Assembly: GCA_951406725.2 (NCBI GenBank)
Contig: OX597814.1
Span: 123,008,001 to 123,072,000, forward strand
Reading direction: 5' to 3'
Length of the DNA stretch: 64,000 nt
From: Octopus vulgaris
Taxonomy: Eukaryota
Shown here: in pieces, positions 1 through 64,000 of the stretch
Layout: each line of letters begins with the position of its first letter
Numbering within the stretch: position 1 is the first letter of the stretch
Made by a program: the position numbers and the translations under genes
The notes under the pieces: generated by a model
Told to the model about the DNA's origin: nothing
Database searches by the model: none
The model's input: only the letters and a program-made list of their open reading frames with translations

Positions 1-165
1 TAATCACCCCTGCGAGAGATTTGAACTCACAACGTAGAAGTACATACACAAATACCACATGTGTTTTATCCACCGATTTACAGATTTACTTCATTCTTAG
101 CTTGAAATCTTCAGAGCTTGGAGGTTGAGGAAAATATCATGGTATATGTGTTTAGAAAATTAAAT

Positions 166-548
166 AGTGACTGTGTGGTAAGTAGCTTGCTTACCAACCA
201 CATAGTTCCGGGTTCAGTCTCACTGCGTGGCATATTAGGCAAGTGTCTTCTACAGTAGCCTCGGGTCACCAAAGCCTTGTGGGTGGATTTGGTAGACGGA
301 AACTGAAAGAATCCCGTCGTATATATGTATACATGTGTGTGTGTGTCTGTGTTTGTCCCCCCCAATATCGCTTGACAACCTATGCTGGTGTGTTTGCGTC
401 CCCGTAACTTAGCGGTTCGGCAAAAGAGACCGAAAGAATAAGTACTAGGTTTACAAAGAATAAGTCCTGGGGTCGATTTGCTCGACTAAAGGCGGTGCTC
501 CAGCATGGCCGCAGTCAAATGACTGAAACAAGTAAAGGACTAAAAGAC
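166..548 (+). mobile_element. SINE family A (tRNA-like head, CORE-like segment, internal (TA)n/(TG)n, tandem-repeat tail)
   Basis: Head GTGGTAAGTAGCTTGCTTACCAACCAC..CCGGGTTCAGT and tail CAGCATGGCCGCAGTCAAATGACTGAAACAAGTAAA; about 15 other copies or fragments in the window. Confidence 0.85.
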
Positions 549-589
549 TAAAGTGAGACGTTTTCTCAACAAGGCCTCCCAATACTGAT

Positions 590-795
590 TGCAAATTTTG
601 ACACAAGGCCAGCAATTTCCGGAATAGGGATAACTCTATTACTCCAGTTCACAACTGGTACTTATTTTATCGATCCCGAAAAAATGAAAAGTAGAATGAA
701 CCTCGGTGATATTTGAACTTAGAACATAAAGATAGCTGAAATGCCGCTACGCATTTTGACCGGCATGCTGGCGATTTTGCCAGCTCGACGTCTTA
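590..795 (-). mobile_element. SINE family B, diverged copy
   Basis: Reverse complement resembles the GGCGAGCTGGCAGAA..GAGTTCAAATT..TTTCATCCTTTCGGGGTCGATAAA..AGTACCAG family seen at 33888 and 34650. Confidence 0.75.
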
Positions 796-809
796 CATAG
801 GCCTTTGAA

Positions 810-1622
810 TACTAAGATAGGAATTCTCAGTCTTTTCGTTGTTCTTTATTGGTAATTAGGTTTGAAATTCTGATTTGAAATCTGCTGCATTGTAATTACC
901 CTTCTATACGTCCAGAATCGATTAGCTGGAACGACTGAGCTGACAACGTATAAAGCAGAAATAAATTGCTTCAAAATCCTTTTCAGAACCTGTTTTATCA
1001 TTCCGGACAGTGTTCTTGAGAGAAAAATAGGATTTCAAACCAGAAAAAAAAACAAATAAAGAATTCTTTCCAGTGTTTGTATCATTAACAAAAATCTGGT
1101 ATTACCAAATGGTAATAGATGTTGAAATTCCTGTATGATAAAATCACAAAATTGTTTTAACTGTGTTACAGAAACTGCGTATATATGAAAATGTTTGAAG
1201 GCTTTTCGCAGTAAATGGTACAATATCAACTGGTAATAGATCAATAGTTGTTTGGAGACAGTTGTACACAATATATGTGCACCATGGCCAATGCTAGCAA
1301 TGGATCAACTCGATATGGTTGTTAATTGATTACATGAGTTATTCTGTCATTTTTGTTCTGTACCACCAAAAATTGTGCAACAATTTTCTCCACAAAATCT
1401 GAAAACTTATGTCCATCGATCCAACTTTATCAATAACTGAAAGTCAGACATTAGTCAGGAAAACTCAGCATTTCGAGCATCTTCTTGCCTTGCATACCAG
1501 CCACATGGTTCCGGGTTCAGTCCCACAGCGTGATATCTTCGGCAAATGTCTTCTACTATTGCCTCGGGCCGACCAAAGCCTTTTGAGTGGATTTGGTAGG
1601 CAGAAACTGAAAGAAGCCCGTC

Positions 1623-1710
<88 letters not shown>

Positions 1711-2410
1711 TTGTGTGTGTCTGTGTTTGTCCCCCCAGCATCGCTTGACAACCGATGCTTGTGTGTTTACGTTCCCGTAACTTAGAGGTTCGGCAAAAGA
1801 GACCGATAGAATAAGTACTAGGCTTACAAAGAATAAGTCCTGGGGTCGATTTGCTCGACTAAAGACGGTGCACCAGCATGGCTATAGTCAAATGACTGAA
1901 ACAAATAAAAGAATAAAAGAATAAAAGAATATTGCTGTTGACCAGGAATAATGCAGAGTATCATTTTGGCAACTTTTCTTTCGAGGCATCCATAGTAATT
2001 TACTCCTGTTATGTTTTTCGCAAACTCAGATTTAACCATTAGTGCAATTATATGCAAAATGACGACAACGACTTCACATTTTCTCCGCGAGAGATGAAAC
2101 TTATACCCAAAATGCTTTGAGACGAATTTTAGTAAACAGCTGGATGTTCTGAAACTCTAGTTATGAGAAACAGTATGAAAAACAAAGGTTTTTCTTTACT
2201 AGTAATGAGAAGCTCCTATCAACTTATTTCTGACTTTTTAAAAAGTATCTAATCGTGATAAAATAGCAATGACATTCGTTTTATACCTTTTTGATAGCGA
2301 AAAAGAATTCATTCACCTGCTTCTATGCGCTCTGCAAAACAGTACTTCCATTTTACGGTCCTCACAAAGCTTTCTTGTAAAAGGTTGAACCTTCTTAAAT
2401 TTTTTCCTTA
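810..2410 (-). pseudogene. Decayed hAT-superfamily transposase, interrupted by a SINE A at ~1495-1925
   Basis: Manual minus-strand translation across frameshifts gives ordered blocks HTVSHN*SFRTSSC, SRRKCE, MDAS, FCGENCCTIFGG, IGHGAHI-YNCLQTTIDLLPVDI, FKHFHIYAVSVTQLKQFCD, GNTRFL, GLKSYF-SQEHCP, resembling hAT catalytic D, CxxH and TR(W/F) motifs. Confidence 0.7.
1495..1925 (+). mobile_element. SINE family A, 5'-eroded
   Basis: Matches family body and ends in (ATAAAAGA)n. Confidence 0.85.
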
Positions 2411-3364
2411 TAAAAACACTCTTTTCGATATTTTAAAAATAAATCAAAACATTTTTGATGAATTAATATCAGAGATAAAGCGAAGTATAAAATATGAAAT
2501 ATCACAATCGGGTTATGCACTTGCATGTAAAACTGCAACGCCATGACTCCAGAACAAATGTACAGAAATTTACGTTGAAAGAAAAATATGTAGCTCACGT
2601 CGGTAATGAAATATGGTACATTAAATTGTCTCTGAAGCAACGAAAAAAGTCTATTGTTACTCAATTCAAAAGTCCGTGCTTACAGCATGTGCGTGCAAGG
2701 CAAAAGAAAATCAATTGTGATTACTAACAGAAGAGCAAGTATATGTTTCTATAAATGAGTTTAGTTGTCGAAAATCCAACAGTTTTGTGTAACTATCTTA
2801 GCTTAGTTGAGATAAAATGAAAGAAAGACAAAAATACCGAAAGAGTTAGAAAAGATATATCGGTTAGTTCTTGACGTTGACATGTCGGAGCTTCTCAAGC
2901 AGCTTTGATAAGTTGTCGCTGGACGAGCTGAATCGCCCAATTTCTTGCAATTTCCTTATTTCAACAGCTTTTAACGTGAGAACAGGACCTATCAGAGAAT
3001 TCTATCGTCTCTCGCAGCCCGAGAAAAATCCTTGTCACTTGGCTTAATAGAAGTTATCTGGTTTTCAATTACCATCAATTTTTTACGTCGGAATAATACC
3101 GAAAATTTGGTGTTTGCGTTTAACTGAAGCAATATGCTTTAGTTTAAATTCCTGGTCAGGTTTCTCTTAGTGATTTTTCTGTCAACAAAGATGAAAATCA
3201 TAAAAGGCAGCATTTTTCCAGATTTCTGGAGAATTAGGGCAGAATTTCAAATTCACCACGTCCCTAAACAAAGACAATACTGGTCAAGTCGAAATGTATG
3301 GTAAAACTAAGATATATATATATATATATATATATATAACTTAGGATCCTATCTGAGGTTCATA

Positions 3365-3400
<36 letters not shown>

Positions 3401-3410
3401 TGTATGTATG

Positions 3411-3461
<51 letters not shown>

Positions 3462-3510
3462 GCATGTATTTATATATACATATATATATATTAAGATCCT
3501 ATCTAGGCTC

Positions 3511-3554
<44 letters not shown>

Positions 3555-3792
3555 TAAGGGTAGAAATTGATATTTATCAATTAAGACCAGTGGTCTAGCA
3601 TATTAAAAAAGAATCCGAAGATTAAAATATTTATATATACCAATTAAGGACTGAACACGAAAAGTGGACAGTCAACATGCTAGATATAGACGTCAAATCG
3701 TCATTCACCACAAAAGATTATGTTCTCAGATCAAACTCAACACAAAACCATAGCAATAAACAAGTGAAAAATATACGAAATAAAATAATTAC

Positions 3793-3857
3793 CCATGTAC
3801 TAACTTAGTTTCAGCTGTTATTTTCCGCAAGGAAAACTGCAGCCATCATCAGCATGG
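3793..3857 (-). ncRNA. Type I hammerhead ribozyme (inverted copy)
   Basis: Exact reverse complement of 4636-4700. Confidence 0.8.
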
Positions 3858-4635
3858 TCCGTTATAAATGTAATTTGCTGGACTAGATGCAAACACGATA
3901 CCGAAATATCGCGTGCATGGAGTTCAGCCTATTACATTTGAATATATCTTTCAAATGCCTTTACTTTGGCGCGTTGAAACCCGAGAAAACCAGCCTGCAG
4001 CTAATAATTAGCAGCAGTTAATTTATCGGTTAGAGAACATATTTATTTATATAAAATTAATTAAGGGTAGAAATTGATATTTATCAATTAAGACCAGTGG
4101 TCTAGCATATTAAAAAAGAATCCGAAGATTAAAATATTTATATATACCAATTAAGGACTGAACACGAAAAGTGGACAGTCAACATGCTAGATATAGACGT
4201 CAAATCGTCATTCACCACAAAAGATTATGTTCTCAGATCAAACTCAACACAAAACCATATTTCGGTATCTTTTGTGGTGAATGACGATTTGACGTCTATA
4301 TCTAGCATGTTGACTGTCCACTTTTCGTGTTCAGTCCTTAATTGGTATATATAAATATTTTAATCTTCGGATTCTTTTTTTAATATGCTAGACCACTGGT
4401 CTTAATTGATAAATATCAATTTCTACCCTTAATTAATTTTATATAAATAAATATGTTCTCTAACCGATAAATTAACTGCTGCTAATTATTAGCTGCAGGC
4501 TGGTTTTCTCGGGTTTCAACGCGCCAAAGTAAAGGCATTTGAAAGATATATTCAAATGTAATAGGCTGAACTCCATGCACGCGATATTTCGGTATCGTGT
4601 TTGCATCTAGTCCAGCAAATTACATTTATAACGGA

Positions 4636-4700
4636 CCATGCTGATGATGGCTGCAGTTTTCCTTGCGGAAAATAACAGCTGAAACTAAGTTAGTACATGG
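4636..4700 (+). ncRNA. Type I hammerhead ribozyme
   Basis: CCATG-CTGATGA-T-GGCTG.cag.TTTTCC-ttgc-GGAAAA.taa.CAGCT-GAAA-CTAA-g-TTAG-TA-CATGG: stem I, intact core, stem II, short stem III, GUA site. Confidence 0.8.
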
Positions 4701-4877
4701 GTAATTATTTTATTTCGTATATTTTTCACTTGTTTATTGCTATGGTTTTGTGTTGAGTTTGATCTGAGAACATAATCTTTTGTGGTGAATGACGATTTGA
4801 CGTCTATATCTAGGATGTTGACTGTCCAATTTTCGTGTTCAGTCCTTAATTGGTATATATATATATATATATATATA

Positions 4878-5120
4878 AAGATCCTCTCTGAGGCTCGGCT
4901 CATAGGGCCGACTTCCAGGTTTCCATGGCGTATATATTCCCCACTGGACGGAGACGCCAGTCCGTCTCAGGATTACACATTTTTCCCAGCTATGTAGACT
5001 AGGGCAACAGGAAATGAAGTTTCTTGCTCAAGAGCGCAACGCGTCGCCCTGTCCGGGAATCGAAACCACAATGTTACGATCATCTGCCCAATACCCTCAT
5101 CACTAAGCCAATGCGCCTCC
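4878..5120 (-). mobile_element. SINE family C variant (tRNA-derived head)
   Basis: Minus strand GGAGGCGCATTGGCTTAGTGA..GGTTTCGATTCCCGGAC..CTTGAGCAAG gives A/B-box-like motifs and the conserved central motif. Confidence 0.7.
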
Positions 5121-5519
5121 AAGCAAACACACACACGCACACACATACATACATGCACACACAAACACGCACACACAAACACACACACACAAACATACAA
5201 ACACACGCGCACATATATACACACACACATACAGGCACTCACACATACTCATATGCTTACGTGTGTCTGTGTATGCATTTTATGCGTGTCTGTATGTGTG
5301 TGTGTCTGTAATTGTTCTGCACTGCCGACCGGTGTTGGTTTATTTTCTTCCATCTAAAAGCCAACGGTGGGAAGTATCATATTTTAAAAGACTAGGTACT
5401 TGAGTCAATTAACCCCTTCAATGCGGCGTAAAAGTCAGGTAGAAGATAAAAGATATCTGTGTGTGTGTGTGTGTGTGTCTGTGTAATATAAATATTTGCA
5501 TTGCATATGTACATATCCA

Positions 5520-5562
<43 letters not shown>

Positions 5563-5563
<1 letters not shown>

Positions 5564-5720
5564 CGACGGGCTTCTTACAGTTTCCGTCTACTAAATCCTG
5601 TCTTTGGTCAGCCTGAGGCAATAGTAGAAGGCACTTGCTCAAGGTGCCATGCAATGAGACCGAACCCGGAACCATGTGGTTGGTAAGCAAGCCACTTACT
5701 AAACAGCCGCGCTAGCGCTA
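5563..5720 (-). mobile_element. SINE family A, 5' half, diverged
   Basis: ACGACGGGCTTCTT..CCCGGAACCATGTGGTTGGTAAGCAAG. Confidence 0.75.
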
Positions 5721-5782
5721 TACACACACACACACACACACACTCACACACACACATACACACACACGCATACTTATGTATG

Positions 5783-5814
<32 letters not shown>

Positions 5815-5906
5815 CGTATATATGTGTATATATACATGTGAATACATATGTATAAGTATACATTTATATTATGCATATATATGCTTATATATACATATAT
5901 ATATAC

Positions 5907-5993
<87 letters not shown>

Positions 5994-5994
<1 letters not shown>

Positions 5995-6663
5995 TAGTTG
6001 GAAACAGATCTTCTGTGGTTGCTTCGGAGCTATTTTTAGCACTAGAGTTATCCACATAGTGGATAACTCTCTAATAATTTATGTATAAATTTGTATTTTC
6101 TCCGTAGTTTTTTGTGCTAAGCCACTTGGTGTTAAATTGATGGTATTATTAAATTAATATCGATTTTTCACCCTCACTTATAATTTTATAAATTTAACTA
6201 TGCGGCAGTCAATATTTGATGCGGCATACGTTTCCAATGGAGTCTAGGCATGCTTTTGGCGCGGAATTTGAGACATAACTAAAAATGTAATTGGTTGGAC
6301 CGCTCGTGTTTTTTGACGCTCGAATCGATCTAATTAATTGGATTTCTGACAAACTCTACCGAAGATTTATGGATGCAAGTGTAAGTAAAACTACATATTG
6401 CATTAGTAATGAAACAATTGTATAGAGTCAATCTATTTTATTCGTTGTATTTCACTTTGCTTCAGTTAAATGTATGTTGATTCTAGTTGGAAACAGATCT
6501 TCTTTGGTTGCTTCGGAGCTATTTTTAGCACTAGAGTTATCCACATAGTGGATAACTCTCTAATAATTTATGTATAAATTTGTATTTTCTCCGTAGTCTT
6601 TGTGCTAAGCCACTTGGTGTTAAATTGATGGTATTATTAAATTAATATCGATTTTTCACCCTC

Positions 6664-6667
<4 letters not shown>
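5994..6667 (+). mobile_element. Second Penelope-like/retrozyme element: 489-bp unit as a ~1.4-mer, inside (TA)n
   Basis: ~185-bp direct repeat at 5994 and 6483; HHR at 6353-6428; 3' end ATATCGATTTTTCACCCT resembles ATATCAATTTCTACCCT of the 507-bp element. Confidence 0.75.
6353..6428 (+). ncRNA. Type I hammerhead ribozyme, CCGAAGA core variant with long stem II
   Basis: ACTCTA-CCGAAGA-T-TTAT.g.GATGCAA-GTGTA-loop-TACAT.a.TTGCATT.a.GTAA-T-GAAA-CAATTG-TA-TAGAGT; 6-bp stem I, palindromic stem III. Confidence 0.75.
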
Positions 6668-6712
<45 letters not shown>

Positions 6713-6713
<1 letters not shown>

Positions 6714-6896
6714 CGGGAAGCTTACGAAAATAAACAAAAGATGAAGGCAAGTGGAGTACAAACAAAGAATTGTATTAGTATGGCGCTCAGGAATAGAAAT
6801 AAAACAAGTCTTTTACGTTTCGAGCCCACGCTCTTCAACAGAAAGATACACAGAAGAGAAACACGGAGAGAAACAAGGAGAGAAAAAAAGGAGAGA

Positions 6897-6900
<4 letters not shown>
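6713..6900 (-). mobile_element. Short (TA)n-flanked insert with minimal HHR at 6809-6846 (CTGTTGA core variant)
   Basis: Minus strand TCTTT-CTGTTGA-A-GAGC-gtgg-GCTC-GAAA-CG-TA-AAAGA; related to inserts at 37625 and 56402. Confidence 0.65.
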
Positions 6901-6951
<51 letters not shown>

Positions 6952-7028
6952 ATATATAAAAATTCATATGTATATGTATACATTTATATTATGCATATAT
7001 ATATATATATATATATACATTTATATTT

Positions 7029-7075
<47 letters not shown>

Positions 7076-7135
7076 ATATATAAAAATACATATGTATATG
7101 CATACATATATACACGGATATATATACATATATAT

Positions 7136-7312
7136 AGGAGTGGCTGTATGGTAAGTAGCTTGCTTACGAACCACTTGGTTCCGGGTTCAGTCCCACTGCA
7201 TGGCACCTTGGGAAAGGGTCTTCTACTATAGCCTCGGGCCGAACAAAGCCTTGTGAGTGGATTTGGTAGACGGAAACAGAAAGGATCCCGCCGTATATAT
7301 ATACATGTGTGT

Positions 7313-7391
<79 letters not shown>

Positions 7392-7590
7392 CGTGTCTGT
7401 GTTTGTTTGTGTGTCTGTGTTTGTTTGGTGGTGTGTTTACGTCACCGCAACTTAGCGGTTTGGCAAATGAGACCGATAGAATAAGTACTAGGCTTACAAA
7501 GAATAAGTCCTGGGATCGATTTGCTCGACTAAAGGTCGTGCTCCAGCATGGCTATAGTCAAATGACTGAAACAAGTAAAAGAGTAAAGAG
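7136..7590 (+). mobile_element. SINE family A, near full length
   Basis: AGGAGTGGCTGTATGGTAAG head, CACCTTGGGAAG, internal (TG)n, GTAAAAGA tail. Confidence 0.9.
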
Positions 7591-7774
7591 TATATATACA
7601 GGTGCAGGTTCGTGTGTCAAATAGCTAGCTAGAGGCGATGGCCTCTTGGAGCTAATCAGCGACAGCTTTAGTCTTATATTTATAGACTACCATATTAGTA
7701 TGGCGATAACTATTAATATCCAGTAACGCTGCCGTAATCTCCTTGAGAGAGACTTGGTAATTTTAATATTTCTA

Positions 7775-7819
<45 letters not shown>

Positions 7820-8077
7820 TTCGTGTATAATTGTATGAATAAACAATATTTTTATCATCACTACTACTACTAATATTACTACAACTACCACTACTACTAC
7901 CACCACTCCTAGTATTATTATCACTACTTCAAGTGCAGATATTATTATTATCACCATCATCATCATCACCATCATCATTATTTAAATAAATCAGAAATGC
8001 CTCTGTTAAACTGGAATCTCGCTGAAGGGCTTGATTAGACTCCCAAGAGATGTTACATCTCTTTTACTAACCAAAAC

Positions 8078-8108
<31 letters not shown>

Positions 8109-8168
8109 CATACATACATACATACATACATACATACATACATACATACATTACATACATACATATCT

Positions 8169-8512
8169 CAAGTGTAAATATAACAGGACGGATATTGTTG
8201 TTTAGGATAAACAAGAAAAAAGTATGTACCGTCCTAGAGGTCAGATGTCTTGCTGATTTGAATATCTCTTTGAAAATCAAAAAGAAAGAGGATAATTATG
8301 GATAACCGCTGCGAAACCCGCAGCTTCTGTATCCAGATTAGGAATTTACATTTATACCAATAGTACCTGCTGCACTTGGTTTTTCTGAGTAAATGCCTAA
8401 GCGACAACATGCATAAGCTTGGGTTTTCAGAAAAAGAAGTGAACTGATTCGGACATTACAAATATAATCTGAAAGTGGTACAGTAAAAATATGCAAGAAT
8501 TTTCTCAAGTTA
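8169..8512 (+). pseudogene. 3' fragment of an R4/Dong-like non-LTR retrotransposon (restriction-like endonuclease domain)
   Basis: KCKYNRTDIVV*DK..CTVLEV..KKEDNYG..FIPIVPAALG..SGTVKICKNFLK with stops and frameshifts; abuts (TACA)n. Confidence 0.7.
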
Positions 8513-8792
8513 AAAAAAGTGACTATTTTTGTAACACCGATAGAATTTCGTATTGTTGTTAGAAACGAGCTCCTTTCTCACAGGAAAAAGTTAAATAATT
8601 AAATAATTAATAGCTACTGGCTTTGCTACAGCTGACAAAAGTACTTAGATACGGCAGCTGAGAGACTCACGAATATTTGATCTCAAACCTCACACTTGTA
8701 TGCAAAAGGAGACTGGTTATCTCCGATGTTATAAACATTTCAGGGGCCATATTACAAGATAGTAGTCTATTTGTTTGTGCTTCCTCTCTTTC

Positions 8793-9671
8793 TCTCTTAC
8801 TTGTTTCAGTCATTTGACTGCGGCCATGCTGGAGTACCACCTTTAGACGAGCAAATCAACCCCAGGACTTATTCTTTGTAAGCTCAATACTTATTCTATC
8901 GGTTTCTTTTGCCGAACCGCTAAGTTACGGGGACGTAAACACACTAGCATCGGTTGTCAAGCGATGTTGGGGGACAAACACAGACACACAAACATACCCA
9001 CACACACACACATACACACACACACACACATACACACACACACACACTTAATATATATATATATATATATATATATACTAGCAGCATAAGCCGGCGTTGC
9101 CCGGGTATGTAAGAGCCCCTAGTAGGCAACGACTAATCCCAATCTAGTCCTTTCCCTCTAGGGAACGAAGGCGCATGTGTAGGTTGCAATGTCTTCTCTT
9201 CACTCGAATACTTCTGTGTATACAATGTTCCTAGCTGTCCCTAGCTGTCGAGTTGTATCCCCAAGACAGAAAATGTGTTGCATATAAAAAGCTTAGATTC
9301 TCGACCCCATGTCGAATTTATAGATTCTTTTCAGAACTGGGGGAACTTTTCAAAATTTTGGCTGCATTAGTTTTGAATTATGACATTGGGCTATGTGTGT
9401 GTCAAGTTTCATCAGAATCGGTTGAAAGCCGTGGTCAGAGTGAGGGTACAACCTGACAGACACACAGACACACAGACAGACAAACTGCCGTTTATATAGA
9501 GAGAGATATACGACGGGCTTCTTTCAGTTTCCGTCTACACAATCCACTCACAAGGCTTTGGTCGGCTCGAAGCTATAGTAGAACACACTTGCTCAAGCCG
9601 CCACGAAGTAGGACTGCACCCGGAACCATGTGGTTGGTAAGCAAGCTATTTACCACACAGCCACTCCTGCG
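8793..9671 (-). mobile_element. SINE family A split by a Helitron inserted in its internal (TA)n
   Basis: 3' half 8793-~9000 and 5' half 9510-9671 are collinear. Confidence 0.85.
9078..9506 (-). mobile_element. Non-autonomous Helitron (429 bp)
   Basis: Minus strand starts TC(TCTCTCTATATAAACGGCAG), ends with GC-rich hairpin CCGGGCAACGCCGG then CTAG; inserted between A and T, no TSD. Confidence 0.8.
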
Positions 9672-10569
9672 TTTATTTTAATCCATTAACTCATTGTCAT
9701 TTCTTTTAAGCAATCCGCTGGTTATGTCCGAGGGCCTACAGCAGCAAGAGACACTAATGTAACCCATAATTTCTTACTGGATAATCAACGCACACAAAAA
9801 AAGATAATTTATTTTACGAACATATTTTTTATGATGCAATGAGTTTCGATCAACAGAACATAAATCTATGAATTATAGGTCTATGAAGCATTGAATTAAA
9901 GAAAAATGCTCGATATATTTACAATAATGACTAAAAACTGGATTTAGTCACATTTTCTAATATACGGATGGAATTTAGTTGAAATACATGTCCATTATTA
10001 ACGTGAAAGAACTATTCCCGAAATCTAAAACTTTTGCATTATTGATATCTCTCTATTTAGACTGATCCACACAATGGGTGCTACATATACTTTTGCATCG
10101 ATAAAACTATAATCAAAGATGCTACGAACGGAGAGAAAGTAACCAAAGCATATTCGACAAAAGAAAAATATGACAGCCGGAGCTTTTCTCGAACAATAAT
10201 TTTCTCTAAAAATACTACAAATAACGTTCGGGATGCTTAGGTGTAGAGTAAACCCGAAAGGTTCTAACATTAGCGGCAGGCTTCCACAGAAATGAGTCGT
10301 GGCAGACTCATTACTTAGAAGAAGAGAGTGACTGCTGACACCTTTTGAATGCAGTTTGACATTAGACAGCTTTTTCTAAATGGCCTCAAAAGGAAATTAC
10401 ATCAACCGAGTGTTTAAAAAGGAAGTGTATAACACCCTGCTGTTCGATAGTGTGCACTTTAGAAAGCACTTGCTTTCTGATGACCACCCACGTTACCTCG
10501 GCAGTGCAGGTCTAGCATACCTAGAAATACGCTGATTATCACACATATGCTATAAACAGGAGAATGATA

Positions 10570-11175
10570 TTGGTTTCAAATTTTGGCATAAGGCCAGCAA
10601 GTTTAAGGGAGAGGTAAATAGATTACACCGACCTCAGTGTTCAACTGGTATTTATTTAATCGACTCCGAAAGTATGAAAGGCAAAGTCAACCTCGGCGAA
10701 ATTTGAACTCAGAACGTAAAGACGGACGAAATGCCGCTAAGTTTTCTGCCCGGCGTGCTACGATTCTTTTCTACTCTAGGCACAAGGCCCGAAATTTTGG
10801 GGGAGAGGGCCAGTCGATTATATCAACCCCAGTACGCAACAGGTACTTAATTTATCGACCCCGAAAGGATGAAAGGCAAAGTCGACCTCGGCGGAATTTG
10901 AACTTAGAACGTAAAGACGGACGAAATGCCGCTAAGTTTTCTGCCCGGCGTGCTACGATTCTTTTCTACTCTAGGCACGAGGCCCGAAATTTTGGGGGAA
11001 AGGGCCAGTCTATTATATAAACCCCAGTACGCAACTAGTACTTAATTTATCGACCCCGAAAGGATGAACGGCAAAGTCGACCTCGGCGGAATTTGAACTC
11101 AGAACGTAAAGACGTACGAAATGCCGCTAAATATTCTGCCAGGCGTGCTGACGATTCTGCCAGCTCGCAGCCTTC
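10570..11175 (-). mobile_element. SINE family B, head-to-tail trimer (period 195 bp)
   Basis: GTTTTCTGCCCGGCGTGCTACGATTC at 10741 and 10936; three copies of GAAAGGATGAAAGGCAAAGTCGACCTCGGCGGAATTTGAAC-like core. Confidence 0.85.
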
Positions 11176-11329
11176 CAGGAGGATAATATTAATCTGAAGT
11201 GTAGCCTCTTTTGGACTTGAGTGCACTATTTTACGTCACATCTCTAAGATTACGCTTTCACAATCCAAAAGCAGTAGTTAACAACACAATATCTCATGAA
11301 CAAACAAGACAGTAAAGCCCCTTAATTCC

Positions 11330-11852
11330 CAAGATGCAACCATATATCTCGATTATGTCACTTTTCAGTAGGCATAACACTTGCAATATAAGGTATTGTT
11401 ACTGAAACAATATATGATGTTATCTGCAGAAAAGACTTTCTTAGAATAACTATAAACAACAAGTCTGTTATTGAATACATACATATCAATACATGGTGGG
11501 ACATTTCCATTAAATCTTCTACGAAGTGCAAATATAACAGACCCGACATAGTTATTTGAGACGATGGAGAAAAATCATGTATAGTCATAGACTATATGAA
11601 CAGCGCCTCTAAAATCGTTGAAAAGAAGAACATTTATGGACAACGTCTCCGAAACCTGCATTTCCTTTACCTTGATTATATATTCACTTTAATACAAATT
11701 ATTTTTAATGCATTTGTTTATGTTCGTAAATGACTAAGAGACAATCTTACAAATCTTGGATTTCCAAGCAATGAAATAACATGAGCTTTACAAATATAAT
11801 CTGTTAGTGGAACAGCAAAAATATGCGAGACTTCTCTAAAGTTCAACATGTA
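11330..11852 (+). pseudogene. Second R4/Dong-like endonuclease-domain remnant
   Basis: WWDISIKSSTKCKYNRPDIVI*D..CIVID..EKKNIYG..LGF..SGTAKICETSLKF from 11494; homologous to 8169-8512. Confidence 0.7.
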
Positions 11853-12779
11853 CCACTTATCTCTCTGTGGTTATCAAAATTCTAAGGATGGAGTTCTGTT
11901 TCTTATAGGAAGAATTCTAATAAATATATGAATGAATAAGTGAATAAATAAATCACGAACATATATACATATGAATACATACATGAAGATGTATGTAAAT
12001 AGATATCAGTGTAAGTACACTACTAACACGAATCATTCATGAACATATTCAGTGGTATAAGATGAAAGGTATGAAAAGTAGAGGCAGCAGCAATAACCGA
12101 GTATATATAAGCAGAGAGCTAGAGAACCAATGTTGCAGAACGCAAGCCGAAACTTGCAACTGAATCTAACTGTTGGCTTCAGAAATAGATATTTCACGTC
12201 TCAATATTTGGTCAGTTCTATTTGTATTCACTTTTCAAGTTTGCAATCAAAGAGAACCGGTGTGCTCTGGATGATAATTTCTATTTCGTATTATTACATA
12301 GCGGTTTCAATATCAGAGTGAAGAGATTTTTTTTTTTTTAATTAATTTAGTTTAAAGGAAAATTGGTCTATGGACTATGATCATAAATATTAATTCCTTT
12401 ACTTATTTTATATCACACATTATGAACAGCAGTGTCGTTGCTTATAGATCTTCAACGGGCCAATCACTGGTTCACTGAGGCGAGAGTAACAAGGAATAAT
12501 CTATGCCGCTCGGGTGGAACAAATACCACGTGGTATTTAGGGTTTCCGGAGGGAATAGGGACCAATATTCAATAAAGTTTGATGTCCAGTAGATTCTATA
12601 TAACGTATAGAATTGTAGTTTCTTTATAATTTAAGCTATGTCATTCAATAAGATTTATTGACTGTTATAAATTTAATTAAATATAAATAGTTCGTTTCTT
12701 CATTTGTGCAAATATATCATTTATAGTTACCTTTGACTTATTCTTATTTTCTATTCACCGAATTCTGAAAGTATTATGA

Positions 12780-13200
12780 TTATCAAAAACAAAAGTAAAA
12801 AAGAGGATGTGACCATTCATATATTCAATATGGATTCACATCTAACATCATGAAAGAGATGAAAAACCGCAAAGTGGTGTCTGTAACAAAGCACTGCTAA
12901 ACGATTCAATGAAGCCAACGAAGTTAAAGCACCATTCTCAGGATGTTCATGCTCAACACAAGGTCAAGGATAAAAGGTTTTTTTTGTTTTTTGTTTTTTG
13001 GAAATTCATCGGAATGCTCTGGAAAAAAGGATTTCCAGGCGATTAAACTCGTTGTTGGTTTTCTTGTAGGAAAAAATTCAAAATGTGCAGCCATTGAATT
13101 CTCGTCAAGTATTGGCCGTGTTTGAAAAATATGAATATGTGCACATAACTGCACCATCCTGGTCACGAACGAAATGGGTGTTATCAATAATTGTTTCTAT
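12780..13200 (+). pseudogene. hAT (Charlie/Buster-like) transposase N-terminal remnant
   Basis: SYIQYGFT..EKPQSGVCNKALLNDSMKPTKLKHHSQDVH resembles the YxxxGF..PQCVICxxxLxNxSMKPxKLKRH BED finger. Confidence 0.55.
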
Positions 13201-13283
13201 GTTTGAGGAGAGATATCAAGTGTTACGTTATATGTGTGAATGCTTCTCTGTCTCTCTCTCCATATATATATATATATATATAT

Positions 13284-13657
13284 ACTCTTTTACTCTTTTA
13301 CTATTTTTTTTTGTTTCAGTCATTTGACTGCAGCCATGCTGGAGCACCGCCTTTAGTAGAGCAAATCGACCCCAAGACTTATTCTTTGGAAGCCTAGTAC
13401 TTATTCTATCGGTCACTTTTGTCGAACCGCTATGTTGGGGGGACAAGCACAGACACACAAGCATGTACACACATACATAAAAAAACATATATACGACGGG
13501 CTTCTTTCAGTTTCCGTCTACCAAATCCACTCACAAGGCTTTGGTCTGCCCGAGACTATAGTAGAAGACATTTGCCCAAGGTGCCACGCAGTGAGATTGA
13601 ACCCAGAACCATGTGGTTGGTAAGCAAGCTACTTACCACACAGCCACTCCTGCGCCT
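13284..13657 (-). mobile_element. SINE family A with internal deletion
   Basis: Head to tail present; GAACCGCTA joined directly to TGTTGGGG (~40 bp missing). Confidence 0.85.
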
Positions 13658-13661
13658 ATGG

Positions 13662-13784
<123 letters not shown>

Positions 13785-14084
13785 AATAGGAAAATGGAGA
13801 GGATAATCAATCGCAAGCATCAACCTGTAGACATTCATTTAGATCTATTTATTAACTGATTACAGTCATATGTATAAGTAATCAAAATAAACAAATGAAA
13901 TAAGCAAACATACAAGTAAATAAACAGATAAATAAAAATAAATAAATGAATAAGAATAAATGAGTGAAGAAATACTAAAGTCTTACAGCTGTCTCTATTA
14001 TGGTGTTGCCCAATCTGCCAAGTTTTCCAATTCATACCAGTAATATACAGGGATTATATGAAGGTTGAACAAACATTATATATA

Positions 14085-14331
14085 AGCACAGGAGTCACAG
14101 TCTGGTAAAAAGCTTCTTTCCCAACCACATGGTTCCAGGTTCTGTCACACTACGTGGCAACTTGGACAAGTGTTTTCTAACATAGCTTGGTGGACGGAAA
14201 CTGAAAGAAGCTGATCGTATATATATTGTTTACACACCCGTCTTCGTCTTTTGTTGTGTTTGTTTTTTTTTGTAAATTCCAACTATATATAAATATATAT
14301 ATGTGTGTGTATGTATGTATGTACGTATATA

Positions 14332-14423
<92 letters not shown>

Positions 14424-14607
14424 TTTATACGTATGTCTGTGTTTGGCTTGTTTACAACACCTTAACTTAGCGGTTCGGCAAAAAAGACTGATAGAATAAG
14501 TACTAGCCTTACAAAGAATAAGTCCTGGGGTTGATTTATTCGACTAAAGGCGGTGCTCCAGCATGGCTGCAGTCAAATGACTGAGACAAATAAAAGAATA
14601 AAAGAAT
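14085..14607 (+). mobile_element. SINE family A, diverged, with extra sequence in the internal microsatellite
   Basis: Head 14085-14220, tail 14460-14607. Confidence 0.75.
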
Positions 14608-15336
14608 ATATGAACATATCTCGATATGTAACTATATGCATGAGAATACATATATAAAACATGCAAATTTACACATACATACAAAAAAATACCCTGTTGT
14701 TGATGTCGAAATTGTAATGAAGTAACCTTGGATCAAGGTTAGAAACCGGTTCTTTCTTTATTGGCAAGAAATTTTGAAATAAACTGAATAATGACATACA
14801 TACATACATACATACATACATACATACATACATACATACATACATACATACATACATACTTATATACATACATATATACAAGGTAAAACCTTAAGGCCGA
14901 AACAATACGAAATGAAATACAAAACTAAAGTACAAAAGTGAAGTTTGACCTGGTATTGCAAATATTGTGGGTAAGACCCTCTTCATCAGGACACGTGGAC
15001 AAATACAGAATGGAATAAAATTATTATCGTTGCTCAGTTATGTAGCAAAAGTTAGTGACATGCACAGAGTGGTGTTGCTATAATAGCCAGTTTGCTTTGT
15101 GTAGCTCATTTCTGTTGTTTAATGCTGGTTATAGTGAGGCTTCCTTGGTCCGAAGATTGCCTATATTTTTATCTAATGTTGCACATGTGCTTGCATCTAA
15201 TGTTAAATTCCACAACGTTCCACCTAAACTACTCTGTTCTAACGTGTAGTTCACACGCGCGCGTGTGTGTATGTGTGTGTGTGAATGAGTGTGTGAGAAA
15301 GTGAGTGTGTGTGTGTGAATGTGTGTGTGAGAAAAT

Positions 15337-15375
<39 letters not shown>

Positions 15376-16155
15376 CAATTTTTATACCAATTAAAGCTTA
15401 TCCAAACACTTCAACTCACACAAAACAGTGATTCCTACCAATGAAGGATGTGCGATACAGAGTTTAACTGCTTCTACAGTTATAAATGTAACATACTTAT
15501 AAGATAAATATATCAAAAACCGAGCAAAAGACAAAGGTCACTCTATTTTAGGCTTTTAAGCTAGTCAATTTACACGGCAGAAATATAAAGCAAGTTGTAA
15601 TTGGCATACTTTTTGTGACATATTTTTCACAATTCATCATTCAATATTTGCTATGTCAGCGTAGATATGCATGTATGTTCTGTTAGATGTATGTATTATT
15701 CGTGTATGTGGCTGTTTTATTTTTGCTTTGTTTTGTAGTTTTCTTTTTCGTTTGTTTTTGCCTACAAGGTATAGGGACATGTCACGAGAATGAAAGCAAA
15801 TATCCATTTTTGTTGACCAGTTACGCCTCCTGTTGTTATTTGCTCTTACTAAAGCGTTATATTATTTTTTTATATATCTCGAACACATACACATAAAATA
15901 TAAACACACATACACACATATGTACACACATACCTAAATACTAACGCATAAACGTGTAAATACACACACACACACACATATACATACATACAGACTGACA
16001 GACAGACAGGCAGACAGTCAGACGCAGTACATTTACAGATAACACAGACATACAATCCGACATAATAGATATACACATGGTGCACACTAAGTAATATAAA
16101 TGAGATAAACACTATTTTTTTTACTTATAAAATTGCACAAATACCAGCCTACACA

Positions 16156-16195
<40 letters not shown>

Positions 16196-16204
16196 CACAT
16201 ATAC

Positions 16205-16405
<201 letters not shown>

Positions 16406-16686
16406 CAAGCAGTCAAACTGTCGTACACAACCATAAAGACATCAAACCGAACAGAGAGTGTTACAGTTCTTATCGCTTCATCAGACACAGGTAAACGAGA
16501 CTGTCACCGTTTAAACAAGTCTATGTACACAGTTACAAACATTGACACTCGTTCACATTTTATCACAAGTAAAAATATTATACGTTCCACATTAAAATAA
16601 AATAAAGTTAGTTACTCTACATTAAAGCATACATCGGCAAAATAAAATATTTCATATATGTGTGTATGTGTGCGTGTACGTTTAAA

Positions 16687-16727
<41 letters not shown>

Positions 16728-16794
16728 GCATATATGTGCATACATAATAAATACATACATATATATATGCATATATATACACAGACATATATAT

Positions 16795-17200
16795 AGTGGC
16801 TGTGTGGTAAGTAGCTTGCTTACCAACCAAATGGTTCCGGGTTCAGTCCCACTTCGTGGCACCTTGGGCAAGTGTCTTCTACTATAGCCTCGGGCCGAAC
16901 AAAGCCTTGTGAGTAGATTTGGTAGACAGAAACTGAAAGAAGCCTCTCGTATATATGTATATACATATATGTGTGTGTGTGTGTGTGTGTGTTTGTGTGT
17001 CTGTGTTCCCCCCCCCCCCAACATCGCTTGACAACCGGTGCTGGTGTGTTTACGTCCCCGTCACCTAGCGATTCGGTAAAAGAGACCGATAGAATAAGTA
17101 CTAGGCTTACAAAGAACAAGTCCTGGCGTCGATTTGCTCGACTAAAGGCGGTGCTCCAGCATGGCCGCAGTCAAATGGCTGAAACGAGTAAAAGAGTAAA
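16795..17200 (+). mobile_element. SINE family A
   Basis: Full body including ACCTTGGGCAAGTGTCTT and GTAAAAGA tail. Confidence 0.9.
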
Positions 17201-17549
17201 GTGTATACACAAACACACACATATATATATAGATATATATATATATATATATCTTTATTGTTTTTACGTATTTTTGATTTTTTTTTTTTTTCGAGTAACA
17301 TCGTCCGTTTTTCCGTCACCGTGTTGTATACTTTCGAGGTTTTCTTCCAAGGAATCTAATGCGATTGGCTTAGATTTCCCTTGGGTGGCTGCCCAGATTG
17401 GAGCAATCTCAAGATTAATCAGCCGAAATTGCGAAGATGATCTGGTTCTTGACTGATGACTGAGAGCTTCGAAAGTCCCGTCTGTGTGTTTTTTTGCCGT
17501 CTTCAAAATGTTTCACGTTCTTGTCCCAGTTTGTGTTTTTTAACGTTTA

Positions 17550-17601
<52 letters not shown>

Positions 17602-17604
<3 letters not shown>

Positions 17605-18482
17605 GATGCGGTGAATAAACTGTCATCTAAATTATGCAAAAGTAAAAATAACACTGGTATCTCATTTTAACAGATATATTTATCAAAATTATGAAAGAAT
17701 AACTTGAAATACTAAAGAGTAAATTTATTCAATAAAATCGCCATTGGTTTCAACCACGTCCACCAGACGACATCGGAATCTCCTGCAACTCTTTTCGACG
17801 GTTTCCTTGTTTAAGTTGGTCAATCGTGCCGTAATCCTTGCCTTCAGTTCCTCTTTGATGTTACGAAGAGTTTTGTTGGTCTCTCGCTCAATTGCGCTCC
17901 ACACATAATAATCAAAGGGATTTCAGTCTGGGGAGTTAGGTGGGCAGAGTTAGGGGCGATGTGATCGTAGAAATTGTCTGACTGGGTTCTCCTGCTTGTG
18001 TGACATGGTGTAGATACCTGTTGCCAGACATAGGGTCTTTGAGCAGCCACCCTCTTGACCCAGGGCAGCACTACCTCCTCCAGGCATTTCATGTAGGCCT
18101 CTGTATTGAGTCTGAGGCGGTGTGGGAAGATGAATGGAGGCATAATATCGACATCAGTAGTGATCACTCCAAACACCATGATGTTGATTGGATGTTTGAT
18201 TTTTTATCACTCTCGGTACATGTCCACAGATTGCACTGTCCTCAGATTGATACCCAAATACTCTGAAATGTTCATATTGGAATTTCCGCCGCGAATGCCA
18301 AGAAGTACAACATGTCGTTTCCAAATTTCCGGCAGAGTGAATTGCGTCATGGTACTGTTTTTTCTCACAGACGGTGCCCAACTGATGCTACTATTCTGTG
18401 CAGTCTACAAAATCAAAAGCAAACAATGCGCATGTGCGAAATTAAAGATATAAAATGGCGTCAATCTACCCATCGCACCCAG
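17602..18482 (-). mobile_element. Internally deleted Tc1/mariner element, probably DD37D (maT-like)
   Basis: Imperfect TIRs CAGGATGCGGTGAATAAACTG / TCAATCTACCCATCGCACCCAG with TA flanks; minus peptide MVFGVITTDVDIMPPFIFPHRLRLNTEAYMKCLEEVVLPW..PYVWQQVSTPCHTS, then frameshifted NPFDYY. Confidence 0.75.
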
Positions 18483-18896
18483 TATGTGTGTGCGTGTGTG
18501 TGTGTGCATATGTATGTATGTGAGTGTGTGTGAATGGTCTATTCAGTTTCTTGCTACTCAGTTTCACGTGAAGATAAACATGATCTTCAGGCAAGTTGTT
18601 TATATATAAAGACGGTGAAAGTGGATGGCGGGAGGGAGGGGTAGACAGAATAGATAGAGAGAGAAAGAGAGATACTCAGGCATGTTATACACATAAGATA
18701 TATGTATGCATCTTTGAATAAGCGTATGCATCTATGTTTCTAAACTTACAAGTATATATATATATATATATATATGTATGAATGTACATATGTATGTATG
18801 TTTATATGTATGTATGTAGGCATGTATGTATGCGTATATGCATATATATACGTATATATTTATATATATGTGTGTATATGCATGTATGTATGTATG

Positions 18897-18930
<34 letters not shown>

Positions 18931-19013
18931 TGCATGTATGTATGTATGTACGCATGCGTCTATCGCCATTGGCTTCAACCACATGTATGTGTCTATGTAT
19001 CTATGCATATAAG

Positions 19014-19071
<58 letters not shown>

Positions 19072-19148
19072 CACATATATACACACACACACACAAACAT
19101 AATATAATATACATATAATTTACATTTCTGTGTATACATATGAATATG

Positions 19149-19186
<38 letters not shown>

Positions 19187-19207
19187 ATATGTATATATAT
19201 ATGTATA

Positions 19208-19263
<56 letters not shown>

Positions 19264-19726
19264 AATAATCATATATATATATGTACAAATAAACATATAT
19301 ATATATATATATACATATACAAATAAATGTATATACATATATACACGCCCCTCAGTGATATCCCACGAAGATATAGTCATTATCATCTTTGTTATTTGCG
19401 ATTTTGTTTCGGTTCAGGCGTTTTACACTAGCTGGTCTCTTTGATTCAGTTCAATTACAGAATGAATTTCACATTACTCTCGCTCACACCATTAGATATA
19501 ATCTTTTGCACATAGATATGCACACACCTATCTATACCTTCATGTGTGTGCGCTTGTGTGTAGCTGTGTACGTGCAGACATATGTTTCCGTGTCATTAGA
19601 TCGCTACGTATCTTTCTCACTCTCTCTATTTCTCTCTCTCCCTTTCTCTACCTATCTATCTACGCATATATACATATATATGTTTCGATCAAAGATTGGT
19701 CCAGGCCATGTCTAACTTTAGATATA

Positions 19727-21344
19727 CAGTGGCGGCCAAAATGTTCAGAACGGCATTGTTTTCGTCAGAAAAGTAGATATAATTTTTAATCAAAGTTGTT
19801 TTATATTCTATAATTTTAACAGACAATAAATACAATATTATTTGTTATTGCCGCCTGAGATTTTGGTGTAATTTGAGGAGATAATAATACAGTGATTTAC
19901 TGCAAAACCCGTGCCGGCCAAAATGATCAGAACGGTTGCTTTTACTCTGTGTTTTAGTATATTTAACAGGCGAACTCTAATGTTTTGAATTTGTTTACGT
20001 GACGGTTCGTTTACTAAACATTAGTAAGAATATCTGCAGTGTACTTTGTTAATATAATGCCACTTACTCCGTTACCAAATCGTCAGCAGATTATTAAGCT
20101 TCGAAGGAAGGATAATTTAAGTATTGGATCTATTGCAAAGATTGTTAACAAGTCAAAAAGTGTTGTACACGGTATTCTTAAGGTCTACGATGATTGTGGT
20201 TCGTGTGAAGCAAGAAAGTGTACAGGTAGGCCAAGAAAAACGACCAAGAGAGAAGATCGTGCTATGGTAAAGTTGGTTAAAAAGGACAGATTTAAAACTG
20301 CTGCTGCTGTTTCTCGGAAAATGAGCATTGTATTGAAGAAAACTTTATCTCGAAAAACTGTGTCTCATCGTTTAGTTGAACATGACCTACAAGCAAGAGC
20401 ACCTGCAGTGAAGCCATTGATCAGCTCCAAGAATAAAAAGTGTCGTCTTACCTTTGCAACCGAACATGTGTTGTGGTCTCAAGAAAAATGGCAAACGGTG
20501 CATTTCAGTGATGAATCTAAGTTTATGTTATTTGGCTCAGATGGGAAAAGGTACGTTCGTAGAAAAGTAGGTGAAAAATTGTCGCCTAAATGCTTTAAGA
20601 CTGGTGTTAAATTCGGTGGAGGAAGTGTCATGGTTTGGGGGATGATATCTGGAGATGGTGTGGGCTCTTTGGTGCGATTACATGGAAAGGTAAATGCAGG
20701 AGTTTATAAACAACTTGTAAAAGATCATGTCTTGCCTGTGCTGAGAAATTCAACTAAGCGACCACCCATATTCATGCAGGAGAATGCCCCATGCCACAAG
20801 GCTAAGGTGGTCATGAACTTCCTCAAGGCTGAAAAGGTTATTGTTATGGATTGGCCTGCTCAAAGCCCAGATCTCAATCCTATTGAAAATGTATGGAATA
20901 TTCTAGGAGAACGTTCGAAAGCCAGAAATCCTAAAACAACTGAGCAATTATGGAATGCCCTTCAGGAAGAATGGAATAAGATCACCCAGCAAGAAATTGA
21001 AAATTTAATTTCCTCATGCAGTCGAAGATGTCAGAGCGTGATTGAAGCTACTTTAGCTTCACACTAAATATTAAATAATTCCAGTATTCTCTGTCATTTT
21101 TTATTATTTTGTTATTTTTTTCAACCGTTCTGATCCTTTTGGCCGCCATGGGGTTTGCAGTAAATCACTAAATCATCCATAACTTTTGTATGATCCTCTC
21201 AAATTACACCAAAATCTCAGACAATAACAATTAATAGTGTATTTATTGTTGTGAAAACTATAGAATATAAAACTACTTTGATAAAAATTTATACTTACTT
21301 TTCTGACGAAAACAATGCCGTTCTGAACATTTTGGCCGCAACTG
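19727..21344 (+). mobile_element. Full-length Tc1-family transposon of IR/DR type (1618 bp)
   Basis: TA|CAGTGGCGGCCAAAATGTTCAGAACGG ... CCGTTCTGAACATTTTGGCCGCAACTG|TA; ~210-bp TIRs with inner direct repeats at ~19915 and ~21125. Confidence 0.95.
20057..21067 (+). CDS. Tc1 transposase (DD34E class; second D substituted by E)
   Basis: Paired-like HTH with GRPRK, VHFSDESKF, VMVWG, FMQENAPCH, WPAQSPDLNPIENVW; 34 residues between QE and PIE; first ATG at 20057. Confidence 0.9.
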   Translation: MPLTPLPNRQQIIKLRRKDNLSIGSIAKIVNKSKSVVHGILKVYDDCGSCEARKCTGRPRKTTKREDRAMVKLVKKDRFKTAAAVSRKMSIVLKKTLSRKTVSHRLVEHDLQARAPAVKPLISSKNKKCRLTFATEHVLWSQEKWQTVHFSDESKFMLFGSDGKRYVRRKVGEKLSPKCFKTGVKFGGGSVMVWGMISGDGVGSLVRLHGKVNAGVYKQLVKDHVLPVLRNSTKRPPIFMQENAPCHKAKVVMNFLKAEKVIVMDWPAQSPDLNPIENVWNILGERSKARNPKTTEQLWNALQEEWNKITQQEIENLISSCSRRCQSVIEATLASH

Positions 21345-21357
21345 TATATATATATGT

Positions 21358-21395
<38 letters not shown>

Positions 21396-21397
<2 letters not shown>

Positions 21398-21441
21398 TCA
21401 CACTCACCCAGATACAAAGATATACATGCATAGTAACAGTT

Positions 21442-21477
<36 letters not shown>

Positions 21478-21614
21478 TTATACCTACATACATACAAGCA
21501 TTCATGTATGTGTATGTGTATATACATATTTATATTTATATATATACATACATGTATAGTATATATATTTTTTCAGACATAAATTTTACATGAATGTATG
21601 TGTATATCTATTCA

Positions 21615-21646
<32 letters not shown>

Positions 21647-21695
21647 CTCACACTCACCCAGATACAAAGATATACATGCATAGTAACAGTTCATC

Positions 21696-21726
<31 letters not shown>

Positions 21727-21858
21727 CCTACATACATACAAGCATTCATGTATGTGTATGTGTATATACATATTTATATTTATATATATACATACATGTA
21801 TAGTATATATATTTTTTCAGACATAAATTTTACATGAATGTATGTGTATATCTATTCA

Positions 21859-21865
<7 letters not shown>
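21396..21865. repeat. Tandem duplication, ~245-250 bp, immediately right of the Tc1 element
   Basis: ACTCACACTCACCCAGATACAAAG..TTTTCAGACATAAATTTTACATG occurs twice (21396, 21646). Confidence 0.9.
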
Positions 21866-21931
<66 letters not shown>

Positions 21932-21965
21932 TATACAGGTATGTATGTATATATGTATGTAGATA

Positions 21966-22029
<64 letters not shown>

Positions 22030-22060
22030 CTGTGTGCGCTTGTGTGTATCCTGTTGCCAT

Positions 22061-23176
<1,116 letters not shown>

Positions 23177-23202
23177 CAAAACAAACTAATATCATCCTTC
23201 GT

Positions 23203-23420
23203 CAGGCGGCCTGCTGGCAGAATCGTCAGCACACCGGAAAAAATGCTTAACCCTCTTCGTGTTCTGAGTTCAAATTCCGCCAAAGTCGACTTTTCGTTTT
23301 ATCCTTTCGAGGTTGATAAAATATATACCAGTTAATTACTGAGATCGATGTAATTGAGTTGCCCATCCCCAACCCCTGGAAAATTCTAGGGCCTTGTGTT
23401 TATAGTAGAAAAGAATATTA
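23203..23420 (+). mobile_element. SINE family B
   Basis: AGGCGGCCTGCTGGCAGAATCG..GAGTTCAAATTCCGCC..GTAGAAAAGAAT. Confidence 0.75.
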
Positions 23421-23769
23421 TTCCTCGTCAGCAAACAGGAATCAGACCTTTCTTATGCATTCAAATTGACTTTCAGTGATTAATTATTGATTTTTTTTTT
23501 TTTTTGTAATTATCTTTGTAATTGTTGCTGGTCGTTTTCTTTTTGTTTTATCTTTTCTGCTCCAATTAAATAACATTTTAATTAATTAAAAACTTACCAT
23601 TTTTGTATATCTTGGATGGGAGAATTGAGTAATACTGACCGCCATTTTCTATCAGGTCAAGTAACCGTGCAGAAACTTTATCACTGTCTGGAGGGACAGT
23701 GAAGGATTTGAAGTGGAAATGGTGGGTACTGTGAGAATGATTGCCACAATAACAGTAACAGTGGTGGTG

Positions 23770-23816
23770 ATATTGATGATGACGCTGATGACGCTGATGA
23801 TGATGATGATGATGAT

Positions 23817-23902
<86 letters not shown>

Positions 23903-24205
23903 GGATCATCATCATCATAGTTTCACTTTCCTTGTCATCGATAGCAATGATTGTACTGGTGATAACGATGTGGTTGACGATAACGATGAGCAGGTGGAAG
24001 AAAAGGTGGTGGTGGTGTTGGTGGTGTAGGAGGAGGAGGACGAGGAGGTGGACGAGAAGGACGAGGAGGAGGACGAGAAGGACGAGGAGGAGGACGAGAA
24101 GGACGAGGAGGAGGACGAGAAGGACGAGGAGGAGGACGAGAAGGACGAGGAGGAGGACGAGAAGGACGAGGAGGAGGACGAGAAGGACGAGGAGGAGGAC
24201 GAGGT
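23770..24205. repeat. (GAT)n/(ATC)n microsatellites and a 21-bp minisatellite GGACGAGAAGGACGAGGAGGA (~7 copies, 24050-24203)
   Basis: Direct reading. Confidence 0.95.
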
Positions 24206-24726
24206 GAGGAGGTCAAATTTATTTTAATTTCTTATTGTTTAGCAATGGGCCAACTGAGATCGAGCAGACGTGTGATCAAAAGCACCCCCATCTTTCAGGG
24301 CCATGTAGTGCCTCCTCTAATCTATGCACTTTCCATATTTAAGATTACTCGCTGTGACTTGAGATAAAAATATTCCACTGCTATTTCTAGCAGATCGAAC
24401 GACTAACAAATTTGAGAAACGTGTACAATACAGGTGTGATTCTGTCAGAAGACAAAATACCATAAATTTCCATGCACCCATATACCCGCTGCAAAGAACA
24501 GCAACAATCTCATTTCCTTTTTTACCAAATTATTGTCAAACAAGCTTTATCTTAGTTTCTGTTGTATTTTATAATTGAAAGCAAGGCTTCTTTTACTGAT
24601 TATCGCCCAAAAAACAAAATATATAATCTTTACCAATGGAAAAACAAATATTTATTATCTAATCTCTGTCTGGACTCAATACAATAGAATACAATCATTG
24701 GTTAATAATGAAAAAAGCAACATTTC

Positions 24727-24779
<53 letters not shown>

Positions 24780-24799
24780 CATATATATATACATATATA

Positions 24800-24848
<49 letters not shown>

Positions 24849-25154
24849 CGTATGCATGTATGTATATGTATATATATATATATAGATATGTGTGTGTGAG
24901 TGGATATACACACACACATATATACATATACATATATATGCATATATATATGTGTGTGTGTGTGTGTATTTATGAATATATGTATGTATATGTATGTGTA
25001 TATATATGTATATATTTATATATAGATATATATTTTATATATATATGCATATATATATATATATAAACATAAATATTATATTCTTATATATACATCTATA
25101 TTTATATATTTGCATATACACTTATACATATATATATATACACACATACATACA

Positions 25155-25193
<39 letters not shown>

Positions 25194-25626
25194 ATTACAT
25201 TGTATTAAGATTGGCTGCAGACGGTTTGAACCTAAACACAAATGAACTCTTAGCTCATTGTTCTCTAACATGTGGCAGACAAGATATAAGAGATTTATCT
25301 AGAGTCTGTTTCCACTTCCAGCCTCAATGTTTTGTATGTGTGTGTGTGTGTGTCTGTATCTTGTCTGTGTGTGTCTCTGTGTGTATATGTGTGTGTGTGG
25401 TGATGTGGGTCTGTGATATAATGTGTGTGTGTGTGTGTCTATCTGCTAATTAGCAATCAGTCAATTTTGGTAATTAGTGGCAAACATAATGGTTTGTTTG
25501 GTTGTGTAGAATAAGAACTTAATGAAGGCTGCTCAAGTCTTGTTCTGCAAGATCTGATTGGCAACGTCTAATGAATTTATTATTATTGTTGTCGCTCTTA
25601 GAGTCGTTATTGCTATAGTAGTAATA

Positions 25627-25688
<62 letters not shown>

Positions 25689-25966
25689 CTACTACTATTA
25701 AGACGATTTCGGCGGCGGTGATGAAGTTGGCGCTGCTGATAATGATGTTAGTGGTAATGATGATGATGATGATTATAATGACGATGATGATGCCGACGCC
25801 GACGACGACGACGACGACGACAATGATACGATACATGTCCTGCAGACAGAAGTTTATAAATTACAGAAACTGGAAAAATATAAAAATATAAACATTAATA
25901 TTGATGTGTGTACATATACATTTGTACATGTATACAAAGTTGTAGAGAAACATAAACGTTAGGCAT

Positions 25967-26027
<61 letters not shown>

Positions 26028-26215
26028 CAGCAGCAGCCATGCTGTTTAGCACCCCATCAGCTCGTTCTATTAACCCTGTAACCAAAGAGCCTTTCATCAC
26101 ATCCTTTTATACATCCACTACCACATTGTTCAATGGGCTTCTCTCATTTTTTTTTTAAGAATATAGTGAGGTGTACTTTGGGAGAGGATTTGGCTACTAT
26201 GCCTGTCAAGTGAAG

Positions 26216-26514
26216 GCACATGACCTAGTGGTTAGAGCAGCGGACTCGCAGTCGAGGGATATCGGGTTCGAATCTCAGACCGGGCGATGTGTGTGTTTAT
26301 GAGCGAAACACCTAAGCTCCACGCGGCTCCTGCAGAAGGTAATGGCGAAACTTCTGCTGACTCTTTCGCCACAACTTTCTCTCACTCTTTCCTCCTGCAT
26401 CTTGCAGCTCACCTGCGACAGACCGGCGGCCCGTCCAGGTGGGGAACCTATACGCCATGGAACCTGGGAAACCGGCCCTTATGAGTCAGGCGTGGCTCGA
26501 GAAGGAACAAACAC
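26216..26514 (+). mobile_element. SINE family C with 9-bp target-site duplication
   Basis: A box TGACCTAGTGG, B box GGTTCGAATCT, (ACAA) tail; CAAGTGAAG on both sides (26207-26215, 26515-26523). Confidence 0.85.
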
Positions 26515-27219
26515 CAAGTGAAGCGACCACCGAAGGAATCTCTCACAAGTTATTCATCGATATAAACATTCCTGTCCACAAAGTGACTGACCCACAACCA
26601 ATAAGCTATAACGTTCCACGTCTGTAGAAGAAAGTCCTGTTGGAAATACCAACTTCTTACTGGTGTGGAGTGAAACAATAATCAGATTCTATATCAACAA
26701 AAGTGGACACTCGCGGTCTGGTGGTTAAGGTAATGCACTTTCAAACGCAATATCGTTGTTTCGATTCCTGGACCGCACAGCGTGTTATGTTCTTCAGCAA
26801 AACTTTTCATTTCATGATGCTCCAGTCCACTCAGTTATAAATGATTAATCTTGCGACCGAGAGAATGTTGTGACCTCGATCACTTATACGATATGGAAAC
26901 CGGATATGTGGCCTTTTGAATCCCAGGACCTGAGAGTGTGATGCCCGGTGTAACGTGGTAAATTTTGGTATATACTCAAAAGTATTCAAAAATTTTATCC
27001 TTTTGGTTACAATATTCTTCTTAATAATCTTGATAACCCTAACTTTTAACTTTATACAATATAGAATGTTAGTGTTGTCTGCTTCAATGACTGTATTGCT
27101 AGAATAGTACAGGACTGTAAGCACCTCACAGCATTTCAAATCCGAGAGGACAATCATTTTCATAACTTGACCCAAAAATAAGTTACGAGAGAGCAAGACC
27201 ATATCTGACTACTAGCTAG

Positions 27220-27600
27220 GAATCTTTGAATGTGCCAGAGCTTCAGCGTATGTCTATTTGTCATTTGTCACGGCATACGAGAATTACCCTCTGTTCGGGA
27301 AATGTTAATAGCAGATGACTCTTCTGACTAGAGGAAGCCTACCTTTCCGCAAGAAGCGAAATAATAGACCCGATGTAGGCATTAACCACCTTTGACCTTC
27401 CAATGTTAGCTTCCACTCAGTCGATGTTTAGGAGAGACTGGCCACCCTGCTCATAACACCTATTTCCCTGAAAGTTGGAACCGAACCAGACCATAAGCAT
27501 GTTTAACAGCGCTATCCTTTCAGCAAAAACTGACACTGCTGTAGGCCGGCATGGCCTTCTTTCTCGAGATGCCGAGTTGCAAGTCCAGCGATTTATCCTG
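27220..27600 (-). pseudogene. Decayed L1/Tx1-like LINE ORF2 fragment (post-RT region)
   Basis: VWFGS..VMSRVA..WKLTLEG..VVNAYIGS..LFRFLRKGRLPLVRRVIC across frameshifts. Confidence 0.55.
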
Positions 27601-27874
27601 ATTAATGAATAAGCCTTCAGCTAGCTTAGCTTTATTGATTTGTCAAGAGTTTAGAGGGATGATTATCCACGTTGTAATCGTTGCTATTGACATAAAGCCT
27701 TTTATACTGTACAAAGTATGTAATATGCCTCATAAACCCTTCATATACCCTTCAAATACCCTTTTACATCTGTATAAATATTGATATGTTTATAGCTTAG
27801 GAGTGCCTTATGTATATGCGTATATGTTCATGTGCGACTATATATATGCGTGTATGTATGTATGTATGAATGTA

Positions 27875-27995
27875 TGGATGGATGGATGGATGGGTGGATG
27901 GATGGATGGATGGATGGATGGATGGATGGATGGATGGATGGATGGATGGATGGATGGATGGATGGATGGATGGATGGATGGATGGATGGATGGAT
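27875..27995. repeat. (GGAT)n microsatellite
   Basis: Direct reading. Confidence 0.95.
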
Positions 27996-28150
27996 ATGTA
28001 TGTGTGTGTGTATGTATGTGTTTTTATGTGCCTAAGTGCATGTTTATCATTTGTATATACGTGATTGTAAATATGTAGAACATTTGTACACGAGTGTATG
28101 TTTCTTTATAGATGTATCGTGTGAGCGAGTATGTATAATCTGACATATCG

Positions 28151-28533
28151 TAGCACTCCGTCGGTTACGACGACGAGGGTCCCAGTTGATCGGATCAACG
28201 GAACAGCCTGCTCGTAACATTAATGTGCAAATGGCTGAGCAGTCCACAGACACATGTACCCTTAACGTAGTTCTCGGGGAGATTCAGCGTGACACAGAGT
28301 GTGACAAGGCTGGCCCTTTGAAATACAGGTACAACAGAAACAGGAAGAAAGAGTGAGAGAAAGTTGTGGTGAAAGAATTCTGCAGGGTTCACCACCATCA
28401 CCATCTGCGGGAGCCCTGTGGAGCTTTAGGTGTTTTCGCTCAATAAACATTCACAACGCCCGGTCTAGGAATCGAAACCGCGATCCTATGACCGCGAGTT
28501 CGCTGTGCTAACCACTGGGCCACTACGCCTCCA
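28151..28533 (-). mobile_element. SINE family C, long form
   Basis: Minus head GGAGGCGTAGTGGCCCAGTGGTTAG..GGTTTCGATTCC; body shared with 50396 and 50774 copies. Confidence 0.85.
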
Positions 28534-29454
28534 CGCTAACATATACACGTATATGCAAATGAAAAAAATATACCTCCAATGCGTTAAGACAAACTCAAAT
28601 CAGTTAAAGAGATACTTTGTGATGTTGTTCGCTTACGTCCCTTTTTTTTATATTTCAGTTTAGTTAACGAATGCCTTAGATCCTTCTGCTTGCTTTTCGC
28701 TTCCTAATACATATGTATACGCTCTCTTTAAATTATATCTTCATATAATATATATGTCCAAACTTGCGCATAAAGGAATATATTTGTAGAGAAATATGTA
28801 TGCGTATGCGTGTGTGCGTATGTGTGTGTTTGGCTCTGTATGTGTACATGTGTGTTAAATTTGCAAGTCTGCAGTATACGTTCATGAATGTTTGTACAAG
28901 TGTATAGCACCACATATTTATGCTTGTTTATGCGTATTTTGTATTTTATAAGCACGTACATTTGCGTATTTCCTTATAAGCACGTTTATACTGTTTGATT
29001 TCCCAATTTCTTTTCTTTTTTTTTTTGTTTTGCTCGATTTTCCTCTTTGGCCCTTTACTTAACGAACGGATTTTGAAATTTATTATCACGTGACTCTCAT
29101 ATAATTTATCTATCGAAGATTTCAGAAGAAATTGTAATTCATCCATATATAAAGAGTGAACTCACGATTTTGAAGTTAGTTTGATAAGTTCCATGCATGA
29201 AATTTTCGCTCCTTGAGCCATTTATATAACTTTACAGTCGATTAAGCATACATACATACATACATACATACATACATACATACATACATACATACATACA
29301 TACATTTGAAAACGTCGCCATCGTCGTCGTCGTCATCGTCTCATCCTTCGAATCCGAGGATCGATTTCTCCTTCTTATGTCTGGGCTATCTCCATGTGGA
29401 ACCAGAAACGGGTAACCGTGTATCCCCTACCCTGCTAGAATATGGGAGGTGTAT

Positions 29455-29868
29455 CTTTTATCTTTTATCTTTCGCTTGCTTCAGTCATTTGAATGCGGCC
29501 ATGCTGGGGCACCATCTTGGAAGATTTTTGTTGAACAAATTGACCCCAGGAATTATTTTTTTGAAGCCCAGTACTTATTCTATCGGCCTCTTAGTCGAAC
29601 CGCTAAGTTACGTGGACGTAAACACACCAACAGTAATTATCAAGCGATCTTGGGAGACTGACACAGACACAAAGGCACACACACTCATAGATATATACTT
29701 AAATGTATGTATGCGATGGGCTTCTTTCAGTTTTCATCGATCAAATCCACTCCCAAGACTTTGGTCCGCCCAAGGTTATAGTAGAAGATACCCAAGATGT
29801 CTCGCAGTGGTACTGAACCTGGAACCATGTGGCTGTGAAGCAAGTTTCTTACGACACCGCCATGCCTG
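29455..29868 (-). mobile_element. SINE family A, older subfamily
   Basis: CATTTGAATGCGGCCATGCTGGGGCACC..GAACCGCTAAGTTACG..GGAACCATGTGG. Confidence 0.8.
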
Positions 29869-30005
29869 TATATACATATATGCATATATACATACATGCA
29901 TACATACATAAATATATATATATATATACATATGGATATGTGTGTGTGTGTATTTATATATATATATATATATAACAATGATAAATCTCAGAGCGAGTTA
30001 TATGC

Positions 30006-30079
<74 letters not shown>

Positions 30080-30137
30080 ATATTCTGTATATATTTCTTA
30101 ACGAGGATATACTGTGGAAAGCCAGAAAACTGTGGTA

Positions 30138-30282
30138 TTCTTCTTCTTCTTCTTCTTCTTCTTCTTCTTCTTCTTCTTCTTCTTCTTCTTCTTCTTCTTC
30201 TTCTTCTTCTTCGTTTCCTTCTTCTTCTTCCCCGTCTTCCTCTTCTCCTTCCCCTCCTTCTTCTTCACTTTCTCCTTCTTCG
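30138..30282. repeat. (TTC)n microsatellite with degenerate extension
   Basis: Direct reading. Confidence 0.95.
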
Positions 30283-30390
30283 GGCTGCTGCTTAAACCTT
30301 CAAACTTCAGAACCAAATATATCTCTGCACCCATAAACACAATTTTTCAGATCTACTACTACCAACCTATGAGCCTTCACAAAGGAAAAA

Positions 30391-30474
<84 letters not shown>

Positions 30475-31071
30475 GGAAAAAAGGAAAATGTCCTACCTAT
30501 TTGAAGACGACGGAAATAATTACAAAACATTTCATTTAAATGTTTCCTTCAAATTAATTGTTTTTCTCCTTAATTAATATCCACTTTTGTTTTACTCTTA
30601 GTTTAAAAAGTCGAAAAGGCAGAAACCGGAACTAACCATTACAAAATGTATTTCATGATAAAATCATTTTAGCATGTTCTACTTTGCCTTAAATATTTAT
30701 ATATTATTTTATTTTATTTTATTTTATATTACATTTATCCGGATGAAAATTTACTTTCTCTGCCAAAGGAATTATTCCCTAGGTTTCCAATGTCTTTTTA
30801 TCAAACGTTATTTACGAATTTCATATCCGTATGAATATATGTAAGCAAATGATCATTATAAGAATTAATTGATTGAACGGAGTTCAATAAATGTCATCAA
30901 ATAAAATGAAATGGACTAGATTTTATTATTAATGATGGATTATTCATTTATTCAATTATCCCAGACAGCTCTTTCTGTCAAAAAGACCATGATATCATCA
31001 AAGAAATAATGCATATTATTATCATGTAATGTATTTTTGTACTCATCAGTGGATTGTAATTAAAACAATAT

Positions 31072-31339
31072 ATAGACCTTCGAAACGTGGAGTAGATGAA
31101 ACAAAGGCGGCTGAAGAAGGGGAATTTTCCTTGTTTTGTATGTCCTGTGCTCTATTTTTTCGTTGTTTAAGAAAAATGTCCATTTCCTTGGTCTTGTGTT
31201 TATGTTTTCGTTTCTCATTGTGTTCGACGTTATTTTTGGGGGGTGTCCTGTATCCATATATGCATGTATATATACATGTAGAGGTAGGTACGTACATATA
31301 TGTACGTATATATGCATATGTTTTATTTATTTATTAATT

Positions 31340-31345
<6 letters not shown>
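31072..31345 (+). mobile_element. Single truncated, diverged copy of the 840-bp tandem family, ending in (TA)n
   Basis: CCTTCGAAACG..GTAGATGAAAC..CTGAAGAAGGGGA..CATGTAGAGGTAGGTACGTACATATATG shared with 53587-53840. Confidence 0.8.
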
Positions 31346-31382
<37 letters not shown>

Positions 31383-31385
<3 letters not shown>

Positions 31386-31676
31386 GGGCTTCTTTCAGTT
31401 TCCGACTACGAAATCCACTCACAAGGCTTTGGTCGGCCCGAGGCTATAGTAGAAGACACTTGTCCAAGGTGCCACGCAGTGGGACTGAACCCGGAACCAT
31501 GTGGTTGTAAGCAAGCTACTTACCACACAGCCACTCCTACGCCTACCTCACAGCCACTCCTACGCCTACCTCACAGCCACTCCTACGCCTACCTCACAGC
31601 CACTCCTACGCCTACCTCACAGCCACTCCTACGCCTACCTCACAGCCACTTCTACGCCTAGCCACTCCTACGCCTA
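31383..31676 (-). mobile_element. SINE family A 5' half whose head is reiterated as a 23-bp tandem repeat (~6.5 copies)
   Basis: CACAGCCACTCCTACGCCTACCT repeated from 31526. Confidence 0.85.
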
Positions 31677-31682
31677 AGCTAT

Positions 31683-31805
31683 TACCTTCTGCCGGAGCCG
31701 CGTGGAGTTTAGGTGTTTCGCTCATAAACACACATCGCCCGGTGTGAGATTCGAACCCGCGATCCCTCGGCCGTCCTCTGCTCTAAACACTAGGCAATGT
31801 ACCTC
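31683..31805 (-). mobile_element. SINE family C head fragment
   Basis: Reverse complement of the 26216 head (GGGTTCGAATCTC B box). Confidence 0.75.
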
Positions 31806-31829
31806 TATATTAAGAAAAAATATTTAAAA

Positions 31830-33850
31830 AATATAAAATACTAAATAATAAGCTAAAATCTAGAAAACTCCCAGCATACTGGGATGAAGGATATAGAACG
31901 ACGACACTCAGTCCAGTAAGAAATACAATGGATTAGAATGGAATGCATTAGAAATATGTAATAACACTGCTGGCGTGATCCTCTATAGCCAGGGAGGAAT
32001 ATTCAGCAACGCAGTAAAGACTATAAAAACCAGAGATCTCCCAAAACTATCGACTTATAGTATTTTATAACCGACTGATTGATAATATCTTGCCGTGGAA
32101 GCAGAATTGGTATGAAAATGGGATAAATGGCTCAAAAGAACAATAGGTGTAAATCGGGAAATTTTTATAGACGGTTAGATGAGAAAACAAAACTTTTATG
32201 AAATACATTGATTACGAAAAGCTTACCACACTCTCAGATATTAGGAGAAACCGATTAATATGTACATTAGCTATATGGTACATGGCACATCAAAGTGAAA
32301 GTAACAATATCAGTGCGATGTAATGAGGTTATTAATGCCAATCCAATGACCATTAAAAGAGGGGATTTTCAAGAAAATCATTATTCTGTCTTCTGAATGA
32401 AAACCATCAATAGGTATAAATGTTATAAACAAATTTTAAACTGTTTACGATGGACAATACTTAAATGGATAACTTACGAAACATTGTTTATGAATTCAGC
32501 TGGATATATAAAATGGTATTGCCTAGGAAAATCTACCAAAGCTATTCTAAGTAGAAGGATATATTTTAAAACTGAAGACATTAAATTAAATTCAGACACT
32601 GAAATAAGCAATTACAAAAGACCCGTCTTTACAGGTACTTACGGAGAGATGAACCTCTTTAAGATATATAAAATGGTATCGCCTAGACAAATCAACCAAA
32701 GCTACTCTAAGTAAAAGGACATATTTTAAAACTGAGAAGTAAGGAATTTCAACCGTGTTTTGTGGTCTGCTACCACAACAGCTCCTTTATAGGATCCAGT
32801 TAGCTCAAGACATCATCAGGAGGAACCCCGTCCGGTTTCGGCCCCTACTCCTCTACCGTTTTGACGTGGCGACCCCCCTCCCCTTTCGGAGGTGTCTTCA
32901 TCTCTGGTGTTGAGTGCATGTCTCCTTTCTTCTTTCTTCTGTTCCCTGGCCTCTTCGATGTAGCGAAGATTCAGACACTGGAATAAGCAATTACAAAAGA
33001 TCAGTCTTTACAGGTACTTAGTGGGAGATGAACCTCTTTAAGATACAATAGTCAAATATGAAGAAGAAAAATAAGGAAAATTACTATAAGAAGTAGACTA
33101 TTGTTAAAACTGGATTCAAGTTTAGAAATACGGTAGTGATCTAAGTTTTAATTTTTAGCATTAATATAAACAAATTGGAAGTGTACTGAACATTTTAAAT
33201 AGAAAAACTATAAAACTATAAAGCCCATTATGTTAAGTTTGATATAGAACTCATATTCCTACTGGACCAACAAATAGAGAGAGATCTCATACAAAGAATT
33301 ATGACAAAGTAATCACATTAGTTAAAGGAAAATATTTTAAAACAAAAAAAGAAGTAAACTTACTTTAAAATGGAAAACGAAAAATTGTTTTTTTTTATAT
33401 ATATATAAATGATTGAACAAGAAATTATAAACAAGAAACTAATTACAACAAAGGAGAGGTTCGGGTAAGAATTGAAAAAAAACTCAAATTAAGTAAACAA
33501 CAAATGATAAAATCTAAGCAGAACGTCAAAACAAATATACCAAAAGGAGATCAAAAGACGGAGATCAACGCGGTAAAAGAGATCAAAGCTACATTGCCAG
33601 ATATCGCTATGAAAGACACTAGGGAATATTCAATACACTCAGATAGACATCTCAACATATTCCATCCAAAACGTCACTCAGAAGGAAGTCAAAAAACTAT
33701 TAAAGACCTCAAAATCGCAATAAGTAAGACATATGTGAAATTAGAATTGTTAGCAAGAATAATTAGCTCAGTGGGATTAATTAAAAATGGAAGCAAGGAC
33801 AAAAAAGATAAAAATCAAAGTATAGCCCGAAAACAAAATGTACTTACAAG
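31830..33850 (+). pseudogene. Heavily decayed R4/Dong-like reverse transcriptase region
   Basis: Ordered remnants LPWKQNWYENGINGSKEQ (cf. LPxEQxGxxxGxxGxKDQ), YIDYEK, MTIKRG/FQ, LFM, CLGKSTKA, YRYL; boundaries approximate. Confidence 0.5.
32737..32968 (-). mobile_element. GC-rich insert with a type II-topology HHR-like fold (32807-32845)
   Basis: Interrupts the second copy of a ~160-bp duplication; minus strand GGGGC-C-GAAA-CCGG-AC-GGG-gttc-CTC-CTGATGA-T-GTCTT. Confidence 0.5.
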
Positions 33851-33887
33851 CCCCATCACATGTTCTATTGAATACATTTTTAATGAA

Positions 33888-34118
33888 GGCGGTGAACTGG
33901 CAGAAACGTTAGCGCGCCGGGTGAAATGCTTAGCGGTATTTCGTCTGTCGTTACGTTCTGAGTTCAAATTCGGCCGAGGTTGACTTTGCCTTTCATCCTT
34001 TCGGGGTCTATAAATAAAGTACCAGTTTCGCACTGGGGTCGATGTAATCGACTTAATCTCTTTGTCTGTCCCTGTTTGTCCCCTCTGTATTTAGCCCATT
34101 GTGGGTAGTAAAGAAATA
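33888..34118 (+). mobile_element. SINE family B (TTTGTCC tail variant)
   Basis: GGCGGTGAACTGGCAGAAACG..GAGTTCAAATTC..CCTTTCATCCTTTCGGGGTC..AGTACCAG; the central motif resembles the Meta/MESC SINE domain (recalled, not aligned). Confidence 0.85.
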
Positions 34119-34649
34119 TAATGAATACATGTTTAATTCAATAGTACTACTCGCACGGCAAATATTCTACATGTTCACCACCTAAGACAATAATACAATT
34201 CCCGTGATGGATATTCTTCACAATCACCCACAAATACTACAACACAACTTACACAACTCATAATATACATTCCAATACTATAACACAACTCACAACCCTG
34301 CATAATTACGAGCCCATACTACAACACAGCTCACACAACATAATAATTCTAATTTTGACACAAAGCCAGCAATTTTGAGAGGAGAAGGAAGTTGATTACA
34401 TCAACTCCAGTACTCAACTAGTATTTATTTTATCTCTCTGTTCAGGAAGAAAAGCAAAATTGGTGTCGATGGTAGAGCACAACTTATAATTACACGTCAA
34501 CCAATACTTTATCGGAAGTTACTTTAGACATTCTATGCAATCACCAACCTAAACTATAACACACTGCACACCACATACAACCCAAATATTCACATCCAGT
34601 TCTTACAACTCACTCATCGCATGTTCTACACAATCGTTTACCAATATCA

Positions 34650-35285
34650 AGGCGACGAGCTGACAGAAATGTTAACATGCCGGGCGAAATGCGTAGCCGT
34701 ATTTCGTCTGCCGTTATGTTCTAAGTTCAAATTCCGCCGAGGTCGACTTTGCCTTTCATACTTTCGGAGTTGATAAATTAAGTACCAGTTACGCACTGGG
34801 GTCGATGTAATTGACTTACTCCCTTTGTATGTCCTTGTTTGTCCCCTCTATGTTTAACCCCATGTGGGCAATAAAGAAATAAGAAACGTTAGTACACCGG
34901 TTGAAATGCTTAGCGGTATTTCGTCCGTCTTTACGTTCTGAGCTCAAATTCCGCCGAGGTCGAATTTGCTTTTCATCCTTTCTGGATCGATAAATTAAGT
35001 ACCAGTTGCATACTGGGATTGATCTAATCGACTGGCCCCCTCCCCAAATATTTCGCGCCTAGAGTAGAAAAGAATATTAGAAGACAACACAAAGCGGTGA
35101 GCTGACAGAATCGTTACTGCGTCTGACAAAAATGCTTAGCGGGATTTCTTGTCTTTATGTTCTAAGTTCAAATGACGCTATGGTTAACTTTGCTTTTCAT
35201 TCTCTCAGGGTCAATAAAATAAGTAGCAGTCGAGCACTGGGGTCGATGTAATTGATCTATCCCCTCCCATTAAAATTGCTAGTCC
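34650..35285 (+). mobile_element. Three adjacent SINE family B copies with different tails
   Basis: Copies at ~34650-34885, 34883-35077 and 35092-35285. Confidence 0.85.
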
Positions 35286-35859
35286 CGTTCAGTGGAATGC
35301 TGTGATTTCGATCACTGATACGTCATAGAAACGGGGTAGTCAGCTTTATAAGTCTTAGGGGCTCAAGAAATTTTTATTGTAAATCGACAACAGCTATATG
35401 TGTGATTAAAACCATCGTTTTTGGAATACATGCGAAATCACAGACGCAAGAATAACTTACGCCCTCAGTCTCCCAAGTGGTTCACTTATAGACGCGTTGC
35501 AGCAGTTTAAACATAGTACAACCTCTAGAACGCTTCGTAAATCGATGGAGGCCGTTATTTTTGCCTGAAGTGTTTTGTTTTTGTTTTTACCTAGTCGATC
35601 AATTCCTGCAAGCCATTGTCTGAACTGCAAAGGATACTTCAGTTGATAGCATCTCACCTTCCAAGCAGAAAACAATTTTTTGTGTTTGTTTTCCAAACAA
35701 TGTTCTTCCAGCTACGCAGAAACTTCCTTCCGCATCTCAACGACGATGTAACAGTCCGCTGTATTCCCGCGGAGAAAAGTTTACTTTTTCTGCCCATTTT
35801 TCGTCCAACTCCATACTTCATGCACTAGAGAAATTTCCTCAAAAAATATCTCATTCTAC

Positions 35860-36450
35860 TTAACCTAACAATATCCTGAAAATGTTCCATCACCTTCAAT
35901 CAAACAAACGCTCCTGAGCTATCCTTGTTGCCTTCCCTTCATCCAACGTTTAAGTCTTACACGTTCTCTTTCTTCCTTTCTTTCTCTCTCTCTCTCTCTT
36001 TCTCTCTTTTTTTCTTTCCTTCCTCCTTCCCTCGAGATTATCCTCTATTTAGTCCCATTCTCCCCTGCTTCTACCAACTATCGTCTACCATACTTACAGT
36101 ATCTCAAAAGCGAGTGAGTTGGACATTTATAGCACTCTAAAATTTTGAAACTTTCTCCCTTCTGAACAACCGCCAATGTGACTTCTGTAAAGCCAAGTCT
36201 GCTGGAGACCTGCTCTCCCGTGTAACTTGCCTCTGAGATCTCTCTCTTGAGAAATTTCGTGAAAACAGTGTCCCGCTCGGCGTTAGCAAAGCTTCCTTAC
36301 AGTGTCTGACATGTAAAACTCTTTGTAAAACTGCCTGTATATAAGCTCCTTCCGGTCCTCATCTCTTGGATCAGTGATTTCGCTCAGGGCACGTCATGTA
36401 TGTTAACGGAGCTCTTTTACTCCATCTTTCTTTCAGAATGCTAGTGTCAT
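35860..36450 (+). pseudogene. Possible Penelope-like element remnant (RT-to-GIY-YIG linker)
   Basis: FCKAKSAGDLLSRV..CLTCKTL..APSG..SCMLTELFYSI resembles xRRxKNLxDxLVR..CxTC..GPxG..SCxxxNLIYxI; boundaries uncertain. Confidence 0.45.
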
Positions 36451-37510
36451 ATTGTTGCTTTCTAACCCTTTGTCTTTATTGAACCCATATATCTATGATT
36501 AAAGACGTTCCGTTCATGACCATACTGTTTTAATTTCAGACATAGCATATCTAGGAATAAGGAGTAGCTGGAGATCACACGGTCGTTAGCCTCAAATCGC
36601 CAGGTCTGGTCGGCGTTTGTGAGAGATGCAGCATTGAGGATGAATGAAGCCAGCTCAATCCACCCCGGGTGAATGCTGTCTCAAGACAAGACAAGAAAGA
36701 ATACACTGACCAATATGTTCTGCCTTGTTTAAAACGGTTAGACCTACATATATGGGAGATTTAGCTACGATTTCTAGCAGGTCTACTTTGCAATATTCCT
36801 ATATACACTAGCCAGATTTGAGTCTAAACTTTGATAATTCTCACTGAATTGACTCCTTCAATAAAATTTATTTCAGTTTGTAACCTAATTCAAGGTCTCA
36901 AGCTTCTTTATAATAATTCCTAACTCTTTACCAAGCCTTCTCTTTTTATATATATTAAACCTTGTATTCCTGTTTAAACTTAAAGCAGTGTGAACTCGTC
37001 ATATTAGACTCAACCTTATTCGTTGTTAATCTTCAACTTTCTTTCCTGTCTTTAATTGCATCATTCTGGTTACTAATCCCTGGTTCCAACTTCCGGTTCA
37101 CTCATATTCTCAAGGGAAATTAAGCGTGTCATTGCATCAATCTTTTACTGGAATTTATTTTCAATGATGTAAGGGACGAGCTAAACACACATGATTACTT
37201 CAGTTGCTGGAAGATTTCCTTAATGACTTTGCTGATGCATTCAAGCAAAATCTTAATAGTCTTGCATAACTGTGTTTATGTGAGTGTGTGAATGTGTGCA
37301 ACTGCTACATGTCTTTGAAAGCATATGCAAATGTGTGAGCCTTTCTGCACATGTGTGTGTAAGACTCTGTGAATGTGTCTGCGTGTATTTACAGCAATCG
37401 ATTGAGAGGTAGGAAAACGGACAGAAAAATAGGCATACATATAGAACGAAATAGATATCAACAGAGAAATGTTTAAAGACATATGTAGAGACAGAGCGTT
37501 AGATAAATAG

Positions 37511-37603
<93 letters not shown>

Positions 37604-37624
37604 TACTTTGTGTGTGTGTATATA

Positions 37625-37843
37625 TAGTTAACTTCTTTTTTTAAAAAAACAGGAAAAAGACAAGGAAAAACAACGACGCTTCGACATGGTGCATGCAAAG
37701 TATTAAAAGACGCTTAGGGAAGGAAAGGAAGGGTGTTTTACGTTTCGAGCAAAGCTCATCTTCAGAAACAGGAGACAGAGGAAAGTCCAAACGAAAAGAA
37801 AGAAGGAGGGAAAAAAATCTCCAACAATCCACACATATATATT

Positions 37844-37845
<2 letters not shown>
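37625..37845 (-). mobile_element. Short microsatellite-flanked insert carrying a minimal HHR
   Basis: Non-coding island between (GATA)n/(TA) and (CA)n; related to 6713 and 56402 inserts. Confidence 0.65.
37734..37770 (-). ncRNA. Minimal type I hammerhead ribozyme, intact core
   Basis: TGTTT-CTGAAGA-T-GAGC-ttt-GCTC-GAAA-CG-TA-AAACA; palindromic ACGT stem III as in Penelope-associated minimal HHRs. Confidence 0.8.
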
Positions 37846-37924
<79 letters not shown>

Positions 37925-38075
37925 GGCGATTTTCTTTCACCGTCTTCCGTTCTTTGGACTTTTTCTATATTTTTGATGAAGAGCTCTCCGCTCAAAACGT
38001 GAAATGACACTGTACTTATTCCACGTACTTGCGTTGTTGTTTTTTCTTGCTTGTTTATGTTTGGATTAACTGTAC
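37925..38075 (+). mobile_element. Related insert in opposite orientation with decayed HHR (~37969-38004)
   Basis: ATTT-TTGATGA-A-GAGC-tctcc-GCTC-AAAA-CG-TG-AAAT. Confidence 0.55.
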
Positions 38076-38079
38076 ATAC

Positions 38080-38124
<45 letters not shown>

Positions 38125-39404
38125 CCTCCTCGTTAATCTGTAATACTGTAATTATAAATATTATATACACCGAACCATGTAAATAACACAATGTGCGTTT
38201 CTGAATTAACTGTTCAGTCCACACATAAGTATATAAGTAACATTGTTTTAAGTGATGGCTTCACTATAAATTAGACATGTGCTTCGTTGGTTTACAGTAC
38301 TGATTTGTAACTCTTTAGAATCCATGGTTCTTCCTCTAGAAACAGCAACCAGCCAAATAAATCCTTAAATCACACATTACTCTTTGTAAAGACAAGGCGA
38401 TCAGATGTGGATTTTTTTTTTTTTTTTTTGGATCAGAGGAATACTCAACAGGAGCTGGTTTGGGGCTAACCAACCAACATCTTAGACCGCGAATCAACCA
38501 GGGAATCCTCACTCTGGGTTAGAAAAGGCATTTAAACCGCCTTCGGCTCTCACCATACAAGCTTTAAAAAAGTTAGAGGACACATTTGATAATGTAGTCC
38601 GGAATAGTCATGGCTAGAATGTCTTTGATAGCAGGCCTGTTCTGTCACGGCTGAAAGGGAACTAAACAACATCAACAGCAACAATAACATTCTTGACCAC
38701 ATTCAAAAGAAAGCCATTCATATGGTCAATGCGCAAGGCTCATTCACCATCATTGTACAACCACAGTTCGTGAACGTACGTGTCTGTGTGTATATGTGTG
38801 CATGCATATGTGTGTACTTACTGCAGTCGACAGACAAACAGACAGGCAGGCAGGCAGACAGACAGAAATGTGGACTGACAAACAGGTACTCCACAGTATG
38901 AAACAATTTGAAAAGGTCACAAGAAGTAGTTATACTCCCTTAAAGTAATTTAGTTCAACTCCGCTGGAATGTTCAGCATGTCCAGAAGTATTGGCGCCCC
39001 TTCTTTATCCCGGGTGGCAATTGTATGGGTAATGGTGGAGGTGATGATGGCAGCGTGGTATTGGGGTGATAGTGATAATAATTTTTTTTTTATCTCTAGG
39101 TCAGTCTTGATCCAGCAAACTAACGATCAAAGAGTCTCCAATCGTGACCATACTGTCGTTTTTTTTTTCTTGTGCAGCGTATATCAGGTATGACATTATC
39201 CATTGTCTCACTCACCGCTTTTATTTTACATAAGTAGGTTGTGATTTGAGATATTTGGCTGCTATTTTTAACAGATCGAGCGACCACGTTAAATTTTCTC
39301 GCTGACATTGTAATCTGGGGATTAATGTATCCGGTTGTTTCGTGGGAAGACCGGAGGCTGTGAATATTTTATGCTCCCAACCTATTCATATGCTCTGTCT
39401 ATAT

Positions 39405-39615
39405 GGCGTAGGAGTGGCTTTGTGGTAAGTAGCTTGCTTACCAACCACATGGTTCCGGGTTCAGTCCAACTACGTGGCACTTTGGCCAAGTGTCTTCTAC
39501 TATAGCCTCGGACAGACCGAAACCTTGTGAGTGGATTTGGTAGACGGAAACTAAAAGAACCCAGTCGTATATATATATGTGTATATATATATATATGTAT
39601 GTATATATATATATT

Positions 39616-39657
<42 letters not shown>

Positions 39658-39758
39658 CACATATATATATATATATATATATTCTAAATATATATATATA
39701 TAAATTCTAAATTGAATTTTTTTCCCTGTAAGTTTGGATTTATATTCCCTCAAATAAT

Positions 39759-39835
<77 letters not shown>

Positions 39836-40062
39836 TATGTGTGTGTATATGTTTGTGTGTCTGTGCTTGTCCCTCCAACATCGCTTGACAACCGATGCTG
39901 GTGTGTTCACGTCCCCGTAACTTAGTGGTTCGGCAAAAGGTACCGATAGAATAAGTACTAGGCCTACAAAGAATAAGTCCTGGAGTCGATTTGCTCTACT
40001 AAAGGCGTTGCTCCACCATGGCCACAGTCAAATGACTGAAACAAGTAAAAGAGTAAAAGAGT
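39405..40062 (+). mobile_element. SINE family A, full length, with a short foreign segment in its (TA)n
   Basis: GGCGTAGGAGTGGCT head to (GTAAAAGA)2 tail; extra sequence ~39700-39762. Confidence 0.9.
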
Positions 40063-40554
40063 ATGTCAGAGTGCTCCTTGCAAGTTAGCGTTTTTCCTTC
40101 CGCTTTCAATTGTTCAGAAGAATAAATACTTCGCACAATATCAAAATAGATCTGAGAGACAGAGGGGGACGAACCGGATAAGGCAGATGTGGGGGGGGAG
40201 ATGGGGGGAAGAAATGGAGGGGGAGAGAGATTAGGAATATTGTGGGTATTAAGATACGAGTGTATGTGAGGGCGGGATGGGGTTGAACGAGGCTAATGAG
40301 ATGGAAACAGGGTAAATGAAGAACTCTATAATAACATCCGACAGAATTAACCATTCTGGAACCAAATTACGGGATTTCTGACAAAGGAATGTTGTTTCTA
40401 TGTAATAAATTAGATTATTTTAGGATTCAGCATTGATCACGTGATTTTTCAAAGTTGTGGGTGTTCTTGCTGTTAGTGAGAGCGTTGTCGTTGTTGCTGT
40501 TGTTAGCAGCGTAGGTGTTGGGGCTGTAGATGTTGTAGTTGTTATTGTTGTTGT

Positions 40555-41065
40555 TGGTGGTGGTGGTGGTGGTGGTGGTGGTTGTGGTGGTGGTGGTTTA
40601 GTCCTTGGTATTGTGGTTGTTGGGGATGGTGATGGTAGTCGTCGTGGTGGTCGTCGTGGTCATGGTCGTCGTTGTGGTTGTCGTGGTAGTAGTGGAGGTG
40701 GTAGTCGTGGTGGTCGTGGTCATGGTCGTGTTCGTGGTCGTGGTGGTGGTCGTCGTTGTGGTTGTCGTGGTAGTAGTGGTGGTGGTAGTCGTGGTGGTCG
40801 TGTTCGTGGTCGTGGTGGTGGTCGTCGTTGTGGTTGTCGTGGTAGTAGTGGTGGTGGTAGTCGTGGTGGTCGTGGTCATGGTCGTGGTCGTGGTCGTGGT
40901 CGTGGCTGTCGTGGTGATGGTTGTCGTCGTCGTGGTCGTCGTTGTGGTGGTGGTAGTCGTCGTCGTCGAGTCGTGGTCGTAGTCGTGGTGATCGTGGTGG
41001 TCGTGGTAGTAGTGGTGATCGTCGTGGTCGTAGTGGTGGTGGCGGCGGCGACGGCGACGGCAGTA
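40555..41065. repeat. Compound (GGT/CGT/AGT)n trinucleotide tract with higher-order duplications
   Basis: GGTCGTCGTTGTGGTTGTCGTGGTAGTAGTGG recurs three times. Confidence 0.9.
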
Positions 41066-41564
41066 TTGTGACGTTGCTTTTGATATTGATGCCGGTTGTG
41101 TTGTTTATTGTTATTGCTATTGTCTTTTGTTATTGTTCTTGGTCCTACTCTTACCGTCGTTATTGCTGTTGCAGATATTGTTTGTATTTCGTCTGTCTTT
41201 ATGTTCTGAGTTCAAATTCCACCAAGGTCGACTTTGCCTTTCATCCTTTCGGGGTCGATAAATTAAGTACCAGTTACACACTGGGGTCGATGAAATTGGT
41301 TTAATCCGTTTGTCCTTGTTTGTTCCCTCTGTGTTTAGCCCCTTGTGGGTAATAAAGAAATAGATATTGTTTCTATTGATATTGCTACTCTCTACAAAAG
41401 AGACTGAATCAATAATTACCAGGCTTAAAAAAAAAAAGAAAAAGAAAAACTAGTACTCAATTTTAGTCAACTAAAATTTTTCAAGATGGTGCCCCAGCAT
41501 GGCCGCAGTCTAATGACTGAAACAAGTACAAGATAACAAAAAAGAAAGATAAAAGATTTATAAT

Positions 41565-41778
41565 CTTTTCTACTCTAGGCACAAGGCCTTACATTTTAGG
41601 GAAAGGGGCCAGTCGATTATATCGACCCCAGTACGCAACTGGTACTTAATTTATCGACTCCGAAAGGATAAAAGGCAAAGTCGACCTCGGCGGAATTTGA
41701 ACTCACAACGTAACGGCAGACGAAATACGGCTACGCATTTCGCCCGGCGTGCTAACATTTCTGCCAGCTCGCCGCCTT
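41565..41778 (-). mobile_element. SINE family B, full length; a partial plus-strand copy lies at 41180-41365
   Basis: CTTTTCTACTCTAGGCACAAGG..CTGCCAGCTCGCCGCCTT. Confidence 0.85.
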
Positions 41779-42459
41779 ATAAAAGATATATAATAGCGGC
41801 TGAAACAATATTGATTCCAAATGGTGATATTTATCCCCCCCACCCCCACCCGTTCAAATGGATAGTGTTTTACATTACAGAATGCCGCGTAATTTACTGT
41901 GACAGAACCTCCCATATGGTACGCGGTGCATAAAAGCACTCGTGTTTATAACGCTGACGGGAGACAATCGCCTGCGACCGCTGCCGGAACAGCCATATCA
42001 CGTGATTTCAGCCTTCCTAAGAATGTCCTTGGTCATAGGTTTACTCTATCAGGTTCAGCATGGTGTTAAACGACAAGGAAACGAACAAAATTGACCTCAG
42101 CGGATTTGAAACCAATCTTCACAATATCAGTATTTCTATGAAGATTGTTGTCTGTAAGAACACGTCTATACAAGTGGCATCAGATTGCAATTCGTTGCCA
42201 CCACATGACAAACAATGAGATTCTCGAGAAATGCATAGAAGTTGCTTAATCTTATTTCCTTCTCATAATTAAACGTGTGTTTATACAGTAGTGACAAAAT
42301 AATTTAATGTCGTCTACCGATAAGATAACAGATTATCAGACATCCATATCAGAGATTAATGAATTTGAATACTTTTTGAAGCAGTCGCACATTCTTTTGC
42401 TTAAGCTTGTGATATTTACACGCGTGTATGTGCATGCGCACACGTATATGCGTGTGAGC

Positions 42460-42522
<63 letters not shown>

Positions 42523-42523
<1 letters not shown>

Positions 42524-42746
42524 GTAGTCTGATCAATAAGTATCCGGGCTGTTGCTATAGTAACGAAGCTAAAGCATATAGAGTGAAGCCGCTTGGCAAA
42601 GATTAACCTTGAATTCTGCTATGTATGCGCACTAAGTTTTAGCGTTCTAGCCCACTTCCGCTGTTTACAGCAGTGCTTAGAAGGGAGGTGTGTAGCGTGT
42701 GATCGTCGCATTGACCATGACAAAGAAAGTTGAGCGGAGAATCTGC
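42523..42746 (+). mobile_element. 5' end of a mariner-like element, truncated by a SINE A tail
   Basis: TA|CGTAGTCTGATCAATAAGTATCCGG TIR-like start; MTKKVERRIC resembles mariner N-terminal EQRICIKF. Confidence 0.55.
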
Positions 42747-42787
42747 ATGGCCGCAGTCAAATGACTGAAACAAGTAAAAGAATAAAA

Positions 42788-42855
<68 letters not shown>

Positions 42856-43025
42856 TGCGATCATGCTGGAGCACCGCCTTTAGTCGATCAAATCGACCCC
42901 AGGACTTATTCTTTGTAAGCCTAGTACTTATTCTATCGGTTTCCTTTTACCGAATCGCTAAGTGACGGGGACGTGAACATACCAGCATCGGTTGTCAAGC
43001 GATGCTGGAGGAACAAGCACAGGCA
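42746..43025. mobile_element. Rearranged SINE family A pieces (plus tail, (TA)n, minus 3' body)
   Basis: CATGGCCGCAGTC..GTAAAAGA at 42746-42790 and GACTGCGATCATGCTGGAGC from 42853. Confidence 0.75.
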
Positions 43026-44159
43026 CATGATTATGTTGTCTCAGGTGTTTTTCTTTTTCAATATGACAGATATCGTTGCTTTTGCTGGCAGGTCGAGCTA
43101 CCTCATAGAAACTCTCTTGGTCGCATGCTTCAATTTGTAAGCCATATTAGCAACATAATAAAACTGAAGGATGTTTTGTCTATCATTGCTGAAATGTTAT
43201 TTCTTCCGATTGACCTAGCCTTTCATCCTAGCCTTTCATCCTAATATAAATACCAGCTGAACACGGGAATCGATGTTATAGACTAACCCCTCACTTTAAA
43301 ACTACAGGCCTTGTGTCACAATTTGAAACGATTACGTGAGACCATTATCAATGACATCTAAATGTTGTACAATATGAGGTCCAGTATTGTTATTGTTATA
43401 CTAGATATCATTACTTTGTTATTTTTGTTGTTGTTACTTTTGTTACAGTTATTGCAATTTTGCTATTGTTATTATTATTGGCGAGGTTATAAGCATGGTT
43501 GTTGTACTTATTGGTGTTTATGCTGTCTATGTAGTTGTTGTTGTTGAGGCAGATGCAGCTGTTGCTACAGTTACAGTTGTTGTTGTTGCTGCTGCTGTTA
43601 CTCTTGAAGTTATAATTGTTGTTACTGTTATGGCAGCCATATCCAGAGGTTGTTCTTTTTTTTTCTTCTTAGATTGGACAGCCAGACACAAAAAGATTGA
43701 TTGCTCCCAGCTGCCACATATTCTGCTCAATCAAGGAAGCTGAACTATGTGCTACAGAACAATCGTTACTACTATTACTACAAAATACTACTACTACTGC
43801 TGCTGCTACGAGTACACGACCTTCATCAGGCAAAATTTTCCTGTAAGCGCCATAAAATTTCACTTTTGACTTCTTAATAAGGAACTAAGTTCATTTATCT
43901 ATATCAACAGAATGAGATTAAGTGACTTCCGTACAATGCGAGAGAATTTTATTGCTATAGATGAGATGTAAGGGAATACCATTCTAATAGCGCCAGTGCA
44001 GAAATATTTTGCAATCTTCGTTTCGTATCCTTGAACAATTCACAGCCACACCAATTTTTGATTCCTTTCAACCTTCCAAGCCCAGTAAAAGAAGCCTTTC
44101 ATAAGGCGGGAATTCAAGTTGTTTCCCTGATTATACTGATATCTTTTGTGTTTATATTT

Positions 44160-44343
44160 TTTCTTGTTTCAGTCGTTGGAGTGTAGCCATGCTGGAGCAC
44201 TGCTTTAAACAGTCTTTGATAACCAAATCGATCCTAGTACTTATATTATCTCATTTTATCAATCTCTATTCCCGAACCGCTAGCTTACGTAAGTAAACCT
44301 ACACCGTTTGTTAAGCGGTTTGGGGAACAAACGCACACATAAA

Positions 44344-44390
<47 letters not shown>

Positions 44391-44950
44391 CATATATACA
44401 TATATACATATATAATATATAATATATATATTATATATACAAGTGAAGGCGCATGGCTCAGTGGTTAGAGCGTCGAGCTTACGTTCCTGAGGTTGTGAGT
44501 TTGATTCCCGGACCGGGCTGCGTGTTGTGTTCTTGAGCAAGACACTTTATTGCTCCAGTTCACTCAGCTGTAGAAATGAGTTGCAACATCATTGGTGCCA
44601 AGCTGTATCAGCCTTTGCCTTTCCCTTGGATGACATCAGTGATATGGAGAGGGGAGAGTGGTATGCATGGGCAGCTGCTGGCCTTCCACAAACAACTTTG
44701 CCCGGACTTGTGCCTCGGAGGGTAACTTTCTAGGTGCAAATCCCATGGTCATTCATGACCGAAGGGAGTCTCCTCCATTATATATACACACACACACATG
44801 ACAGGCTTCCACACAATTCCATCTACCAAATTTACTGACAAGGCATTGGTCAGGATCGTTAAAAGACATTTTACCTAAAGTGCCGCACAGTGGGACTGAA
44901 CACCAAACCACGTGGTTGCTAAGTGAGCTTCTTAACCGCGCAGCCACTCA
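44160..44950 (-). mobile_element. Old SINE family A split by a SINE C in its internal (TA)n
   Basis: 3' half 44160-44340, 5' half 44790-44950. Confidence 0.7.
44444..44775 (+). mobile_element. SINE family C variant
   Basis: GAAGGCGCATGGCTCAGTGGTTAGAGCG..GAGTTTGATTCCC..TTCTTGAGCAAGACACTT. Confidence 0.8.
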
Positions 44951-45126
44951 TGAAAATGATTTATTTCGGCAGTTTTACAGTATTGCATTTTCGGTGTTGT
45001 GAGTTTAAATTTAAGACGAACCTGCTTTCACTTTCAGTACTCAGTAAAACGGAGCCCCACTCAACCAAGCTATCCTCACAGCTACGAATGTGTAGCTTTT
45101 TGTCAATGTTTTTATGTTGTTTTTTA

Positions 45127-45459
45127 TTGGGTTGGTGCACAATTACTGCGGCTTTTTTTTTTCAACAAAAACAATAACAATATTTGACAAAAACATCTTT
45201 AAATGGCGGTCTGACCGTCTGCCAAGCAAATGGAAAGCAGTAATTGAAGTAATTGAAGTAGATTCAACAAAAACAATAACAACATGTAACAAAAACATCG
45301 TTAAATGATTATTCTGGAGCATATTCACCATCTTCTTCAATTACTGCTTCCCATTTGCTTGGCAGAAGGTCAGACCGTCATTTAAAGATGTTTTTGTTAA
45401 ATATTGTTTTTGTTAAAATTTGTTGAAAAAAAAGCCGCAATAATTATGCACCAACCCAA
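45127..45459. mobile_element. Mariner-derived fold-back MITE made of two 3' ends
   Basis: TA|TTGGGTTGGTGCAC..TGCACCAACCCAA|TA; arms carry the transposase C-terminal DRLPSKW.AVIE segment in opposite orientations. Confidence 0.85.
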
Positions 45460-45481
45460 TAGCATTATATCGGAAGCGCCA

Positions 45482-45680
45482 GGGCAGCGAGCTGGAAGAA
45501 TCGTCAGCAATTCGGACAACATTCTTAGCGGTATTTCTTCTTTTACGTTCTGAGTTCAAATTCCGCTAAGGTCGACTTTAATTTCATCCTTTCAGGGTCA
45601 ATAAAATAAATACCAGTCAAATGCAAGCCCCAACCTAACAAAAAAAAATTAGACCTTGTGCCTTTTGTTGAAAGAAGTAT
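45482..45680 (+). mobile_element. SINE family B, diverged
   Basis: GGCAGCGAGCTGGAAGAATCG..GAGTTCAAATTCCGC. Confidence 0.7.
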
Positions 45681-46042
45681 ATGGAAAGAGAGATAATCTT
45701 TTATTGAATGTCTACATGTCCTTATAACAGATAAAGAAAAGTTAGTGGGAGATGAACAGAAAGCATTGCAAGGGACTTAGTGGAAACAAATTCCTTACTG
45801 AAACCGCCGATGCAGAAATCTTTTGCAATTTTCAATTTGTTTACATCAACTAGTTTCATCCTTTTCATACATCCCCAGCCGACAAACAGACACATCAAAC
45901 ACCTTTCAGCTATTTCTCACCTCCAAACTCAGCTCCTACCAAACCATCAGCATCGTAAATACTACTCACTGCCCCACCACCACCACCATCACCACATTCG
46001 CAACCGTATGGCTACCCGTTGGAGCTCCGTCAGTTCTATGCT

Positions 46043-46417
46043 CTCTTTTACTCCCTTACTCTTTTACTTGTTTCAGTCATTTGATTGCGGCCATGCTGGA
46101 GCACCGCCTTTAGTCGAGCAAATCGAGCCCGTCTCTTTGGCCGAACCGCTAAGTTACGGGGACGTGAACACACCAGCATTGGTTGTCAAGCAATGTTGGG
46201 ACAGACACAAACACACACACACATATATATAGATATATACATATTCATATATACGACGGGCTTCTTTCTGTTTCCGTCAACCAAATCCAATCACAAGGCT
46301 TTGGTCAGCCCGAGACTATAGTAGAAGACACTTGCCCAAGGTGCCACGCAGTGGGACTGAACCCGGAACCATGTGGTTGGTAAGCAAGCTACTTACCACA
46401 CAGCCACTCCTGCGCCT
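46043..46417 (-). mobile_element. SINE family A with internal deletion
   Basis: Head CCACTCCTGCGCCT at ~46417, tail TACTCTTT repeats at ~46050. Confidence 0.9.
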
Positions 46418-46827
46418 ATGCTCATTAACCTTTGCAGAACATGTGAGTCATCCCTAAACTAACAGACACAACTACGTTAAAGACTGAAGCTATAGTCTCC
46501 GGCATCTCCTTTCACATCCTACACCCAAGTAAGAGACGTCCTGGCACAGCCATTTTGGCGCCGCCTATTTTGCACCGCTGATCCAATTCTGGAGTATTTA
46601 ACATCAGTTGTTTTAAAGTTTGTTTTTAACGTTTCTCTCGTTCTCTCTTTCCCTCTTTCTTTCCCCTCTCTCTCTATTCCTCTCCTTTTCTTTTCGTCTC
46701 ACTCTATTTCTCTCCATTTTCCTTTCCCTCTTTCTCCCCCTCTGTTTACGGGTGTGAGTATATTTCTATATGTGTGTAAGGAGAGGAAAAGTGCTCATGT
46801 AACTTATCTTCCATTAATAAATTTTAA

Positions 46828-46863
<36 letters not shown>

Positions 46864-46894
<31 letters not shown>

Positions 46895-47724
46895 GTAATG
46901 ATGATGACGATGATGATGACGACAGCGGCGTCGACGGCGATGATAATGATGATGATGATGAGGAGGAGGAGGAGGAAGATGACAACGACGACGATGACGA
47001 CATTGATGATGATGATGATGATGATGATGACGACGATGACGACGGCGATGATGGTGATGATGATGATGATGACGACGACGATGACGACAGCGATGATGAT
47101 GATGACGACGGCGATGATGATGATGACGACGATGACGATGATGATGATGATGACGATGACGATTACGACGACGACGACGACGACGATGATTAAGAAGAGG
47201 TGGAGAAAGATGGCGTTATGGTAACGATGACGACGACGACAACAGTGACAATAATATCGTGATTTAAATACAGTACTTCAATTTTCAGATATTTGGATAT
47301 TTCTCCAAAATTCATTGCAGTCTAAAATTTTGCTATTTGAATTATCTATTTGATTAATTTCGTTCACAATTATTATTTCATACATAAAGTTATTTATTTA
47401 CGCCGTCAATATTAATTTAATTAACAGCAATCTAGTTATTAATTATCAACAGTCATACAGACGCACGTCACACATATTGCAAAATAGAGCAAGCAACAGT
47501 TTTAAATTTTCATTCTTTACAATTGCTTTTTGGAAACAATGTAACGTGCGCTTAACTATATACGTGCCCTTGTGCGCGCTAATTAATAGCCATATACATA
47601 CGTACGTACATGTATACATACATACATATATACATACACATATACATACATACATATACATACATGCATATATACATACATATATACATACATACATAAA
47701 TACATACATACATACATACATATA

Positions 47725-47756
<32 letters not shown>

Positions 47757-48205
47757 CACATACAGAGGTATGAACGTACGTACATACGTACCTACATACA
47801 TATATACATACATACATACATACATACATACATACATGCATAGATATGAACGTACGTACGTATATACATACATACATATATATTCATAATACATACATAT
47901 ATACATAGATACGAACGTACATACGTACATACATACAGACAAACATTCATACATTCATACAGACATACACATATACATAGGTACGAACGTACGTACGTAC
48001 ATACATACATACATACATACATTCATACATACACACATACATTCATACATGCAAACATTCATACATACATACATACATACATACATACATACATACATAC
48101 ATACATACATACATACATACATACATACATACATGCATACATACATACATAGGTACGAAGGTACGTACGTACATACATACATATATACATTCATACATAC
48201 ATATA
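46864..48205. repeat. (GAT/GAC)n tract 46864-47240 and long degenerate (TACA)n tract 47592-48205
   Basis: Direct reading. Confidence 0.9.
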
Positions 48206-48547
48206 CGTACACATATTTCTGTGCGACTGTGTATGTGTGCACTTGTAGTAATTAACTAAAATTGTAAACAATTAAGAACTTTATAATATAAATTAAGTAT
48301 AATTATTTAGGTTTTGTCTTTGTTTTGCAGGATTTTCGGCGAGTAATTGTGTGCTTAAACATGACTGTTTGTACCATGGGTGGGTCACTTTGGCAATAAA
48401 TTAGTTAAATTGTTAATTAATATAAATAAAAGAAACCTATTATATATATAGCCAGTGCATGTGTATTTATTGACAAAATGGATCCTCCAAAAGACATTAC
48501 AGGTTTGTGTGTATATACATAAATATATATGTATGCATGTATGTATG

Positions 48548-48606
<59 letters not shown>

Positions 48607-48747
48607 CATACACACACACATACACACATATATGTTTGTAAGTATGCGGGTATATATCTAGACAGAGAGAGAGAGAGAAGGATAGATAGATAGACAGATA
48701 GACAGATAGACAGATAGACAGACAGGCAGACAGGCAGACAGACAGAC

Positions 48748-48832
<85 letters not shown>

Positions 48833-49938
48833 TGTTTCTTTATTAGCTACACAGGGCTGCACACAGACGGGACAAATTACAAGGTAGAGCTTTTCTTTTG
48901 GGGGATAAAAAAGGGGGTTTGGTTTTCGATCAAAAGGGATCGTAAAAGGAAAGAAAGAAGAAAGCAAAATAGAAAAAAAAGGGCGGGGGATAAAAATAAA
49001 AGGAAAAAGAAAAAATCGATCAATAGGGATCGTTATCACAGAAATGTCAATATAAAGTGTAAAGGGAGTGGACAGTTTAGGTTTACCCGTGGAAAGAAAA
49101 GCCTACGGAAAAGACCACGGTAACCTCGGTCAATGAAGTCACATGTTATATATATATATATATTTTTTTTTTTTACAAATAAGCAACTCTCTGTATTAAT
49201 TTTTACGGTTCATAGGATCATAGTCAAGATGGTTTCGTCATTCATACGTGCCATCCTTGCCACATTCACCCATCTTTTTTTTAAACATTCGCTAGACAAA
49301 ACTTGCCTCTCTAATCTCACTTTCCTTTTCAAGTGATACTTGAAGAAGTTGATGAGAGATTGACCAGAGAGGAAAGTGTTTGTCTCTAATCCTTTCAGGT
49401 GCGTCCACCAGTTACATTCTTTCGCCATAGCCACAAGGATGATAAAAATAGCTCTTCCTTCCCGTTTGAAGGAAGGAGGCGTGACGATATTAACGATAGA
49501 CTCGGCTGATAAACCGACACGTCCCACACGTGACAGCAGTCGTTCGATATAAGCCCACAGGTCGGAGATTGTCGCTCTGACCGCATCTCGGGCAGGTCGG
49601 CCCCGTGTTTCTCGAGCCATGCCTATAGAGCTTATCCCGAACGGGTAGCGCTCCTCGGTAGCACTGCCAGGCCAGGGATCTCTGGAAGTTGTCCATGGGT
49701 CTCGGCCCGAAAGTCGTCTCAAACAGGCGGGTCAGGTATTCCTCGTCGACGCCCAGGTTCGCCCCAAGATCGTCATCGTACCTCCCTCCCACTAATCCCC
49801 TTTAGAATGCTTGGGTTGTGTTGAAGTCACTCAAGGTCGACCCGGGACGGCATAGTTGCTTGAGAGCAACGCGACACTCGCGGTGCTATTCGCCCTTCCT
49901 CGGCCTCTTTTTGATCCACGACTGCAGTTCTGCCATGG
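48833..49938 (-). mobile_element. 5'-truncated L1/Tx1-like LINE in a (GATA)n tract
   Basis: DNFQRSLAWQCYRGALPVRDKL..TCPRCGQSD zinc-binding C-terminal region, pyrimidine-rich 3' UTR, AATAAA then (TATC)n; (GATA)n on both sides. Confidence 0.85.
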
Positions 49939-49944
49939 AGATAA

Positions 49945-50024
<80 letters not shown>

Positions 50025-50038
50025 GCAGGCAGGCAGAC

Positions 50039-50114
<76 letters not shown>

Positions 50115-50395
50115 TATGTTATGTGTAAGGCGGTGATCGAGCAGAATTGTTACTGTGCCGGTAAAAATGCCTAGTGACATTTCTTCCGACTTAGCATTCT
50201 TAGTTCAAATTAACTTTGTTTATATTTCACTCTCAAAGGTAAATATACTTCGCTGATGAAGTTATAATGCGAGATAAACGTGTCCGTAATTGTCTCCTGC
50301 CTTTGCAAAAAAAATAATAATAAAAGAAGGAAAATAAAATATTAGCCATCGATTAATATTGTTTTTGCCTTCAGACATAACTATTGTTTGTAAGG

Positions 50396-50719
50396 TGAAA
50401 GCGCGTGGCTTAGTGGTTAGGGCAATCGGCTCACGATTGTAAGGTCGTGAGTTCAATTCCCGGCGACGCGTTGTGTCCTTGAGCAAGACACTTTTTTTCA
50501 CGTTGCTCCAGTCCACTCAGCTGGCAAAAATTAGTTGTACTTGTATTTCAAAGGGCCGGCCTTGTCACACTCTGTGTCACGCTGAATCTCCCTGAGAATT
50601 ACGTTAGGGGTACACGCTTCTGTGGATTGCTCAGTCACTTGCACGTTAATTTCACGAGCAAGCTGTTCCGTTGATCGCATCAGCTGGGACCCTCGTCGTC
50701 GTTACCGACGGAGTGCTCC
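50396..50719 (+). mobile_element. SINE family C
   Basis: GCGCGTGGCTTAGTGGTTAG..GAGTTCAATTCC..GTCCTTGAGCAAGACAC. Confidence 0.85.
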
Positions 50720-50773
50720 TTTAATTGTTTGTAAGATACTTAATGCTGCTTTTGTGAAATTAACGTGCAAGTG

Positions 50774-51065
50774 GCTGAGCACTCCACAGACACGAGTACC
50801 CTTAACGTAGTTCTCGGGGAGATTCAGCGTGACACAGAGAGTGGCAATGCTGGCCCTTTGAAATACAGGTACAACAAGAAGAAAGAGTGAGAGGAAGTTG
50901 TGGCGAAAGAGTACAGCAGGGTTCTCCACCAACCCCTGCCGGAGCCTCGTGGAGTTCTAGGTGTTTTCGTTCAATAAACAATTACAACGCCCGGTTAGGG
51001 AATCAAAACCGCGATCCTACGACCGCGAACTCGCTGCGCTAACCATTGTGCCATTGCGCCTCCAC
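50774..51065 (-). mobile_element. SINE family C, tail-to-tail with the previous copy
   Basis: Matches 28151-28533. Confidence 0.85.
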
Positions 51066-51330
51066 CAAGTTAATATTAAATCTATTTACAAACTTCATTC
51101 AAATAGATGAATTCCATGAGTAGCTTATTATTGAAAATTTTAGCTATTTTATGTAAATATTCTCTTAATTCTTTTCTAATTTACGTCACCATGGAAATAT
51201 AGATCATTATGTAGTAATTAAAAATGGTACGTTGAAACACACACACACACTCACATCCATGTGCATTTAAGTACATACGCATATACAGACACAAACGCAT
51301 GCGCACAGTGCCGCTGGCATTCTTACACAT

Positions 51331-52241
51331 AGGCGCAGGTGTGGCTGTGTAGTAAGTAGCTTGATGTTTATAATGTTTATAGTATAATGTTTAATGTATA
51401 ATGTTTAATGTTTATAATGTTTAGTGTATAATGTTTATTATGTTTATTGCATGTTATTGTGTTTAAGAGGCTTAACGCCCCAATTCTTAAATGGACTACT
51501 CGTCCAAAAATTGTGAAACTGAAATAAGAGATTCATTACTTCGTTTTGTCTGTTTCTGTGAAAAAAAGAAAAGAATAATGTTTTAGAGAAGCAAAAAATC
51601 GGTGGGCTTTTTTTGGCTTCTCCCATTAATATCATCTTTTTTCATCATTCATCTGATTAATGTTTCTGTCCAGCCCACAAGCGACTTTTTTTTAATACCG
51701 TCATGGCAAATTTGATGAAATAAAGTAGCTTGCCTACCAACCACATACTTCCGGTTTCAGTCCCACTGAATAATGACAAGAGTTTGAAAAGCCTCAGTGT
51801 TATAATGTTTATTATGATTATTGCATGTTGTTGTATTTCATAGGCTTAACGCCCCAATTCTTAAATGGACTATTCGTCCAAAAATTGTGAAACTGAAGTA
51901 AGAGGTTCATTACCTCGTTTTGTCTTTTTCTGTGGAAAAAAAAAAGAGAATAATGTTTTAGAGAAGCAAAGAATCGGCGGGCTTTTTTTTTTGTCTTCTC
52001 CCATTAATATCATCCTTATCATCATTCACCTCATCAATGTCTTTGTCCAGCCCGCAAGCTACTCTGTATCGTGCCTTTATGGCAAACTTTTTGAAATAAA
52101 GTAGCTTGCTTACCAACAACATGGTTCCAGATTCAGTCCCACTGCGCGGCACCTTGGGCAATTGTCTTCCATTATAGCCTCGGGCCAGTTAGTGAATTTG
52201 GTAGACGGAAACTGAAAGAAGCCCGTCGTGTGTGTGTATGT

Positions 52242-52282
<41 letters not shown>

Positions 52283-52422
52283 TGTGTCTGTGTCTGTGTG
52301 TCTGTGTTTGTCCCCCTACCATCGCTTGATAACTGATAGTGTGTTTACGTCCCCGTAACTTAGCGGTTCGGCAAAAGAGACCGATAACATAAGTACAAGG
52401 CTTACAAAGACTAAGTCCTGGT
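51331..52422 (+). mobile_element. SINE family A with two related ~330-360 bp inserts in its head
   Basis: AAGTAGCTTG at 51354, 51723 and 52099; inserts 51364-51722 and 51769-52098 share GGCTTAACGCCCCAATTCTTAAATGGACTA. Confidence 0.8.
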
Positions 52423-52669
52423 GGGGATCTCACGAAGCTCCAAAAAAAAAAAGAAAAAAGAAAACCCGTTAGAAAACCGATTATAGCAGCGACTCCATCT
52501 AAGAATATCTGAAGAAGGAATTTTATTCCGAAATATCATATCAGACTATAGATGACTAAATTACAACAGGTATATAGCGCATTGTTTGTATTATAGTGCA
52601 TTGTTGTACCATTCAAAACTTTTTATTCTTTTCAAACAATACACAATGCTTCAAGCGAACTACAATATA

Positions 52670-52729
<60 letters not shown>

Positions 52730-52737
52730 TATAGAAG

Positions 52738-52790
52738 GAGCTTCTACAGGACTAGAACTGTTTCATTCAAGAGAAATCTTCAGGAAGCTC
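52738..52790 (-). ncRNA. Type I hammerhead ribozyme making up most of a 70-bp island in (TA)n
   Basis: GAGCTTC-CTGAAGA-T-TTC-tctt-GAA-T-GAAA-CAG-ttctagtc-CTG-TA-GAAGCTC; 7-bp stem I, true stem III. Confidence 0.8.
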
Positions 52791-52870
<80 letters not shown>

Positions 52871-52888
52871 TATACAATATATATATAT

Positions 52889-53084
<196 letters not shown>

Positions 53085-53586
53085 TACAGGAAACTTATAC
53101 AGCATTCTGCTTAAATAATGGAACTGCAGATACAATACCCTTACATATCTCACGTCTGTTTTCATTCCTCCACTTTACTCTGTATTTCATATCTTCTCTA
53201 TAATAACTATTACTTAAGCATTTTCTCGCACCGTCTCGGAAACAGCTGTATGAACCTTCTCTTTTATAAATGGTCTGAAAACTATTCACACCCTTGTATT
53301 TTTTATCTCATTCTGGCAATTTATATATATATAATAGAAACAGGTTTCAAAGAAAAAAGATTACACGTGGTATAAATAGAGGAAAAGTAAAAAGAAATAA
53401 AGAAAATGTACATTAGGTAGAAATGTAATGGCTTTTTATATAAAAACAAAGATATATACATACAAATAAATGATTTGAGGTGGAATTAACAAGTATATGT
53501 CTTTGTTTTTATAAAAAAAAAGCCATTAACTTTATACCTAATGCGCTGTTACTTTGCTTCTTTTTACTTTTCTCCTATATATCTAT

Positions 53587-56357
53587 GTCTCGCTTTTATC
53601 CTTCGAAACGTTTAGTAGATGAAACTTTAGCGACTGAAGAAGGGGATTTTTCGTTGTGCTTATTGTCCTGTATCTCCTTTTTTTTTGCTTGTCTTGTTCC
53701 TTGGTTTGTGTCTATGTTTTTCGTCTCTCTATGTGTTCGACGTCCTTTTGGTGTCCTGTACACATATATGCGTGTATATGTACATGTAGAGGTAGGTACG
53801 TACATATATGTTTATATATATGCATATATTTTATTAACATATTATACGACTAAACGCACGCACCCTATTAAGTAAGATTGTTCTGTTTATCAAGTTCACC
53901 TTGATATTAACTCTCACGCGACTCTGCATCTTTCTTTCTTTCTTTCTCTCCCATTCCCTTTTTCGTCTTTTTTCCCTCACTTAACTTGTCTCTTCCTCTC
54001 TCTCTCTCCCCCTCACTGTTCTTCATGGTCTCCTCGCACCATTCCCCTTCTTCTCTCTCTTCCTCTTGCTCCTCCTCCCCCATTCCCGTCGTCCATCTGC
54101 GACGTACTTCCGTCGCAACTGCTGTCCCGTCCTTTCTTGCCTGCCTTCTAAGGCCACTGGTCGACATCTTCCTCTCTCGTCGTCCACTATAATCCAGCGT
54201 TTGCAATACTTTTTTCGTCTGGCGTTAACAGCCCTTCTTATCTTGTTCTCCTTGTCCTGTCTCTCACTGTTATATATTTATTTTTCCACTGTTTATATAT
54301 ATATTTTTTACTGTTTATATGTTTGTACTGTCGTTACCGTCTTGTTTTTTTTTTTACCCCTCTGCGACAAGATCTCAGAATTTTAATTGATTTGCTTTTC
54401 GCGGGAAGGAATTTTTCATTCGAAGTATACGTCTCGCTTTTATCCTTCGAAACGTTTAGTAGATGAAACTTTAGCGACTGAAGAAGGGGATTTTTCGTTG
54501 TGCTTATTGTCCTGTATCTCCTTTTTTTTGCTTGTCTTGTTCCTTGGTTTGTGTCTATGTTTTTCGTCTCTCTATGTGTTCGACGTCCTTTTGGTGTCCT
54601 GTACACATATATGCGTGTATATGTACATGTAGAGGTAGGTACGTACATATATGTTTATATATATGCATATATTTTATTAACATATTATACGACTAAACGC
54701 ACGCACCCTATTAAGTAAGATTGTTCTGTTTATCAAGTTCGCCTTGATATTAACTCTCACGCGACTCTGCATCTTTCTTTCTTTCTTTCTCTCCCATTCC
54801 CTTTTTCGTCTTTTTTCCCTCACTTAACTTGTCTCTTCCTCTCTCTCTCCCCCTCACTGTTCTTCATGGTCTCCTCGCACCATTCCCCTTCTTCTCTCTC
54901 TTCCTCTTGCTCCTCCTCCCCCATTCCCGTCGTCCATCTGCGACGTACTTCCGTCGCAACTGCTGTCCCGTCCTTTCTTGCCTGCCTTCTAAGGCCACTG
55001 GTCGACATCTTCCTCTCTCGTCGTCCACTATAATCCAGCGTTTGCAATACTTTTTTCGTCTGGCGTTAACAGCCCTTCTTATCTTGTTCTCCTTGTCCTG
55101 TCTCTCACTGTTATATATTTATTTTTCCACTGTTTATATATATATTTTTTACTGTTTATATGTTTGTACTGTCGTTACCGTCTTGTTTTTTTTACCCCTC
55201 TGCGACAAGATCTCAGAATTTTAATTGATTTGCTTTTCGCGGGATGGAATTTTTCATTCGAAGTATACGTCTCGCTTTTATCCTTCGAAACGTTTAGTAG
55301 ATGAAACTTTAGCGACTGAAGAAGGGGATTTTTCGTTGTGCTTATTGTCCTGTATCTCCTTTTTTTTTTGCTTGTCTTGTTCCTTGGTTTGTGTCTATGT
55401 TTTTCGTCTCTCTATGTGTTCGACGTCCTTTTGGTGTCCTGTACACATATATGCGTGTATATGTACATGTAGAGGTAGGTACGTACATATATGTTTATAT
55501 ATATGCATATATTTTATTAACATATTATACGACTAAACGCACGCACCCTATTAAGTAAGATTGTTCTGTTTATCAAGTTCGCCTTGATATTAACTCTCAC
55601 GCGACTCTGCATCTTTCTTTCTTTCTTTCTCTCCCATTCCCTTTTTCGTCTTTTTTCCCTCACTTAACTTGTCTCTTCCTCTCTCTCTCCCCCTCACTGT
55701 TCTTCATGGTCTCCTCGCACCATTCCCCTTCTTCTCTCTCTTCCTCTTGCTCCTCCTCCCCTATTCCCGTCGTCCATCTGCGACGTACTTCCGTCGCAAC
55801 TGCTGTCCCGTCCTTTCTTGCCTGCCTTCTAAGGCCACTGGTCGACATCTTCCTCTCTCGTCGTCCACTATAATCCAGCGTTTGCAATACTTTTTTCGTC
55901 TGGCGTTAACAGCCCTTCTTATCTTGTTCTCCTTGTCCTGTCTCTCACTGTTATATATTTATTTTTCCACTGTTTATATATATATTTTTTACTGTTTATA
56001 TGTTTGTACTGTCGTTACCGTCTTGTTTTTTTTACCCCTCTGCGACAAGATCTCAGAATTTTAATTGATTTGCTTTTCGCGGGAAGGAATTTTTCATTCG
56101 AAGTATACGTCTCGCTTTTATCCTTCGAAACGTTTAGTAGATGAAACTTTAGCGACTGAAGAAGGGGATTTTTCGTTGTGCTTATTGTCCTGTATCTCCT
56201 TTTTTTTTGCTTGTCTTGTTCCTTGGTTTGTGTCTATGTTTTTCGTCTCTCTATGTGTTCGACGTCCTTTTGGTGTCCTGTACACATATATGCGTGTATA
56301 TGTACATGTAGAGGTAGGTACGTACATATATGTTTATATATATGCATATATTTTATT

Positions 56358-56361
<4 letters not shown>
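53587..56361 (+). mobile_element. Tandem array, ~3.3 copies of an ~840-bp non-coding unit; probable Penelope-like/retrozyme multimer
   Basis: GTCTCGCTTTTATCCTTCGAAACG at 53587, 54431, 55269 and 56109 (periods 844, 838, 840); near-identical units; ends in (TA)n; relatives at 31072 and 56688. Confidence 0.7.
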
Positions 56362-56401
<40 letters not shown>

Positions 56402-56405
<4 letters not shown>

Positions 56406-56610
56406 GTTAATCCAAACATGAAAGCACAAAAAAACACAACAACGCGAGGACGTGGAACAAATATAGTATTATTGGACGCTCAGGAAAGAAGGAGTGTTTA
56501 ACGTTTCGAGCGGAGCTCTTCGTCGGAAACATAGGAGATGGAAAGATCCAGAGAAGGGAAGACAGAGGGAAAAAATCGCCAACGGTACACACGCGGTCAC
56601 ATTTTGAATG
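56402..56610 (-). mobile_element. Short (TA)n-flanked insert with minimal HHR at 56495-56531 (CCGACGA variant)
   Basis: TGTTT-CCGACGA-A-GAGC-tcc-GCTC-GAAA-CG-TT-AAACA. Confidence 0.7.
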
Positions 56611-56687
<77 letters not shown>

Positions 56688-56689
<2 letters not shown>

Positions 56690-57290
56690 GCATATATGGG
56701 TACAGGATGTCACCAACAGTAAACAACATGAAATACGAATACAAATGAGTTCAATACGCAAACAACGAGAGAAACAAATGGAAAACAGGTCAGGTAACAT
56801 AAAGAATGACCCTTCATCAGTTGTTGGCTGTCTATCTACTCCTCGTTTCGAGTATTGAACGACAATATGAGTCTTCGAAGACAGTTGCTCCCATAAGTAC
56901 CCAAATAAAATTTGGGATTTATGGAGGGTCAAAGCTGGGAACAAAAACAGGACAGAGGAGACATACAAGGAAACCGAATGAAAACAAACGTGGGTCGTTA
57001 GACCAGAACGAGTGTAAAATAGTGAACGCGGGAGAAATATTTTCTTCGGTAAGAGAAAAGATAGAAGAGAGATAGAATATGTTCAGTCCATAGGACGTCC
57101 TGCAGGAAAAGAAAGATGGTCACGTGAGGAAAAAAATGGATGATGGTCACGTGTGAGGAACGAGAGGGAGAAAAAGAGAAAGAGAAGAGAGACAGATAGA
57201 AAACGGTGAAGGGGATATAGTGAGGTTCTTTCATATATAACAGCGTTATATATGAGAGAACCTGACTATATCTAAAATATCCTGGCACGA
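56688..57290 (-). mobile_element. Diverged relative of the 840-bp family, opposite strand
   Basis: Minus strand TTCGAAG..CTCGAAACGAGGAGTAGATAG..CTGATGAAGGG..CATCCTGTACCCATATATGCATG parallels the array unit; far boundary uncertain. Confidence 0.6.
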
Positions 57291-58334
57291 ACATCTGCGA
57301 TTATTGTTCGAATTAGAGCCACTTCTAATTGCATGAAATAATGATATCTCGATAAAAGTTTTAGCATTTTAGGAAAGTACGTCCGATTGAATCGTGTCTG
57401 GAACTTATTTTATCGAACGAAGACGAATTTAGGCAACTTGTACTCACAATGTAAAAGGATGGATAGACACAATGAGTAAATGATAAGTGAAGAGAAAGCC
57501 GTTTTTAAAACTTTACTATTTCTAAGATTAAATAAGGTTTAAAGCGATTTAGAGAAACAACTGTAGTCGTTTTAATCGATAACGTAACGTTTTGACAGCC
57601 ATTTATTTTAATCGAATGGACAAGAATAAAAAATGAAGTTGACTTTGGCGGAATTGGAACTCAGAACGTAAAAAGAGCATAACTAAATACCTTAAGATTT
57701 TTCATTCACTGCACTACAAATCCTGCATCCCACTGCCATACCAATCCTACCATCCTTCGCCATGAATCAAACGGAAAATAATACAAAAATAAAATAAAAC
57801 AAATACGAGGTGATGTGAAAATACGATGGATGATGGGGAAAAACCGTTCATGTAACTCCAGTTGACGGTAAAGAGTCGGCCATTAGTCACTGCAGTGATT
57901 CTACAGTTATTTCATCGTTTGATATTCATCAAATATGACAGTGTTCAGTATCTTGCCGTGTAGTTTACACCCCGACCAGCAAATCTAAGGTCATTTAGCC
58001 ACCACTACCACCACCACCACCACCATCGCTACCATCACTGTCACCGCTATCGCCATTTGCCTTGCCGAACGCATCGCCACTACCACGCCGTGAGTACTTA
58101 GCTGGGTAGCGAGGAGAATGGTTGAATACTTAACTATCGATATTTACATCACACTAATGCAATTAGCGGAACGCTGCATTTTGTGAATTCGGAATCACAC
58201 GGCTGTCGTTCACACGTACACCAGTTCCAAACTGGCGGATTACATGAATTATATATGAGGACCAGAGCACGTAGAAAGCAGGAAAGCTTATTTGGAATTG
58301 AAATGAGAATGCCAGTTTCCGAATAGCTTACTAC

Positions 58335-58376
58335 TTCAACAACAACAACAACAGCAACAATTACTACTACTACTAC

Positions 58377-58437
<61 letters not shown>

Positions 58438-58599
58438 GCTGCTGCTGCTGCTGTTGCTGCAACTACGACTACTATCATTAACTATATTGTCACTACCACC
58501 ACAAACCTTTCTAACGCTTCTCCTACCACTACCACTACTTACAACAACTACTACTACTACAACTACTACCACTACTACTATTGTACATCACCAACGTAA

Positions 58600-58647
<48 letters not shown>

Positions 58648-58771
58648 TTACATGGACGAGAATCAATCCGATTCAAGCTACCACCAGTCATACTATTCTG
58701 ACAACTACCATCACCGCCACCACCACTACACATATCATTAGTGCCACCACTACTTCTTTTATTTGCTGCAG

Positions 58772-58824
<53 letters not shown>

Positions 58825-58850
58825 GCTACTACTGCTACTACTACTATCAT
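58335..58850. repeat. Cluster of (AAC)n, (AAT)n, (ACT)n and (GCT)n microsatellites
   Basis: Direct reading. Confidence 0.9.
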
Positions 58851-59006
58851 TTGCAAGATGTCAGTTGTTGCCGTGACGAAAATTCAGTTAACTGTATCTA
58901 GATCTTAGAACATGTAACAAAAGAGAACAAGATTCTAAAAATTCCAGAATATTCTTCTTATATATTTTTAGGCAGACATACAACCACGCACACGCACAAG
59001 CAAATA

Positions 59007-59072
<66 letters not shown>

Positions 59073-59106
59073 ACATACATACATACATACATACATACAT
59101 ACGTAC

Positions 59107-59140
<34 letters not shown>

Positions 59141-59214
59141 CTTTTGGTATCTTTTAAGTTTTTGTTAGACAAAAAACAAAACACGCGCACATATATATAT
59201 ATATATCTTTTGTT

Positions 59215-59271
<57 letters not shown>

Positions 59272-59284
59272 TCTCTCTCTCTCT

Positions 59285-59346
<62 letters not shown>

Positions 59347-59353
59347 GTATATG

Positions 59354-59394
<41 letters not shown>

Positions 59395-59505
59395 CTTTTG
59401 TTCTTTTTCTGGTTTTGTAGTACAAAAACCTAAAAGAGCCGAAAAGAACTTTTTCTTAGATGTGTGGAGAGTGATATTTTTTGTTTCTTTAAAAGTAACA
59501 AATGA

Positions 59506-59563
59506 ACTACCATAGTTTCACGCTAATATTTAGGAATTTGGAGATAGCGATCTTCAGCATAGT
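59506..59563 (-). ncRNA. HHR-like fold with intact core and damaged stem I/III junction
   Basis: ACTATG-CTGAAGA-T-CGCTA-loop-TAGCG-T-GAAA-CTATGG-TA-GT. Confidence 0.5.
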
Positions 59564-59854
59564 CTGAGAAGAAACTAAATACACAAAAACACACACACAC
59601 AGATGTTTTGAGTCGATTCGTAGACTCGTTGCAGAGTCGGACAAATGCGTTGTCGTGTTCCCGCTCCTTATGTCTCAATTCAGATAGTCTTGCTGTCAAC
59701 TGTCCCTTTCATCATTCCAACATTGCTGCATAAACTGCAAGTCGATTAATGGAGTCAGTCTCTCTCCATTTCTCTCACTATTGCTGTCTCTGTCTCTTTT
59801 GTATCATTGTTGAATTGCTTCATGGTGGTTCTTTTCTAATTTATATACATGTAT

Positions 59855-59917
<63 letters not shown>

Positions 59918-60051
59918 ATATATATTTATATATATTAAGATTACTTTAAGATACATGGCGTGTTTTGTAAATATACCTGTTCATGTATCATCAGAGCATG
60001 AAACTATTAGCAGCTCTTTAGGGTGGGTATTTAATTTGATATACATGTATG

Positions 60052-60107
<56 letters not shown>

Positions 60108-60421
60108 ACACACACACACGTTACACATTCTCACATATACACACAAACATCCCTTTGAATGACCAATACATGGAATTAATATATGCACAGTATCCATTAG
60201 TAATAACAAAATATGAACTCCTATTGGAATTTACATTCCATGGACAAGAAGCATCTTTACCCATTCTATACAGCACATTCTTTGGATAGCGGAGCTGTAA
60301 CTGTAACATCCAACATATATTTTTATTTTTATTCTCGTATATACTTCCTATATTTCTCCCTTTCGAAAATAACTTCTTATTTTGAACTCTACTATCTTCT
60401 TCTATTTAACTCTCTCATATC

Positions 60422-60469
60422 GTCTTTGATGATGGGATGTGCTTTATATCCCCGAAACAGCTGTAAGAC
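60422..60469 (+). ncRNA. Type I HHR, TTGATGA core variant
   Basis: GTCT-TTGATGA-T-GGGATGT-gcttt-ATATCCC-C-GAAA-CAGCTG-TA-AGAC; a decayed relative with GAAACAGCTGTA and similar downstream sequence lies at 53239. Confidence 0.65.
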
Positions 60470-61129
60470 TACCTTTCTCTTTATAAATGTCTTAGAAATT
60501 TCACACTGCCTTGGCTTAGTTACTGCATTTTATTTAACACCCATAAGTGGCAAATATGATGTCGTGCAAATATGATATCACTATGTCGTGCAGCTACTGT
60601 TTATACCTCTCTCAGAGATTTATTATTGCTTGTTTACACTTTTTCTAGATCAGTGACTTTTCGTCACTGGAAAAACGATATATATATATTTGCATTGGAA
60701 ACTACTTCACGTCGACAACCGGTGATTGTCACATGCTGCTGACGGGTCAATACCCAGAAACTTGGCTCCGTGTGTATCATGTCAGGTTGGAGATAGGAAG
60801 GATGGCTTCCCTTTGCAAATACTGACAAGGCTCAAAAAGTGTGTCAATAGCCAGCTGGTGGAGGTTCATGATATATATATATATATCACTTCATGATATA
60901 TATATATATATATATATATACAAAGAGAGAGAGAGAGATTGGAAACTTGTTTCTGAACTAACTCATTAGTCTTATTTTCTTTCTTTTTATTCTATGTCTA
61001 ATAGCTGATCTTTATAACTATAGAGGTCATGAACCGAAAAATTCGGCTGAAGAAAAGGAATCTATCAAGAGGTTTGTCTTTCGGAATATGAAGGACACAC
61101 AGAGTTCTAAATGCTGACTATATGTTCAT

Positions 61130-61183
<54 letters not shown>

Positions 61184-61202
61184 ATGTGTGTGTGTTTGTG
61201 TA

Positions 61203-62068
61203 CGAGGTGGTATCAAAAGGTTCCCAGACTAGTTATGTTTGATAAAAAAAAGATAACTTTTTTTACTTAAGTTTTAACATCATCTTCTTCAAAACAGTCA
61301 CCTTGCACAGCATTAAACTGATCCCAGAGTTTCTGCTACTTTTGGAATCCGGCCTGGAACTCGTTTTCCAGCGAGTCGAGGACTTTCTGCAATTCACTCT
61401 GGATCTCGACAGCGATGTTAAAACGGTGACCTTTGAGCTGCATTTTCATCTTGGGGAAGAGACATGGACGTCCGTAGGTGCTAAATCTGGTGAATAATGT
61501 GGGTACGGAAACGATACCATGTCGTTTTGGGCGAGAAACTCACGAGTGAGGAGACGTCGGTGAAGAATCTAATTCTTCGTACTCCACAGATCAGGTCGCT
61601 TTCCCCGAATGTCCTCCCTCAAACGCTTCGAAAAGTTGCAGTAGAACTCTCGATCGATGGTTTGGCCCTCGATGCCTAATACCACATTTCCGGGGATGAC
61701 GCTTGTAGCAGGTCTTCTAGATCGCTCATTGTCTTCCACAGACGTTCTCCCGCTTTTGTAGTGCACGTGTCACTCGAAACATGGCGTATGACTCATTGCC
61801 TCATCACTGTAAGCTTACTGAAGCATGCACAATTCCTCTGTAGCAGTCTTCCCAAGTTTAACACAAATTTCACATTGGCTCTTGGTTCCTGTCCAGCATA
61901 CATGTGATCACTAAAACACAAATTTCACAAATTGTGAAGTAAACAGCAATGTCACCCGGCACACTGCCTCAGGAAGGTCACTGCTAGCTCTCACTGCGCA
62001 CGCAACCGTCTCCTGCCATCTGTTGTCGCGCTACAGAACTAGTTCGGGAACTTTTGGATACCTCCTCG
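61203..62068 (-). mobile_element. Internally deleted mariner (DD34D-like) element
   Basis: TIRs CGAGGTGGTATCAAAAGGTTCCCAGACTAGT / ACTAGTTCGGGAACTTTTGGATACCTCCTCG; peptides GRTSVEDNERSRRP, EFYCNFSKRLREDIRGKRPDLW, SPDLAP. Confidence 0.85.
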
Positions 62069-62087
62069 CATATGTATGTATGTATGC

Positions 62088-62178
<91 letters not shown>

Positions 62179-62179
62179 A

Positions 62180-62220
<41 letters not shown>

Positions 62221-62221
62221 G

Positions 62222-63384
<1,163 letters not shown>

Positions 63385-64000
63385 AACAGACGGACAGACA
63401 GGCAGGCACCTAAACATACGTGCACTGCTTATTGAAACTGAATCTTATTTCGTGATTCGAATGTCACACCATTGCGATCTTCAGACAAAAATTTAACTAC
63501 TTCTCTTCCGCCAATGCACACACATACACACACACACACACACTCACACACACACATACACAAACATACATACATATATACATACATAGAGAAGCACATA
63601 TGTATACATAATTATTTATGTATGTATGTTAGTATGTTTATTTGCAAGCAGGCGCTGTAATCATATTTAATAAGCATTTGTTTACCCTTTCTTTGGAAAA
63701 CAATCTCATTGTAAAGCTGCAGGGCTTCCATTAATTAATTTGAAAGATCAGCTGATTTGTTTCCAGCTTTCATTAAATCTCAATTAGGATTTTCCTTATT
63801 CTTCCTAACGCAACTTAGAAAATATATAGATGGACCACCCATGAACAATCTAAACAAGACCAGGCAAAGCCAGACCTCGTTTTCATAGAGATAAAGCCGC
63901 GTATTTACGAGTAAATTTGTTAATAAATTTACAATCATATGTTTAATAAATCTGAAATTTAATCTCAAACTTGCAATGTTTGTTCCCCTAATTAATTAAT

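What the first reader, a model, noticed from the sequence alone, without database searches (positions are those of the whole stretch)
3543..4858. 507-bp HHR unit as partial tandem plus a ~590-bp near-perfect inverted copy with a self-templated junction
A minus-strand 1.4-mer and a plus-strand 1.2-mer are joined head to head, with both 3' ends running into (TA)n. The arms differ at about 2 positions, so the event is recent. The 41-bp spacer (4226-4266) ends in ATATTTCGGTATC, a patch also found inside the element (~4584-4596), joined through ATA and ATC microhomologies. Longer-than-unit, permuted copies are expected from reverse transcription around a circular RNA with template jumps. Inverted terminal copies are a known Penelope hallmark. 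Read-through from either strand would give a long hairpin containing a ribozyme.
Basis: partly seen in the sequence, partly recalled or inferred. Interest (0 to 1): 0.75.

Follow-up and report, generated by a model that had tools for sequence, protein, structure and literature searches.

The report
Two-armed retrozyme with Penelope-type ends
This is one copy of a young, protein-free 507-base repeat with a hammerhead ribozyme motif that sits in TA microsatellites as two back-to-back arms ending at two different fixed sites, one each, a pattern that likely records a borrowed Penelope-type enzyme copying one predicted RNA circle from both ends of a DNA break.

Summary
The 507-nt non-coding unit carries a type I hammerhead (8 of 21 pairs show compensatory changes). 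Exact-end searches give 663 and 421 hits in the genome. Of 107 loci mapped, 84 are two-armed and all 84 are head-to-head. In 82, one arm ends at site A and the other at site B, about 93 nt further on; none is A+A or B+B. The 5' ends vary. Both arms share the same haplotype in 45 of 46 loci (shuffles: 34.5 discordant). A sister family (18 of 20) and an autonomous Neptune-like Penelope element (4 of 4 two-armed loci) follow the same rule. Best reading: an animal retrozyme inserted by Penelope-type target-primed reverse transcription from two RNA sites, one per broken DNA end, probably on one circular RNA. Inverted copies, a one-sided tail and two start sites are known for Penelope elements; the strict one-of-each rule was not found in 7 literature searches. 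The 13-nt junction patch may be a deletion stub. Helper, expression and cleavage are untested. The scan found this before in sister families of this genome.

The parts
3514..3546 (.). (TA)n target remnant at the left (B-type) end
3547..4259 (-). Left arm, 1.4 units (unit positions 46-507 then 1-251; position 1 = first base after the predicted ribozyme cut); ends at site B
3547..3639 (-). About 93-nt 'tail' (unit 159-251): present at the end of this arm, absent from the end of the other arm
3793..3857 (-). Type I hammerhead motif, left-arm copy; predicted cut between 3798 and 3797
4257..4269 (+). Head-to-head junction: ATA microhomology, 7 extra bases, ATC microhomology; equals unit 396-408; templated patch or stub of a 181-nt deletion
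4267..4853 (+). Right arm, 1.2 units (unit 80-507 then 1-158); ends at site A
4584..4596 (+). Internal copy of the 13-nt junction patch (mirror at 3897-3909 on the minus strand)
4636..4700 (+). Type I hammerhead motif, right-arm copy: stem I CCAUG/CAUGG, core CUGAUGA...GAAA...UA, palindromic stem III with a 1-nt loop; predicted cut between 4695 and 4696
4854..4876 (.). (TA)n target remnant at the right (A-type) end; its first 8 bases match the TATATATA tract at unit 159-166

Best explanation
This is one insertion of a non-coding, hammerhead-bearing repeat family whose copies lie in (TA)n as two head-to-head arms ending at two fixed sites, and it was likely made by a Penelope-like reverse transcriptase/endonuclease acting in trans, priming both ends of one cut target on two sites of what is likely a single, predicted circular, RNA. 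Shown: unit, hammerhead fold, target, orientation, two fixed 3' ends used one each, variable 5' ends, shared haplotype of the arms, arms of up to 7 units. Inferred steps: (1) tandem copies are transcribed, self-cleave (probably as dimers, since stem III is a palindrome with a loop of 0-2 nt) and circularise; (2) the helper cuts both strands of (TA)n; (3) one 3' end pairs with the UA tract at site A (unit 159-166) and the other with the tract at site B (252-257); (4) both are extended around the RNA for variable distances; (5) the two cDNA 3' ends are joined through microhomology or the unit's own palindromes, with occasional templated patches, and each serves as template for the missing strand. 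Odds: PLE-mobilised retrozyme about 0.85; concerted priming at two sites about 0.7; one circular molecule as template about 0.5.
For: 84 of 84 two-armed loci are head-to-head; 82 are A+B, 0 A+A, 0 B+B, and 2 have one truncated or unassigned end. Independent exact-end pairing on contig C1: 27 of 28 pairs are A+B, and the exception is A+B on inspection (L129). 78 of 84 have >=10 nt of TA at both ends. Arms are concordant at six common markers in 45 of 46 loci, against a shuffled mean of 34.5 discordant, minimum 25. 17 rare variants are fixed in all copies of both arms. Arrays with periods 505, 507 and 508 are mostly homogeneous. In 16 of 82 loci neither arm can be a copy of the other, about 11 clearly so. 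10 of 93 B arms stop at 150-170, where the other end would be primed, against 7 in the flanking 84 nt (p 5e-4). 117 of 189 arms run through the ribozyme cut site. Hammerhead: 99% of cells paired and 8 of 21 pairs compensatory in 11 variants, above all 500 shuffles and all slid controls. The same end rule holds in a homologous 493-nt family (18 of 20) and in an autonomous RT + GIY-YIG element (4 of 4 two-armed loci, tail about 30 nt). Literature: two internal start sites define the PLE tail, both strands are cut and extended, and a dimer is predicted (PMC11167929).
Against: No helper was identified: the PLE families examined share no detectable sequence with the unit, and no PLE ORF was found joined to the unit. 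Some loci carry variants shared by several units of one arm only or by a subset of units (L037, L045, L061, L063, L072, L083, L089, L040). One clean monomer circle does not give these; they need DNA-level duplication, conversion, multimeric templates or two RNAs. Haplotype concordance also follows from fold-back copying, from one dominant source locus or from gene conversion. 55 of 82 loci are compatible with B-first fold-back, and 18 of 82 have the two 5' ends within 5 nt modulo 507 (2.7 expected), often at internal palindromes. Later central deletions could create the 'neither arm contains the other' class. The test for stops at site A was made after seeing the data, and a stronger cluster at 46-70 is unexplained. 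Two loci of an older subfamily have opposite-strand pieces that both reach B: L183 looks B+B, and L180 runs on past B. One sister locus (L235) is ambiguous. In vitro, PMC11167929 saw no difference in start site between the strands. The loci are not a random sample.
Confidence: 0.68

Rival explanations
1. One TPRT event followed by fold-back (self-priming): the first cDNA snaps back at a palindrome and is copied, making the second arm. This is close to the self-priming model of Arkhipova et al. 2013.
For: It explains the haplotype match and the coincident 5' ends at internal palindromes such as 7, 282, 288, 343, 366 and 488. 55 of 82 loci are feasible as B-first and 11 as A-first. The window copy itself is B-first feasible. 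PMC3846280 (passages) infers self-priming from junction palindromes.
Against: It gives no reason why the second arm always ends at the other site, although multi-unit arms offer both kinds: 0 A+A and 0 B+B in 82. 16 loci fit neither order. L040's variant lies in the wrong unit for simple copying.
Confidence: 0.15
2. Dual priming, but on two separate RNA molecules or on a linear multimeric transcript from a tandem source locus, with no circle. A dimeric enzyme imposes one site per subunit, and one source locus dominates at any time.
For: Arm-restricted and unit-restricted variants. The stop rate is mildly raised just inside the cut site (3.6 against 1.9 per 1000 nt). In vitro the uncleaved RNA was the main substrate for PAc (PMC11167929).
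Against: Several haplotypes are young together, yet the arms match in 45 of 46 loci. Homogeneous arrays of new periods, up to 7 units, need a monomer-to-multimer step. B arms pile up at site A.
Confidence: 0.12
3. A DNA element: a foldback or MITE-like transposon or a satellite, whose inverted arms are terminal repeats.
For: Long inverted arms, a TA target, and some DNA-level duplication of units (L037, L089).
Against: The two ends are different sequences, the centre differs at almost every locus, 23 of 107 loci are one-armed and 5'-truncated, and an RNA structure is conserved with covariation.
Confidence: 0.03
4. An assembly or library fold-back artefact.
For: No listed short-read contig from 4 runs bridged this exact junction, and long reads were not available.
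Against: The flanks are not mirrored. The arms end at different sites and differ by 2 substitutions and 1 indel. 83 other two-armed loci have their own junctions. A contig of run X1 carries the same first 10 junction bases on a head-to-head joint.
Confidence: 0.02

Closest known systems
Metazoan non-LTR retrozymes (Cervera and de la Pena 2020, PMC7229834, passages; review PMC7761336, passages; Li, Clavereau and Pollet 2026, bioRxiv 10.64898/2026.07.22.740005, part 1 of 5 plus word search)
   Same: Non-coding tandem unit with one type I hammerhead per unit, low GC (33%), weak stem III, dispersed arrays; a circRNA template and PLE helper are proposed in these papers.
   Different: The unit is 507 nt, against about 170-400 nt (150-450 bp) reported. 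The insertions here are head-to-head double arrays with two fixed ends in (TA)n. The main text of the 2026 preprint has no 'tail', 'palindrom' or 'head-to', and 'inverted' only in a reference. The review says the repeats show no motif pointing to the helper; here the ends do point to a PLE. CircRNA is not shown here.
Endonuclease-containing Penelope-like elements (Craig et al. 2021, PMC8557442, passages; Arkhipova et al. 2013, PMC3846280, passages)
   Same: 5' truncation, partial tandems, an inverted 5'-truncated copy at the 5' end, a tail often at one end only, and (TA)n targeting.
   Different: No ORF (longest ATG frame 44 aa). The tail is about 93 nt rather than 30-40. The papers call the tail optional or 'often' one-sided; here it is one-sided in 82 of 82 assignable two-armed loci.
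PAc (Poseidon of Anolis carolinensis) in vitro (Frangieh et al. 2024, PMC11167929, parts 1-2 of 4 read; supplements not seen)
   Same: Two internal RT start sites downstream of the hammerhead whose spacing is the tail; AT-rich target; both strands cut and extended; dimer predicted.
   Different: PAc starts at AC-rich sites not homologous to the target and showed no strand difference in site use. Here both sites are UA tracts matching the (TA)n target, and each insertion uses one of each.

Membership tests
Metazoan non-LTR retrozyme | Type I hammerhead in each unit | tested here: met
   Core and three stems present; 8 of 21 pairs compensatory in 11 variants. Not matched by Rfam models. Has an extra U after the core and a G-U first pair of stem II.
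Metazoan non-LTR retrozyme | Tandem units, no protein coding, no LTR/PBS/PPT organisation, low GC | tested here: met
   Arrays of up to 7 units; longest ATG frame 44 aa and GC 33%. PBS and PPT were not searched for specifically.
Metazoan non-LTR retrozyme | Unit of about 150-450 bp | tested here: not met
   505-508 nt. This is a reported range rather than a strict criterion.
Metazoan non-LTR retrozyme | Self-cleavage of the RNA | not testable with these tools
   A dimer of the motif folds with the intermolecular stems I and III expected of a double hammerhead (-48.2 kcal/mol); the monomer MFE does not form the core.
Metazoan non-LTR retrozyme | Expressed as linear and circular monomer RNA | not testable with these tools
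   Only contigs were served; indirect support from homogeneous multi-unit arms.
Penelope-like element (autonomous) | RT and GIY-YIG ORF | tested here: not met
   No ORF in the unit; no tblastn match of two PLE proteins in the window.
PLE-mobilised non-autonomous element | Partial tandem plus inverted 5'-truncated copy, one-sided tail, microsatellite target | tested here: met
   same anatomy in an autonomous PLE of this genome.
PLE-mobilised non-autonomous element | Sequence shared with the pLTR of an autonomous partner | tested here: inconclusive
   No similarity to the PLE families in 40 GIY-YIG loci, but only 150 of 6136 GIY-YIG candidates were scored and 40 loci fetched.

The most novel reading that the evidence does not exclude
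Each two-armed insertion is a frozen record of two reverse transcriptases of a PLE dimer rolling on the same circular RNA, one from each broken DNA end at two fixed sites, with the trailing one often halted at the other's priming site. This would be the general origin of the Penelope inverted-plus-tail anatomy. The variants fixed across both arms would then be the sequence of single RNA molecules, possibly including A-to-I edits.
Probability: 0.4. Interest if true: 0.75.

Novelty: new variant of a known kind. Interest (0 to 1): 0.52.

Why it matters
How Penelope-like elements form their inverted-plus-tail insertions is stated as open (PMC8557442), and which enzyme mobilises animal retrozymes rests on co-occurrence and phylogeny (PMC7761336; bioRxiv 2026). 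Hundreds of near-identical copies with a strict one-site-per-end rule give a countable footprint that ties retrozymes to PLE machinery. It favours concerted two-ended priming over self-priming and defines a short RNA (unit about 60-260) and a (TA)n target for a direct in vitro test. The loci are also near-perfect palindromes of 0.2-4 kb scattered through the genome, a potential source of hairpin RNA and of local rearrangement (untested).

Tried and rejected
Rfam found no hammerhead at the gathering threshold over the window or at E<=10 on 4550-4800, where only two chance snoRNA hits appeared. Junction confirmation: only short-read contigs were served and none of the listed pieces bridged this junction in 4 runs; a hole proves nothing. 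Helper search: no blastn similarity of the unit to 40 GIY-YIG loci, and local alignment scores to three PLE 3' regions were within the shuffled range. PLE fragments in the flanks of 5 family loci are separate insertions as far as seen. A cleaved linear 5' end as the usual stop was rejected: 117 of 189 arms cross the cut and none begins exactly at position 1. A-to-I editing record: A>G is 6 of 23 fixed sites against 7 of 80 single-copy changes, p=0.068, with 7 of 68 loci dropped for visibly misaligned stretches; inconclusive. No target-site duplication other than the TA run. My first hammerhead structure string was out of register and was redone. The alignment of the 3' region was not tested for covariation. 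Arm lengths do not correlate within the young set (rho 0.08, n=51).

Full report
Observation. The region holds a minus-strand arm of 728 nt (3532-4259) and a plus-strand arm of 600 nt (4267-4866) of one 507-nt unit, head to head, between two (TA)n runs. The arms differ by two substitutions and one T. Below, unit position 1 is the first base after the predicted ribozyme cut (window 4696). The left arm covers 46-507 plus 1-251 and the right arm 80-507 plus 1-158. The flanks are not mirrored, and no target-site duplication other than the TA run is seen.

Ribozyme. Each arm has one type I hammerhead motif: stem I CCAUG/CAUGG, core CUGAUGA, an extra U, a two-part stem II, GAAA, a palindromic stem III with a 1-nt loop, and UA. 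I chose 11 distinct variants by hand from the 31 motif matches, three of them from older subfamilies. In these, 99.1% of cells pair and 8 of 21 pairs change on both sides, above all 500 shuffles and all slid controls; relatedness inflates such counts. Stem III loops of 0-2 nt recur in the genome, and two copies fold as a double hammerhead, which fits the dimer-dependent type I motifs described in PMC7229834 and PMC7761336 (passages). Rfam does not recognise the motif. Cleavage is untested.

Family. The genome G000 is 2.8 Gb; 'octopus-like' is my recall from its SINEs and comes from no call of mine. A DNA search gave 187 matches at 38 scored candidates of 1725. Exact patterns gave 378 and 504 ribozyme hits, 663 A-type ends and 421 B-type ends, with no hits for the reversed controls; a few A-type hits are internal copies. 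I mapped 107 loci: the window, 37 best hits, 30 further ribozyme-bearing loci from the listed part (contigs C1-C5), and 39 C1 loci, 38 of them because their exact end had no exact partner, which selects against the rule, plus the one apparent A+A pair. 84 are two-armed and all 84 diverge head to head. 82 have one arm ending at site A (after G158, UA tract 159-166) and the other at site B (after T251, UA tract 252-257). None is A+A or B+B, and two have one truncated or unassigned end. 23 loci are one-armed (13 A, 10 B). On C1 alone, 27 of 28 exact-end pairs are A+B, and the exception is A+B when read (L129). The 5' ends lie all round the unit; arms are 31-3602 nt; 54 of 84 joints have no inserted base and mostly 1-6 nt of overlap.

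One template for both arms. At six common markers the two arms agree in 45 of 46 loci; shuffled pairs disagree in 34.5 on average, never fewer than 25. Over all variant sites covered in both arms, common variants are in all copies 50 times against 3 discordant, and 17 rare variants are fixed in all copies of both arms. Arrays with periods 505, 507 and 508 are mostly homogeneous, and 117 of 189 arms read through the cut site. This needs a monomer-to-multimer step, most simply a circle. Against a clean single circle: eight loci carry variants limited to one arm or to some units, so DNA-level duplication, conversion or multimeric templates also act.

Dual priming or fold-back. Fold-back copying of one cDNA is feasible for 55 loci as B-first and 11 as A-first, and for neither order in 16; later central deletions could produce some of the 16. 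The 5' ends coincide modulo 507 more often than chance (18 of 82 within 5 nt, 2.7 expected), often at palindromes of the unit and in 7 of the 32 pairs within 25 nt with different numbers of turns. Both models allow this, since two cDNA ends can anneal only where the unit is self-complementary. Fold-back does not explain the absence of A+A and B+B. Ten of 93 B arms stop at 150-170, at the A tract, against 7 in the flanking 84 nt (p 5e-4, a post hoc test), as expected if the other DNA end occupies that site on the same RNA. A larger cluster of stops at 46-70 is unexplained.

The junction here. The 13-nt patch equals unit 396-408, and short templated patches occur at other joints (L079, L083, L092, L099, L116). 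In run X1 a 53-nt contig carries the left-arm end and the patch and then continues with unit 409-424; the assembly has this joint only once, in the window form. If X1 holds another allele of this locus, which cannot be shown from 53 nt and which I put at about 0.7, the right arm began at 396 and later lost 181 nt between two ATC triplets. No listed contig bridged the window form.

Link to Penelope-like elements. The genome has an active family with a 781-aa ORF (GIY-YIG above cut-off; RVT_1 28.9 bits, just under its 29.6 cut-off) and a CX4CxxC motif before the endonuclease, as described for Neptune and Nematis (PMC8557442). Among 40 GIY-YIG loci examined, the 4 two-armed ones (L149, L162, L164, L173) each have one arm with a tail of about 30 nt and one without, both in (TA)n. 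A homologous 493-nt sister family, with a copy at window 5993-6675, gives 18 of 20 A+B, one truncated and one ambiguous locus (local score 274 against a shuffled maximum of 212). An older subfamily at about 72% has the same layout but includes L183, which looks B+B. No PLE examined shares sequence with the unit, so the helper is unidentified.

Comparison. Partial tandems, an inverted 5' copy, a tail often at one end and microsatellite targets are known for PLEs (PMC8557442; PMC3846280). Two start sites bounding the tail, action on both strands and a predicted dimer were reported in vitro, with no strand difference (PMC11167929). Retrozymes as non-autonomous PLE derivatives are argued in the 2026 preprint. 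Seven searches found no paper giving a strict one-site-per-arm rule, haplotype-matched arms, or head-to-head retrozyme arrays; subscription papers and supplements were not seen. I had formed this reading before the look-ups; the scan's notes report the same pattern in sister families of this genome. Those notes are unchecked and are not used as support.

Verdict. Real, young, and a new variant of the animal retrozymes with PLE-type ends. The anatomy is largely known from PLEs; the value is the strict, countable footprint of a two-ended mechanism. Interest 0.52.

Noticed in passing
window 5993-6675 (+): One-armed 1.4-mer of a homologous sister family (period 489 here, 493 elsewhere) with a type I hammerhead-like motif (CCGAAGA core, about 6355-6430) and a B-type end in (TA)n; 2054 first-look candidates; 18 of 20 fetched loci are A+B.
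   Followed up: partly
L160:1244-6490 and L157-L173 (e.g. G000:C6:133342000-133351000): Active Neptune-like PLE with many intact 781-aa RT/GIY-YIG frames, an overlapping upstream frame of up to 479 aa, a pLTR of about 500 nt, and a minimal hammerhead-like motif with a UUGAUAA core near its 3' end.
   Followed up: partly
L140 and L174, 3' of the ORF: A second PLE family with a minimal hammerhead-like motif (C[C/U]GAAGA core, U opposite U at the base of stem II, as in the older subfamily and the sister family), read by eye; no sequence similarity to the unit otherwise.
   Followed up: partly
L178-L202: Older subfamily, about 72% to the window unit and about 86% among copies, 2434 first-look candidates, with a longer stem II.
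   Followed up: partly
L063 unit position 140; L037; L089: Variants alternate or recur among tandem units (G,G,A,G,A,G,A in L063), suggesting a dimeric template or duplication of unit blocks.
   Followed up: no
unit positions 314 and 340: A>G recurs on several haplotype backgrounds (the window copy has 314G in both arms); a possible editing record, not significant overall.
   Followed up: partly
window 3342-3516 and 4878-4903: The target (TA)n lies in a small array of a roughly 20-nt motif (GATCCT...AGGCTCA) that continues in the same direction on both sides of the insertion.
   Followed up: no
window 10642-11158: 195-nt unit in 2.6 tandem copies, SINE-like by recall.
   Followed up: no
window about 53900-56300: About 840-nt unit in three near-identical tandem copies.
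   Followed up: no
L041 (G000:C40:500-7500): A different locus whose B arm has the same 5' end (46) and length (728) as the window's, with another haplotype and junction; stops cluster at unit 46-70.
   Followed up: partly

What the first reader, a model, noticed from the sequence alone, without database searches (positions are those of the whole stretch)
54414..54500. Permuted or split hammerhead-like motif conserved across the 840-bp superfamily
In all four array units, at 31075-31137 and at 56795-56885(-), the order is GAAA-C-N5-G-TA, exactly 16 nt, then CTGANGA-A-GGG. Pairings are retained despite sequence change. Stem II-like: CTTC/GGGG vs ACTC/GGGT. The strand after TA pairs upstream: TTTCATT/GATGAAA vs CTGTC/GATAG. 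The strand before CTGA pairs downstream: AGCGA/TCGTT, AAGGCGG/TTGTTTT, AACA/TGTT. An upstream TTCGAAG can also sequester CTTCGAA. A normal stem I does not form, so this is not a standard type II HHR. It could be a new topology, two complementary half-ribozymes, or a conformational switch. Several helices are short and G-U rich, so this is speculative.
Basis: inference. Interest (0 to 1): 0.75.

Follow-up and report, generated by a model that had tools for sequence, protein, structure and literature searches.

The report
Split-core scrambled hammerhead in octopus retroelement
A jumping repeat with thousands of copies in this octopus-like genome carries every catalytic letter of a hammerhead ribozyme in a scrambled order, with the core strand interrupted by two extra helices; it likely cuts itself (untested in a tube), since many genomic copies begin just after the predicted cut.

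Summary
The predicted cut is upstream, at GUC 54431-33, not GUA 54459-61. Stems I and III form with an upstream strand, in the reverse (non-circular) order known from type-SGC/CSG hammerheads (Eckert 2023). Stem II also pairs upstream (GAAGG/CCUUC), so the backbone is broken between A9 and G10.1 by helix X and hairpin Y. I found this wiring in no paper searched. Compensatory changes: 9 of 15 pairs (X, Y, II) and 5 of 10 (I, III) across subfamilies. Core letters are 98.9% conserved, flanks 88-91%. Of 97 copies, 16 start within -2..+12 of the predicted cut (1.7 expected). The host is a non-coding, TA-targeted, ~840-nt Penelope-like (retrozyme-like) repeat. The same design ends the published octopus Naiads, said to lack canonical hammerheads, and two unrelated repeats in this window. 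Cleavage, circular RNA and the mobilising enzyme are untested. This scan found the same design before on other DNA (Naiad and HERO notes); those notes gave me the split-core lead, which I tested here.

The parts
54356..54490 (+). Complete predicted split-core, reverse-order hammerhead ribozyme (array unit 2)
54356..54361 (+). Helix X, 5' strand; pairs with 54485-54490
   Evidence: 83% paired, 3 of 6 pairs with two-sided change; also in the MFE fold
54362..54404 (+). Hairpin Y, between X and stem II
   Evidence: 97.7% paired, 3 of 4 base pairs with two-sided change
54405..54409 (+). Stem II 10.x strand (G10.1 = 54405); pairs with 54444-54448
   Evidence: 94.5% paired, 3 of 5 pairs with two-sided change
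54414..54420 (+). Helix P0, 5' strand; pairs with 54462-54468 (equivalent of the stem I-II interaction helix of type-SGC)
   Evidence: read by eye across subfamilies
54421..54427 (+). Internal loop 5' side (GAA), opposite AGUA at 54458-54461; sarcin-ricin/loop-E-like (motif name recalled)
   Evidence: 98.5% conserved in 49 copies
54428..54438 (+). Substrate strand: stem III 16.x (54428-32), C17 (54433), predicted cut 54433/54434, stem I 1.x (54434-38)
   Evidence: NUH in 75 of 76 copies; 5'-end clustering
54444..54456 (+). G block: stem II 11.x (54444-48), GAAA (54449-52), stem III 15.x (54452-56)
54462..54468 (+). Helix P0, 3' strand
54473..54490 (+). Stem I 2.x (54473-77), CUGAAGA core (54478-84), helix X 3' strand (54485-90)
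53586..56365 (+). Tandem array of a ~840-nt non-coding Penelope-like element inserted in TA repeats: three whole units plus a 5'-truncated first unit that starts about 3 nt before the predicted cut
55194..55328 (+). Ribozyme of unit 3; one change (A to T, 55245) in the stem II 10.x strand
56034..56168 (+). Ribozyme of unit 4, intact
31076..31336 (+). Subfamily D copy, 5'-truncated about 7 nt after the predicted cut
56808..56930 (-). Older subfamily F ribozyme with the same helices in different letters

Best explanation
This is a hammerhead-type RNA motif in a non-coding Penelope-like retroelement, with its strands in reverse order and its core interrupted between A9 and G10.1, and it likely cuts itself after C54433. 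The 5'-to-3' order is X5, hairpin Y, stem II (10.x), P0, loop, stem III-GUC-cut-stem I, stem II (11.x)-GAAA-stem III, loop, P0, stem I-CUGAAGA, X3. SHOWN: the letters, the helices by covariation, and the pile-up of genomic 5' ends at the site. INFERRED: X and Y hold A9 against the G10.1-C11.1 pair, so that the usual hammerhead core forms. Read-through transcripts of tandem units are cut once per unit. The unit-length RNA, whose two ends stay held by X, II, P0 and III, is closed to a circle by the ribozyme or a host ligase. A Penelope-type RT/endonuclease nicks (TA)n and starts copying inside the RNA about 230 nt after the ribozyme. It runs off near the cut end of linear RNA (short copies) or goes round the circle (uniform tandem arrays). 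The arm stem III-loop-P0 must fold back on the core: Naiads use a k-turn there; this family has a loop-E-like loop, so it bends there or works as a swapped dimer (open).
For: Stems I and III: 96.8% paired, 5 of 10 pairs with two-sided change, 0 of 500 shuffles as high on percent paired and covariation score. X, Y and upstream stem II: 90.9% paired, 9 of 15 pairs, slid controls 43-57%. All 76 counted copies with an intact 5' part: stem I 94.5%, stem III 82.9%, upstream stem II 94.7% Watson-Crick against 43.4% for a best-of-16 control. Eleven core letters 98.9% conserved against 87.6% and 90.8% in flanks, in 49 copies picked by a 3' anchor and not by the motif. 16 of 97 5' ends at -2..+12, 1.7 expected, none at -20..-3; subfamily G 20 of 30 at -2..+14. 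The same X/Y wiring in unrelated letters in octopus Naiads and at 17425 (+) and 32839 (-). The descriptor gives 0 hits in 20 window shuffles. Reverse-order hammerheads cleave in vitro (PMC10085705). Arrays carry array-private haplotypes.
Against: No cleavage assay. A break between A9 and G10.1 contradicts the working assumption in PMC10085705 that CUGAnGA and its flanking strands stay contiguous. 15 of the 16 ends lie 3-12 nt after the site, not at it, and most abut TA repeats, so microhomology or stalling could contribute. In Naiad only 2 of 25 and in subfamily F 5 of 25 copies start there. 57 of 73 copies that reach the site read through it. Covariation rests on about eight related subfamilies, much of it on F against the rest; the 22 rows were hand-picked and 34 of the 76 copies belong to the young A/B group. 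Subfamily F has a C15.2-A16.2 mismatch. The whole-motif folding z-score of the window copy is -0.25 (pseudoknot-free model). No autonomous element with this very motif was found. In a Poseidon element the hammerhead is dispensable for insertion in vitro (PMC11167929).
Confidence: 0.75

Rival explanations
1. Plain type-SGC hammerhead: stem II forms with the downstream GGGG after one extra A; X, Y and the upstream GAAGG pairing are an alternative (off or post-cleavage) fold.
For: C11.1-G pairs in 20 of 22 rows and four pairs are possible. This is the wiring validated in PMC10085705.
Against: Two of the four pairs are mostly G-U and only 1 pair shows a two-sided change, against 3 of 5 upstream. 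The same G run is used by helix X with Watson-Crick pairs. In Naiad the downstream register gives about two pairs and the upstream one six.
Confidence: 0.12
2. The fold is a protein-binding or RT-pausing structure that descends from a hammerhead and no longer cuts; 5' ends gather there because RT stalls or TA microhomology favours joining.
For: Ends are smeared 3-12 nt after the site. Most copies read through. A subfamily with U at 11.1 still spread to at least three loci. Hammerhead cleavage is not needed for insertion by PAc in vitro.
Against: All catalytic letters and NUH stay conserved while flanks drift. By the time RT reaches 1.x it has already copied the partners of 1.x and 16.x, so little structure is left to stall it (inference). 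No ends fall in -20..-3 in the unbiased sample.
Confidence: 0.1
3. One reading: a type II-like hammerhead that cuts at GUA 54459-54461.
For: AC/GU pairing around the 5-nt loop is possible in all rows and AGUA is conserved.
Against: No stem I (0 of 110 cells); the AC is used by a 5-bp covarying stem III upstream; no pile-up of 5' ends there.
Confidence: 0.03

Closest known systems
Type-SGC (HRIMA-1) and type-CSG non-circularly permuted hammerheads (Eckert et al. 2023, PMC10085705; parts 1-6 of 8 read, supplement not seen)
   Same: Reverse block order; all core letters; short link from stem I 1.x to stem II 11.x; a helix joining the outer ends of stems I and II (P0 here).
   Different: There block C is contiguous with its stem II strand; here 10.x lies upstream and X and Y are inserted between A9 and G10.1. 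All three inter-block links are covalent here. Those were found in metatranscriptomes and metagenomes, none in the genome of a known organism except one weak GCS case; this one is in thousands of animal retroelement copies.
Naiad Penelope-like elements (Craig et al. 2021, PMC8557442; passages, supplement searches and supplement part 24 read)
   Same: (TA)n targeting, 5' truncation, tandem and inverted copies. The Naiad_Obim and Naiad_Ovul 3' ends show the same X-Y-II-P0-III-I wiring; 171 matches in this genome, 2 of 20 fetched with RT remnants upstream.
   Different: This element has no ORF and no sequence likeness to the Naiad 3' end that I could see beyond the design (not tested by alignment). 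Its loop is GAA/AGUA, not a k-turn. Naiads here are decayed (longest open frame 263 aa) while this family has identical copies on several chromosomes.
Metazoan non-LTR retrozymes (Cervera and de la Pena 2020, PMC7229834; passages read)
   Same: Non-coding tandem units with one hammerhead per unit; proposed circular RNA intermediate; dependence on a Penelope-type RT (bioRxiv 10.64898/2026.07.22.740005, passages read).
   Different: Those carry type I hammerheads in 150-450-bp units; this unit is about 840 nt with a reverse-order split core. Circular RNA was shown there and is not shown here.

Membership tests
Hammerhead ribozyme | Core letters C3 U4 G5 A6 N7 G8 A9, G12 A13 A14, A15.1-U16.1, H17 | tested here: met
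   98.9% over 11 positions in 49 copies; NUH in 75 of 76
Hammerhead ribozyme | Stems I, II, III abutting the core | tested here: met
   (stem II with the upstream strand)
Hammerhead ribozyme | Site-specific self-cleavage after H17 | not testable with these tools
   Indirect only: 5'-end clustering
Hammerhead types I/II/III (circular permutations) | Blocks in cyclic order S-C-G | tested here: not met
   Order is S-G-C; the type II reading has no stem I
Type-SGC hammerhead (Eckert 2023) | Order S, G, C with a short stem I-stem II link | tested here: met
   link of a few nt
Type-SGC hammerhead (Eckert 2023) | CUGAnGA directly followed by the stem II 10.x strand | tested here: not met
   Upstream partner clearly better
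Penelope-like element (non-autonomous) | 5' truncation, partial tandems, inverted copies, optional 3' tail, AT-microsatellite targets | tested here: met
Penelope-like element (non-autonomous) | 3'-end likeness to an autonomous RT/GIY-YIG element | tested here: inconclusive
   None of 20 GIY-YIG loci carried it as its own 3' end; 4 ORF neighbours among loci L001-L164, two inspected and both look nested
Naiad | N-terminal GIY-YIG plus RT ORF | tested here: not met
   The unit has no coding ORF; it shares the ribozyme design only
Non-LTR retrozyme | Accumulation as unit-length linear and circular RNA | not testable with these tools
   Only assembled contigs were available

The most novel reading that the evidence does not exclude
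A fourth way of opening the reverse-order hammerhead: all three block links closed and the RNA ends entering the catalytic core between A9 and G10.1. Because the cut products stay clamped by four helices, it is built to re-ligate and self-circularise. It is the missing ribozyme of Naiad-type elements and several unrelated octopus repeats, and in this family the k-turn is replaced by a straight loop-E motif that makes it an obligate domain-swapped dimer sensing tandem copies.
Probability: 0.3. Interest if true: 0.88.

Novelty: new variant of a known kind. Interest (0 to 1): 0.73.

Why it matters
It would move non-circularly permuted ribozymes from environmental RNA into animal genomes at thousands of copies, and add a wiring that the six-permutation scheme rules out by assumption. 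It would explain why descriptor searches reported that Naiads lack hammerheads, and makes the open question of what hammerheads do in Penelope-like elements testable: here the genome itself records where the RNA was cut. A hammerhead whose products stay clamped could be useful for making circular RNA.

Tried and rejected
Rfam scan of the window: the 150 matches shown of 353 were low-complexity microRNA-type hits below their thresholds; no hammerhead among them; 203 were not shown. Cut at GTA 54459-61: rejected. A helix between the spacer or the upstream AAGGA and the U-rich 3' flank: considered by eye, not consistent across subfamilies. Reading the GAA/AGUA loop as a k-turn: no register fits all subfamilies (by eye). 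Search for an autonomous partner: 20 GIY-YIG loci, 40 loci from two DNA searches, tblastn of all loci held and a Naiad RT search gave none. Sequencing runs: no RNA holder listed on record; contigs of four runs guessed to be RNA cover the unit, but cannot show ends, strand or circles; contigs of three other organism labels hold related copies. Literature searches found no paper on a reverse-order or split-core hammerhead in an animal genome; the library lacks most subscription papers, and the Eckert supplement and bioRxiv supplements were not seen.

Full report
Observation. A tighter form occurs 3,307 times in the 2.8-Gb genome against 2 for the reversed control. Four of the six window copies are units of one tandem array at about 53586-56365, 99% alike. 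The genome is octopus-like: it holds 171 matches to a motif from the published octopus Naiad consensus.

The element. Copies share a 3' end about 230 nt after the motif (3,461 matches to a 3' anchor), sit in (TA)n, are 5'-truncated, and occur in partial tandems and with inverted 5' pieces. These are the features that PMC8557442 lists for Penelope-like elements (passages). The full unit is 800-840 nt and has no coding frame. The young subfamily has identical copies on several chromosomes. Units within an array share private changes that other arrays lack; this fits copying round a circle, but also copying of an already uniform tandem source.

The structure. Lining up subfamilies showed that the strand before CUGA pairs with an upstream strand (UCGCU/AGCGA, UCGCC/GGCGA, UUGUC/GACAA), and that the strand after GAAA pairs with the letters just before it (UACGU/ACGUA, UGCGU/ACGCA, CAUGU/ACGUG). 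That places NUH at GUC 54431-33. On 22 hand-picked rows these two stems are 96.8% paired with 5 of 10 pairs changed on both sides. This S-G-C order is the type-SGC permutation of PMC10085705 (parts 1-6 of 8 read).

The split core. Earlier scan notes mentioned a split core, and the Naiad text in the supplement showed a six-pair upstream partner for stem II. I then tested this here. CCUUC pairs with upstream GAAGG (subfamily F: UGCUC with GAGCA). The letters after CUGANGA pair with a strand 90 nt upstream (helix X), and a hairpin Y fills the gap between X and G10.1. These three helices are 90.9% paired, 9 of 15 pairs changed on both sides, slid controls 43-57%. The downstream stem II is 74.5% paired, largely G-U, with 1 such pair. 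Of 149 distinct instances, 78 had an intact 5' part and 76 were counted (2 with a shifted stem I dropped): upstream stem II 94.7% Watson-Crick against 43.4% for a best-of-16 control, X 88.4% (best of 26 windows). P0 was read by eye: UUUCAUU/GAUGAAA, UGUUUCAUU/GAUGAAACA, AAUUUCAUU/GAUGAAAUU, CUGUUUCA/UGAAACAG, CUGUCU/AGACAG. Caveat: the rows are related, so the shuffle counts are not probabilities, and many two-sided changes separate F from the rest.

Independent families. A general descriptor, with no family letters, hits six window places, among them two unrelated repeats at 17425 (+) and 32839 (-), and 0 places in 20 shuffles. By eye both have X and Y. The octopus Naiad 3' end has the same layout, though its X is weak; 2 of 20 fetched copies have RT remnants upstream. 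In Naiad and the 17425 family the link between stem III and P0 reads as a k-turn, and in the 32839 family as an A bulge (motif names recalled; by eye). In this family it is GAA opposite AGUA, 98.5% conserved, resembling a sarcin-ricin/loop-E motif (recalled).

Signs of function. In 49 copies chosen by the 3' anchor and reaching at least 100 nt past the site, 11 core letters are 98.9% conserved and flanks 87.6% and 90.8%. In subfamily G 20 of 30 start at -2..+14, two of them exactly at the site; in F 5 of 25; in Naiad 2 of 25 (these three samples were chosen by the motif, so ends after +14 are not seen). Against: the ends are smeared after the site, most abut TA repeats, and 57 of 73 copies read through.

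Mechanism. Shown: letters, helices, end clustering, array uniformity. Inferred: cleavage after C17 by the standard hammerhead chemistry; one cut per unit in read-through transcripts; closure to a circle, as shown for type I retrozymes where a protein ligase does most of it (PMC7229834, passages); internal initiation by a Penelope-type protein, as shown for PAc (PMC11167929, passages). The partner is unknown. Naiads here are decayed (109 matches, longest frame 263 aa). An RT plus C-terminal GIY-YIG family has a 781-aa frame in 16 of 148 matches and is the likeliest donor of enzyme, but related copies end in their own type I-like hammerhead. One locus (L071) joins an inverted copy of this family directly to such an ORF; one case proves little. 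Geometry is inference only: stem III, the loop and P0 must turn back to meet the outer ends of stems I and II, a problem that PMC10085705 also notes for some SGC ribozymes. A bend at the loop allows a monomer; a straight loop implies a swapped dimer. I put these at about even odds.

Novelty. PMC10085705 found its permuted ribozymes in metatranscriptomes and metagenomes and assumed block C is never interrupted. PMC3088659 (passages) reports only one- or two-letter core insertions in what I saw. PMC8557442 reports no canonical hammerhead in Naiads and flags Naiad_Ovul as half core. Eight searches found no description of this wiring or of a reverse-order hammerhead in an animal genome. This scan has noted the design before in other families and genomes; a sequence look-up for this family found nothing. 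Verdict: new variant of a known kind, interest 0.73.

Noticed in passing
window 17330-17480 (+), GAAA at 17425: A second, sequence-unrelated repeat with the same X-Y-II-P0-III-I hammerhead wiring and a k-turn-like loop; related copies in L003 and L125.
   Followed up: partly
window about 32790-32900 (-), GAAA at 32839: A third family with the same wiring, short hairpin Y and an A bulge between P0 and stem III; possibly the HERO-associated form of earlier notes (not checked).
   Followed up: partly
L054:1640-1700 (+): A fourth sequence form of the S-G-C motif whose copy starts at the predicted cut, next to a TA repeat.
   Followed up: no
L060, L064, L065, L071, L073, 3' of the GIY-YIG frame: RT/GIY-YIG elements end in a type I-like hammerhead with U3 and A8 in place of C3 and G8.
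   Followed up: no
G000, e.g. L061, L066: A Penelope-like family with a 781-aa open frame in 16 of 148 GIY-YIG matches; probably recently active; its 3' region has internal tandem repeats.
   Followed up: partly
window 56403-56608 (-): Another repeat end with a hairpin followed by GAAAC (type I hammerhead-like with a changed core), also seen in L060 and L071.
   Followed up: no
L071:1060-1130: An inverted copy of this family, cut inside the ribozyme core, is joined without microsatellite to a truncated RT/GIY-YIG ORF; a possible template switch.
   Followed up: partly
window 53375-53575: Imperfect inverted repeat of about 200 nt directly before the array.
   Followed up: no
window 20018-21064 (+): 349-aa open frame of a Tc1/mariner transposase (HTH_Tnp_Tc3_2 and DDE_3).
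   Followed up: partly
L028, L111, L263: A sublineage with U in place of C11.1 (G-U at the base of stem II) spread to at least three loci.
   Followed up: no
window 10642-11158: 2.6 tandem copies of a 195-bp SINE-like unit.
   Followed up: no
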